A stretch of 63,008 nucleotides of DNA, the filler included, from Aduncisulcus paluster (Eukaryota): assembly GCA_024181965.1 (NCBI GenBank). It is 15 parts of 15 records of this genome, joined end to end, with 100 filler letters (N's around TTAATTAATTAA, not from the genome) between each part and the next. Parts side by side here need not be neighbours in the genome. Positions count along the whole stretch, not along the records: positions 9,135 to 16,018 come from BQXS01009659.1; 14 more parts are not named here. One strand, 5' to 3'. The notes under the pieces were generated by a model that was not told where the DNA came from, did no database searches, and saw nothing but the letters and a program-made list of their open reading frames with translations. Made by a program: the position numbers and the translations under genes. Each line of letters begins with the position of its first letter. Position 1 is the first letter of the stretch. Shown piece after piece: positions 1 through 63,008 of this stretch.

Positions 1-1
1 A

Positions 2-736
2 CTAAAGAAGCTCTTGGATCAGAAGTTTGGATCAACATCAACTCAAGCCTTCTTTGACGAGCTAGATAAACTGTCTCTTTCGGTATTAGATCAATCAAAA
101 CTGATTTATTACATCGCCAGGTTTAAGGAGACTGTTCAACTGAATCCGGACTTTGGTGACGGCGAATCCCTTGTGAAACGTTTTATTGCGGGGATAAAGA
201 TTCCCAGATTGGCCGATCGCGTCTCTTCTGAGGCCAAAACTGCCGGGAAGAAGGATGATTTGACGTTCGTAATGAAACAGGCCTTAACTGAGATTGACGA
301 CATGATTGCGATCAGGGACGAGGTTAAGGCCCACCCTGAATCGTTTGGTATTAGAAGTGGACCTGAGTTGGGGAAGAGAAGGAGTTTACACTCGAAGGAT
401 GGTCACCAGAACAAGCGTAGCCCAATTAGATGTTTTAATTGTGGCAAGATTGGACATAAGGCCGCAGAATGCTGGTCAAAGCCCAAGCCAGACACGAAAA
501 GTCATGTAAAGGCAACTGTGGACCCTTCTTCGTCTAGTAAACGCCCCTATAAGTATTTGTCCATTATTTTAACCAATAACAAGGAATTTGAGGCCAAGGC
601 GTTGTTAGACACAGGAGCTAACGTAAATATTATAAGTGAAAGGGTTGTTTTTAAATTAAAACAGTTATTTCCGATGCTTTTTATTCGCAATTCCCAGCAG
701 ATGGTTTTCCTGGCTGATGGAACGAAAAGGCAATAA
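2..736 (+). mobile_element. Ty3/gypsy LTR retrotransposon Gag (CCHC knuckle) plus N-terminal half of aspartic protease, 5' partial
   Basis: CFNCGKIGHKAAEC zinc knuckle followed by ALLDTGANVNII retropepsin active site. Confidence 0.9.
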
Positions 737-1228
737 TTGGTGAGCTAGATTTAGCTTGCAGAACAATTAGCTTTGTCGGAAAGCCATTAATATTCCAAGA
801 AAAGTTCTTCGTGATGGAAATGGCGGAAGATTGCGTGTACCCAATCATTTTGGGGAATGAGACATGCAATGAATTGAATTTATTGGAAGAACCAATTGTT
901 CCAATGATTGAGGAGGAAGATGGCCCAGATATTCCGGGTGATACAGAATTGTATGATCCCGGACATCTTTTGTGTGAGAATGGGTCCATGAAGGAAAAAA
1001 TAGACCCCTTATTAAGGTGGTACGAAGAAAACGACGACCCAAATGAGGTTGCGAAGGTGGAACCATTGAGGATAGAGCTTGAACAAGGAGAATCTCCGAT
1101 TGCACAGCCACCTCGAAATTTCCCGGAGAAGAAGTCTCAATTTATTCGAAATACCGTAGCAGACTTGCTTGAAAAAGGTATTGTGAAGTGGTCAAGGAGT
1201 CCCTGGGCATCACCGGTGATGGTAGCCC
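718..1228 (+). mobile_element. Ty3/gypsy Pol: C-terminal half of protease and start of reverse transcriptase, 3' partial, in the -1 frame relative to gag
   Basis: Frame is open from 718 (NEKAIIGELDL...YPIILG). It continues into LLEKGIVKWSRSPWASPVMVA, a typical gypsy RT N-terminus. Confidence 0.88.
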
Positions 1229-1509
1229 NNNNNNNNNNNNNNNNNNNNNNNNNNNNNNNNNNNNNNNNNNNNTTAATTAATTAANNNNNNNNNNNNNNNN
1301 NNNNNNNNNNNNNNNNNNNNNNNNNNNNTCTGGCACTGCATTTTAACTAGTGAGTGAAAATAAAAAAAAAATTGATAGAATCAAGTTTCTCAAGTTGAAG
1401 CGTCCTGCACACAGAAAAAATTAACTGACTTAAATAAAATATAAGATTTGGTGGGTGAAATACACTCAAAGAAAAAAATTTCGAGTACACACATCACACC
1501 AGAAATCAT

Positions 1510-2145
1510 GTCACTAAAGAATCAGATCTCAGTAACAAAAGAAAATATAATTAAAAGAAATAAATCACCTTTTGCACTCCCAACAGCTCAAAGAATCGAG
1601 CACAAAGACTCTCTTACTTGTACACTGTGGTTGCAACATCTTGTCGTCTTCAAGAAGGCTTCAAAGCAATACCGCTAGTAAACTAACAGCACCGCTACAG
1701 ATTGATTATAAACAGCCACCAATCCCCGGAGAGAAAGGTAACCAGGAGGACAGTTTCTATTACTATTCAAATGCCGGCCATCAGCAATATAATCATCACC
1801 AATGACCATTGACATAAACGCATAGTGCCCCACGAAGATGGCCCGAAGACCAACCCTATCATTGAGCTACTCTGTCCCGTAACGGCACTTGGTAGAAATC
1901 AAACGGCATAACACATCCGAGGACATGAAACGCACATTCAACCCCCCCAAGGCACAACCAACCCGAAACACGGATATCTCCAGCATGATTTCCGGCTTAG
2001 AGGCGTTCAGCCGTACTTCAAATCAAGATTCACACGCTGCATCGCGGCACTGTTTGATCAAACAACCGCTTACACAGGAGGTGTGGCGCACCTGTTCCTC
2101 TCGTACTAAAGTGCACTACTGTGTCCGTATTTTGCATCAGTAGGA

Positions 2146-2193
<48 letters not shown>

Positions 2194-2295
2194 TAAATGG
2201 GTGAACAATCCAACGCTTGCAGTATTGTGCTACTGCGGGATAGGAAGAGCCGACATCGAAGAATCAAAAGGCAACGTCGCTGTGAACGCTTGGCT

Positions 2296-2333
<38 letters not shown>

Positions 2334-2380
2334 TCTCAAGCTTAGAAAACCTTTAATCAAAGTCGCTTGAGGTTCGATAG
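1510..2380 (-). rRNA. LSU (28S-type) rRNA, 3' portion, partial
   Basis: The reverse complement carries the peptidyl-transferase region (plus-strand text gtctcacgacggtctaaacccagctcacgttccc and gccagttatccctgtggtaac) and the sarcin-ricin loop AGTACGAGAGGAAC (~2094-2107). 3'-terminal conserved blocks are seen at ~1515-1660. The exact 3' end is approximate. Confidence 0.95.
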
Positions 2381-2481
2381 NNNNNNNNNNNNNNNNNNNN
2401 NNNNNNNNNNNNNNNNNNNNNNNNTTAATTAATTAANNNNNNNNNNNNNNNNNNNNNNNNNNNNNNNNNNNNNNNNNNNNA

Positions 2482-2844
2482 TTCCAAGGTGGATATCCTT
2501 TCGTGAAAGAATCTATTTTACGAGGAATTGCAGATTCCCTTATTTTCCTTAGAAAACTTGTCTCATTGGTGTCGAAGAATACACCTCAACTCACTAAATC
2601 CAGACTTTTCAAGTCCCTTCAGACAATTGAAGGTGGCAAATATATTCCCGTATATTCCTGTCTGAATGAAGTGTTTGTAGGACTAACTGTGCTGGATCTT
2701 GACAAGCGCATGAGTGTGAAGGAAGCTCGTCAGAAGGTCCAATCAATTAAATGCTATTTACCGAAGATTGGGGAAGGTTGTGTATTCTCTAGCACTGATG
2801 ATGTTATTAAATCTCTGGGTAAAACACATAACAAAGCAATTTGA
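2482..2844 (+). CDS. Protein kinase C-lobe end (expanded family), 5' partial, copy 1
   Basis: Near-identical to 3502-3864 and homologous to the C-terminus of the 62173-63008 kinase (CL.EV..G....D...R.SV..AR.KV.SI...LP..GEG). Confidence 0.75.
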   Translation, partial: FQGGYPFVKESILRGIADSLIFLRKLVSLVSKNTPQLTKSRLFKSLQTIEGGKYIPVYSCLNEVFVGLTVLDLDKRMSVKEARQKVQSIKCYLPKIGEGCVFSSTDDVIKSLGKTHNKAI

Positions 2845-3049
2845 GTGAAATGAAAATTGGTTTCTTCGACGATATTATATCACAAATTATTCCATTTTTG
2901 AAAAAGGCAAATCGATTTATCCCATTATTATTATTATAGGACAGTTCCCCTGAACTCAATATTCATAACATTTTAATAATAATAGAGCAATTTGTGATAT
3001 CACATGAAACATGATTAAAATACAACAAGTCGATTCCGATGACATAGTC

Positions 3050-3081
<32 letters not shown>

Positions 3082-3097
3082 ATATTTCTGGACTATT

Positions 3098-3177
3098 CTA
3101 ATCGACAAGTTAAGCAAGCGCGGGCCTTATCAGTACTGAGGTCGGTGACGACTCGGGAAAGTAAGGTACTGTAAGCT
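3098..3177 (+). rRNA. 5S rRNA-derived sequence, 3' two-thirds only (probable pseudogene), copy 1
   Basis: AAGTTAAGC..GGGCC..AGTACT..GGGAA..GGTACTGTAAGC followed by a T-run. Helix V (CCTTAT/GTAAGG) and helix IV (GTCG-GTGA-CGAC) pair correctly. No 5' helix I/II strand is found upstream. Confidence 0.8.
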
Positions 3178-3302
3178 TTTTGTTTTTTTATGTTCATGTT
3201 ATGTTTCAGTTAATTGTATCTTATATTGTATTACATATCTTTTGGACATTCTGTGCCTTACATAACGTATCTTCTTTCCATANNNNNNNNNNNNNNNNNN
3301 NN

Positions 3303-3864
3303 ATCATCATCCTCATCTTACAGAAGTATTTCCAAAGATGAAGAGGATAAAAAACCAAAAGAGGAGGATAAGAAATCAAAAGAAGAGGAAATTCCATTTA
3401 TTTGTCGTAATTTTGTTTTCAATTCCCTTGAGACTTTGACTGAGGGTATTTATTCCCAGGTTAGTGATGGATATTCATTAGGAATGTCAATTTTAACATT
3501 ATTCCAAGGTGGATATCCTTTCGTGAAAGAATCTATTTTACGAGGAATTGCAGATTCCCTTATTTTCCTTAGAAAACTTGTCTCATTGGTGTCGAAGAAT
3601 ACACCTCAACTCACTAAATCCAGACTTTTCAAGTCCCTTCAGACAATTGAAGGTGGCAAATATATTCCCGTATATTCCTGTCTGAATGAAGTGTTTGTAG
3701 GACTAACTGTGCTGGATCTTGACAAGCGCATGAGTGTGAAGGAAGCTCGTCAGAAGGTCCAATCAATTAAATGCTATTTACCGAAGATTGGAGAAGGTTG
3801 TGTATTCTCTAGCACTGATGATGTTATTAAATCTCTGGGTAAAACACATAACAAAGCAATTTGA
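3303..3864 (+). CDS. Protein kinase C-lobe (expanded family), 5' partial, copy 2
   Basis: FNSLE...SDGYSLGMSILTLFQGGYPF corresponds to kinase subdomains VIII-IX. Confidence 0.8.
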
Positions 3865-4068
3865 GTGAAATGAAAATTGGTTTCTTCGACGATATTATAT
3901 CACAAATTATTCCATTTTTGAAAAAGGCAAATCGATTTATCCCATTATTATTATTATAGGACAGTTCCCCTGAACTCAATATTCATAACATTTTAATAAT
4001 AATAGAGCAATTTGTGATATCACATGAAACATGATTAAAATACAACAAGTCGATTCCGATGACATAGT

Positions 4069-4099
<31 letters not shown>

Positions 4100-4111
4100 T
4101 TCTGGACTATT

Positions 4112-4191
4112 CTAATCGACAAGTTAAGCAAGCGCGGGCCTTATCAGTACTGAGGTCGGTGACGACTCGGGAAAGTAAGGTACTGTAAGCT
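4112..4191 (+). rRNA. 5S rRNA-derived sequence, 3' two-thirds only, copy 2
   Basis: Identical to 3098-3177. Confidence 0.8.
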
Positions 4192-5053
4192 TTTTGTTTT
4201 TTTATGTTCATGTTATGTTTCAGTTAATTGTATCTTATATTGTATTACATATCTTTTGGACATTCTGTGCCTTACATAACGTATCTTCTTTCCATATTAT
4301 GCATGTTTTATGATGTTTTACCGATCATTTTGGAGACTATTGTTGGAAAGTTCTCGTATTATATCACTCTTTATGGATGTCNNNNNNNNNNNNNNNNNNN
4401 NNNNNNNNNNNNNNNNNNNNNNNNNTTAATTAATTAANNNNNNNNNNNNNNNNNNNNNNNNNNNNNNNNNNNNNNNNNNNNCAACTCCAACTCCAACTCC
4501 AATGCCAGATCATGATCATCCGATACATTTAATACTGAGCTTTGTGCTATTTCACCCTAGATTGACAATGTGACAATCGTTGAAAGTGATATCGTAGGTT
4601 TTTAAATTGCAGTTGGAATGGGTATGGTTTTCAGTGTTTGGGATAAAGCCTTTCATACATTAATGGTAAAAGAACCACGGTTGTAATCAAATCGATCCTG
4701 ATTATGGTTATGGCGATTCTATTCCACCTGATAACACTCTCATATTTGATGTTGAATTATTAGGAATCAAGAAATAACGCCTGAAAAGAACAAACGAATT
4801 GATTTTATAGGTTTTTAGATATATTTTCTCTTGCTTAGAAATCAAAGTTCTCAAACGGACTCAAAACCCGTTTGTGAATCTCTTTCCGGGACAATACATT
4901 GAATGCATTGCATTAGACTTCCGTTTCCAACTCATAGGCCCTGTGACATAGGGATTTTGTCCAACAATCTAGAATAAAGACCCCGGAAATAAAAACAGGT
5001 ACTTTTTTTTTTTATTCTTCACACAATATTAGCATTTTATACCATTTCTTGAA

Positions 5054-6181
5054 TTATTTCCATGGAAGAAGAGATACTCGTTCAGCTGCAATGGTTTCCT
5101 CGGGCATAGTAAACATAAGGGAGTAGATTTCGAAAATTCGACTGTTCGTCTCATCCCACATTCCTTTCCCTTCAATCTCACACAATACAATATTATCCAA
5201 ATCAATAGGAAGGAAATGCCATTCGAATCTATGTTTAGGTTGTGTGAATTCATACTTCTTGAAGGTCTTCTTGCCATCACAATCAGTGAAGGTGAAGAGA
5301 AGAGTGGGTGAACTGTAATTCTTACGCACACAGATATAGGCACCTTTCATTGGACTAGGTGATGGGAAAGGGATGGAAAGATGGGATAAGCGAACACCAG
5401 ATTCCCCTTTTAACATTTTTTGTGCTTCTGAACTCTGATCATAAAACTTAGATTCCTTACAAAACGCATCATCCTTGCAATTAACCATTGAGAATGAAGG
5501 ATCTACAAGATGTGGATCATCTCGTGGAATGGGAATAGAATCTTCATCTCTACCAAACAGATTGATATTTCCTTCCTTAACAAACTCTGGTTTCACAACT
5601 GGAGCTTCAGACCATAGTTTCTCTCTGGCTTCACGATATTTGAGTTCTTCAGGGGTTTCTTCTCTACTAATGAAAACAAGGGAGGGGATTCTAAAATACT
5701 TTTCATATAGTCCTTTCCCTGTAATCTCACACAGAACAACATCAGGGAGATCAACAGGAAGGAAATACCAACGATCATCATAGGCTCCAAATCCAGGAAA
5801 CTCGTATTTCTTGGATGTTTTATCACCCTTTGAAGATGTGAGAGTGAAGATAAGGTGTGATGGAGGTGAGTCAGAAGGATAATAATTGCTTAGACAGATA
5901 TAAGCACCTTTCATAGGGGAAGATGAGGAGAAAGGAATGGAGATATGGGTATATTGTCCAGCATTGGTCTTACAGTCTCCTTTCATCATATCTTGTGCAT
6001 TAGAACTTTGATCGTACCCATATTTAGCTTCTTCCTCAGTTCCATCTATTGCTTTGATAGTTGGAAACTCTGCACTCTTAATATTGGGGGCATCTCCAGG
6101 AATTGGGCAGCAATCCCATTGTCCCTCAAGAACAACCTCAGGTTCCACAGTTTGAATAACAGCATCTGTGGATGAACTCAT
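5054..6181 (-). CDS. Hypothetical protein with two tandem copies of a ~180-aa beta-rich domain (lineage-expanded family)
   Basis: Both halves contain CPIP/SIPIP..YDQSS.AQ.M.KG..H.SIPF.S.SPMKGAYIC..FT.T...G.KT.KKYEF..W.FLP.DL...VLCEI.GKG. Confidence 0.85.
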   Translation of the reverse strand: MSSSTDAVIQTVEPEVVLEGQWDCCPIPGDAPNIKSAEFPTIKAIDGTEEEAKYGYDQSSNAQDMMKGDCKTNAGQYTHISIPFSSSSPMKGAYICLSNYYPSDSPPSHLIFTLTSSKGDKTSKKYEFPGFGAYDDRWYFLPVDLPDVVLCEITGKGLYEKYFRIPSLVFISREETPEELKYREAREKLWSEAPVVKPEFVKEGNINLFGRDEDSIPIPRDDPHLVDPSFSMVNCKDDAFCKESKFYDQSSEAQKMLKGESGVRLSHLSIPFPSPSPMKGAYICVRKNYSSPTLLFTFTDCDGKKTFKKYEFTQPKHRFEWHFLPIDLDNIVLCEIEGKGMWDETNSRIFEIYSLMFTMPEETIAAERVSLLPWK

Positions 6182-6591
6182 TTGAATTGAGATAGAATTT
6201 CTTATCTAAAAAAATATAAAAACAAGCAGAATAATGAATGAATCCGGTTAAAATATTTCTTAATCTACATTTAATAAAAGATATGGCATATAGTAAACAT
6301 ACAATTTGCTCGTTTGCCAAGAAAAAATGGACCATTGGCGCTCAGCCGCCAAAAGACTGAACAAGCAACCCTTCAATAGATAAGATTGGAAAATTAAAAA
6401 AATACATATAAACGAATTAAATGCTGGTAAATGATAAAAACATGTTTTATTTTCATTTCCATGCCATGGTGTTTATTCTCGATATCTCAGGCTTTTGGAG
6501 AACCCTCAGGACTGGATATAGTTCCATTTCACGTGTTAAGAACATTTATGAACGATTTCAATGCTATTCAATAACATGGATATATTTCCAT
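6150..6591. repeat. Gene start and upstream region shared with 33206-33646
   Basis: Long near-identical match seen directly. Confidence 0.9.
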
Positions 6592-6691
6592 NNNNNNNNN
6601 NNNNNNNNNNNNNNNNNNNNNNNNNNNNNNNNNNNTTAATTAATTAANNNNNNNNNNNNNNNNNNNNNNNNNNNNNNNNNNNNNNNNNNNN

Positions 6692-7709
6692 ATCATGGCT
6701 TCTTTTCAGACGTTTCCATCTTTTCTTCCATTCAGCTTTGGCATATGGCGTCAATTTTATGTTTTTAATCACTTCATCCGTGTCACGACGTTCCCAAAAT
6801 ACTTCATAGACACGTTTCTCTTGTGGCTTCCCTTCTTTATCAAACACATCATCATAGGCTGTACCTCTACCCTCAGCATTACTGGTTGTTATCATACTAT
6901 CAATTATCGCACAATATCTCAACATGGCACTCCGAAGTCTCTCATCATGATCGACTTTAGTGTCCAAACTTCTCACATTCAATTTCACTCCCAAATTCGC
7001 AAGATCATGGCGTCCAATCAACAATGGCAAATCAACTGGCAATACATCAACCAAATAATATTTAATTAAGCAACAATGTGGCGTAAATTTAGCTCTTTTT
7101 CCACAAGTCATTACAACAGTCTTCATTAAAATGGCTTCATGAGCAGTTTCACTTGCTCCACTTACAGTTTTGAAAATCAAAGGTGGCTTCACAGGTTTCA
7201 CAGGATATTCTTCCTGTTGTTTCTCCAAAAATAAATCTTCTCTCCAAATTCTGTCTTTATCCCTTAACCATTCACGAGAAATCAACGAAATGTCAGCTCC
7301 AGTATCCATCACAGCACGAACAGTTTTCTTCAGCTGCCTTGTCACATGAACGGTCACGTTCACGGCACCGGAGTCATCGTGGTTTCTTCCCGCAATCACA
7401 CATACCTTCAAGCCCTCAGAATCCGAAATCTCATCAGGTTCCACCGACCACGCCATTTTCATCGGGTCCAGTTTCTCCAGTTCTTTTGATTTCTTCATCT
7501 TTTCCATCTTATCAATCAAGGCTTGTTGGTTCTTCCTCAATAAACGCACATTCAACTTGGCTTTGGGTTCTGGCTTCGATACACTGCTACTGGCATTTGA
7601 TTTCGATGTCTCTGGTACATTGGCGTCTTTGTTTAACTTCAATGTGGCATTAGTGGCATTCAAATGTTCTTTAGAACTTTCAGAAGATTCCTCTTCATCC
7701 TTTTCTTTA
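6692..7709 (-). mobile_element. Retrotransposon gag-pol fragment with retropepsin domain, partial at both ends
   Basis: AVMDTGADISLIS and LLIGRHDL motifs in an ORF spanning the whole contig. Confidence 0.8.
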
Positions 7710-7809
7710 NNNNNNNNNNNNNNNNNNNNNNNNNNNNNNNNNNNNNNNNNNNNTTAATTAATTAANNNNNNNNNNNNNNNNNNNNNNNNNNNNNNNNNNN
7801 NNNNNNNNN

Positions 7810-8581
7810 TCATCTGTTCCAATACCTGATCCCCCTGTCTCTATGCTCTCCCCAAGACATATTCCCGATGAGTTTATCTTGAAAGCCCTCTTCTCTCTTT
7901 GTCAAAACATTGTCCCGTCACCCCCACCACAACCATCGTTCTTCAGACGTGCAGCCAATCTCTCTCCAGTTGGTCATGCATTCATTGCAAAAAGTTGCCG
8001 AAAAGGTGTTGTTACAGTGTCCTTTCTTTCTGAAGTCGCCCGGCTGGCATCTCAATGTGAGGTTAACACACCTCATTTACATCACTTTCCAACAAGAACC
8101 GATTTAATGGCATGGGAGAGAGAAAAAAACACGGCCTCGTGAAACGTCATTGAGAATTAGAGATGGAGAGAAGTCTTTTGACAGTACAGTGATGCATGTC
8201 GACAAGAATATATCAATTGGGTTCCTAAAAGAACTCCCTCGTGGGGAAGGTAAACATCACTTAAGAATAATAAGACTTGGGTTATGTGTTTATATGGCAT
8301 TGGATTATCGTTATCCAAAAGGATAACAGAAAGGCAGGAAATGAAGGATGTGAGGAGGTATTTTTTACGGGTAGCTGGATCAAACACACCGGTGGATGAG
8401 ATTAAAGATAGAATCCTCAGATTTCTTGTATTATAATATTAAACCCCACCACAGGGCAATGCCAAAAGTCCAAATATTGATTGGCATCATAGGGCGTGGC
8501 GGGATTTATTAAGGTTATGAAACTGATTAATTTATCAACTGATGGTGCGATATATATATATATATATATACTTCACTTCAC
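7810..8581. repeat. Reverse-complement duplicate of 9135-9912 (overlapping or allelic contigs), includes a (TA)n tract
   Basis: Identical ORF translations on opposite strands; the only difference noticed is (TA)n length. Confidence 0.9.
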
Positions 8582-10249
8582 CGCCAAGCTGACACCCAGT
8601 CTGATCATGTTTCATTAGCTCGAACTTCTTCATATACTGGCCATTCTCACCAAGACTCTACTGTCAGACCAAGCTCTTCAAGTGGCCAGATTTCTTCTAC
8701 ATTCCCATCTCAAGCCACATAGAACACCAATGAGACCCCTCTTATTCTTACAGTACGACTCCCAGAGTTCCTTCTTGATCATCCAAGTCCACCGGTGCCG
8801 CAAACATCGACTGAATTACCACTGATGGTCAGTGACTGAGGGTCACACAAAAGGATGGGGCATCTCAGGAAGTAGAACAACCTCCAAGAAAATTATTGTA
8901 TCATCTGTTTATGTTTGGGACAGCAGTATAACTAACAATCAAGGACAAAGACTCCAACACAGCACTATACTATACTTTTCCCAGGCACAAGGGGATTTAT
9001 ACATGAATATAGACATTAATCAATGTTTTATTCANNNNNNNNNNNNNNNNNNNNNNNNNNNNNNNNNNNNNNNNNNNNTTAATTAATTAANNNNNNNNNN
9101 NNNNNNNNNNNNNNNNNNNNNNNNNNNNNNNNNNGTGAAGTGAAGTATATATATATATATATATATATATATCGCACCATCAGTTGATAAATTAATCAGT
9201 TTCATAACCTTAATAAATCCCGCCACGCCCTATGATGCCAATCAATATTTGGACTTTTGGCATTGCCCTGTGGTGGGGTTTAATATTATAATACAAGAAA
9301 TCTGAGGATTCTATCTTTAATCTCATCCACCGGTGTGTTTGATCCAGCTACCCGTAAAAAATACCTCCTCACATCCTTCATTTCCTGCCTTTCTGTTATC
9401 CTTTTGGATAACGATAATCCAATGCCATATAAACACATAACCCAAGTCTTATTATTCTTAAGTGATGTTTACCTTCCCCACGAGGGAGTTCTTTTAGGAA
9501 CCCAATTGATATATTCTTGTCGACATGCATCACTGTACTGTCAAAAGACTTCTCTCCATCTCTAATTCTCAATGACGTTTCACGAGGCCGTGTTTTTTTC
9601 TCTCTCCCATGCCATTAAATCGGTTCTTGTTGGAAAGTGATGTAAATGAGGTGTGTTAACCTCACATTGAGATGCCAGCCGGGCGACTTCAGAAAGAAAG
9701 GACACTGTAACAACACCTTTTCGGCAACTTTTTGCAATGAATGCATGACCAACTGGAGAGAGATTGGCTGCACGTCTGAAGAACGATGGTTGTGGTGGGG
9801 GTGACGGGACAATGTTTTGACAAAGAGAGAAGAGGGCTTTCAAGATAAACTCATCGGGAATATGTCTTGGGGAGAGCATAGAGACAGGGGGATCAGGTAT
9901 TGGAACAGATGACATCGAAGATGATGAAGGTGTAGAGAGAAGGGGGGTGGGAGAGACAAGGTGATCACGGAGGTCAAGGGTACGATGGTTCTCTTATAAA
10001 ATGATATTGTAGTTGTTTTACTTTGACATGTGGGGTTTAATAGTTTAATAGAAAAAGAAAGAAATACAAAAGTGAAGCGATAACCTTCGCGTGAACACAC
10101 TCAATCCCCAGTTGAATGGCGATCATCACAAACAGATGGTAGATGGTTCAACCAGCAAAAGTTTTGACAGTCTAGCCCGTCGAGCTGTCAGTGACACCAA
10201 TAATATGCTTTTTTTCAAGTGAAACATGATTGATAATGTGGTTCATTAC

Positions 10250-10390
10250 GGATGGCAGACCCGCATCGGGAGGCATAATCCTTTTTAAACGTGATTTTTT
10301 CACAGAAAATGAGTTTTCTATCGGTGTAAGAAATGGACAATATGGTGGTAAGAAAATTGGGAGTATTCCGTTTTGTTTGTAGCCTCTCGT
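10250..10390 (-). pseudogene. IS630/Tc1-mariner DDE transposase C-terminal fragment
   Basis: IFLPPYCPFLTPIENSFSVKKSRLK matches the LPPYSPxLNPIExxWxxxK signature. Confidence 0.75.
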
Positions 10391-10391
10391 G

Positions 10392-11430
10392 TCATAACTT
10401 CCCATGAATCTCGGCACGTTTTTTTGCTTCCTCCACTCTCTTGAGATATCTTAAATCATGATGATATGAGCTAAATCCTTCCCAGAGTTGGATTACTCTC
10501 TCATCTCGGACAAGATCACCTTGTCGAAGAGCAACTAGTGGTAGGAATTTTCTGTGGTGGTGACCTTCCCACTTGACTGGTTCCTCTAGAACGTGGGGGA
10601 GTGATAATAGATGAAGCCTACTATTGAATACCCTTGAAGCTGCTTCTGTACTGCCTCTATATTTCCGAAAGAAATGGATAGCGAGACTCAAATAGTATTT
10701 GGAGGTCCCTTTCAACTCCATGTGCAAAAGATCGATCCCGAATTGCTCACATCCTTCACGAATCTGACATTTTTCTGCTTCAATCCATCCTTTTTTTGAT
10801 ACTTTGTTTCCAGTTGACAGGATTCCTGAGCAGAACACACAATTATTGGGGAAACTAGCTGTAAGCCCACTTAATTTCACCCTTTGAGGAGTATCAGCAG
10901 CAAAAGCAAAAACTTTTAGAAATATTTTTACCATCAATGTTCCTGTGTGTATGAGAAAAGGGAATCTTGTTGCATGTCTTATCTGATCTTGCATGATATC
11001 CCAGGCTGCCATTCCATCTTTGTCTTCTGATGAACATAATCCCCAGATCATGATGCTGTCTAGACCAGTTTCCCATAGATCTCTAACGTAAATTCCGCAT
11101 AGATCACTTAAAATTGACGTGGGTTCACGTATAAACTGGAAAGAATCACTCATCGTGTCATGGGTGGGAGTGCCTCAGATGCGATAACTGCAGAAACCAA
11201 CAGACCATTTAACATGGAACAAGGAGTGTGACCTCCAGCTATAGACCCCAGCAAAGGCTGCCCTTTGTGGGGAATTAGTCACTAAATGGTGCAAACCAAG
11301 CTGTATGCGAACTATTTTCCATTATTATTCCGCTCTCAAGTATCTTTGTCTCCTTGATTATAATCTTATCTGCAATCGTAGACTGATAGAAACACCATCG
11401 ACAAGCCAGATCAAAGGAAGCCAAAAATAC
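10392..11430 (-). pseudogene. CACTA/Plavaka-like DNA transposase remnant
   Basis: SDSF..GIYV, FAADTPQR..LSG...CVFC and IDLLHMELKG motifs; an upstream piece (ENSSHTAW) is separated by a stop. Confidence 0.65.
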
Positions 11431-11689
11431 CTAATATCAGAATAATTTGAAAAAAAAAGTTATGTAATTTTAGAAGTTTAGAAATAGATAATAATGTATA
11501 AAATGGGTGTTTGGAGGAGAAAAAGACAATTTTCAATTTCCTGTCTTTTCTTATTTCCTATTCTGAATATTGTATATACGCAGGTTCTATTGTGATAAGC
11601 ATTACCTTTTCCAACTTTGTACTCCCCTTCACCATTGGAAAACATAATCTTACCTTTAATCGTTTCTTTTCATCTGATACCCAATATTC

Positions 11690-12340
11690 AATCCTTCATG
11701 AACTGAAATCCCATCAGTCTGAACCACTGTCTTAACTGATTTTTTTTCCACTGAGGGGAATTTCCTATTAAACTGTGTCGTAAATTTACGTTCCAATGAC
11801 CTTCCCGTGGTCGAGAGATTGTATTGTGGATAAATATGGCGATCATCAAAGGAAAAATCACTACAGAGAAGGTCCTGAAAGAGCGGAAAGACAGTGGGAT
11901 CAGCTACCGAACGGAGTCGGTGAGAGGACGCAATAGTGGCCTTAAGAGGCAGAAAGTCGGAGACAAAGGGTGTTTAGTCCCGTATTTACACTTGATGAAT
12001 AACTGCCTTGCTTGAATGCCCGATTCCTGCCCATGTGAGCTCGTCCGGCATCACCGTAGGCAATCAGAAGTTTCTTTTTCTCTTGCACTGCCAGACGGGC
12101 CAAGACGCTCCCGAAACCCATAACAAAAGAATTTTTTCTAATAATGTTGCCGAATTTATGGCGTCTAAACACTGCGACTTCCCGTAATTTTGAAAGCGAA
12201 TCCCAATGGCGAAGGAGCTGCTTAAATCGGAGTTCATATCCTTTCAGCGAGTCATCCTTCACCATTGGGATTTTTTCATTTAGCTTGTTTATCTCCTTGA
12301 GTAGAGTTTGTTCTCTCATTTTCCCATTATTCTTCCTCTT
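11690..12340 (-). pseudogene. Fanzor1-like (eukaryotic TnpB-derived) nuclease fragments
   Basis: EINKLNEKIPMVKDDSLKGY...WDSLSKL....FRRHKFGNIIRK...KKLLIAYGDAG, then, after frameshifts, ...FNRKIP...VVQTDGISV (11721-11701). Catalytic RuvC motifs are absent. Confidence 0.55.
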
Positions 12341-12849
12341 TCTTCCTTTTTTAATTAAGAAGAAGTCAGTGTCGGAATCACTTGATTCAACATTATATTC
12401 GGGTTCAAGCATTTTTTCGTTAGCAAAAAACAGAAAAATTGTATCTAAATCGCCATCTTCAGCAGATAGTTCCCCTTTGAATGAACATAGTGGAGTAGAT
12501 GGTAGTGGCACGCAAATGGAGCTGTAGAAAGAGATCTTTGAATCAGAAAATCATGGGAACGACGTTGGTCTACTGGGGATGATAGGCTCAGGAAATTCAG
12601 GGAGTACAACCCCACGTTCACCTCTAGGGTAGCAAGCCCTTTCACAAGGAATAAGTGCTGATATTATACCCTTACGATCAAGATCTTCAATAGAAAGCAC
12701 CCTAAAGGTTTCAGTGGGATAGTCTCCCTGAATCTCAGCGACATAGAACTCTTTCCGACAGTTGGGGCATTTTTTATAAGGCAGGTCTAGGATGTAGGAA
12801 TACCTTGTCTTCCCAGACTGTGCATGGGTCATGAGAACTCTTCACTCCA

Positions 12850-13300
12850 AAAAAAATGGATGTTACCCAATCTTCGACGAACATGGAATGTTCACAAAGG
12901 AATAAGACAATATTAAGTATTTCACCTTTTTATGGTTTGACATACCATCGAGAAAAACTTGTATTCCTACGACAAGAACAGGAATGTGTGGCAGTGATAG
13001 TTCTTCTTCTAGTTCGTATAGAACTTCCACCATGTCTCTACATCCAAAAACTTCCCTAATCACGGAATGAATCCGTTCCAACGCTCGTCCAGATTCCAGA
13101 GAAGTATATTATTGTGAAATGCATCGACTGCCGCTACGGCGGAATGCTAGTAGCATTCTTTCATCGGTCATAGCTGAGATTCTTGTTTTTTCCAGCTGCT
13201 TCAGAAAGGATTTCCGATATGAATCAATGGATAACAAGCAATTTAGATGGGGACTCTTAAAATATTGGTTTACCGGAACCAATAATAACGCATCCTCTTC
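12850..13300 (-). pseudogene. Second CACTA/Plavaka-like transposase remnant (first catalytic Asp region)
   Basis: VVGIQVFLDGMSNHKKVKYLILSYSFVNIP resembles the hxhxhDG...hY....NLP motif; the region is frameshifted. Confidence 0.5.
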
Positions 13301-14009
13301 CTCCTTGGTCGTTTCGGACTGGTGAGATGACTTAATACCCACGTATTGGAAGCCACTCACATGTAATACGATTCGTAGTGCCCGTAACTCTTTCTTTTTT
13401 GCAATCTCTTTTGTAGAGCATTTCCAATATGTTTTTCGGAAAAAACTAAGGAGGTTAATTCGCTCCCAGACAACCTTCGAATCAGATTGAGAAATAAGAA
13501 AGGTATCGGAGAGCGAAAAGCGCATACATGACATCCAAGCGCTCCAGAAGCAAGAATCCCGCCGGGGAGAGGCCCCACTCGCAACATTTCTCCCTTTCAT
13601 TCCTCCTCTGAGTTTCCTGTTTAAGCAATGCCAGTTCTGCTCTAAGTTTTTGCAACTCTGATATCTCTGAGTCACCCGTGCCGCTAGGTTGTAGCACGGC
13701 AGCTCCAATCGTAGCAGTTTCTTGATGAACTGACAAACTCGAAGATTCCTCGGAAGACTTATCTGTTTCATTAACATGCATAATATTTAATGGGTATAAA
13801 ACGAACTTAACTCTCAACAAAAGCTAAAATAAGCACAAAACATGGATTCATTTCGTGTGACAGGAAAACCTGTTTTAAAAATCTGAAATAAATCTAATTA
13901 TGATATTATAATCAAAATATTCTTTAAAATTTATCTTTATAATATATAATAAGTCTTTTCCTAGCTGTGAAAAAGATCACACCCTAAATCCAGGCCAGAC
14001 ACAATACTT

Positions 14010-14321
14010 TTATACATAATTATTTGCATAAATATGGTATCTATAAAATTCATGATGTTGATGTACAGTAACAAGTGAAATGTCAGAATCAGAAGAAAAA
14101 TAGTATTTAAAGAATCGTTCTCTCAGTTCTTTTATCCATAATAGGATTGCTTCTTCTAGAAATCTCCACTTTCTACTCAATGGATACCGAGATTTACCAA
14201 CTCTGTCCTTCTTCTTCCTTCCCAAGTCGATAAACAATGTCAGTGATCGATCAATAGTCTTGACATCTTCACATCTCATCATTCTTATTGATGCAGCTCG
14301 TTGGGTTGTGGATGCACACAA
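14010..14321 (-). pseudogene. Possible tyrosine recombinase fragment (Crypton/DIRS-like)
   Basis: STTQRAASIRMMRCEDV...GRKKKDR resembles YR box I (TGxRxxEhxxLxxxD) plus the catalytic Lys; no HxxR/Y box seen. Confidence 0.35.
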
Positions 14322-14864
14322 TGCTTACAAACAATAAACGCTGAAATTTTAACAAATGAGAATCATGAACGTGAGAAGAAACAAGCATCAGATAATAGTA
14401 GTTAGTTTATTAAAAGAAAAGAAAAGAAAACCCCGTAAGGAAATAAAAGAATTTCTCTTAATATCTATCCCTGTTGGGAATCAGAAACGTGACACCCTAG
14501 GTGCTGGGGGATGAGAGGGAGAGAGACATATCCAATCTTTCTGTTACCAATCACCCCATTTCGCTTTCACCCACGAGGGGTACTTGAGGTTCATGGGGGA
14601 GGTAACAGGAAGATGGATAGCGGTCAAGGAGGCCGTGAGGCATTGTTAGAGGAAAGCGAGGGGAGTAGAGAAATAAAATAAATAAAACAAGTTACGCTTT
14701 CTCCAAATAAATTTGTCGACGCTTTAATATATCCTATAGGATATTATCCTATGTTAGCCACTACATAATTCTTTGTAACCGTTGCAGTCTTACTCAATTT
14801 GAAATTGTGAAAATTTATTATTTTGTTACTATCCGACGTCCTTGATTAAATTGTAATATAATAT

Positions 14865-15500
14865 TTATTCTATTTCATCAAGCAAAGAATGAAAAAGTAT
14901 GTTTGTAAGCGTTATTCCAGGATCTTGTGGAAGTATTATTTTGACTTGTTCTTTTCTTCTTACTCTTGATATCGCCGTGTAAAATTGACCATGATCCCAG
15001 CATAAAGAATCATATAAATCTATAATACATTCAGACTCAAACGTTTTCCCTTGAGATTTGTGAATTGTAATTCCGTATGCTAATATAAGTGGAAACTGCA
15101 TACGATGAAAGGTTCCGTGACTATTTTCGATAACAAATAGTTCTCTCTTAAGAACCCACTCTTCTTGAGTCGCAATCAATGAAACGATTATCCTATGATC
15201 TTGAATTTCTTTTACCACTGCTTCCGTTCCATTGCTCACGTTTTCGGCCACACATATATTTTTCGTAATCATTACCTTGGATCCGGGAGCGATTCTTAGA
15301 TTTTCAAGTGCATATCGTTGTGCCTTATTGATTTTATCACGGAGTTGACGGCTTCTTTCTCTAATAAGTCCAGAAGCTGAGACGTAATAATCTTCGGCTT
15401 CGAACTCTCGAATTTCCCCAGGAAATAATTTGTTGATGACGATATAGTTCCAAGTCTGAGATGATTCAAACAGCGGTGTTATTGTTATGGCCCAAAGATA
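14865..15500 (-). mobile_element. Helitron-type PIF1 helicase, C-terminal part, 5' truncated
   Basis: Frame is open from ~15500 (ITPLF..N..FPGE..APGSKVMITKNI...NGT), then RMQFPLILAYGITIHKSQGKT and HGQFYTAISRV. Confidence 0.88.
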
Positions 15501-15524
15501 TTATTTTGTACGATTAGCTTGTTA

Positions 15525-15582
15525 TAGTCTAATCGTTAAGGCGTCACCTTGGTGATTGCCTGGTTGTGGGTTCAAACCCCAC
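15525..15582 (+). promoter_or_regulatory. tRNA-derived A/B-box element (pseudo-tRNA) upstream of a gag ORF
   Basis: D-arm GTCT/AGGC and T-arm GTGGG-TTCAAAC-CCCAC at canonical tRNA spacing; acceptor and anticodon stems are unpaired. Confidence 0.6.
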
Positions 15583-15740
15583 CTTGTGTAATTTTATGAA
15601 AGTCTGTAAGGAAGACTACAGCCTTGTCATAAGAATGACGTGACAAGTATTGAAGAGAATAACATATTATAGTAAATTGTGCTCACCACAAGAATTTTAT
15701 TTTCCAGGAATATTACAAAATAGCTATTTTAGTTTTATTT

Positions 15741-16018
15741 ATGGAAGTTAAGGTTGTTTTACCAAGATTAGCCACCGTGGGACGGGAGGCTTGGAAAAAA
15801 TTTAAGGAACAATTCCTCAGTTATCAAAAACGAGATGAAGATGCTGAAATAAGGACGTATATGACTGATACAGTCTGGACGATCTATCAGGCTCGGACAG
15901 GTTTGGCAGATGGAGAGGATTCCGATGTCATTCTTGAGGAAATTGATAAATTATACGGAATTACGAACAGATTGACCTGTGTATACGCCTTGGAGGAATT
16001 TAAACTGAAAGGAATTAC
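15741..16018 (+). mobile_element. Probable retrotransposon Gag N-terminus, 3' partial
   Basis: WKKFKEQF..Y motif; ILEEIDKLYG...ALEEFKL aligns by eye with LKKLLDQKFG...ELDKLSL of the gag at 2-736. Confidence 0.55.
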
Positions 16019-17454
16019 NNNNNNNNNNNNNNNNNNNNNNNNNNNNNNNNNNNNNNNNNNNNTTAATTAATTAANNNNNNNNNNNNNNNNNNNNNNNNNN
16101 NNNNNNNNNNNNNNNNNNAAAAGAAATATTATTTAAGACATTAAGATACATATATCATATATTCACATAGCAAAACTCTTTTGATCTCATGAAACACAAT
16201 CATCATGAACAAAAATATTCACCACCAATATCAACAAATTCTTCAAACCTTTACACATTCAAGGTAAAATACACATGACAAGTCCAAACAAATACCAAAT
16301 ATATACATATTATATACACTTTATTAACAAATATATCATCCAAATGATCCAAAATTAATCACATCATATCGAACATGGAAAAACATAGCAATTTCATACA
16401 TATTATTGCTCAATTATAGATGTTTAGGTCAATAAAAGTCAAAACCAATGAGATATCCTACACAAAGTATAGGGTACTTATTGAGAAGAATTGGGTCTAA
16501 AAATAGCTCAGAACAACACAGCTTTCACAATGATGAAAAGTCACCTGGATGCTTGTAAAAACACAACTTTATCTCAGGGAAGCTATTTTTAGAACGAATT
16601 TTGCCCCTCCTTTAGAATACCACCAGAAGACAAGCTTCTCAAAAATATGTCCAAAAATAGAAAAAGCTCCAAAAACGCATTTTATGTTCCGGGGGGTCGC
16701 GCTAAAGTGCCGGACCCCCGGATACCATATATATGAGAGGGGGTGAAAAAAAAAAGTCACTTCAGCTGGTGAAAAATTCCAGTCTGAAATGTCACATTTT
16801 TTTTTGATCATCGCTTCTCACTAGGATTTCAATTATGCTTTTTGTCTTTCGGGTGTAAATCCGCAAAAATTTTTTTTTTGTCTCAGAAAGGCGACTTCAA
16901 GATTTTTTTGGCCTGTGCATTGTGAAAAGTGAGTAATCGCTTTTACACAGTGGGACGCCTCCAAAAAAAGATGTGTGAGTGTGTTTTTGTGTCTTCACGA
17001 AATGCGCTTGCATGTAAACAAAATCCATTTTATTGTGATGAACTCTTTGAGTTTAGCATACTTTTGTAGCTCTCTGTGTAAGATGAATTATTTTTACGAG
17101 GCTTTGGCAACAAAGTAGTAGTCTGAATACTTTTCATTGTGTCCGCAAGGACGCAGAGAAATCATAACATAAATGATTTTACCCTTCTGTAGAAAATATT
17201 CGTTATCCTTTCTGCCTATTTTTAAGGTGGTGAAGGACTCATGAAGTACTATAAGGTCGGCTTAAACCTGTATTCAATGTGCCTGGGATGCCCAGGGGTT
17301 GGGGTTTGGGGCAGTGTATATATGTAAGAACCTGTACTAATCATGAATTGTCTCNNNNNNNNNNNNNNNNNNNNNNNNNNNNNNNNNNNNNNNNNNNNTT
17401 AATTAATTAANNNNNNNNNNNNNNNNNNNNNNNNNNNNNNNNNNNNNNNNNNNN

Positions 17455-18549
17455 ATTGGAGGGAAGACCATTCTTTGAAATTCAATACCCTACTGACCCT
17501 AAACCTGGAAGAAGATCCGCGCCGGAGGAGGCCGAGACACTTTTGAAAGAAGGCAGCCTGGATAACTTGTCTCGCGTTATGGGCCCCGATCTACTGAAAG
17601 GAATGGAGAAGATGGTGGAACTAAAAGACCAGATCACACCCGAAGATATTAAGAAATTTTCCATAGTCTGTGCAAAGGAAACAAGTAATCCAGTAAACCC
17701 AGATGATGATTACCAGAAGCTTGTAATAGCTTATTCAAATATATGGAAGACCTTTTCGAAGACCTGGACGAAACACCAGCAGCCGTTGAACCCTTTCGAG
17801 TGGAACTCGTCGATGAAACCCGCTGTGTTGCAGAGCAATACAGGCAAATCCGTAGGGACTGGAAAGATGAAATCCAAGAACAACTGATAAAAATGGAAGA
17901 AAAGGAGTAATCAGAATATCCCAAAGTTCATACCATTGTGCAACAGTGATACAACCCAAGAAAAACGGAAAACTCAGATTATGTGTCGACTACAGACCCA
18001 TAAACGAAATAACCAGAGGAGTGGGGCAGGTCCTGCCACGGATAAGTGATTTATTTGCGGCGATGAATAACATGAAATATTTTGCTGTTCTGGATCTCAC
18101 CTCAGGATACCATCAAATCAGTGTGCATGAAGATAGCATAAAATATACCAGTTTCGTGACGCAGTACGGACAATATGAATACACCAGAATGCCATTCGGC
18201 ATGAAGAACGCGCCGCCGTTCTTTCAGGCAACAATGAACCGAATCTTAACCGGTCTAGTGAACACCATTTGCTGCGTATACCTTGACGACATAGTCGTTT
18301 TTGGAAAAACCATGATGGGTTTATTAATCCATTTATTAGCCGTATTCATGAGGCTAGACAAGTACAACATGAAGGTAAATCTTGAGAAAACCATCGTGGG
18401 AGCAGAAGAAGTCGAGTTCCTAGGATTTAGAATCTCTGGTCTAGGAATTAGACGCTGCCCGAAGAAACTCGCAGTATTAAAAAGAATGAAAGTATTGAAA
18501 ACCAAGAAAGACCTTAGAAGCTTTATAGGCTCAGTGACATACCTTAAAG
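17455..18549 (+). mobile_element. Ty3/gypsy reverse transcriptase, partial, two frameshifts (~17740 and ~17900)
   Basis: KKNGKLRLCVDYR, LDLTSGYHQI, RMPFGMKNAP and YLDD motifs; the intervening frame reads EDLFEDLDETPAAVEPFRVEL...EQLIKMEEK/GVIRIS. Confidence 0.95.
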
Positions 18550-18649
18550 NNNNNNNNNNNNNNNNNNNNNNNNNNNNNNNNNNNNNNNNNNNNTTAATTA
18601 ATTAANNNNNNNNNNNNNNNNNNNNNNNNNNNNNNNNNNNNNNNNNNNN

Positions 18650-18784
18650 GTTGGTTGGCCTTTGGAGGATGCCACTTGGGAGTATCCCAGCACTTTGAAG
18701 GATTTGGAGGCCTTCGAGATCTATTTGGAGGCTAATCCCGATGCAAGACCGTTGGTTCAAAAGTTTTTAAAAGAACGAAAGTGA
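18650..18784 (+). mobile_element. Chromodomain C-terminal half, probably the end of a chromovirus integrase, 5' partial
   Basis: Translates as VGWPLEDATWEYPSTLKDLEAFEIYLEANP...*; a purine tract follows at ~18930-18950. Confidence 0.7.
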
Positions 18785-19490
18785 AAGTTTATTTTGGTTG
18801 CATTGAAGAATTAATTTTCGTGTTTATATTTGTTTTATTCAATTTTATTGTTTTTATTTTATGTTTTATGGTCGCGGTTCGACCGATAAGCAAGAAAAAG
18901 ATGAGATGTGTTTTTCGAGCATGGACCCTTAAAAAAGGAGAAGGGAAAGGATTTTATGAATTGTTATTAATATATTGTTTATTTTTGTTATTATTTTGTT
19001 TTATTGGGTAATGATGGAGGAGATAAGTTTTTTTGTAGTTTCATTGATTAAGATAATTTTGATATATTTTTATAACGGCTAATTAGTTTTTATTTATGAA
19101 TATTGTATTTAAAGTTTTCAAAATGGATCAAGAAACGAGGATGATAGAGGGTACTCAGATACCCTCCCCAAAATTGAAAAATGTTTGTTTTTGTGCAGAT
19201 TGTTAATTATTATTTGTGAAAATAAGGAATAACCTAGTTTAGATGCTTATGCCAAAAGAATTATGTGTTTATTATTTTAAAATATTGTTATTTTTGATTT
19301 CACATGGGGTTTGACACAGCCAATACTTTTGGTGAGATACAGTTGTAATGCAGCTGGAAACACAACTGTTTACAGGTTGTAATACCGGTGAAATAAGCAA
19401 TGAATCCGGTGATTTTACAAGTGTAAAACAACCAGTATTACAACTTATTCATCTTATTATTGCTTATGCTAAAATAATAAGAAATATTTA

Positions 19491-19784
19491 CTTAAATTAT
19501 GAAAATTAAATAAAAAAATAGAAAAAAAGAAAAATCGTTGGGGACCCCCCCTTTTTTACGAAATGAAACAGGAATACAGGGGGGGTCACCGGGGGAAGCA
19601 AGGAGGGTCAAGGGGAGTAAAATAAATAAATAATATTAAGGCTTACGCCTCCCCTGGGTTGATCAGACCCAAGGGAGACCGCTTTTAAGGACACGATGTT
19701 GACAAATAAAGAAGATAAAAATGGGAACTTGGTGCAAACATGTTGCTTGCATAAAAATGATATAAAAATGAAATAAATGTTAAT
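19491..19784. repeat. ~300 bp dispersed hairpin-containing repeat, copy 1
   Basis: Near-identical to 51177-51472. Confidence 0.9.
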
Positions 19785-20041
19785 AAAAATGATAATTATA
19801 AAAAATATTTTTATTTAAGGTCCATCTAAATTTGGAAAACGCCCGATACAAAAACCTTTCGAGATATGATGTTAAGAGTGTTATATCACAAAATTAAAAA
19901 AAAATTAATTAAAATAATTGAAAAATAAAAATAATTAAATCNNNNNNNNNNNNNNNNNNNNNNNNNNNNNNNNNNNNNNNNNNNNTTAATTAATTAANNN
20001 NNNNNNNNNNNNNNNNNNNNNNNNNNNNNNNNNNNNNNNNN

Positions 20042-21813
20042 ATACAAATCAATCCATTTCTCACGCAATTGCAAACCAGGAAGAACATAAACCTTCAACA
20101 AGGAAAGAAAATCATCTGAGACCTCAAGAATCTCATTTGTATGATCACGGGACACATTGTGCATAATCTTCACGATATTACATCGGACTGATGTCGGAAT
20201 GCAGAGTTTATCCTTGCTATGATACAAAGATATTAATTTGATGTATGGTCTGATCAATTGATAGATATCAGAAGTACAATCAACAGAACAAATATACCCC
20301 TTACAGACCTTGACGAAATACATGAACACGATATCCCGATCCAAAGAATGATTGGATTCAAGGATCGAGGCAAATTGCTTTATGATTTGTTTCATGACAA
20401 GACTCGAACGTTCGGATTCAAAATTTTCACATCGTTCCATCAATTTGGATAAACACACAAGGCATAAGGTAAGCTCAATTCCATTGGTTGTATCATTGAT
20501 TGGGGTGGAATATTTATCCAGAACTTCACGGATACATTTCACATTATCCAAAAAAATATCCTCCATTTCGCCGCGATCTTTTGAATACAATTTTAGAAGA
20601 AGATTCTTCCACACAAGAGTGGCTTCATCCGTGACATCATGATAATTGGCATAGAAAATGGGATCTAGACCATGAATCAAGCACCACTTCATCCCACTAT
20701 CATACTTGGGCGATATAAGACTAAATGTAGCTCTGTCGGAAGCAAAGAGTGTCATCAAGCGTGCCCAGAAGATATATCCATGAGAGATGGAAGCACACGA
20801 AGATTCAGCCTGGAACGTAGTCAACCACTCATCAAGACGATCTTTCACAAGCTCATAGATTAAAGGAATATTATCGGAGTTCGCAGACACAAGCACATAC
20901 AACATGGCCAGCAAAGGAGACAATCCATCACAAGGACAAGACTCTGCAGAACAAAGCTGACGAAGGATACTACCAAGGGAATCTAATTCGAAAGATTTTG
21001 AGGAGTAAGAATTTGATAAGATTTGGCATATATAAAGCTCAATCGCACTTCTTTCAAACGATTTAACAACAGGTTCTAAAGATCGCAATATGTCAACGAA
21101 AATATGCATAAAATACGAGGAAGATTCACAAACACATTTTAATATTGTAATGAGTGAATCTGGAATTAGTCTTAACGATTTCTCTCGAAGAATGATCCGA
21201 TCGAGAGCATTCATGGAAAAACAATAAATATCCCGAGATTGAATGAAATAAAAATCAATAAAATTAAAATATTCGTATTCAAATATTTTTGTTAAAATCG
21301 AACAGCAAAGATCTGTGAATTCAAGGCTCTGATATATATAATCCATTCGGCTGAAGAATGGAAAGTATTGAGCGGAGAATAACATGAAAACATCGCGAAT
21401 TGACTGAGATTTTCCGGGAGGAATGTTCTCAAAAACAGCCAGTAGATATTGAAAGACCAAAGAAACTTGTTCGTACCGAGATTTTAACTCTTCATCTGGA
21501 AGAAACATTATGAGCATTAATTGGTGTAACATAGAATCAAATCGCCAAATCTTATTCCAATAATCTGGCGATTTTAGTGAAATTCTTTCGGCAGCCAATT
21601 GGTCGGGTGTTAGAAATCTATTACCATTGGAAGAGTCCGAGTTATATGCGATCGAAGTGACACCTTGTGTTAGAAATTTCTTCTCCATCATAAAGCAACA
21701 GAATTGAAATCAGAATTTTGACAAAATATATAATATATCAAAAGTAAAATGGGAAAAGAAGATTTAATTTATACCTCACGCAACAACGAAAGGAAAGAAG
21801 TAATGATTCCCAT
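20042..21813 (-). CDS. Alpha-helical (ARM/HEAT-like) repeat protein of an expanded family, 3' partial; probable exon 1 at 21775-21813
   Basis: Long ORF with W..L...F......LISPKYD..M.WC, shared with 56362-59975; 13-codon exon MGIITSFLSLLRE followed by a GTATAA donor. Confidence 0.75.
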
Positions 21814-22094
21814 TAGGACTATTCCTATCGATCTATCATTAACTAGAACGCATATCAAAATTAATAGATACAACACTTTTATACATTTATATTTTTATTT
21901 TTGTAATAATCTGCCAAGTGGGGAACTACACAAAACGAAGATTTTCTGTGACTCTATCAAGCTTACTGGGACAATTATTCTCTATTCTGTGATAGTAAAC
22001 CAATTATATTTTTAATAATTTTAGTCAATTCTGAGTTCAGCGATTTAATAGATATATGTCTCTAAGATATCATCTGGAGAAACGCAGGTTTGTA

Positions 22095-22168
22095 GCTTCT
22101 ATAGTATAGTTGGTTTAGTATGGCCGCCTGTCACGTGGCAGACCCGGGTTCGAACCCCGGTGGAAGCG
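22095..22168 (+). tRNA. tRNA-Asp(GTC)
   Basis: Full cloverleaf: GCTTCTA/TGGAAGC acceptor, GCCGC-CTGTCAC-GTGGC anticodon arm, CCGGG-TTCGAAC-CCCGG T-arm, then a T6 terminator. Confidence 0.97.
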
Positions 22169-22897
22169 ATTTTTTCATTTTGAAAAGTTTACATTTTTCC
22201 CAATGAAGCTAGAGCGTATTTAAGGGATAATTAATAAAGCAAGAGTAATATTAGCATTAAAAAGTTGCATGACGATTTAGAAATATACGACCTACTCTTT
22301 GTAGAGAAATGATAAAATTTTTGCATCTTTTTGGCAGCAAATGAAAAGAATAGATGCTGAAACCTCATAAAAATCATTATTTATTAAGAACATCATTCGT
22401 GGGAAGAATAATGATAATCAAGAATGATCTTCTTTTCACTTTTTGCAATTCATTCTCAGTGTTTATATATGTTCCCCTTTTCGAAAATGTTTTGTTTTTG
22501 TTTTATTATTTATGACGTTTGTTATTTTTTTATATGCTCAAGGAGTTTTTCTCTCTCTTCATCATAAATGAAACTTCCTTAGACAATTCAATACACAAAG
22601 TTGCGAGTGTTTCATATAAATCCAATTATCAAAGCGAGTTAGTATGCGAGAATTCAAGCTTACTTATGCTTCATTGAGAAGTGTTTCTGGTACCAATTCT
22701 CATAGAGTTTTCCGAAAGCGATCATTTGTTCCAATTCTTCCATCATTTTGAAATATTCCTAACAAAAATGCAATGTTGATGCGACAAAAGTTGGGAANNN
22801 NNNNNNNNNNNNNNNNNNNNNNNNNNNNNNNNNNNNNNNNNTTAATTAATTAANNNNNNNNNNNNNNNNNNNNNNNNNNNNNNNNNNNNNNNNNNNN

Positions 22898-23036
22898 CAT
22901 GCACCATGTCTCGGAGCGAATGGAACTTTATATGCTGTTGAGTTGCCTTTAAAAAGGCATGATATAAGCAATATCCATCTCCTGGAACGTTTTCAATTGT
23001 GATTCCATGATGTTTAGCTAGTTTGTCTTCATCCAT
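22898..23036 (-). CDS. OTU-family cysteine protease N-terminus, 3' partial
   Basis: IENVPGDGYCLYHAF...SLR matches the OTU catalytic Cys box. Confidence 0.7.
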
Positions 23037-23574
23037 TATCTATCTTGCGCACCAATCAATAATATTTTTTAATAATCGTTATTCTCGGATATAAATATGA
23101 TTAATATACAAAATTATTATAATAAAATCTGCTTTTATTGGTTATTTTTGTATTTTTTTGAAAGTTTTGTTTTTGCTGGCTTCTTGACCTATTATTTTCA
23201 TTTTTAATGAAGTTTTAGCCATAAATATACAAAAGTTATAAAGAATTTAGAGGTTTTATTATGAATTTAATCTATATTCAAGGCGATAACATTTTAACGG
23301 TATTTTTGACCGAAATTGGCGATATGAACAATACCGGCAAAATGTTCTCGCCTGCGCGAAGGGAATTTTCAACTATTTTTTCTATTTTCTATTAAATTTG
23401 TTGAAATTATGAAAGATTTATGGGTTTTTATTTCTGTAATGGGTGTAGCTAAAGATATCTTAGGTACCGGCAACTGCCGGTACCGGCAAAACTGACTACT
23501 GCGACCCCATGCCCAGGGCAATAGGGCGTCATACGAACAAAATCTTAACAATCAAGAAGATAAAATATAATTTA

Positions 23575-24137
23575 TTATGTTCTGCTGGCAAGCATAATGT
23601 AAACAACATCATCAAGTTTGAATTCAGTAAATTTTTCAACGGGTCCTTCGAATTGGCACATAAGTCCACCGAATGAGATAAAAACTTTCAAGACACTCTC
23701 ATCCTTTGAAGGTTCAAATTTAAAAACTCTTCCACACATGACATAATCACAAGCAGACCCACGGATGAAATCCAATTTGGCAGGATCGTATACAAACTTT
23801 TCTTTCCCACTAGATTGGGCTGTATAAATTGTTACTTCAATATTATCACGCTCTTTTACAGTGAAAAGTCCAGAGTGAACATCTAATACAAGAGTCACAC
23901 CTTCATCATTCTCACAATCCATTCTTGAAACTTCAAAATAAAAGGGTATATATTTGTGAATTCATTCAATTTTTAATTGGGTAATATTGTCAAATGGAGA
24001 AAAAAAATAAGGAATTACAAGATTGACGATCAAACAACAAAATAGACCGAAAACATACTTGTATCAAACACTTTTCCTTCTTTATCGACACTTTTAACGA
24101 GGAAACCACCGGCATATAAGGGATGTAATGTGCTCAT
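23575..24137 (-). CDS. RPB8: RNA polymerase I/II/III subunit RPB8; exons 24059-24137 and 23575-23930
   Basis: Spliced product MSTL...VDKEGKVFDTISRMDC..LVLDV..DYVMCGRVFK..SFGGLM; intron 23931-24058 (GTATGT...AAG) keeps the frame. Confidence 0.93.
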
Positions 24138-24465
24138 ATTATACTACGTCCAAAATAGGGCGATTTCAAACCAACTCAATAAGTTCTCATTTCTGTGTTT
24201 TTTCAGTGATTTTACTGGTGTAATATACCAATTTTATTAATAATTTCCTTATTTAAAGTGTGTTGAAATTTATAGATAAGCCGCAAATGACTAAATCCGA
24301 ATCTAATAGAGTGATTCTTATTCTATAGATTAAAAATATGGTTCTATATAATAATAAATCAGTTTTTGAATATAAAAATTGACTTACTGAATCATGCTGA
24401 AACTTATTCCCAAATCAGTCTTTTCTGTCCCATCTATAATATTTATTATATATTTCCATGTTCTT

Positions 24466-27400
24466 ATGGCATCATTATTATCAAATGTCTTCTTAATCCT
24501 AATATTTATCCCTTATGTTATTTCAACTACTTTATCCGAGGAAGTGCTGTTATCACCTGTCTCTAGGCATATTACACATTATTCAAATACAATAGACGAA
24601 TTCGCTATATCTGATGATGTCATCAGTAATATAAAAGAGGCAAATTTAGAAAGTGGAACCTCTGTGACTCGTCGGAATTCTGATGAGCTTATCACTAAAA
24701 TTTCAACCTCCTTTTCGGATATTATTTCTTCCATACAAACAAAGTTAGTTGATTCTGTCGATATTCTTGATGCTACTCTTTCTTCTTGGTCTGATTATGA
24801 GATGACTTCAGTGAAAGATTTATCCATGAAGCTCTCTGACCCATCTGATAAGGAATCTCCCTTGTATTCAACACTTTCAGGTGAATATCTGGATGTGGAT
24901 CGGGGCAGTATTGGTGTCTTTATTCCCGATTTTATTTCTGATGAAATCAAAGAAGACGCCCATTCTATTCCAACAAATATTTATGATTTATATGTCAACA
25001 TCGTTCAAAACACGCCATCGTCTCAAATGAAACAATACAATATCTCGTCAAACTCATATTCCCTTGTTCAATCTCCTCTTCTTTTTTCTCGAGTCATCCC
25101 CCCTTCGGGGTTGATTTATATGACTCCGTCGATGAATATCCTTGATTCTCGTCTTGATACCTCTCTAAAACAACGAGTTACGTTCGATCCACGGTCAACG
25201 GGGTCCTGGAAATCTGCTGTGTCTCTCAAGCTACTTCGTGGTGCTGTCGTGATACTTGACACCTCATTTGACGCATATATAGCGGATATTATTAACGCGG
25301 ACAATGATATCTTTGAGAAACTAATGCGATTGATGTGGAGGACGACAGATCTTGTCCTTACACAGTTCAGTTCATCTGATTATATATCAATTGTCAGTAC
25401 AGATGGGGAGTTTGATGGGAATATTGCTCGTATTTCATCCTCTAGTAGGAAGAATGTGAGTGATCTGGATGGATATTCCGATATTCCTGGACTATTCAGA
25501 GTAGATGACGTTATTCTAAAAGCAGCTAGATCAGAGGTGAAAGAATATTTTTCTTCGATTGACGTGACAACATATTTGGCCAATAAGCAACATACAACCC
25601 ATGAATCACGTGAGATGGACAACCAGGATGACAGAATGCTCGCCATTACATTAGCTTGTGACTTGTTGAGGACAGCTGTTGATACTGTTGTTAAATTGAG
25701 CGATACTTTTGAGGATCGGATCAACAATCTCATTGGTAGATCTGCAACAGCTCTCAGCATGTCCACATCACATCCACTCCCAGCTGGTTCTCCACTCCAT
25801 CTGTTCGTTGTCAGCATGGGGGCCATCTTTCATCAGTATTTTACAATAGAACTCGTTTCTAAACTGAAAAGTAACGATTTCTTCTCAGCAATTATTCCTA
25901 TTTTCCTATATTTAGATATCGATGTCCTTTCTCAAAATTCTATTCCTGGATTTGATGTAGATTTCCAGACTATCCCTCTACCTCACTTTCGTCATTCGAG
26001 CAAGCACAACTTAAACAGTGCAATGTGCAACACGAATGGGTTACTTTTGGCCGTTGACATTATTTCACATATTGAAGGCTGGGCGGACAATGGGGATGAC
26101 GAAGAAACTTGTGTGTCGACCAGTGATATCATTCATCGATATTCATATGGGTGTGATTCAAATCAAATGAGGAGTATTGAGGATAAGATCGAAAGTTTTG
26201 TATTTTCTCATTGTTTTTCTATTTTTAGAGCATTTCATCATAAATCAGATTCCTCATTTACTTCAGATTCCTTCTCTCTGTGTCCCATCTCAACAGCTCG
26301 CTCGTCGCTTCCCGTTATGATGATATCGTATCTTGAGTATTTCTTATCTATTCCTGTCGTTTCATTCCTCAAACCGCTTGTGGATGATGATGGTCTATTT
26401 AAAGGTATGGCAGAGATGGTGATATCGGTGTCATGGTTATTCGACAATGCTTTCGATTGGGATAATGGATTTGACATGTCCATGTCATATTCTATGCTGT
26501 TTGATCATTCCAAACGATTAATTCAGCATCCAAAGCTTCCAGTGGGGTATCTTCCGTGTGAAATTGATCCTGACTTAATTGAAAAAGTTGTTGATAATTC
26601 TATCATCTCCTCGCTTTCATCTGAGCACCATACAGCTGGGTCCATCGCTTTTTCGAATTTTAACAGCATCCTCTCTCTTTTTGGGATTGTTGATAACGGA
26701 CATGTCCACACTATCAAAATGAATGAACTTTTGCTTGACTACCCTGTCCATGTTCCTTCATTTGCTTCGATCGGGTGGAACAGACTCTCAAGTGATTTGG
26801 TGCTTGTGAGTACATTCACCCAAACAAATTCATTTACAATATCTCTGCCGTCTATAAATAGATGTTCCACACTGGTATCCAATGATACCGTATGTTATTC
26901 CGTGTATGACTCACTCGGGGATGCTGGTTTGATGTGGAATGCTTGTTCTAATAATAGTACAGAATGTACATCAGTGAGCACTGATATCATAGACATTCTA
27001 AATTTAGGATATGATGGTCTCGAGGAACATAGTTCAAAACCTGTTAGTTATTCGTATGTTGGTGTGCATATTCCGAGAAATCAGTTTAAATCCACTGTTC
27101 TTGAGGATAAATTCGGTTTGGATTATTCCTCTTTCCTGACAACAGACCTTACAGATAACTTTATAACTGCAGTCATGGGTGAGTTGTTTGCTGCGTCTAC
27201 AACCGGCTCTAACCGGTTATTTTCTAACCAATTGGTCAGAGATATTAGAATCATGAGATATGTTCTTGAAATGCCATTTCTTGAGTCTGCCCTTGAAGAA
27301 GGCCTCTCGTATTTATCTGAGTATGAATTGTGTAGAAATTGCGTTCTCTCAGAGTCAAATCCTTTTGTAACGAATATTGGATTGATTGGGGTGTCTATTA

Positions 27401-28386
27401 CCAGTATAGTCACTGGGGCTGAACTGGTATTTCCATATGTTCAACGTTCCTTCGATGCTATTACTAGAGCCAGTGGAATTACTCAAGAGGCTATTTTTAG
27501 ACCTGATATTACCTCCATTTCCTTACCTGTTGTCTCTCCTTGGGGCAGTGTCGGAGTGGCCATTTCTTCAATAACGATCATATCTGACCTCCCAATGTAT
27601 GTTCATTCCATTTATGTGACTCTTGATGAAATTGTGTCAAATATTTCAAGTACACTCAGTTCAAAAATGCAGGATTACCCATATTTAATTGTCTCAAATC
27701 AAGGTTATGTGATATGTTCATCGGATTCGGATATTAATGAATCAATTATTTCTGTGGCAAAGGAATCCTCAAAGCTATTTATAGGATCTGTGTGGCCTGG
27801 GGTGTATCAATCGGTTGTAGATGCTGGTTTATTTGAGGTTGATACAATTATAAGTTCTAACACTGCTTACATTACTGAATTTGGAAGTTTCGACAGCTCC
27901 TTATTCGAATCTGTTACAATTATAGATTCTGCCATAATATCCCATACCAGTGTTCAATTTGCATCGAGATGTCTCCCAAGTTCAACGACCTCTAACGTCA
28001 TATTGGCCGTTGTGGATGGTCTCGATGGCTTTGTATATGTCACCGTTGATGATATTGATTTGATTGACTCGGATCTCTGTTCATCCTGTTCTCTTGAGAC
28101 TTATAATATTCACAGTAATGATAATCCAATGCAAAAACCAAGGAGTCTTTCACAAATTAAACGGATTTTCGATGGTTCGAGCTGCATTGTTGACTCTAAT
28201 ATCCTTAATTCAGCTGTTTCTAAGGCTGTTAAGACCTCAATGTACATCGAGTATCCAGAAATTGAAACAAATTGTTCAAGTACGGAGTTAATTCAAGGTA
28301 GAACCGCCGTTTTAATCGTCAGTTGTATCTGTTTTGTGTTCACAACTAGTGTAATACTCTATCGAATCATCAAACTATGGGTCTGA
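24466..28386 (+). CDS. Type I membrane protein resembling alpha2delta/CACHD1 (VWA plus Cache domains)
   Basis: Signal peptide, FDPRSTGSW...VVILDTS, MLFDHSKRLIQHPKL, YLIVSNQGYVI and a C-terminal TM helix. Confidence 0.65.
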   Translation: MASLLSNVFLILIFIPYVISTTLSEEVLLSPVSRHITHYSNTIDEFAISDDVISNIKEANLESGTSVTRRNSDELITKISTSFSDIISSIQTKLVDSVDILDATLSSWSDYEMTSVKDLSMKLSDPSDKESPLYSTLSGEYLDVDRGSIGVFIPDFISDEIKEDAHSIPTNIYDLYVNIVQNTPSSQMKQYNISSNSYSLVQSPLLFSRVIPPSGLIYMTPSMNILDSRLDTSLKQRVTFDPRSTGSWKSAVSLKLLRGAVVILDTSFDAYIADIINADNDIFEKLMRLMWRTTDLVLTQFSSSDYISIVSTDGEFDGNIARISSSSRKNVSDLDGYSDIPGLFRVDDVILKAARSEVKEYFSSIDVTTYLANKQHTTHESREMDNQDDRMLAITLACDLLRTAVDTVVKLSDTFEDRINNLIGRSATALSMSTSHPLPAGSPLHLFVVSMGAIFHQYFTIELVSKLKSNDFFSAIIPIFLYLDIDVLSQNSIPGFDVDFQTIPLPHFRHSSKHNLNSAMCNTNGLLLAVDIISHIEGWADNGDDEETCVSTSDIIHRYSYGCDSNQMRSIEDKIESFVFSHCFSIFRAFHHKSDSSFTSDSFSLCPISTARSSLPVMMISYLEYFLSIPVVSFLKPLVDDDGLFKGMAEMVISVSWLFDNAFDWDNGFDMSMSYSMLFDHSKRLIQHPKLPVGYLPCEIDPDLIEKVVDNSIISSLSSEHHTAGSIAFSNFNSILSLFGIVDNGHVHTIKMNELLLDYPVHVPSFASIGWNRLSSDLVLVSTFTQTNSFTISLPSINRCSTLVSNDTVCYSVYDSLGDAGLMWNACSNNSTECTSVSTDIIDILNLGYDGLEEHSSKPVSYSYVGVHIPRNQFKSTVLEDKFGLDYSSFLTTDLTDNFITAVMGELFAASTTGSNRLFSNQLVRDIRIMRYVLEMPFLESALEEGLSYLSEYELCRNCVLSESNPFVTNIGLIGVSITSIVTGAELVFPYVQRSFDAITRASGITQEAIFRPDITSISLPVVSPWGSVGVAISSITIISDLPMYVHSIYVTLDEIVSNISSTLSSKMQDYPYLIVSNQGYVICSSDSDINESIISVAKESSKLFIGSVWPGVYQSVVDAGLFEVDTIISSNTAYITEFGSFDSSLFESVTIIDSAIISHTSVQFASRCLPSSTTSNVILAVVDGLDGFVYVTVDDIDLIDSDLCSSCSLETYNIHSNDNPMQKPRSLSQIKRIFDGSSCIVDSNILNSAVSKAVKTSMYIEYPEIETNCSSTELIQGRTAVLIVSCICFVFTTSVILYRIIKLWV

Positions 28387-29959
28387 ATTGCCTTTCATTG
28401 TGTATATATACTATATATAGTTGTGTTGGGTTAATAAAGAAAAGCTGATCGGTATATCTCCATTTAAATCTCATCGTGTTCGCATGTTCAGTTGGGTATT
28501 GGATATCATCCAAACAAATGGTCAAGATTCAGAGGAACTAGAGCTCTATGCTTTAAATATCTCCGAAAACAGGGAATTCGAAACTTGCTTAAATTTTGTG
28601 AGTTTGGACCAGATAAAATCCAATAGTTCTGTAGGGATAACAACAATCAGGGGTTTTACTGCATGCAAGAATAAGCTATGCTTTTCCCTCAGAATAATAA
28701 ATTTGCTAACGTCTTTATTTACGGTACCACCACAGTTCTGGCAAGTTATGCACTTCACAGACGAGGATTTGGATGATGAAATGTGATATTTTACAAAGAT
28801 TTTGTGCTAATACGAGGATGGATGGGTAAAATGATGTTCTTGATGCTGAACAATGCTTAATAATGGAAATATGAAATGACGACATTTCTAAAAATAGAAT
28901 TTCTAAAAATAGAATTTGATTTTCCAATATAATGTGTTTGGTTCCATTTTTCTGTTTAAAAGCCTTTGATGCATTTTTTTTTATTCGGAATCAGCTCAAT
29001 TTGTAAATAGTAAACTATTCTGGTGATCAGTTGAAGATATCCGCTAATAATCGAATGATTCGAATCTTTTGTGGTCTGAGTGGACTCTGAGGTATTCAAT
29101 GACATCTCTTCGAAATGAAATCCCTGTGACAAAGGAGGATGTAGATAAGGGAAGCTAAACCTGACATCAAAGGAGAATATCCAGAGAGAATCGTCACCTC
29201 GAGCTTCCGAGAGACAGCCATCCCATTGATCTTATAGAGGTTGATGTCATTGTGTTACTGTAAAATAACAAGAACAAGATAACGTGGTGATGTTTTACAT
29301 AATAATGAGAAATCAATGAGTAAAGAAATGTCGAAAATGCATCTACAAGATCCAAGTTGAACAAAAACAGAATCTCCCACTACAAATTCTTGAATTAGAC
29401 CGAACATTCCAAAACTAATATTCCCATTGGACAAGTTTAACTTGAATAAACCCCCCAATGATCTCTCAAAATGACGAGCAAATTTTATAATATTAACATT
29501 TTAACATAAGCCACTCTTAAATAGAATAGAATATCGATCTGCAGTAGAAAAACACAATTATCCACTCTGCCAAGCGAATACATACTTAAAATGCCTGTTA
29601 ACAAGCAAATACAAGTATAATATCTGATATAGAGACAGAATAATTTCATGTGTTTCTAAAAATAGAAATTTTAAAAATAGATTTCATCGTTTTGTTTTGA
29701 CTTATTTCTGGTGTTTCTATCTCTGTAAGTGCATGAATAGTTGGAAATAACATATTTTTCCCCTGGATTGATTGATTTTCTTGCACATCATGAAGAGAGA
29801 AGAAGGATATTGGATGGAGTTGAAGCAGAAAATCAGAACAGACTCAATTCCTGACCTAAGTATTGTAACAAAGAGATTAAATCGATGGAATGGTTATCCT
29901 TTTAGGGTAAACTGTTATAATGTTGGATCAATTAATCTCATTCGAACGCTCAATAGAAC

Positions 29960-32010
29960 AGATATGGGATAAATGATATATCAGATCCATTGGATTCTAT
30001 TGAAAGATTTTCCGTAATTCATTCCGAGCCTCATCAGCAAGGAGTTGTCTGGAACAGAGCTCATCGAGGATGCGTGGAACTGTCAATGTAGAGTCATCAA
30101 ATTCTCTTCCAAGTTTGTGACATTGCTCGATCACATTGTTTCAAATTTCTTACATGTATTTTAGTCATGCTTTTCCTCTTGATCTGCTCAATTCGATCAA
30201 CCCCACCGTCATGGTCGAATACTTCAACCCAAAGCATTGAAAATACCCGACAAATTGACTCAATGTTGATAGAGTTTGACCATCCATCAATACTGCTTTG
30301 GGTGCAAAACATCATAATCTGAAGGAAGTGAGTCTGGACTAATCGCAAAGAAAAGGAGAAGAGAAAGACGCGGAAGAGGAAGAGGAAGAGGAAGAGGAAG
30401 AAGATTGTGCATCCGATCCATAAGTATTTGTAGAATTGTAACCGTCGTGCGAATGAGTTTGGTGAGATCCAATTATACTTGTTTTGGCTGAGGAAACGGA
30501 GTGGTGGGTTTGGTGAAGTTGCTGTTTTTGTTTCTCAATCTCACAATATATAGATTCACGAGCAGTGTTAAGCTCTAGACGTTTGAGAGATCTCAATAAA
30601 AAGTCGAAGGATGAAAATAGATCGTGAGAAAGAGAGATTACAGGGGCAAGAAGAAGGTGGAATATATCTTTTGCCAGGGAAGATATGTATCAATTCATTC
30701 TTAATATCTAACATAATCGTTGATGGCAGTTCTCCCTCTTCTTCTTCTTCTTTACGAATGATTATTTTGTTGTTTCCCCCCTTGGATTCTTCCCATTGTT
30801 TTACAAGAGATCCAGCAAGCTTGATTTCAGAGCAAGCATCAAAAATGAAAGCACAAACATTCTCCCAAACCTTCTCGATCGCTTGTTTAAGTCCAAGATT
30901 CAATCTCACACTCTTCTTTTATCTCAGATTGAACTCTTTTCATGGACACTCGGATACTGGTTGGACACAGATTCCAGAGCAAAGGGCAAGAGACAGGGAC
31001 AAGGAATGGGGTGACATTGTAAATGAATGGAGAGTGGACATTGGAAGGAATAACGGGTGAGAAAGAAGGAGCAGATGATGCAAACTGTGTTGGTGATGCA
31101 GTATCTGAGGGTAGCGATGAACAAGATGAACGAAATGAACTAAATGAACGAAATGGTGTCATTTGAGATGAATAATCGGATATATCATAACATGATTGTG
31201 ATGAATGCTTGAGTTGAGATCTCATTGTCTCTAAATGTTGTAAATGATCGAGAATTCCTGAGACTGTCTCTTTAGAATCCTTCTCTGTCTTCGGAATAAT
31301 GCATTGAATTGAACTCTTCGATACATGTTTGGGATTATCTCCTCGAGATTCAGGCGAACGATGTGAGATGGAATAGGAATTATATATTGTCTGGAAAATA
31401 GCATAAAAGTCGGATATTATTTCTTTTAGCTACAAAATTCCATCCAAAAAATCTTTTTTAGACTTAGAAAAGGCATTGCTGGCATGTTCAACATGGAATA
31501 GAGTCGAAACTAAGAGTTGGCTTTGTTGTGGGATCTTCACTGGCTGCCCATGGTTGTAATGGAGAAAGTTGTGTGGTATTGTCTAATATATTATAATCTT
31601 CATGCAAATCTTCTTCAGAATAAATGAACTCACGGGAGGAAGGGGAAATAACTTCAGAGGAAACATCATATAATCCTCCTGATTTACCATCACTATCGGA
31701 GGATTCTATTTGGATGGAAGCAATTTTAACTCCGTTATATGTCAAAACATTGATATGGGCATCGTCATCCTCAACAGCGATAACGTCAGATGTTCGATGA
31801 TCAAATAGTAAACATAGGAAAGTATAACATGAGTAAATAATATAGACTGGCTACAAGAAATATATTAGAATATTTTTTAAATTTCAGAAGGAAAAGTTCT
31901 GTCTTGAGGAGGTAAACACATATTAGAACCTATTCACACACCTTTTGGTCTCGAGAATGGGGATATTTCCTTTATATCATACAACTTTCGAGAAGAATTG
32001 ACACCTAAAT
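29960..32010 (-). other. Probable multi-exon or frameshifted low-complexity gene, function unknown
   Basis: Chain of co-oriented short Ser-rich ORFs separated by AT-rich intron-like gaps; no gene model could be resolved. Confidence 0.35.
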
Positions 32011-32404
32011 ATTGATGAAAACATGTCGTTGTGCAGAAAACAACGATTTTTATGAAAACGGGGTTCAACAATGGTTGTTGCAATAATATTAAAATATTTC
32101 AAATTGATAAAACATTTTATCCACAGATCCAATTGTTATTCCCTGATAAATAGATATCCAAAATGACTTCTTGAAAGTTTCGTCGTTTGGCTACAATTGA
32201 TATACCATTCGGAGTCATTTTTGTAATTCCAAGTACGTTTTGCATTATTAATGTCTTTTTACTTCCATTCATATCCATGAATATCGTCTAATGTTTTTGC
32301 CTCAATGACTGTTTCCATTATCTCTTAATTATAGGGATATTTTCACTGACCCCTTTTATTCAATATCAACCTTAATTGTAGTTGTATAATATCGCATTCT
32401 ATCA

Positions 32405-33091
32405 ATGGAAAAGGACATATCTAAACCATTGAGAAATTCCTCACATAGAGGGTCTTCCTCCTCGTCAAAACCAAAACATTCTGGCCACAAGCGTGAAAAA
32501 CATGATTCCAAGACATTAACTTCCGCATCTGCTCTCGAATCTCTGTGTCGATTGGGTGAAGGTGGATTTGGAGAAGTTATTCTTGTGGCTATTAAAAGAA
32601 TTGATGGCGTTTATGTCTTGAAGAAAATGCTTCGAGTGGGAGATAAGGGAGTTATTAAAGCATGCCATAAAGAATTTAAGACACAATTAAAACTGTTCAT
32701 GAACCCAAGATGTTTCAATCGTATTCCTCGTCCGATGTACATTCTTGATCTTCTCGATGAGAAATATGAAGGAGTCTATGGATTCTGCATGGAATACTGT
32801 CGAGGTGGTAGTGTTAAAGACTTTGCCAAGAGTTGGTGTGCACCTGGTGAGGGAGTTTCATCCGTTAAGCATAATGAGGACTCTGAAGATTCAACCTCTG
32901 ATTCAACCTCTGAGTCAACCTCTGAACAATCCATTCACATTAATCCCATGACATTAAACCCCCTTCAAGTTGCTTCCTTATGCATTGGAATGATTGAGTG
33001 TCTAGATGACGTATTCATGGCCAAACCTGATCTTGCCCATCGAGATGTGAAACCTGACAATTTCCTTGTTCGTTTTGATGACAAAAGTGGA
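32405..33091 (+). CDS. Ser/Thr protein kinase (expanded family), 3' partial
   Basis: LGEGGFGEV, MEYCRGGS and HRDVKPDN. Confidence 0.92.
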
Positions 33092-33191
33092 NNNNNNNNN
33101 NNNNNNNNNNNNNNNNNNNNNNNNNNNNNNNNNNNTTAATTAATTAANNNNNNNNNNNNNNNNNNNNNNNNNNNNNNNNNNNNNNNNNNNN

Positions 33192-33241
33192 TGAAAAAAC
33201 TCAGATTCCACAGTTTGAATAACACTTTCAACGCAACCCAT
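33192..33241 (-). CDS. N-terminus of a paralog of 5054-6181, 3' partial
   Basis: MGCVESVIQTVESEFF versus MSSSTDAVIQTVEPEVV, with the same upstream sequence. Confidence 0.7.
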
Positions 33242-34721
33242 TTGAATAGCGATAGAATTTCTTATCTAAAAAATAAAAACAAGCAGAATAATGAATGAAT
33301 CCGGTTAAAATATTTCTTAATATACATTTAATAAAAGATGTGACACATATTATACATACAATTTGCTCGTTTGCCAAGAAAAAATGGACATCGGTGCTCT
33401 GCCGCCAACAGACTGAACAAGCAACCCTTCAATAGATAAGATTGGAAATTTAAAAAACACATATAAACGAATTAAATGCTGGTAAATGATAAAAACATGT
33501 TTTATTTTCATTTCCATGCCATGGTGTTTATTCTCGATATCTCAGGCTTTTGGAGACCCATCAGGACTGGATATAGTTCCATTTCACGTGTTAAGAACAT
33601 TTATGAACGATTTCAATGCTATTCAATAACATGGATATATTTCCATTTCATTTCTATCCTATAAAGTAAGTATCTGTTCATTTTCACTTGCTTTTGTTTA
33701 CAATCAAAAATATCAAGAACTCGGAATACGATGGTATACATATGTCTGTATACTGCTACGAATCTAATCCCCTGATGCCTCATGGAACACGACATTTCCC
33801 CGCAGCCTGAGACTGAGTCAAATCCAACTCCAGTTCCAACTCCAATGCCAGATTCTGATCATCCGATACATTTAATACTGAGATTTGTGCTCTGTGTTCC
33901 TTGTCTTTGGAATATGTCATCTGTAATATGTCAAAGCTCTACTATAAAGAAATAGTAACTCATACTCCAAAGATGAACTATCAGCGCATTCTCGAAACAC
34001 CAGCCAACCCCTCACCATGTCATATTGGTTGAATCACGTGTGACTGGAATGAATGTTGCTGTTAATTGATGAGTGAATCATATTTGCTCTATTTGAACAC
34101 CGATTGTATGTTGTACTTCCCCCCCATCATTGTCATTACCATCTCGAATACTGCATTGATTGCCCCATTCTGCTTTGTTGGCCCCTGTTTTCTCAATGGA
34201 ATGCCTTTCTTGCTCGAGTTTCACGTTTCAAGCGTTTGGAACCGATTCTTAACATTTTGAACAGCTATAGAATTCTTCCTAAGATATTCTATTGGTAATA
34301 TATTCTACAATGATCCATCAAACACCTGAAATAGATGCTGTAATAATGTTTCATCTTTATTTGATTTGCGATGAACTCAAATTCACTAAAATTAACCAAA
34401 ATCATATCGTTTTGTGGCCAGTGAAACTAATAATAACTTCATTGTTTATGAGAAATTGGGGAATCTGTATTCAACGCATGTGAAGTTCATGATTACGTTT
34501 GTATGCAATTTTCGAGACTTAGTTTAAGATCCTGTATTATCAATATTGAATATCTAAGGAAAATAATAGTAATTCGAGATATTTGTGTGGATAAATAGAA
34601 CAGATTATCATTTTGAAGGAGTGAAGGACCTTCAATGAAGGTCGTAAGAGTGAAGAATAATACAGTATATCCACGAACATCAAGGAGCTCATTTCCCCTC
34701 TCTTCTTCTTTCTTCTTTTCG

Positions 34722-36865
34722 TTACTTTTCTCGTATATTCAAATAAATGATGGCCAACGTGCTCAACACAACATCAACAGCAATTTCAAAACTATATAAA
34801 ATTCGTACTTTGAGCAAAATGACACTAATTGAACAAAAACACAATGCACAAAAAACTGTCAACAATAAATTAACAACCATTTGTTTCAACCATTTTGCAG
34901 TGGCATCCATGGATGAAGTTATGGCTCTTTGAGAGAAAATTTCATCCATCGCTTGTTTTTTCAATCGTTTCAACCGAGTATTTGTAAGATATTGTTGGCT
35001 GATTGGTACAAACCCAGCCAAATCCGAAGCGTGATCCATTGAAGGAATTGTACCAGGATAATCCTCATCTTTTGAGATAGAGTTCCTTGAGTATCTTGAT
35101 AGAATAACGCCAGATTGTGGAGCAATGGAGAGCGGGGAAGCTTGGTCTTGAACAAGTAGTGGAGTTGTTACGGTTGATTTCTTTGAGTGGGTACTGAGAG
35201 AAGGAGAAGAAGAGAGTGGAACATCTATTATATTAATATCCTTCTTTGATATGGTAACACTCGAGCCATGAGGTTGAGAGATTGGACTGATCGGGAGTGC
35301 GTCAGTGTCATGTGGATCCACCAACATCTCGGCGAGGACAGCATCATCGCTACATTCCTCAGAACATTCACCATCAGAACATTGCAAAGTTGACGTTCGG
35401 CGCTTTCCAATGCCCATACATGGCGCTGGATTCATTCTTCCTGCTGGACAATCTTTTCGAAGTTTTGAATGTTTAACCAATGTTTCTTCAACAGCTTCTG
35501 CATTTCTTTGATCTTGTTTTTTGGACAATGTCATTCCTTTTGGTTCTTCAACTTCCACAACAACCATACTCACAATCTGACCCCCATTATCATCGCCAAT
35601 TATTTTCGACCCCAATGACAAAGTTTCTGGTTGAATGGTTTTCTTTGTTGATGGGACATCTTCCCTTTCTCTGTAATCTCCTTCAGCACTCGCAGAATCA
35701 GTGATGTTTGAGAGACACGCATTACTGGTACTCTGATACTGGTAACCAGGAGATTGGGGCGAGGATAAATGAAGAATTGGAGAAGAATCTCTTTCATGAT
35801 GTGTCATTGTTATATCATCTTTCTCGTCTGTTTTGGATTTATAAGAATTCAGTCCTTGACCATGACTCGTTGAAGCAGCTTGATTGATTTCTTTTTGTTC
35901 ATCCTCTTCCGATCCATACATTACCCCACTCCTAGTGTGAATTGTATCCGACATCCTTAAATCCTTGAAAGTCGGTATCGATTCGTCTTTATCTTGAGCA
36001 TCAAGGGTAAGCTTTCCATGAATGGCATCTTGTGAAGGCATTATAATGTGAGGAGAATGTCTTCCCGGCGAGTTTCTAAGTTTCAGTTTAAGGATAAAGA
36101 AGAATAACCAACGGTTTTTGAATAATTTCCATTCTTGGTGCTCTTTTACAAAGGCTGATACAATGGTTGCAATGCCAAGAGCCATTGGATGGAATGCCTG
36201 GTTGAAAACCCACATCCAATATGGGGTAAAAGTAAACGAATATACAGATTCACAGTTATCATCAGAATAATCATTGGAAAAATCACAATTCTGATTATTT
36301 GAAAAGAAAAAGGAGGCAATTTTAGGGAAAGGAAGCGTAGTGACGAAATGTAATATTGAAGATATTAGACAGACAAACGAAGTTGCAAAAAAGGCATTTC
36401 CAAGAGGTCGAGGGTATATTGTAGCCATCAAAAAAACACCAACAAAAGATAATGTTATAGATAAGGCTATTTTCCTTTGAAATAACAAAAATATGAACAA
36501 TTGACGATTAAAATATGCGTTAGTGACAAATGAAAAAGAAAAATATTCCAGATATCGATGTTGGAAACATACACTTCAAATGAATAGAAAATAGAAATTG
36601 TATTTGGAACATATTTATGGTATAAATCAACTATAGATTCTCGTTGACTTCGATATATCGACAACTCTCTCATAACGAAGGTATAACATGCAAATGTGAA
36701 TGAAATAATGATAAATATAAAATATAGAATAACGGCAATTGAATTTTTAGAAAATGTTGCCTCATAATCGGACATTTGGCGTTCATTCTCGAGCTTTTGA
36801 AATTCTTTCCATTCTTCTTCTTCATTTTGGGGGAAAATTTCAAGTTTTTCACCCGAGTCTTTCAT
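34722..36865 (-). CDS. Multi-pass membrane protein with a long hydrophilic loop; exons 36573-36865 and 34722-36474 (681 aa)
   Basis: Intron 36475-36572 (GTATGT...CACTAAC...CAAAG) joins two ORFs in frame; about 6-7 hydrophobic segments. Confidence 0.8.
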
Positions 36866-37336
36866 ATTATATCCTACTTTCCAAAATAAACTGTATAAAG
36901 TATTCGATAATAACAAATTTGGATGAAATAATAATTTCACTTGTCAAAAAATGACAAGATCATCGTGAAATTATCGAAATTTATCAATCGATTTAACTAA
37001 TATTATAATATAATATGTTTTCTTCATCTTTTCGCTGCTGTAATCATACCTCGTCACCAGAAAAAAGGACAAAACTTTCAAAAACGTTTTGTTTCCATTT
37101 TTCGACCGAGGGACAAAGAAATACAAATAATCAACAATAAAAATATCAATACTCACAATTAAATAATACCCAAGTTTACTTAATCCCACTTTTCTTTCTT
37201 TCTTTCCAATCTTCCAAGCCTTGGCATTGGATCATCGAAGGTTGCGTGGAGCCACGCTCCATAAAAGTAATAAAATAATAACAATGAAAAAAAAGCAAAT
37301 AATTAAACAAATTCTTAATTCTTATCATGTATTTTC

Positions 37337-39295
37337 TTATTCTTGTGTCAAATCATACATAGCTTGTACGAATGCCGGATTAGAATGATGCGAGTGAGAA
37401 GAAGAAATATCCCCAAACCCAGTCTCATGCCGCGAAGAAATAGGTCCATGGTGATATTGGCCCAAGATCTGCCCAGCTTCATCATACACAGAGTGATCTT
37501 GGTGGTGATAGGAAGGAGAAAGAGTTGGAGAAACATGTTCGGTTCCAGCCGAAAGATGAACGGTTCCAGCCGAAGGATGAACGGTTCCAGCCGAAGGATG
37601 AACAAATTTCGTCGGTTGCTGAGAAATAGGTTGCTGAGATATAGGTTGCTGAGATATAGTAGGTTGCTGAGTTTCTTCGCCTCCTTCCATTGTATCCTTT
37701 CCCTTGATACGGGTAGAATCACCACTCTGGGACCTGGGATCGTCGAGTGGAGCTGTTGAATCCAACATTCCAAATTGATGAGAGTCGACTTCTAGATGTG
37801 GAGAGCTTTGATGATGCATTGGAATTCCGGCATACTCTTCATACATCATTCCATCGCCATGAATAGCATTAGGATGGGTGGAAAACATCATTGCATCGGC
37901 AAATCCCAACGCTGAATGACGTTGAACATCTTGAAGCAGACGTTGTTCTTTAGTTTGAGCTTGGGCAAGCTTTTTAGTCAGCTGAAGGACAGATGCATGC
38001 GATTCACGATAATCTTCAGTCTTTTTCTCCAATTTACCATTTAATTCGGCGATCTTTTCAGCCTTTTCAACACAATCTGCCTGGCAAGAAATGAGTCTGG
38101 ACTTGATCTCACCCTCAGAATGCTTGAGATGGGTGATCTCCCTTTCTTTCGAGTCTATTTTGGTTCTGAGAAGTTCAATGTCCTTCAAACATGATTTCCA
38201 TGAGTCAGTGCTTGAAGCCAGCTCCTGATCTAATAATGATAGTCGTTTCCGGCAATCGTGAAGAGATTCCTGCGTTTGTTGATATAAAGATTGTTTGGCA
38301 GCTATTAGGGCATCCTTGGAGGCTATTTCACGTTCGAGAGTGTCGACTTTCGATGATAAGGCAGTAATCATGGAGGAAGATTCTTGACATTTATCCGTAA
38401 CGACTTGAGCTTTCATCTTTTCTTCTTTCAGAGTAGATTCATGAATATTGATCGTTAGTTCAAGCGAAGAGCATCTTTCTTTCCACTGGGTCTCACTTGA
38501 TTCCCTTTCTTTCACAGAAGTCTCTAATTGAGTCTTCAAGAAAGATATTTGAGTCTCAGAGTCAGATAATTGTTTAGACAAGGCAGATATATGCTCTTGA
38601 CTATCCCGTTGATGTTTAACGTCCTGTTCTTTGAGAGATTCAAGTTGTCCGGAATAGGATTGGATTAGAGCTTCTTCATGTTCTTTTTGTAATGATACTT
38701 CATTTTCCAAGTCTTCAATTTCCTGAGCCCATTTTTTCTCTCTTTCAGTGAGTTCTTTTGTCCGACTTTCCATTTCTTTTTCAGCAGTTTCCATAGTTTC
38801 TTGCATTTCTTTGGTTTCATGCTTAGCATCAGCTTCAGCGTCACGAGCAACAGAGGTTTGTTGTTGTTGTTCAAGTAAACGGTGATGAAGATGAGAAATT
38901 ATATCTTCATGAGAGGGGGCTTCCATTTTCATGGTGAAACGACGAACTGTTTGTATATCGTGCTGCTCTTCGAGTAAAAACTCTGCAGATGGTCCACAAT
39001 CCATAGTATCATGTATTTTTAAAACAAAAACTAAGATTGACTCCGCCTTACACACTTCATTAGCCCATGAGCGAAGGAGATCCGGAAAATCTTTAAAATC
39101 AATTCTAAGTCTATTATCATTCTTAATTTGAATAAATTTATCACGATCTAATGAAATTCTATAAAAAATATATTTTGGAGCCCCATCAGAAGTGAAGCTG
39201 ATAACAATTTTGTTTTCTTTATGATTTTCAATTGATAAATATCCAAATAATGACATTTTTGGATGACAGGACTCTAATATGTAAGGAACCTGCAT
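37337..39295 (-). CDS. SAS6: Centriolar cartwheel protein SAS-6
   Basis: PISA-like head (FTSDGAPKYIFYRISLDRDKFIQIKNDNRLRIDFKDFP), long coiled coil, disordered tail with QQPIS and VHPSAGT repeats. Confidence 0.8.
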   Translation of the reverse strand: MQVPYILESCHPKMSLFGYLSIENHKENKIVISFTSDGAPKYIFYRISLDRDKFIQIKNDNRLRIDFKDFPDLLRSWANEVCKAESILVFVLKIHDTMDCGPSAEFLLEEQHDIQTVRRFTMKMEAPSHEDIISHLHHRLLEQQQQTSVARDAEADAKHETKEMQETMETAEKEMESRTKELTEREKKWAQEIEDLENEVSLQKEHEEALIQSYSGQLESLKEQDVKHQRDSQEHISALSKQLSDSETQISFLKTQLETSVKERESSETQWKERCSSLELTINIHESTLKEEKMKAQVVTDKCQESSSMITALSSKVDTLEREIASKDALIAAKQSLYQQTQESLHDCRKRLSLLDQELASSTDSWKSCLKDIELLRTKIDSKEREITHLKHSEGEIKSRLISCQADCVEKAEKIAELNGKLEKKTEDYRESHASVLQLTKKLAQAQTKEQRLLQDVQRHSALGFADAMMFSTHPNAIHGDGMMYEEYAGIPMHHQSSPHLEVDSHQFGMLDSTAPLDDPRSQSGDSTRIKGKDTMEGGEETQQPTISQQPISQQPISQQPTKFVHPSAGTVHPSAGTVHLSAGTEHVSPTLSPSYHHQDHSVYDEAGQILGQYHHGPISSRHETGFGDISSSHSHHSNPAFVQAMYDLTQE

Positions 39296-39654
39296 TTTTG
39301 CTAAAGATCCAAAAAGAAATAATGGAGATTTAGAACATTGGTTTTTGGCCGGCCAGCATATGTATCGTTGGCAACCGGCAAAACGGCTACGTTGCGCAAA
39401 GTATAACAAATTACGAAAAATAATCTAATTATTACAAACTAAAAAAATTCTGACAAAAACAAACGAGTAAAGAGTCTTTATTAAAGACAAAAGCAATTAA
39501 AATGGAAATTTATTATATTTCGATTGGCAAAAACAACCTCAGTTTGAAGGGTTCAATTAAAAAATTAATATGGCGCTTTGAAATTATCTATTTGTTAGAA
39601 TCTAACAGGTGTGAATAGTTCTTCCTTCTTATTCGTATTTCTTTCACTGTGACC

Positions 39655-40746
39655 TCACACAATTGAATCAGAACCAAGTCTTTCCACTTCTTGCTGAACA
39701 ACTCCTCTTCCACAGACCACAATAGGGATCTTGACACCGAAGTTCCTTCCCATTTTCACACCGACGTTGACAACCATCGAATAAGATACCCTGAATAACT
39801 TGAGACCATCTCTTGGACCGGATGAAGGTGCAGGCAGATGAATAACTCCATCCAAGGGATCATATCCAAGTTTGGCTGTTTCTGGACTCATCTCAAGGAA
39901 ATTATCCTCGAACCTGAGCACAAAGGTCTCGGTTTTCTTCTCTCCAGCTGGAACAATAAACTCTCTATCGTATACCTCACGGGGTAGCAAAAGTCTTTCC
40001 TCAAATAGATCTTCAACGAGTCCTGTCTTAACTATTTTCTCATTAATATCGATCCGATAATATAAATATGTCTTAATCTTGGTGACTTTATGCTTTGAAT
40101 CGTTATTAACGGAAACATTGACGACAAAAGTATCACGAGGAGCAGGACTCGATCTAGTGTCCGGAATTAGTGTACGATTTGTGAAAACTGCCTTGGGAGC
40201 AGCAACAACATCAAGCATTATGTCTCCACTGAAAGTAACCGTATGTTTCTCAGTTTGGTGGATTTTCTTAATTGGGATGGGATGTTCGGGAGTATGGGCA
40301 ACATAGAGTTCCGTATCAGCAAGAACTCTTCCTTTTGTCGGAGAAACCATGCCAATAATTTCGAGAACATGCTCAACGCGACCAACAGATCCTCCTACAC
40401 ATGTTCCAGGAGCAGATTCTGGAATTGTGAACTTTCCAGAAAGAATAGAAAAACTTTCCGATGATTCTTCATCAATTTCAAGTGGGCTTGTAACACTGTA
40501 GTGGTTAACTTCCCTTCCAACGGTTTTTCTCTCTTGACCTTCATATTCACCCCATAATACGGTTTCTTTACAGGATAAACGGGCAGTAATGTTTTTGTAT
40601 TCAATTTTAATTGGCCCTTTAACTTGGAAAGAAAATGAATCGCCGGTTACCAACACTGCAATAGGGATAATAAACTCCCAAGTATCTTTCAGAGGTTTTA
40701 CGGGACCTCCCAGCATTTCTACTTTTTTAGAAAGTAAATAAGACAT
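39655..40746 (-). CDS. Arrestin-fold (alpha-arrestin-like) protein
   Basis: CKETVLW, FTIPESAPGT.VG..GRVEHVL, VNVSVNNDSKHKVTKI, LFRVSYSMVV and IPIVV. Confidence 0.75.
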   Translation of the reverse strand: MSYLLSKKVEMLGGPVKPLKDTWEFIIPIAVLVTGDSFSFQVKGPIKIEYKNITARLSCKETVLWGEYEGQERKTVGREVNHYSVTSPLEIDEESSESFSILSGKFTIPESAPGTCVGGSVGRVEHVLEIIGMVSPTKGRVLADTELYVAHTPEHPIPIKKIHQTEKHTVTFSGDIMLDVVAAPKAVFTNRTLIPDTRSSPAPRDTFVVNVSVNNDSKHKVTKIKTYLYYRIDINEKIVKTGLVEDLFEERLLLPREVYDREFIVPAGEKKTETFVLRFEDNFLEMSPETAKLGYDPLDGVIHLPAPSSGPRDGLKLFRVSYSMVVNVGVKMGRNFGVKIPIVVCGRGVVQQEVERLGSDSIV

Positions 40747-40963
40747 CGTAATGTCCTCAATTATTGACCAAAACACAGGAGAAAAATGTCTTTTCACAAC
40801 ACTCAACAATTTACAAATATTCATATCTTTATGTGACAAAATGCAAATAACACGTTATTTTAAGTTTAAATTTTTTTTCAAAATAATGAAATGAATAATA
40901 TTAACAGATATTTCATAAATTGGTCGATTTGTTCCCTTACAGAGGTATCAATGAGTTGTTATT

Positions 40964-43432
40964 ATGAAAAGACGATATTATGGCGAATCAAAAGATGAAT
41001 TAGTATATTCACTTCCAGAAAAACACGATCATTCAGACAATATCAGAACGAATCCTGTAATTGAAGCTAGTGATGGAGCTGACCTTGAAATTCCCAAATA
41101 TTTGCCAAAAAAACATACACCATTAGATTATTTATTGCTCCGACAATTCGAAACGGTATTGAGCCAATCATCCCTTTCTCGCACCGAAAAAGATAATTTT
41201 TCATTGTTTAGAACTTCAAACGGATCATGGATTGGATTAATTGGCGATTTCAATGATGTCATTGGTGAAATTAAGCCCAATATTAACCCTGATGAATCCA
41301 TGATGTTGATTGGTGATATTAGTGATGAAATCTCTTCATCTCATCCTCAAAAACGGCAATCTAAAATTTCATCTGAGCTTAAGACATCATTTCAACCCAC
41401 AATACCTCCAGATAAAGAGATCAATCCAACATCTTACATATCATGCGATCCAATCAAGACTATTGGCGAATCACATGATGTAAAGAGAGAAGAGGAAGAA
41501 ATAGAAGCAACAGAAGCAACTGAAGCAACAGAAGCAACTGAAGAAGATGATGGTACTATTTTTAGATTTCCAGAAACTGAATCCAAATCTGGATTGGATT
41601 CTCTCCACTCACTTCTTTCCTTGTACAATTCCCATGTTTCTCAGACTATGTCCAGTGTTACTCATATTTCTCCCGATACATTGACCCATCTCGTTCTCTC
41701 GTCCATGCAACTCCCCAAGGAGCACATTGATGAGACTAGAGTTCATCGTTTGCACAAAGAACGATCTTTCGTATCAAATAATAACGAACAAACACATTTG
41801 ATCCGTGATATTCCCGTGAAATCTGATCATTCTGATTATGCTCAGCTGTTTTGTTCATTCACAAATGGTCCAGTGCCATTCCCGTTATATCCTTCTTTCT
41901 CACCTCCCAAATTATCCATTGAATTATTTAGACATTCCATGTACCTCATTCAACATGTTATCCCTTTCCTATCGCCGTATCTTATAATGCACAATCGTCC
42001 AATGACCAATTGTAACAGTGGTACTACCAATATACAAAACGCTGGAACACGAACACGAACTCCTCTTGGAACCATCCATGCTGGATCCTCTGCAGACATA
42101 TGCCCGACATCTATCTCTCCTTCTGCACGTTATCATATTATATCTCATCAAGATACCTCCTCATCTTCATCTTCATCTTCTTTCTCATCTGGTTCTAAAA
42201 ATAGAATTATTCCTCAAGGAAGAGTTTGTGCATTGGTCAGTGATCGGTATCTTGAGGATGAGGTTGGTGAGTATGTATTGTGTTTGCTTCAACTCCCTAC
42301 TTTGCGCTTAATTCATGCCCCCGAGAGAGAAGTCATGCTTTCTCTCACAAGATCTTTCTCATCTAAATCTAAAAATAGAAACAAATCTTTTTCACAAATG
42401 ACCAAAGAAATGGCAACAGTGTGTGTCGGAGAAGGCTCTGTCATGAGTTGTTCCCAAAGATCCCAAGAAAAGTGTCAGATAGAAGAAAAGGAAGAAGAAA
42501 AGGAAGAGAAGGAAAAGGAAGAGAAGGAAGAGGAAGAGAAGGAAGAAGAATCACAAAAAGAACAATGTAAATTATTAAATGTTAATTTTGAAAGTGAAAC
42601 ACCCATAATTACTGATACGATAGAAAGCGAAGAACACCGACATTCCATCCAATATTCTAGCATTTTATCAAGAATTAAACAACAACCATCATCAAACACA
42701 CCACATTCTTTTCTTCCTTCTTTCAAAACCGCGGGTTTCCATTTTCCTTCAGATTCGATTGGAGATTTGATTCATATGAATGCTGTGTCGACATGTCATC
42801 GTATTATTGCTGGTATTTGTGCTGTGGATGCATGCTTTGTGCTATTACAGACGACACCAGACACTTATTTATGCCATTTACATGTCATTGAGTATCTACG
42901 ACTCACTCGGCCCAATTGTGTTATTATAGAGACATTTTGTAACGTTGCTAATCCCAAGACAATTCAGTATACGCGTCAAGGGAAAGGAATGATTCACAAA
43001 GCAATTAGTAGCGTTTTAAATCGTGATGCTTTGCCTCCTTTGTCATATTCTTCAACTCATCCAACGTCATTATTCTCACTTAAATCTATTTTGGGATGTA
43101 TATCTACCTTCCCTACACAAAGGGCTTGTGGAATGTTGAATGATTTATGGGTCAAAAAATACATTTCATTGTGTGTTCGAGCAATCCGAAGCGAAGAGTA
43201 TTTTAAAAATGATACTTTGATTGAATCTGACCATCTTGGCAGCACTGGTTCTTATCCATATTCCATTTCTCCTTGTTCTCACCCTTCTTGTGAACTAATT
43301 ATATCTGGTAGTCTTTATAAGAATCCTCAAAAACAATCCAAAAATTTGGGAAAATTTTCAATGATTGGAAAAGGGGGGAAAGCAGTGAAACGAAAGATAT
43401 TTGATAAACTTAATCATCCCTCCTCCTCTCTC

Positions 43433-43467
<35 letters not shown>

Positions 43468-43852
43468 TCTTCTTCCTCTTCTTCTTCCGAATTCTATTTC
43501 CCTTCTATAGCTAAATTATTTTGTTCAGGTTCCTTCTCGTTACAGTTTCTTCTCAAACATGATACCGAAATAGCCCATCAATATTCTCAACCAATTCCAT
43601 TCTTCCCTCTAATATTTTCCAACATTTTCTTGGGATATTCAATCTGGAAAATTTTATGGCAATGTGAACTTTCGTATTCGAGCTCCAACAAACAAGTAAT
43701 TTCAAATATCTCCAAAATTGAGGCCATGAAGACAGAGATTGATCTATTATATAAACAATGTTCACAATTGCATGAACTTGAACATTTGTTGCCGATATAT
43801 CCAATTATTCCTCTTCGTTCTCTCACATGCATTACATTGCCCATGTTATTGC
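40964..43852 (+). CDS. Hypothetical protein, frameshifted at a (TCT)n tract near 43430, 3' partial
   Basis: 848-aa ORF; an alternative frame is open from the poly-Ser tract to the contig end. Confidence 0.6.
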
Positions 43853-43953
43853 NNNNNNNNNNNNNNNNNNNNNNNNNNNNNNNNNNNNNNNNNNNNTTAA
43901 TTAATTAANNNNNNNNNNNNNNNNNNNNNNNNNNNNNNNNNNNNNNNNNNNNG

Positions 43954-44220
43954 TCTACACACGAATTAAAATCTCTCATTGGAAGTATTATTCATCTCAA
44001 AAAGAATCCCGAGATTTTTTCATTTGCCACAGACCTTAATACACAGCGCAAAAAGCATAAAGAAATGGATGACGCAGAATTTCTTAAATTTATATTGGAA
44101 AAAAGTATTTTAGAAGTTCAAGTTAAAATCGATAAAGCCTCTCAAGATGTCGAACGACTTGAAGATGCCCGTTTAGATCTTGCGATTAAAATACCCCCAA
44201 CAGATATGCTGAAAGAATGA
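43954..44220 (+). CDS. 3' end of a hypothetical coiled-coil protein
   Basis: Frame open from the contig edge: STHELKSLIG...PPTDMLKE*. Confidence 0.5.
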   Translation, partial: STHELKSLIGSIIHLKKNPEIFSFATDLNTQRKKHKEMDDAEFLKFILEKSILEVQVKIDKASQDVERLEDARLDLAIKIPPTDMLKE

Positions 44221-44701
44221 AAATTAATCATATCTATTTCAAAAATTCACTTACCATTCCTACTATGTGGTATTTATCACCTCATATTTTTATTTTTGTG
44301 CATCTCGTTAATGAGATGAATAACGACAATGAAATTATTATAAATTGTTAATATATTACATAACTTAAATATTTCATAAATAAACTTTTTTCGTTTAAAT
44401 TGTTTTGTCCCCTTTTTCTCAATGAGAAATTGATTCTATTTTTGTCGATGGCCAAGGATTAGATTCACTAAAATGTCCCTTTGTCGTGGAAGTTGTAAGT
44501 AGCTACTTTTGAAATTCTTTTTTTTAATTATTTCTCGTATTCCTCTAACCTAATAACCTTTTTATTAACTTTTATCTCGCCTTTTCTGATATTTCTCTGA
44601 TTTTATGTGTTCTATTGATTTTATATGAATAATAATAATAATTCCCCTTTTTTATTCAATTGTTTATTATATTTTATTTAATTTTTTATTATTAGGCTAA
44701 C

Positions 44702-45133
44702 ATGCGTATCTGCACTGTGAAGGATGTTCCCTCTGCCGCTCTTGTTATGGCCATGGCCGCTCATCTTAAAGCCAACAAGATGATCGAGCTCCCTAAGTGG
44801 CACGATATCGTTAAGACTGGTTGCACCAAGGAACTCCCTCCTCTTGATGAGGACTGGTTCTTCATCCGTGCTGCCGCTATCCTCCGTCGTACCTACGTCC
44901 GCGGTCAGGTTGGTATTGGTGCCTTCCGTAAGATTTTCGGTGAAGCTCAGAACAATGGAAACTGTCCTAGTCACTTCCGTAGATCTTCTGGTGCCGTTAT
45001 CCGTCAGTGTGTTAAGGGTCTCGAGAAGGCTGGTCTCGTGAAGAAGGTTAAGGGTACTTCTGGAAGGAGCATCACTCGTAAGGGTCAACAGGAACTTGAT
45101 AAGATTGCCCGTGGTCTCCGTCCCAAGAAATAA
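44702..45133 (+). CDS. RPS19: 40S ribosomal protein eS19
   Basis: TVKDV..P.W.DIVKTG..KELPP.DEDWFFIRAAAILR..GR.IT.KGQQELD.IA; strong codon bias. Confidence 0.97.
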   Translation: MRICTVKDVPSAALVMAMAAHLKANKMIELPKWHDIVKTGCTKELPPLDEDWFFIRAAAILRRTYVRGQVGIGAFRKIFGEAQNNGNCPSHFRRSSGAVIRQCVKGLEKAGLVKKVKGTSGRSITRKGQQELDKIARGLRPKK

Positions 45134-45318
45134 AACCAATAAAGCTTGATCATAGTATTGTATAGTTTTTTCTATGTGTAACTGTTTAGAACATAAAATA
45201 ACTTTTGTTTATTTAAATATCATTGCGTTGAATGGGTTATAACTTCAATAAACTTAAAATTTGTTTGTTTTGGCAGGAACAAATACAAAATGTTCAAAAT
45301 GCGTGTTTTGCTTCATAT

Positions 45319-47559
45319 ATGTCTGAACACTGTCTGTTATTAGAAAAAGATATCAAGAAAATTTTCCTTGGGAAATGTGAAGACCTTCAATTGCCAGAGA
45401 ATAAGTCGCAATCCCAAAGATTTTCAAAAGTTTTATTATCTTCTGTGACAAAAGAAAATATCACATTACAACAGCAAGGATTTGGTCCTAAAGCCATAGA
45501 AGAATTATTTAAATCATTGAAAGAGAAAGATCATAAGTTTCGCAGACTTTTTCTCTCAGATAATCGTATTGGGGACCGAGGGGCAAAATTGCTCGGTCAA
45601 TTTCTAAAAGATAGCAAATCTGTTATGGTTGTTGATGTAAGTGGAAATGAAATTTCTCATGCTGGTGGGAAAGAACTTCTTCAATCCCTTGCTGAAAATC
45701 GTAGTATTACACATTTTATTTTTGGTGGCAGTTCATGTGTTGGAGGAAGAAATCACCTTGGACCCGTTGGTGCCCTTGAACTATCAAAATTTTTAGAGAA
45801 GAATAAGTATATTCATTGTCTTCGACTCTCTGCCGCTGGTTTGGGAGTTGACGGTGCTCTTCATATGTCGCGTGGATTACAATTGAATCATTCCCTCCGG
45901 ATTCTTGACTTATCACGGAATAGTTTCGGAGATGCAGGTGTTGCCCACCTTGCCAAGATTTTAGTGAAAACACGTATCACTGATCTTGATTTGAGTTGGA
46001 ATCAAATTAAAGATTCTGGCCTTAAGATATTATGTAGAGATTACCTTTCTAAAACAAGACATCTTGAAAAACTCTCTTTAGCCGATAATAAGATCACTGG
46101 CAAAGGATTGGTTTATCTTTCCCAAACCCTATCATACCCTTCCATCGGGAAAATCATTGAAAGAGAGCGTGTTGCCACTCATGCTCGTAAACTAGCCGAT
46201 TCAACGATATCTCAATTGCGTGATTTGAACCCCGTTGTTGCCCGTCTTCTAAAAGGTAAAGATACCGATGGTTTGGTTTACAAACCCCCCGAAGAAGTTG
46301 CTGATGCTGTTGACGATGAGATATTGGAAGCTGCCACAGCTGGCCGTATTCTTGAAACCCTTAATCTCCATACTGAAGTTGAGGAGGATGAAGATATTGC
46401 TCGTGGTCTCACGACAAGTATATTATCCCTCGATCTATCGCATAATTCCATTGGTGATGGAGCCTGGGCACAGAAGTTCGGTGAAGCTCTCCAGTCAAAT
46501 TCTACTCTTGAATGCCTCTCGTTATCTCGTTGTGGTATCAGCCATGTCTCCGCTTCATCCCTATCGGATGCCCTACGTGATAACAGGACTCTTTCAAGCC
46601 TCTGCCTGTCGTTCAATTCCCTCAAAGATCAAGGGGTTGTGGCCCTCTCTGAAGGTCTGGGTGAGAATAGTTCCCTCGTAGATCTCGACTTATCCTCGAA
46701 CAAAATAGGTGATAAGGGTACCATTAGATTATGCTCAGCCCTGGAAACAACTCCTGGTCTCAGTCGACTAATTCTATCAAATAATTCAATCAGTGATGCT
46801 TCTGAGGGTGCTCTTAGTTCTCTTGTTGCCAGATGTGCTTCGTTGAATGTGCTTGACCTTGATTTGAATCGTTTATCTCACAAATATCGTGTTTCTTTGA
46901 CATCTTTTGTTGGTAAGAACCTTGAACATAGCGTAGGTTGTGTCGTGAAGCGCCTTCAGACCGATATCCTTGAAAACAAGCAAGTGGAAGCCCAGCTTGA
47001 GGATATGAAACTCCAAGAGACCCGTCTTATTGCACGTCAGAGGGCTCTTGAGAAGAGCATGGAAGAAATGGCCGCCAAACTCACTCACGTCGTTGGAGAA
47101 GGCAACGAAAAGGCTGTACAACTCAGTCAATCGCTCAATACAGTGACCGAAGAGAAGGAGAAAGCTGATGATATCGCCAGAAAGATCGGGTCTGACCTGG
47201 CCACTGCACGCTCTTCGAGTGAAGCCCGGATTGGAATGCTTAACGGGAAGACTGAAAAGACAAGAAATGCAAGAAAACAGGTTGAATCGCAATTACGAGA
47301 GAGAAAGAGGAGTGAGGGTGAAATATTAAAAGTCGTCGAAGAGAAAAAGAAAGATTTTGAGGCTTCATATGCTATTATCGAGGAACAAATTAAAGCCGAC
47401 TCTGCATCTTTGGTATACCAACAAAGATTAAAAGAAATGATTGAAAAAATGGAAAAAGATCCCGTTGTTATTGCGAAAATCAAGACAGCTTCAAGGAAGA
47501 GAGGAAAGAGTGCCCGTTCAAGTAGATCTGCTCGGTCTTCTCGATCTGCAAGAAAATGA
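45319..47559 (+). CDS. RNI-like leucine-rich repeat protein with C-terminal coiled coil
   Basis: Many LxxLxLSxNxIGDxG 28-aa repeats. Confidence 0.9.
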   Translation: MSEHCLLLEKDIKKIFLGKCEDLQLPENKSQSQRFSKVLLSSVTKENITLQQQGFGPKAIEELFKSLKEKDHKFRRLFLSDNRIGDRGAKLLGQFLKDSKSVMVVDVSGNEISHAGGKELLQSLAENRSITHFIFGGSSCVGGRNHLGPVGALELSKFLEKNKYIHCLRLSAAGLGVDGALHMSRGLQLNHSLRILDLSRNSFGDAGVAHLAKILVKTRITDLDLSWNQIKDSGLKILCRDYLSKTRHLEKLSLADNKITGKGLVYLSQTLSYPSIGKIIERERVATHARKLADSTISQLRDLNPVVARLLKGKDTDGLVYKPPEEVADAVDDEILEAATAGRILETLNLHTEVEEDEDIARGLTTSILSLDLSHNSIGDGAWAQKFGEALQSNSTLECLSLSRCGISHVSASSLSDALRDNRTLSSLCLSFNSLKDQGVVALSEGLGENSSLVDLDLSSNKIGDKGTIRLCSALETTPGLSRLILSNNSISDASEGALSSLVARCASLNVLDLDLNRLSHKYRVSLTSFVGKNLEHSVGCVVKRLQTDILENKQVEAQLEDMKLQETRLIARQRALEKSMEEMAAKLTHVVGEGNEKAVQLSQSLNTVTEEKEKADDIARKIGSDLATARSSSEARIGMLNGKTEKTRNARKQVESQLRERKRSEGEILKVVEEKKKDFEASYAIIEEQIKADSASLVYQQRLKEMIEKMEKDPVVIAKIKTASRKRGKSARSSRSARSSRSARK

Positions 47560-48040
47560 TCTTTCAAAGATACTGTTCCTTACCATATCAAAGTTTGATA
47601 TTGGTTTATGACATTATCAGTACCTGGGATACTATCCAATTTCTCCAAGTTATATATTACATTTTATTACATATCTTGATTGTGGCCTTTCTGAAAGTTG
47701 TAAAAGTAAATACATTGTCTTCTGTGATCAAATTGGTATCAAAAATGGTAGGAATTTGTCTCTAAAGGGGTTAATTTATCTTTAAAATCATCATAATTTC
47801 ATTGATTGTGACTGAAAAACACTCTAAGTGAAAAAGAGTCTTTTTCAAAATCGTCAATTTGCCCACATATATCAATGATAATTACACAAAATTAATATAT
47901 TTAGTTGTCGTAATTTATTTTTGCTTGTCTTAATTGTTCAATTTATTTGTTTTCGCCAGATTTCGAACTTTTTTTGTGTTCCCTCAGAATTTCTTGCCAT
48001 TTGAATTTGTGTCCTTCAATTGTTAATGTATTAATGCATT

Positions 48041-48172
48041 TTATAGAACATGAACACGCTGTGGTGTACAACTAACTCCTGCTAACTTACAGATACAACG
48101 ATGAGTGGTGCATTTTGAATTTACACTGCATTTACACTTTCCTGGCTCTCCTCTGCCAGTATCATACAACAT
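48041..48172 (-). pseudogene. Cys-rich CXC (tesmin/KIF4-type) domain fragment
   Basis: KCKCSVNSKCTTHRCICKLAGVSCT; the terminal CxC lies in a shifted frame. Confidence 0.5.
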
Positions 48173-48352
48173 CAACAGAGTTTCGTTTGCCTGAAGTTGA
48201 TTTTTTCCATTTTTGAACTCGTTGGCTGGCCTGAGTGGTTGTGTTTTTGGATGGTTTTCTTCCTCTTGTTTTCTGACTCAAATTTGTAATATACTTCTCT
48301 TCTGCCTCATACATGGCTTCTTTATTTAATAAATTGCTTCAGTATAACATCT

Positions 48353-50308
48353 TCAAATGCAATCCAACCTTTCCAACATGGATATTCCCCATTTTCCGTC
48401 CTCATCCTTTTCGAATGTGCACAAGGCACACTGGCCATCCTTCACAGCACCCGGATTAATGCAAGGGATGCTTCCACACCTCCCAAGAAACGACCCATCG
48501 TGTGAATGACCATGGAAACATCCAACAAGTCGTGTCTGAAACGATGATAATGATGGTGAAAATGACGAATATCGAAGCTCAGTTTGGAATCGATGCAGGA
48601 CATTGTCGAGGTAATCACTGCCTGCACAAATATATTTGCTACGCTTATCATTGTAAGAGCTTGTAGTGCAACTCGAAGAAGGCCCTTGATGTGTCAGAAA
48701 GATTATATTGTCTTTCTCTTTGAGAGTTCTTTGCTCCATCTCCGCAATGACAGGTCGCAAGACTCCATACTGCTGCTGACATGTCATGGGTTGCTTTGAT
48801 GTGAGGTGATGATTTCTGTCCGCTTCAGATCTGAAAGTAAATTTTGGAGCGTCAGTTGTCCATCGCATGGATATCCATTTTATCCATGGATTATTCCTTT
48901 GATCGGCACAGAGTTGGCTCATAACATTTGTGTTGAGGTCAGAAAAGAACTCTTGCATGTGTTGGAGGGCCACGCAATGTGAAACGAGACAATGTGGCAT
49001 CACTGAGAGCTGGGCAAATGTAATGGGTAAATAACAACATATTCTATTCTTGGGGCATATCAATGGGGATATTGAAGATTGTGGATCCATGGAACATTTT
49101 GGAATCATTATAAATGACTTATGTTTATGGTGTTTAGATTCAGAAGATTCAGATTCAGATAATTCAGACTCCGAATCGCATTCGTGTTCATCATGAACAA
49201 TATGATATTGGTGCACAAAAGACTTCATAATATGATCAGGGTCCAAATGACTGTACCAACGATCTGTTGAAGATTCAATAGCATGTCTAATGTCATGTTT
49301 AGATTTAGAATGAGGATTAAATACTTGAGAATGTTTGGGTTTGGAATGAGTATGAGAAGAATCGTGATGGGGATCATATCTCGGGAAAGGGAGGGGATCA
49401 CTACTGGAAAAGGAGGTGTCCAAAGATTGTTTTCGGCTCAAAAATGTATACTCTGCATCAAGTTTCAGCTCCAATTGATCAATTATACTACTACTGACTC
49501 CCATTCCAAAGAGGTGGATTGTTGAATCTTTTCTAAGCTTCAAAGATAAATTATTTCCTCCATTTGTTTCATGGCATGTGGATAATGCTGATTCTTGGCA
49601 TGGTGTAAGTTTTCCAATGGTGAAATGAGGGTAATTGAAGAAGGAAAGTGTCTGAGGACTACGATAAAGTGGGATATATGAATGAATGTTTAAATATGGT
49701 TGGGAGCTCAATCTAAGACGTCCAAGGAGAGAATGAAGCATAAACTCAAAGAAGACGTATGGTTTGCATGAGAGATCACTTGGAATAATAGGATACATGG
49801 AACTCTCCTTTGGAGAAGGTAGGGAAGGGAATCCAAACCCATGCCAAGCAAGCTCACTACTCGCGGAGAGCTTCGTACAATCGGTGTGAAGGCCAGTTTC
49901 AACGGAATAATATGAATCTTCACTTCCACCACATCCAAGGATAACCAAGTCTTCAGCAAGTCGTATCATTCGGTTGTGAGCACAAAGAATTGTTCCCCTA
50001 TCACGAAAAGAATATTCACTTGGATATGATATATTATCTTCAAACAAATTATGCGGATCATGGTTACCTGGAACAAAAATAATGTTGGGGCATATATGGC
50101 TTAGACTATCAATGATCGCACAAAAGTCCGCTTTCATAGACAATTTGTGCGTTTTTTCATCGCTGAAATGATCAATATGGACAACATCTCCAAGCAAAAA
50201 AATGTAATCAACAATATATTTTCTCTGAAGTAATAACGAAGGTATATGGCTCAATACTCCAACATTAAGATGTGTATCACTGAGTATTAATGTCCGAATT
50301 GTTGCCAT
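48353..50308 (-). CDS. Calcineurin-like metallophosphoesterase with a large insertion
   Basis: SDTH, LGDVV, PGNHD, THQGP, FHGHSH and INPG motifs. Confidence 0.88.
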   Translation of the reverse strand: MATIRTLILSDTHLNVGVLSHIPSLLLQRKYIVDYIFLLGDVVHIDHFSDEKTHKLSMKADFCAIIDSLSHICPNIIFVPGNHDPHNLFEDNISYPSEYSFRDRGTILCAHNRMIRLAEDLVILGCGGSEDSYYSVETGLHTDCTKLSASSELAWHGFGFPSLPSPKESSMYPIIPSDLSCKPYVFFEFMLHSLLGRLRLSSQPYLNIHSYIPLYRSPQTLSFFNYPHFTIGKLTPCQESALSTCHETNGGNNLSLKLRKDSTIHLFGMGVSSSIIDQLELKLDAEYTFLSRKQSLDTSFSSSDPLPFPRYDPHHDSSHTHSKPKHSQVFNPHSKSKHDIRHAIESSTDRWYSHLDPDHIMKSFVHQYHIVHDEHECDSESELSESESSESKHHKHKSFIMIPKCSMDPQSSISPLICPKNRICCYLPITFAQLSVMPHCLVSHCVALQHMQEFFSDLNTNVMSQLCADQRNNPWIKWISMRWTTDAPKFTFRSEADRNHHLTSKQPMTCQQQYGVLRPVIAEMEQRTLKEKDNIIFLTHQGPSSSCTTSSYNDKRSKYICAGSDYLDNVLHRFQTELRYSSFSPSLSSFQTRLVGCFHGHSHDGSFLGRCGSIPCINPGAVKDGQCALCTFEKDEDGKWGISMLERLDCI

Positions 50309-50485
50309 TAATTAGGACCTTCAAGAAAACACCGATCCGGGATTGTAAGTTTAGGGGACTCTTTACACATTAATATAAAGTTTCGCCGGAGATAAATGGC
50401 ATTATCATGTTATTATATTTAATATTATTTATTAAAAATAATTATATTCATTTACAACGTTGTGACATTCTACAAGAATCTTAAG

Positions 50486-50706
50486 TTAAGAAAACTGCAT
50501 GATACTCGTCTTATACACTTTTACAGCATATTCACTCACGGTGGAGGAGTCTATTGGCGCTTTTGAAGAGGATGATGAGAAGGAGGCAATGTTTTCTTTG
50601 TTTTTAGAAATTTTAATGGCTTCAACATCAGCAGAAAGTGGTTTATGCTTACCATCAGTACTGTGGTACACGTTAGCCTCTTTGCCAGTACTTACACATG
50701 CGAAGA
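50486..50706 (-). pseudogene. RIO1: RIO1-family atypical kinase fragment
   Basis: CVSTGKEANVYH...YAVKVYKTSIMQF followed by a stop. Confidence 0.75.
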
Positions 50707-51176
50707 GTATGGATCGGCGGCAAAAACGGTGATTGGAATCGGGATCATGTTTTCTTTGAATCTATGAATGAATAAATGTTAAATTATGCATTAATTTTGT
50801 TACTACTTTCTTTTTTATTATTAATTCGTTTTCTCACAATGCTGATCAATCTAGAAAATGAAAGAACACAACGAATCGATTTATAGGGAATTCAGTTGAA
50901 ATTCAATATAAATTAAGTTGTAAAATATATTGAATTACAGGAAAATAAAGGAGTGGTTACAAGTTTATTTCAGTTGTAAAAAATAGTATTTTAAGTTGTT
51001 AAAAACTATATTTTACAACTTAAAATTAAAAATACGTTTTAATGGGTATCTAATAAATTTTATTGTCTTATTTTCTTAAATTTAATGTTGAAATGCTATT
51101 TAATGCATTCTACGAGCAGGAAAAAGAAAAATAAAATGACTGAAACAGATTTGCCTTTATTTTACTATAAAAATTT

Positions 51177-51472
51177 CTTAAATTATGAAAATTAAATAAA
51201 AAAACCAAAAAAAAGAAAAATCGTTGGGGACCCCCCCTTTTTTACGAAATGAAACAGGAATACAGGGGGGGGTCACCGGGGGAAGCAAGGAGGGTCAAGG
51301 GGAGTAAAATAAATAATAAATATTAAGGCTTACGCCTCCCCTGGGTTGATCAGACCCAAGGGAGACCGCTTTTAAGGACACGATGTTGTCAAATAAAGAA
51401 GATAAAATTGTGCGCATAAGGATATACTGCTGATTGCATAAAAATGATATAAAAATGAAATAAATGTTAATA
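51177..51472. repeat. ~300 bp dispersed hairpin-containing repeat, copy 2
   Basis: Near-identical to 19491-19784. Confidence 0.9.
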
Positions 51473-51572
51473 NNNNNNNNNNNNNNNNNNNNNNNNNNNN
51501 NNNNNNNNNNNNNNNNTTAATTAATTAANNNNNNNNNNNNNNNNNNNNNNNNNNNNNNNNNNNNNNNNNNNN

Positions 51573-52126
51573 TGAGATGACCTATCTTGTTCACGATACA
51601 CAGATTTTCCTCCAATACTGACCGATAGTGCCGTTGGAGAATCGTAAATATAATCAAATGAAAGCGGATCGAGAGAAAATTGGGAGTGAGTTGAAGGAAA
51701 GTGAGGAGAATGTCCTAGATCAGGGCCAATGGGCCGAGGAATAGTAGATATAAATGAAGATGCGAATGAAGATGGTAAACTACGACTAAACTCGGGATGA
51801 GACACAGAAGGATGAGAAAGGGTAGGAGGTGGAAAATATCGTCTAGACGATATTGATGAAGCAATTGGAACTGAATGTTGATTATTTCCATACGTTTTTG
51901 GAACGTTTCCCCCAACAATTTCATCTGTTTGCCTCTTCATTACTTCTAACCCTTCATGGCCAATTTCAATATGCGATCTTATAGCCGTAAGAAAATCTTT
52001 TGGCAATCCTTCATCAATATTATCCCGTTTTTGTGATTTTTTCCTCTTTTTCCCAGAGATATTTGGATTTCGAACTATTATATTACAAAACATAAGAAAA
52101 AACGTAGGAAAAATGGAAAGAACCAA
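51573..52126 (-). CDS. Hypothetical Ser/Pro-rich protein, partial; start uncertain
   Basis: ORF running off the contig end. Confidence 0.45.
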
Positions 52127-52500
52127 AAAATTATTGCATATACATACCAGAACTTCTCTTGAAATCCATGTAAAAATTTAGAATATAGCAAAACATGCAA
52201 AATATGGCCCACTTCATCGAATTTAATAAAAAATCCAAAAATAAACCAACCACACTTCAGTTAAGCAACATATAAGGCAAAATAAGATATCTATATTGCA
52301 ATCTTATCTCTTATTCTGGAGATTTTGAGAATTTTGCATTAAATCCAAACCTAGACAATTATTGAATTCTGTATTATGAAATATTGCCTAGTTTTACTTA
52401 TATATAAATGTTATAATCGGATTTTTTGAACATCAACCAAGATATGAACTTGTGACCACAATTCTTTCAAAGAATTGTTTTGTAAGTTTTAAAACAATTA

Positions 52501-53265
52501 TTACTCAACTTTCTTGTCCTTCAATCCATGTCTACCCCCACCAACACCAATTTCTGTGAGATTAGGAAGTTTTGGTGTTGAAGAGATGGGACTTATTCTT
52601 CTTATACCTGTTCCAACTTGTGAAGCTAAATGGGGAAATTTATGTTCAAATGAAGAAAACAATATTGAGGTGTAAACAAAGGTCAGAATAGGAAATATTG
52701 AGAAAGATATAAGAGTAAATGTAGATAGGGGAACAGAATGATAATCGAAATACTCAACAAGTTCCCCATTCACAAGGACAGCCATAAAGCATCGCACTAA
52801 ACAATATGTGAGAAGAGACATATGTTCAAAGGGAATTCGAAGGCATACAGAAAGGAGAAGAGGAATAAATTGGAACTGGAAAAGATATATCAACAAAATA
52901 TGAAGTAATTTGTTTTCAAGCTGCTTATTCAATTCATAAAATGCAAAAATATTGAAAAGTTTTGGCAAAGAAGCGAAGTCAATGTCCGTTTTCTCGATAA
53001 GGTCTGAATTATTAATCACGAGTTTTACATAGACAACAACGAGTTCGAAAAACCCAAGTAATATGACAGAAAACCATCCTTTTTCGATACCAGGAGGAGT
53101 TTCAATCAAAGAATCGTTGAGATATTCGCGCATTGTCTGTAAACGTTCGAGTCTTCTTTTCTTGTTGAGAGAAATTCTTTCTCTCCTCGTCATTGATCGA
53201 AAACTAGAGGGTTTTACATTCGTTTTATATCCATTTTTCGGAGTGTGTTTTCCTCTTTTCCCCAT
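52501..53265 (-). CDS. Hypothetical membrane protein with a basic N-terminus
   Basis: ~254-aa ORF with about 4 hydrophobic segments. Confidence 0.65.
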   Translation of the reverse strand: MGKRGKHTPKNGYKTNVKPSSFRSMTRRERISLNKKRRLERLQTMREYLNDSLIETPPGIEKGWFSVILLGFFELVVVYVKLVINNSDLIEKTDIDFASLPKLFNIFAFYELNKQLENKLLHILLIYLFQFQFIPLLLSVCLRIPFEHMSLLTYCLVRCFMAVLVNGELVEYFDYHSVPLSTFTLISFSIFPILTFVYTSILFSSFEHKFPHLASQVGTGIRRISPISSTPKLPNLTEIGVGGGRHGLKDKKVE

Positions 53266-54376
53266 ATTGATGACCAAACTACGATTTTTTTTTTTCGAAA
53301 ATCAACTCAAATTGTTTGACTGACCCAAGTTTTTCTAATTCAAAAAGAGGGCAAATATATATTATTAACTCACATAAATAATAATTTTTGCGTTTTTATT
53401 TAATAACATCAAACAGAAATGCCACCACAGATTTTTCGCTCAAAGTAGAGACTCGTCAAAAACGTTCGTCCCAAACTTAGTCACAGCAAAACAAATACGC
53501 ACAAATATTGAAGGAATATGCATTATTAAAGTGAAGTTGATTTAGAAAGTGATGAATTGATCTCCGACAAAAAAAACGTCGGAGATTGGTACGGCCTGCA
53601 GAGAATTGCCAATATATCCATATAATGAAAGTTTTAAGATTCAAAATGGATAATAATTGGAAGGAATGATAATATCCTTAGAAACTCACGGCGGGCCGCA
53701 TTCCTCATCCACCACTTGGGCAACCAATTTCACTCATGGTTTTAATTTGAGGATTTGGGGAAATAGATCTGCCTGAGAAACCTCGAGATCCTGATGGTTG
53801 TGACCCCCCAGATAGAAGGGTTTTTTCATATTCGATGGAAAATAAAGACTTTAAGAATTGTTTGACGTGGCTAAACATGTTTTAAATATATTTTATGAAT
53901 AATATTTTTGATAAGAATTTGATTTTGTTTGGTATTGATATCAAAAGAGGACCGGCGTCTCAAATCGCCGATGATTTGTTGTTGATCAGCCGCAGACCTA
54001 CTAGAAGAAAAAGTATTAGCAATAAACTTTAGTAAGCATTATAAAATCAATATGATCATCTATTCAGGCTGTAAACTGCTTCCTACAAAAAAACGAAATT
54101 GAAAAATCGAAAGTATATTGACCTAATAGTGTGCAAATGAGGTAAAAAAAAAAAACTAATTTGGATAAAAAGAGAACTAGAAAAATAAATTTATATATTA
54201 TTTTTGCTCGATGATATCGGATTCACTTGATCATCTGGAGTCAATTGTGGTCCAGATCATTTTCATATATAAATTTCTTTGAGTCTATCAATTTGCAGCG
54301 ATATTCTCGTGATAATTTTATTCAAATACACCTTTTATTATATTCATTCATTTTAAATTGTTATTTTTCGATAACT

Positions 54377-54967
54377 ATGCCCGTTGCTCATATTCTCAGA
54401 ACATCATCAGTTGAAGAATTGTCAATTTCTTCATCTCAACCTAATCAATCTCATTCTTATGATCTTCCAGAGACAATTTTTGGTGGCGTTGATAAATTGG
54501 CTCTTGCTATTCACTCTAAACCTCGACCATCCAATTCCGATCTTTCCTCGCGCTCATCATCTCTAAGTCCCTCAGATATCAGTGATTTCGGCTTTAGTTC
54601 CTTAGATAGTAGCCTTATTGATGCTGCTCATAAAGCTTTAAGTGCTATAACAGCCGATGATGATCTGCCAATAACTTCTCCATCTCAGATCCGTCCAAAA
54701 ACTTCTAAAGGGCTCACAAAGCCAAAATCCAAAATAAGACCTCCTATTTCCTCCAGCAATGCCTCAACTAAGAAGAAACGATTCAGATGGACGCTGGAAG
54801 CCCAAACAATTCTTAAATCACATCATCGTGATTATTTACCTCATAAAAAGCAATATAAATCTGAATATGTTGATCAAATAATTAAAGAACTTTCAGATAT
54901 TGGTGTTACCGCATCAGCCAAGCAGATATTGAATTTTTACCATAACTTGAACTCGAGAAAGAAATAA
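54377..54967 (+). CDS. Ser-rich protein with a C-terminal atypical homeodomain-like helix-turn-helix
   Basis: KKRFRWTLEAQTILK...QIIKELSDIG..SAKQILNFYHNLNSRKK. Confidence 0.6.
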   Translation: MPVAHILRTSSVEELSISSSQPNQSHSYDLPETIFGGVDKLALAIHSKPRPSNSDLSSRSSSLSPSDISDFGFSSLDSSLIDAAHKALSAITADDDLPITSPSQIRPKTSKGLTKPKSKIRPPISSSNASTKKKRFRWTLEAQTILKSHHRDYLPHKKQYKSEYVDQIIKELSDIGVTASAKQILNFYHNLNSRKK

Positions 54968-56361
54968 CCTTTCATTTATTAATATCAATGGACATTGCAG
55001 GACAGTATTGTGCTGTATTGTATATTTTTTAACGAAATATTAGCTTTTCTTCCTTATTGATTCTTAATTCCTTCTTCTATATTGCCAGATGGACTGGCAC
55101 TTCTGTTGAAAGTTCTGGAAGAAAGAGTTTTGACGATTATCTCGTATAAATGATCTTTTTTTCATTCTTCTTGAGTCTTGTCTCTTCTCAATAATCTAAA
55201 TTTATTATTTGAATTGTAATTTTTTCTTTTTTCTAGGTCGATTGGTGTCATCGGGTTTCGATGACTAATTTTTTATGAAGTAAACCAAAAAAAAAAAAAA
55301 AAAAAAAAAAAAAGTGTCTTCTTTAGCCATTTGATTTACGATAAAACTGCAAAAATAGCAACAAATTTAAATTTAAATTCAAGATTTGATTTCCTTGGAA
55401 TGAGGTGATAGAGATATAGATTTGGCCAAATTGATGTGGAAATATATTTCTAACAAGAAAAAAAGAGCCATTTTATAACCGCTCCTGACGAGGCACTTGA
55501 TAACTGTAACAGTTAAACTGTTAAACTCTTTGCCTAGGCACAGTCTTGTAAGACTGTACAGCAGAGGTCAGACTTTAACCTGAAGAAATTCAAGGTTATG
55601 CACCTCCACAAGTTTAGTCCAGAAGCACCAAGACATCTGGAAGGAGCAAAATTCGTTACTTGTGCCAACAACAACAAACAAACAAACAACAAGCGGATTA
55701 TGGATCAATGAGGCCAATGCAACAAAGAAGTCGATCACAAAACTCAGTCGCAGCGATAGCCGAAGGTCTCAAAAGAAATCAAGCTTCAAGAACACAGAGG
55801 AGACTTTGAAAATCATCATGGAGGACGAATTCAGAAGTTCAGAAAGAGTGATGTATTCCTCAGTGGATTTGATTGTCATTTTGGGACCAAGATCTCTAGA
55901 ATAAGTTTATTTTGTTGATATCAGATAATATCTGACAGATATAGTATATTTGATCGCAACCAACATTAGACAAGTTGATTTCTCTATCCATGCCAATTTA
56001 CTTGACAAATGCACCCCGTTCTATTGACCAGATCGGCCCTCTTAATCTGCTCATCTCTCTCCCTTCTTTGATTGGAACATTTGTTTTTAAAAAAAGTGGC
56101 TGAAAATGTACTGGGTTGTCGGTTTTCACCTCAAGTTTTCTCTAATAGAGAATCTATACATTGATGACGATGTCACAAATACTTTTGAAGTAAGAAATAT
56201 TGATAATGTATGAAAATAATACCAAATAGTATCGACGTTTAGATGGTCACCATATCTCAGGAATCTTCAATCTTTTCCTCGATGAACATCGGACTTCGAC
56301 GGAGAGTCTCCGATGACTCATCAAATATGATATTTCCACTGGCTCAATAAAATCAATACGA

Positions 56362-59300
56362 TTATGATGAGTATTGGACGAACTCGCCATCAAAAAATGT
56401 CTCAACTCCACAGCTTGTTTTTTCAATAAAATCATATATGGATTGTCTCACAGATCTTTCTTCAGTAAAAGACACCTTGACAAGCTTCTTTTCAGGAGAG
56501 TTGAATTGGAGGATGGAGTTACGAACAATACGACGAGAAGGAAAAAAAGATTTACCTTGCGGTTCTTGTTCATTCCTCAAACAATCCAACTCATAATTAC
56601 ATGATCCAATAGACGAATAAACACATCGTACTTTCATTTCTTTTTGATTGATAATATTAAAATGAATAACACTGTTTTCTTTCTGAGGAACTGTTATCTC
56701 AAATTTCATCGCAAAACATATATGAGAAGCGTAAGAATATCCATCTTTCTCAGGGCATAATGATGTTTCAATTGAAGGAATTAATAATACTATTGGAACA
56801 GTGTGAAGGAGTTTCGAGAAATAGAGAGATCCATAGTAAGATAACATTGATATGCTCTGGGTAACAACTTTTTCATATTGTATTGGATAGAACTTCCATC
56901 TATTCTTACACCATGTCAGTTGAGAATCAAATTTGGAGGAAATTTGATCTTCAAGAATTGAAACAGATGATAATGTATCAACAAGTATAAACCAAGACTC
57001 AATCACACTCAAATCGGATTGGTCTTTCTTCAAAGCTTCAAACCAATCATCAAGAAGATCTTTGATATTATCATATACTTCAATGGCATGCAGATGATCA
57101 CAACATAGGTTGGAGAAAAAGGATAAAGCATTCTGATATACATGTCTCATCACAAACTTCAACTTTCCCTTAACAACATCAAGAACAGGGTGGAAGAGAG
57201 ACCATGCTTCAGAACAGAGGGATTTCTGGATCTCAGGGGATTTGTAAGTTGGAAGGGTAACTTTTTGGAGAACAAAAAGAAAGATTTTTTTGTGCTCACT
57301 ATCATTGTATATTTTCAACCAATCCCCGATATATGGTTTAATGAGAGTGAGAATAGAGGAACGAGTGGAAAAAGAGGCAGAAAAATAAGAGAAGTTCGTG
57401 AGAGTTATCAATAAATTTAGAGCGATATTGCCTCCCAACTTCTCCTTGCTTCCTCTCTCAAGAATACGTTTGAGAGTGGGGAAGATTTTAGGAAGGAAAG
57501 AAGCAAGTTTTTTATATCTTGCTCTGCCCGTGAACTCTGCACAAATCTGACAATACAATTGATCGACAGCTTCTCCCAATACTTCTTCAAACCTGGACAA
57601 ATGCTCAATGAAGGTGTCAATGAGCTCACATTGATCTGAATAAGGGAGATGGATTCTTTTCCTGGCATCAGAATGGTACGAGGATAGAAACAAATCTAAA
57701 CACTTAACGAATAGAATAATCTCTTGTTTGTGTTCTTCAATCAATATTCTTGAATGGAATTGAAGAAAAACGGAAAGAATCTCATCTCGATGTTCATGGT
57801 AGAGTTTTGATTTTGATTTAGAGTCAAGAAACTCAATATCATAAAAATATTCGAACAAACCTTTCAGGGAATGATAACAGTTGCTGAAGTATCTCACAAA
57901 ATTTTCATCCTTATGAGTACTTTTACAAAATTCCATATAATCATCATATTTGGGTGATAGATGAGGAATAAGAGATGGAACAGTGGATAACGTAGATATG
58001 AGTGTTGACCAAGAGCTGATTCCATGGTAATGAGCTTTCCTCTTCACAGCCACAAACCAACCATCAAGAAGTTCTTTGACATTATCATACACTTGAATTG
58101 AATGAAATTGATCACAACAAAGGATGGATAAAAGGGATAAAACATATTCATTTCTTTTATCAAATAGAATTCTATCCCCAATGAACTCTCTCTTAACAGC
58201 ATCAAAAATAATCTGGGCGAAAGGCCAAACCTCAGAACAAAGGAATTCACAATTCCTAGAGCGAGCCAACTTCTCAAAAATTATTACCCATTGTTGATAG
58301 CATTGGTAATCTTTGTAAATCTTCAACCACGCTTTTATATGTGACTTAACAGGTGTAAAAATACAAGAAACAAAAGAATATTGGTATGGAATGATGTTTA
58401 CAAGAGCCTTTAATAAGTATAAAGCAATATTTCCTCCAAGTTTTATCTTACTTCCTCTCTCAAAAATACGTTGGAAGGTCGGAAAGATCTTGTGAAGGAG
58501 CGCATTCATTTCATAATGAATGACATTGGTATATTCAATACAAATCTTACAATACTCTTCATCAACTTCTTCCAAATCTTTTTCCAATCTTGATAGACAA
58601 TCAATAAAAGTCTTGATAAGGTGATCAAGTTTAGAATCAGGCAGATGGATAACATTTCTTCCCCTATCATGTCTAACAAATAGTCTTAAACACCGGAAAC
58701 AATGCAAAATCCCCTCCTTGTGTTCTTCGATTTCACCTTTCGATTGATATTTAATGAGGAAAGAATACATCGCCTTAAAATGCTTATCGTAGAGTTCAGA
58801 CGTCGATTTTGAATCGGAAGAATGTTTAATAGCAGTAATAATATCACCAATTTTCTTAACAGAAAAGCAGGAGACAAAATATCTGGAATAATCTTCTTTC
58901 CAACCTCCATTATCTCTACACCATTCCATATGTGTATCATATTTAGGAGATATATGAGGAATAATACCTTGAACAGTGGAGAGTATGGAAATAAGTTTAG
59001 ACCAGTGTTTGACTCCGCAATGAGAATCTTTGAATTTCTCCGTCTTTTTCACCATCTCAAACCAAACATCGAGAAGACCATCTTTAATGCAATCATGAAT
59101 TTCAATAGCTTGGGAAGGAATACAACTCAAGTTACTAAAGAACATTAAACATGAAAAAACGGCTCTATCATCAAATGTAATACCTTTGGAAGCAATATCC
59201 TTAATCACATCCAAGACAGGGTGGAAGACAAACCAAAGTCGTGAAGAACGATCTTTATGAGGGTAATAACTATCCTTATCACAAGTGACATTCTTCAAGA

Positions 59301-59975
59301 TATTCACCCACAAGGAAAAGAACTCTTCTCAGGATATTTTTTTATCCAATGTAAGATGTGAGGGAGGAAAAGAGATAATAGAGAATCTTTGGTGGGGTTA
59401 TGTTTAGTTAATGCAATGTTTCTGCATGTTTGTAGGAGATCTTCAATGAATGAATCTTCAAATTTCTTGGAACGACCAAGAGATATCAATTTGGAGAGAA
59501 GTGAAGAGATTTGAGGGAACAGAGAAAAACCAAGGGATTTACAATGAAGTGTAGAGAGATTTATAATCCTTAATAATCTAATCGTTGTAGTGCTTACTCC
59601 AACTTTATCAATTCCCCTTTCTTTTGTTTCTTTCACTCTCAAAATATCCTCAACTTGGATCATTGAAGGTAAAAAAGAGTGAATAAGGGTATTTATGGAA
59701 GAACGATCGAGAATAATTTCGATATCATCTCCTTCTAGAATCCCATATTCTTTTGTTACTTTATGCCTTAAAAACAAGGACAAACATTCGAAACAAAGCT
59801 CAAAAAGATCCATATTTGATGTGATAATAGAGGGTGAAGAAGTGAATTCATCAAAGATAGCCTTGAGGCGAGGAGATGATTCTTTGAAAAGGGATTTAAT
59901 GGCAGATCGAGAAGAACACTGCTTGATTGATTCAATCAGGGTCTCAACTTCTTCCATAATATCTTCAATAGTCAT
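56362..59975 (-). CDS. Large ARM/HEAT-like repeat protein (expanded family) split by a 1-nt frameshift at ~59325
   Basis: Two overlapping ORFs; ~320-aa internal repeats with FHPVLDV, LLD.WF and SPKYD..M..C. Confidence 0.8.
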
Positions 59976-60582
59976 GGATGAAAACTTTATCAGCTATGTA
60001 GTATGGTTATTCAAATGCCCCTAAAAATGCACTAACATACTTTAAAATGCCGAAGCCAATAAAAATAATGTATTAGGTGTAACAAAAATGATGTCGATTT
60101 TTGGATGATCCAAATTCGTTGTATTCTCTTCCAGTTGTCGGCAAATTTCAAATTATTCCATCATCAAGTAATAATTTATTAGAGAATATAAATTCATTAT
60201 TTCAAAAATATTCTCAAATTCCGATATAGACAGGCCCTGTCTGGCTGAGCCATTTTCGATATCCCCAAGTTAGAACATGATTATATCGAAATAATCCCAA
60301 AGATGATAGCAGAAGAACGTTAGTTTCTATTAATATTGGGAGGGCTCTCCTTCAAAAAGAGTGAATGTAGCCAGTAAGAATTCAATCTACCGGTTGAAAT
60401 CGAAATAATTTGCCGGTTCATCCCCATTTCTGTATATGGGTTTTCAGCATAATTACACAAAAAATAAAATCAATTTTTTTATTATTTATTATCAATATAA
60501 TTTAAAAATCCATGATTATTTGTTTTTTTCAGAGACATGATCCAGTTGAAATATTTTCCCTTTTTCTTCGACAATAGAAATC

Positions 60583-61593
60583 ATGTATGAGTGGTCAGGT
60601 CATGATCCAGTCGCAGAAGCATTAAAATCTGGCGAGATATTTGAATTTCGATCAATTTTGCCCCCCTCAAAATATCCTTCATCTGGATATTCTCAGGGTT
60701 CAACAGAGCATTCAGATCCACGAATTAGTGGTGATATAGATACACCTTATTCATCCACTTCTCGAAATTATATCGAACAACCCCGGAGTCAGCCGGGGCC
60801 GCCTGTTGATCATGATGACGATGTTCGCCGATGTCTTCGACCATCGCAATCTTCTCCACCAGATAATAGCTTTGATCGATCATCTCAGATTGAGAAACGC
60901 TCTGATCTTTCTTCTCCTTGCCACAGTGATTCTCGAAAAGATGCAATCCATTCTGAAAGCATTAAATCTCAGGTGCACCCGTCTAAACCTAACCCACGTA
61001 AAGGATCGAAATCTATTATTCACTTTTTGACAGAAAATATTGTCTTTTTTCTCGTTATGTGGAGGCTGATACCATCTGGGGTGCGTAGAGAGGTGAATTC
61101 CAAAGATTATTTTCAATCCGTTTATTCATTAGTTTGTCCTTTACCCACAGAGAACCCTATTACTGCAAGAAAACTCAGAAAATGTCGATATATTCACAAT
61201 AAGAAGGTCTGTCCAAAGAAAATGGGCAAAATGGTTGTATCCGTTTGTGATGTCATCGAAGAAGTCTGCAAGGAGTCCCATGTGGCCTCCTTTGAACTCA
61301 CTCCGCATTTTGCAAAAGCCTTTGTGGAAAGTGTTATCCTCAAACTCAAACCTCCCCATATTTCCCCAGATGCCTTCTCTTCAGACCATTTCCGGAAGAT
61401 TATAACTATTGTCCAACAATGGATTGGCCTTTGTTATTCAGAATCAAGGAAATTCATGATTAAGAGTGTGAAACAGCAAAGAGAATCAAGGGAATCCATG
61501 ATTAAGAGTGTGAAACAGCAAAGAGATATTGCAAAACAAGAGGAATCTACTACGATTAAAGCTCGCAAAGGATATCGAGATAGCCAATTGTAG
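60583..61593 (+). CDS. Hypothetical protein with a 42-bp tandem duplication near the C-terminus
   Basis: 336-aa ORF; ESRxxMIKSVKQQR occurs twice. Confidence 0.65.
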   Translation: MYEWSGHDPVAEALKSGEIFEFRSILPPSKYPSSGYSQGSTEHSDPRISGDIDTPYSSTSRNYIEQPRSQPGPPVDHDDDVRRCLRPSQSSPPDNSFDRSSQIEKRSDLSSPCHSDSRKDAIHSESIKSQVHPSKPNPRKGSKSIIHFLTENIVFFLVMWRLIPSGVRREVNSKDYFQSVYSLVCPLPTENPITARKLRKCRYIHNKKVCPKKMGKMVVSVCDVIEEVCKESHVASFELTPHFAKAFVESVILKLKPPHISPDAFSSDHFRKIITIVQQWIGLCYSESRKFMIKSVKQQRESRESMIKSVKQQRDIAKQEESTTIKARKGYRDSQL

Positions 61594-62172
61594 ATTCTTT
61601 TTGTAATTAATTAACTATACGATTTTTATTTTTGACTTAAGCACAAAATTGCTGAAGAAAAGCATGCTGGTTGCTTTGCAACACTTTAAAGATTTTTATT
61701 ACTATCTTTCAGTTGTTTCCGAAAAAAAAAGAGCTTTGGATACCTTTGTTTCATTTGTTTTCTTCTTCCATGAGTTGAAGAAACAAGTGTCAAAGTCCAA
61801 ACTCCACCTAATTCGAAATACAATCTTTAGAAAGATATATACTCACCCGTTTCAATTTATTTTATAAAATTAGATTGATAATTTTACATCTTCTGCTTGT
61901 GACGTGTCAGTGACACGATTTTTTCGAATCACCTGCAAGAGAAGATCGACTCGATCATCGAGTATCAAAATCGAAAAAAAAATATAATAAAATCACTAAA
62001 CAAAACATTGAGAAACTCCAATATTGGGAGATATATAACAATATGCGACTTACAATGCATTTACCACCATAAATGTCTGATTATGAAGGGTTGAACAGTA
62101 ACATGGTGCTTTCGAAGGTTCAACTCTACATCCATGAATAGGGGGATATATTGAGATGATAGAATAAACAAA

Positions 62173-63008
62173 TCACGCCTGACTATCAAAGTCAAGTCCA
62201 CTCGATGGTAGTCTTAATCCTCTATAATCCCCAAAGTCATCCACACAGCCCTTATCTCCCTCATATCTCTTCAACTGTCTCTTTATGATGCTATCTATCG
62301 TTGGGCATTCCCACCCTTCTCCAAGCCTTGGAAGTAACTGTGCGATAGATTCAACTTTCATCCGTGCATCATTCACGCTGAGTCTATCGCCAGCATCGTA
62401 TTCAATGAACCCATCATACACTTCTTTGAGACAACTGTAGATCTCATCTCCATGAGGCATCTCTTTCAGCTTTCTGAATAGGGGACACCATTCTATCTTT
62501 GGGAAATCACGATTATGCATCATCTCAAGCATTTTCTGGATCACTCCGGCATTATCCACGGTGCCATCTGGATGGAAAAACTCATCGAATGCTCGATTAC
62601 TCAGGAATGGGGCATGACCACTAAATGCTGCATACATTGACATTCCAAGAGCATAAGCATCGCTGTCCTTCGAATGATTACCAAATAAAGCTTCAGGGGA
62701 GTTATACGCATAAGTTCCGCAGATAACTTTCCGATCTTCTTTTTGTATCGTCTTGCTACTTTTTGACGAAGAAACAACTGAGCCAGAGGATATAACGCTC
62801 GAAACAGAGAACGATAACGAGTCCTTTGAAGAGGAAATGGAGTCTGAGATTTGAGCAAGCCCAAGATCTCCAAGGATAAGTCCACATCTACCGGTGTCAG
62901 GATCTACTCTTACAAGGTAATTGTCAGGTTTAATATCTCGATGAATGAACGTTGGCATATTTTGTAACACCTCATCGAGGCAAATGATCATCTCAACACA
63001 TATTGAGC
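62173..63008 (-). CDS. Ser/Thr protein kinase (expanded family), 5' partial
   Basis: HRDIKPDN, GDLGLA, GTYAYNSPE and SDAYALG. Confidence 0.92.
   Translation of the reverse strand, partial: SICVEMIICLDEVLQNMPTFIHRDIKPDNYLVRVDPDTGRCGLILGDLGLAQISDSISSSKDSLSFSVSSVISSGSVVSSSKSSKTIQKEDRKVICGTYAYNSPEALFGNHSKDSDAYALGMSMYAAFSGHAPFLSNRAFDEFFHPDGTVDNAGVIQKMLEMMHNRDFPKIEWCPLFRKLKEMPHGDEIYSCLKEVYDGFIEYDAGDRLSVNDARMKVESIAQLLPRLGEGWECPTIDSIIKRQLKRYEGDKGCVDDFGDYRGLRLPSSGLDFDSQA

Follow-up and report, generated by a model that had tools for sequence, protein, structure and literature searches.

In Spizellomyces punctatus the Fanzor1 protein SpuFz1 is carried by Spu-1 elements, which are accompanied by ghost loci (Saito et al. 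2023, PMC10432273; PDB 8GKH). According to the passages of that paper drawn on here, a single ORF of about 630 aa lies in a non-autonomous element of about 2-2.6 kb with inverted ends and without a transposase, a 3' ncRNA overlaps the right end, and the ghosts keep both ends and the RNA. The same architecture, with a predicted RNA, was found by us in the free-living fornicate Aduncisulcus paluster, in elements designated family A in this study. SpuFz1 elements are characterized by conserved 30-nt repeats, a fixed CA upstream and the TAM CATA, whereas in family A the ends are imperfect, the target duplications of 9-10 bp are variable, an intron of 96 nt is predicted behind the start codon, and no motif is conserved upstream. 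The DNA from which our analysis started, a piece of one contig within a stretch of 63,008 nucleotides (in the following the window), is unlike SpuFz1 a dead fragment only.

Transposase-less Fanzor1 elements with inverted ends and 9-bp duplications, as in family A, have been described as ROr-4, PBl-3 as well as MCi-4 (Bao and Jurka 2013, PMC3627910). As far as the relevant parts of that paper go, these elements come from Mucorales fungi and their ends were matched to confirmed MuDR elements. Family A differs from them by its fornicate host, and no matching autonomous partner was found for it. PpFz1 and GtFz1 (Xu et al. 2024, PMC11423790; PDB 9CF0, 9CER) share the RuvC/TNB fold with family A, in which, as a difference from them, no FRI-like insertion was seen. 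In the sections of PMC11423790 concerned with the RNA, the omegaRNAs of PpFz1 and SpuFz1 form two stem-loops in front of the guide, as is predicted for family A, and like both of them the predicted family A RNA contains no pseudoknot. Stem 1 comprises 7 bp in all three structures, compared to 9 predicted pairs with a bulge in family A.

Fanzor1 proteins of A. paluster have been tabulated before. The tree table of Saito et al. (PMC10432273) lists GKT27103.1, GKT24803.1 and GKT28741.1 as FZ1 of this species, and we found these sequences to match ORFs of family A (contig C12704) and of a further family, B (C12547 and C459). The entries are partial or mis-fused gene models standing as tips of the tree; the rows and passages of that paper considered here contain neither the family of our relic (family D) nor full-length copies, ends, ghosts or RNA of family A. 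The other two surveys of 2023 (PMC10711439 and PMC10530073) do not list A. paluster in their supplements, and no paper joining Fanzor with Aduncisulcus, Metamonada or Fornicata was among the matches listed. A published account of Fanzor elements, ghosts or RNA of A. paluster was not found, Repbase, bioRxiv supplements and the scanned supplement of PMC10432273 being outside the scope of this search. While the Fanzor1 proteins of the species were already known in 2023, the family A elements, their ghosts and the candidate RNA were seen in no source within this scope and are seemingly new.

A dead Fanzor1 fragment in a patchwork contig

The window is an artificial concatenation of contigs with spacers of the form N44-TTAATTAATTAA-N44, and neighbours across a spacer are not neighbours in the genome. 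The assembly (genome G000) is very fragmented, comprising 23,235 contigs. Contig C9659 (6,884 bp, window 9135-16018) is a patchwork of multi-copy fragments and consists of repeats nearly throughout, with 57 matches in its own genome that end sharply at staggered positions. At 11985..12347 on the minus strand it contains a fragment of the Fanzor1 family D with a K/R-rich linker, the helical REC2/bridge region, the FRRHKF helix and the YGD pseudo-RuvC-II; the 3' limit at about 11985 is approximate and was set by the likeness to family C in the alignment. The minus-strand ORF 12550-11942 encodes ...INKLNEKIPMVKDDSLKGYELRFKQLLRHWDSL...FRRHKFGNIIRK...KKLLIAYGDAG. Its YGD motif (12050..12058, minus strand), with Gly at the canonical RuvC-II Glu position, aligns with the YGD of the intact families A, B and C.

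A reading of the sequence alone had proposed a Fanzor1-like nuclease here, from the YGD peptide at 12058-12050 and a second peptide, QTDGISV, at 11721-11701. Both peptides are present at these places, and the profile search bears out the Fanzor1-like identity of the first. Against a profile of 16 foreign homologues, this genome's own proteins left out, the YGD peptide reached an E value of 7.6e-9, compared to 1.1 for the next best among 691 frames of the window; hhalign against six full-length foreign homologues gave E 1.7e-4. Pfam and NCBIfam scans of both window peptides matched no family.

Copies of the family D piece with a DNA identity of 87-90% were found in C9964, C12161, C12357 and C12458, the matches starting at 12347 in three of them. 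TDG-DPG, the alternative Glu, the zinc finger and the RuvC-III RD are all absent from the window copy, which agrees with the earlier view that the copy is dead. A 3' omegaRNA at the element end was not found for the relic either, the DNA behind YGD being made up of other repeats, and the end pattern of family A has no match in C9659. In the sister copy of C9964 TDG, DPG and YGD stand in normal order, with a stop after DPG. A C-terminal half of family D was not found in the genome, none of the 19 PF07282 matches being attached to a family D copy, and neither was an intact copy of this family. Judged by its sequence, the YGD piece is the relic of a dead Fanzor1 gene, a non-functional middle fragment, and the flagged stretch is ordinary debris.

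Helitron, Mariner/IS630 and EnSpm elements had all been supposed to occur in this contig, which holds in part. A Plavaka/EnSpm-like transposase fragment at 10392..11174 (minus strand) was recognized by atlas feature matches and has copies of 97-98% identity in C12096 and C9972. Its feature scores, 0.94 against clusters in which 19-24% of the members carry Plavaka and 0.92 against a Transposase_21 cluster, are a lead only; a Pfam scan of the fragment gave no match. The C-terminal part of a RecD/PIF1-type helicase at 14865..15500 on the minus strand (NCBIfam RecD2 E 1.2e-8, under the cut-off; Pfam UvrD_C_2 E 0.016) is presumably Helitron-like, as we assume from its motifs, but a motif scan of the contig detected no Helitron Rep motif, and of IS630 only a tail of about 35 nt is present. 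Upstream of the Fanzor piece, repeat scraps common to C9964 and C7738 occupy 12437-12564 and 12604-13289 (together 12437..13289, minus strand).

Short contigs of the window further contain scraps of LTR retrotransposons (protease, gag-like and reverse transcriptase; 718-1284, 6644-7753, 15663-16070 and 17871-18605), with matches to RVT_1 (E 2.7e-32) and RVP (E 7.9e-5). Two contigs next to each other contain a short repeat ORF (SSVPIPDPP...), at 7810-8142 on the plus and at 9580-9912 on the minus strand, which recurs in many further contigs.

Origin of the unusual motif order

The position of TDG behind YGD had been interpreted as a permuted order within one Fanzor1 gene. A second minus-strand frame, 11973-11656, indeed holds FLPLK...VADPTVF as well as QTDGISV. 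However, four different repeats meet here, with sharp borders at 11842 and 11701 and a further one near 11980, and the peptides belong to three different repeats.

The piece next to the Fanzor fragment, at 11843..11976 on the minus strand, is the N-terminal piece of a tyrosine-recombinase-like (YR) protein and not Fanzor. In C9964 its 'FLPL...VADP..F' peptide shares its reading frame, interrupted by one TAA, with a YR catalytic domain (NCBIfam XerA-like E 1.1e-4, Pfam Phage_integrase E 0.007, both under the cut-off), and it scores below zero against Fanzor WED profiles, so that its former assignment to Fanzor has to be given up. At this locus (L067, C9964 2407-1127, minus strand) the YR-like domain is followed by an in-frame segment which we take from its motif to be SET-like, beside gag-like and Plavaka-like scraps.

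Piece E (11702..11842, minus strand) ends in QTDGISV and is a separate repeat, 98-99% identical to C10217 and C12096, where other sequence lies upstream. Against the WED profile it scored 7.1 bits; none of 300 full shuffles scored as high, compared to 12 of 300 shuffles keeping TDG, and the hhalign probability was 1%. A search of its own genome yielded only four near-identical places, and no homologues were detected by atlas, hhalign or a longer-protein search. Piece E is possibly the WED region of another Fanzor family; as a Fanzor TDG the QTDGISV peptide is present as proposed, but only borderline WED-like. The last piece, 11667..11701 on the minus strand, is the C-terminal tail of an IS630/mariner-type transposase and is 97% identical to the corresponding part of the DDE ORFs of C8665 and C1278. 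A related IS630-type ORF in C10217 matches Pfam DDE_3 with E 3.4e-9.

These observations are very probably best explained jointly by a patchwork of unrelated repeats around a dead Fanzor1 fragment and an intact-looking sister system, family A, elsewhere in the genome. The order appears permuted because scraps of unrelated mobile elements are stitched behind the Fanzor piece. It is scarcely credible that both peptides derive from one gene with swapped halves, which is the reading that the same strand, the distance of 330 nt from YGD downstream to TDG and the borderline score of piece E might suggest: the TDG segment is unlike the TDG region of family D itself (SIHTDGISTRTL in C9964), other contigs carry it without an adjoining YGD piece, a recombinase fragment separates the two motifs, the sister copy has the normal order, and the catalytic residues are all missing. 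As to how the pieces came together, C12161 matches window 12087-11842 with 3 mismatches and one gap (window 12295-12090 is only 87.5% identical to it), C10217 matches 11842-11460 at 99%, and these two contigs overlap end to end by 32 nt. The simplest reading, which rests on this contig-end overlap, is that the 11842 junction arose when about 1.6 kb (~1,635 bp) were deleted from within a longer patchwork, in which the Fanzor piece would have been followed by the YR piece, an IS630 gene, the TDG piece and the IS630 tail, in this order. Such a deletion would have brought TDG behind YGD.

Alternatively it might be that the 11842 junction, and others, are assembly chimeras of repeats and not cellular DNA, in which case there would be no permutation either way. 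The fragmentation of the assembly and the repeat content of the contig speak for this, as does the detection of the 11842 junction in C9659 only. We consider it unlikely, as the Fanzor-to-YR junction and the E-to-IS630 junction are each common to three contigs and at least these were therefore copied as units. The recurrence of the Fanzor-to-YR junction would also be expected if family D had been carried by a tyrosine-recombinase (Crypton-like) element of which this adjacency is a remnant, and Crypton-Fanzor associations are reported in parts of PMC10530073 and PMC13565253. This origin seems very unlikely to us: the junction cuts Fanzor before the catalytic Glu with no omegaRNA left between the genes, C9964 mixes in Plavaka-like, SET-like and gag-like scraps as well, and no intact element was found.

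Fanzor families of A. paluster

Protein searches detected 16 and 33 Fanzor-like places in the genome and PF07282 detected 19. They were sorted by eye into the families A, B, C and D and a further PE(Y/F)RTS group. Families A and D are about 27-30% identical and represent sister families. Two full open frames of family A (C12276 and C12577) and several partial ones were found, most copies being truncated. The sequence-only reading had supposed that the genome has or had an intact, divergent Fanzor family with its own omegaRNA, and had proposed a search for full-length copies. With intact-looking ORFs and a candidate RNA this supposition is borne out by family A, but as a sister family, the relic's own family not having been found intact.

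After removal of the intron, the family A ORF of C12276 is predicted to encode 631 aa, with TDG at 313, DPG at 367, YGD at 501, DEY at 547, CPYC at 555 and RD at 584. The Glu is located six residues before the first CxxC of the zinc finger, and Gly occupies the canonical RuvC-II site. DPG together with a Glu six residues before the zinc finger is given as a Fanzor fingerprint in passages of PMC10711439, and TDG in WED with Gly at the canonical site in passages of PMC10530073. The predicted 96-nt GT-AG intron lies after the start codon; its prediction is based on the GTATGT donor and a length in common with a neighbouring host intron, on a like-placed donor in family C and on gene model P0004, which starts with MKRRHH. 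The ORFs of C12276 and C12577 differ by 83 changes over 613 codons, 36 of them synonymous and about 47 non-synonymous, which, roughly counted, gives a pN/pS of about 0.39 (p 4e-5, binomial). By this pattern of changes both full ORFs are apparently under purifying selection.

Family A matched Pfam Cas12f1-like_TNB over the cut-off. A profile in which 5 sequences of this genome were combined with 14 foreign ones (19 in all) found SpuFz1 (E 8e-27), PpFz1 (3e-21) and GtFz1 (1e-13) ahead of TnpB/Cas12f. With a profile from the own genome only, weak TnpB/Cas12f matches and no Fanzor1 structure were among the matches listed. A PDB search with the single family A sequence yielded nothing relevant, and word-indexed homologue searches returned only A. 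paluster proteins, or four short TnpB-like proteins. The AlphaFold model has a mean pLDDT of 53 and about 90 in the RuvC core; its N-terminal half is unreliable and its RuvC/zinc-finger half reliable. Foldseek matched the model to AsCas12f, PpFz1 and SpuFz1. By VIA, the values were Z 12.7 for AsCas12f (rmsd 4.7, 198 aligned), 11.7 for Fanzor2 (rmsd 5.0, 202) and 11.3 for TnpB; GtFz1 (Z 7.4, rmsd 5.4, 201) ranked below AsCas12f and Fanzor2. The predicted fold confirms the superfamily of family A, not the subfamily, and the assignment to Fanzor1 leans on the motifs, transitive homology and the table of 2023.

The PE(Y/F)RTS group, of which only tails were found, is Fanzor-like with CIGDG and PE(Y/F)RTS and an altered first zinc-finger pair (SYCC/SFCC); its loci are L146 (C11001, 4861-4379, minus strand), L104-L110 and L004 (1477-2079). 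Another DPG-bearing Fanzor-like fragment at L005 (C12458, 2133-3026) has SDG instead of TDG and is fused to a family B-like N-terminal piece.

Ends, target duplications and ghosts of family A

Seven ORF-bearing copies of family A stop at the same base about 115 nt past the stop codon and are followed by unrelated flanks; at nine further places only the last 80-100 nt of the element are present. The right end is sharp, with variable flanks at 17 distinct right ends. Left and right end form an imperfect inverted repeat of about 36 bp, in which 12 of the first 19 positions match; in MuDR/MULE elements, terminal inverted repeats with G...C termini would be expected. A pattern spanning both ends gave 40 matches, compared to 0 for the reversed control. 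Ten elements have both ends on one contig. Six of these are flanked by an exact 9-10 bp duplication and one by a duplication with one mismatch; one has a damaged end with a partial match, and two lack a duplication. The duplications are variable and AT-rich, the insertion sites being T-rich inside the duplication.

Target duplications of MuDR/MULE elements range from 9 to 11 bp, and those of family A (six exact and one near, n=10) fall within this size range. Ends and duplications point to a MuDR-like carrier. The carriage by Helitron, Mariner or EnSpm elements that had been assumed does not apply to the intact family, which exhibits none of their hallmarks. A MULE transposase was not found inside family A elements, nor was an autonomous MULE partner with matching ends, in a search that scored the best candidates only. 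Empty target sites were not detected among the loci examined, and for family C neither left end nor duplication was found.

The most complete family A copy, of about 2.6 kb, is split between two contigs, C12141 containing the left part and C12276 the gene together with the right end. We regard these as one copy because an exact 9-bp duplication, the contig-end overlap and a private 6-nt insertion are all common to them. For C13842 and C12577, which have an exact 10-mer in common, this is only possible, as C13842 continues on its own. C12272 and C12704 are not claimed as one copy; pairing by a one-mismatch duplication also fits 3 non-cognate pairs of 288.

In six gene-less ghosts, 1.0-1.2 kb long, about 140 nt of the left end are retained together with the last 100 nt. 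Another ghost of 0.54 kb is a plain internal deletion, and its joint recurs in a contig of DNA run X1. Inside the ghosts L080-L087 lies a common filler, richer in GC and containing blocks repeated in tandem, which has no relation to the Fanzor ORF and is inverted beside a short right end in C12625. At L082/L125 (C12483) and L087/L122 (C12513) the flank past the right duplication resembles the left-end terminus (GAAGA, GATG), and these ends may have formed with microhomology. L171 (C12521) and L172 (C12504) are left ends that lack a right end. A second copy of the upstream flank lies 727 bp downstream in C12521, and a different terminus, at a distance of 1,367 bp, is closed by a 9-bp duplication in C12504.

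At L064 (C12577, 45-535) and L041 (C12687) family A elements contain a fragment of 491 bp from a multi-copy family of host genes, which in C12577 takes the place of the first exon and leaves an in-frame ATG. This gene family also occurs at 5054-6205 of the window. The sole PF10551 match is an 809-aa MULE-SWIM frame between host genes (L145, C9722, 7461-5035, minus strand); no matching or evident inverted ends were found within 10 kb of it, and it is possibly a domesticated transposase.

Candidate omegaRNA

Alignment of the 3' flanks, as had been suggested for detecting an omegaRNA, revealed a common 3' end of family A followed by variable flank. The last 84 nt are predicted to form two stems, the second of which closes at the last base of the element, with a fold z of -3.6 to -3.7 (0 of 200 shuffles). 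Family C ends in another sequence, which in one copy folds on this two-stem plan (z -4.4) and in another folds no better than shuffles (z -1.2), and the 3' region of family B showed no fold (z +1.2). The covariation in 11 family A ends was equalled by 352 of 500 shuffles, the copies being too alike to give a signal above shuffles. Rfam yielded one chance match (E 0.83) on three loci. The gene-less ghosts keep the predicted two-stem RNA, the 100 nt retained at their 3' end beginning immediately ahead of stem 1.

In run X2, which is only guessed to be RNA, contigs span the intron of the adjacent host gene and extend over most of the Fanzor ORF; one of these contigs includes the 5' junction that only C12577 has. 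They are a hint of family A transcription. Positions 5336-5396 of L063 were uncovered in this run, and no contig joined the two sides of the predicted Fanzor intron, from which we draw no conclusion. We regard the predicted two-stem RNA at the 3' end of family A as a candidate omegaRNA.

Possible mode of action of family A and the TAM

By analogy with the Fanzor1/TnpB scheme (in the relevant parts of PMC10432273 and section 6.2 of PMC13565253), the family A protein would load the 3' RNA with about 15 nt of flank as guide. The RNP would cut the element-free site, leading to copying-back of the element and favouring its retention, and the element itself would be moved in trans by a 9-bp-duplicating (MuDR-type) transposase. 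In the published scheme, as presented in PMC13565253, the omegaRNA scaffold includes the 3' duplication, and the TAM includes the 5' duplication. Combined with a variable duplication of 9-10 bp, this scheme would have the filled right junction present both TAM and target and result in self-cutting at every filled site. Section 6.2 of this review of 2026 places the duplication in the scaffold in reported structures, describes the duplications of MuDR and hAT as variable, and contains no account of how Fanzors handle variable duplications. In family A the guide might start at the element boundary, with the duplication as its first 9-10 nt, and the TAM would then be loose, lying in a nearly unconstrained upstream flank, with exclusion of the right-end terminus of the element itself as its sole requirement. 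In a TAM search upstream of 18 left ends no position exceeded 0.62 bits outside the duplication; a faint purine bias was seen upstream of the duplications (15 of 18 sites at position -14). A rival to the loose TAM is a nuclease which acts at few sites only or is no longer active.

Taken as a whole, the proposal that family A is an active Fanzor1 breaking the published duplication rule, a nuclease nearly free of a TAM and served by genome-wide ghost guides, is a reading to which we give a small chance. That family A is a recently dead passenger, its elements moving in trans, its 3' hairpins being a transposase-binding end and no guided cutting taking place, is a serious possibility at somewhat less than even chances. 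The second stem partly coincides with the inverted end, so that the folding could be a by-product, and most copies are truncated; the lack of a conserved TAM upstream of the duplications and of a covariation signal points in the same direction. Yet the catalytic motifs are all intact in two ORFs that are apparently under purifying selection, the ghosts keep their 3' 100 nt, well past the 36-bp end, and family C keeps the two-stem plan, clearly in one copy, with a different sequence.

With an ORF, both ends, duplications, a candidate omegaRNA and ghosts, family A is a fully delimited candidate system, which suffices for the design of a TAM screen. An answer to the question of variable duplications would indicate how RNA-guided nucleases adapt to new transposons, and might possibly provide a compact editor with a loose TAM.
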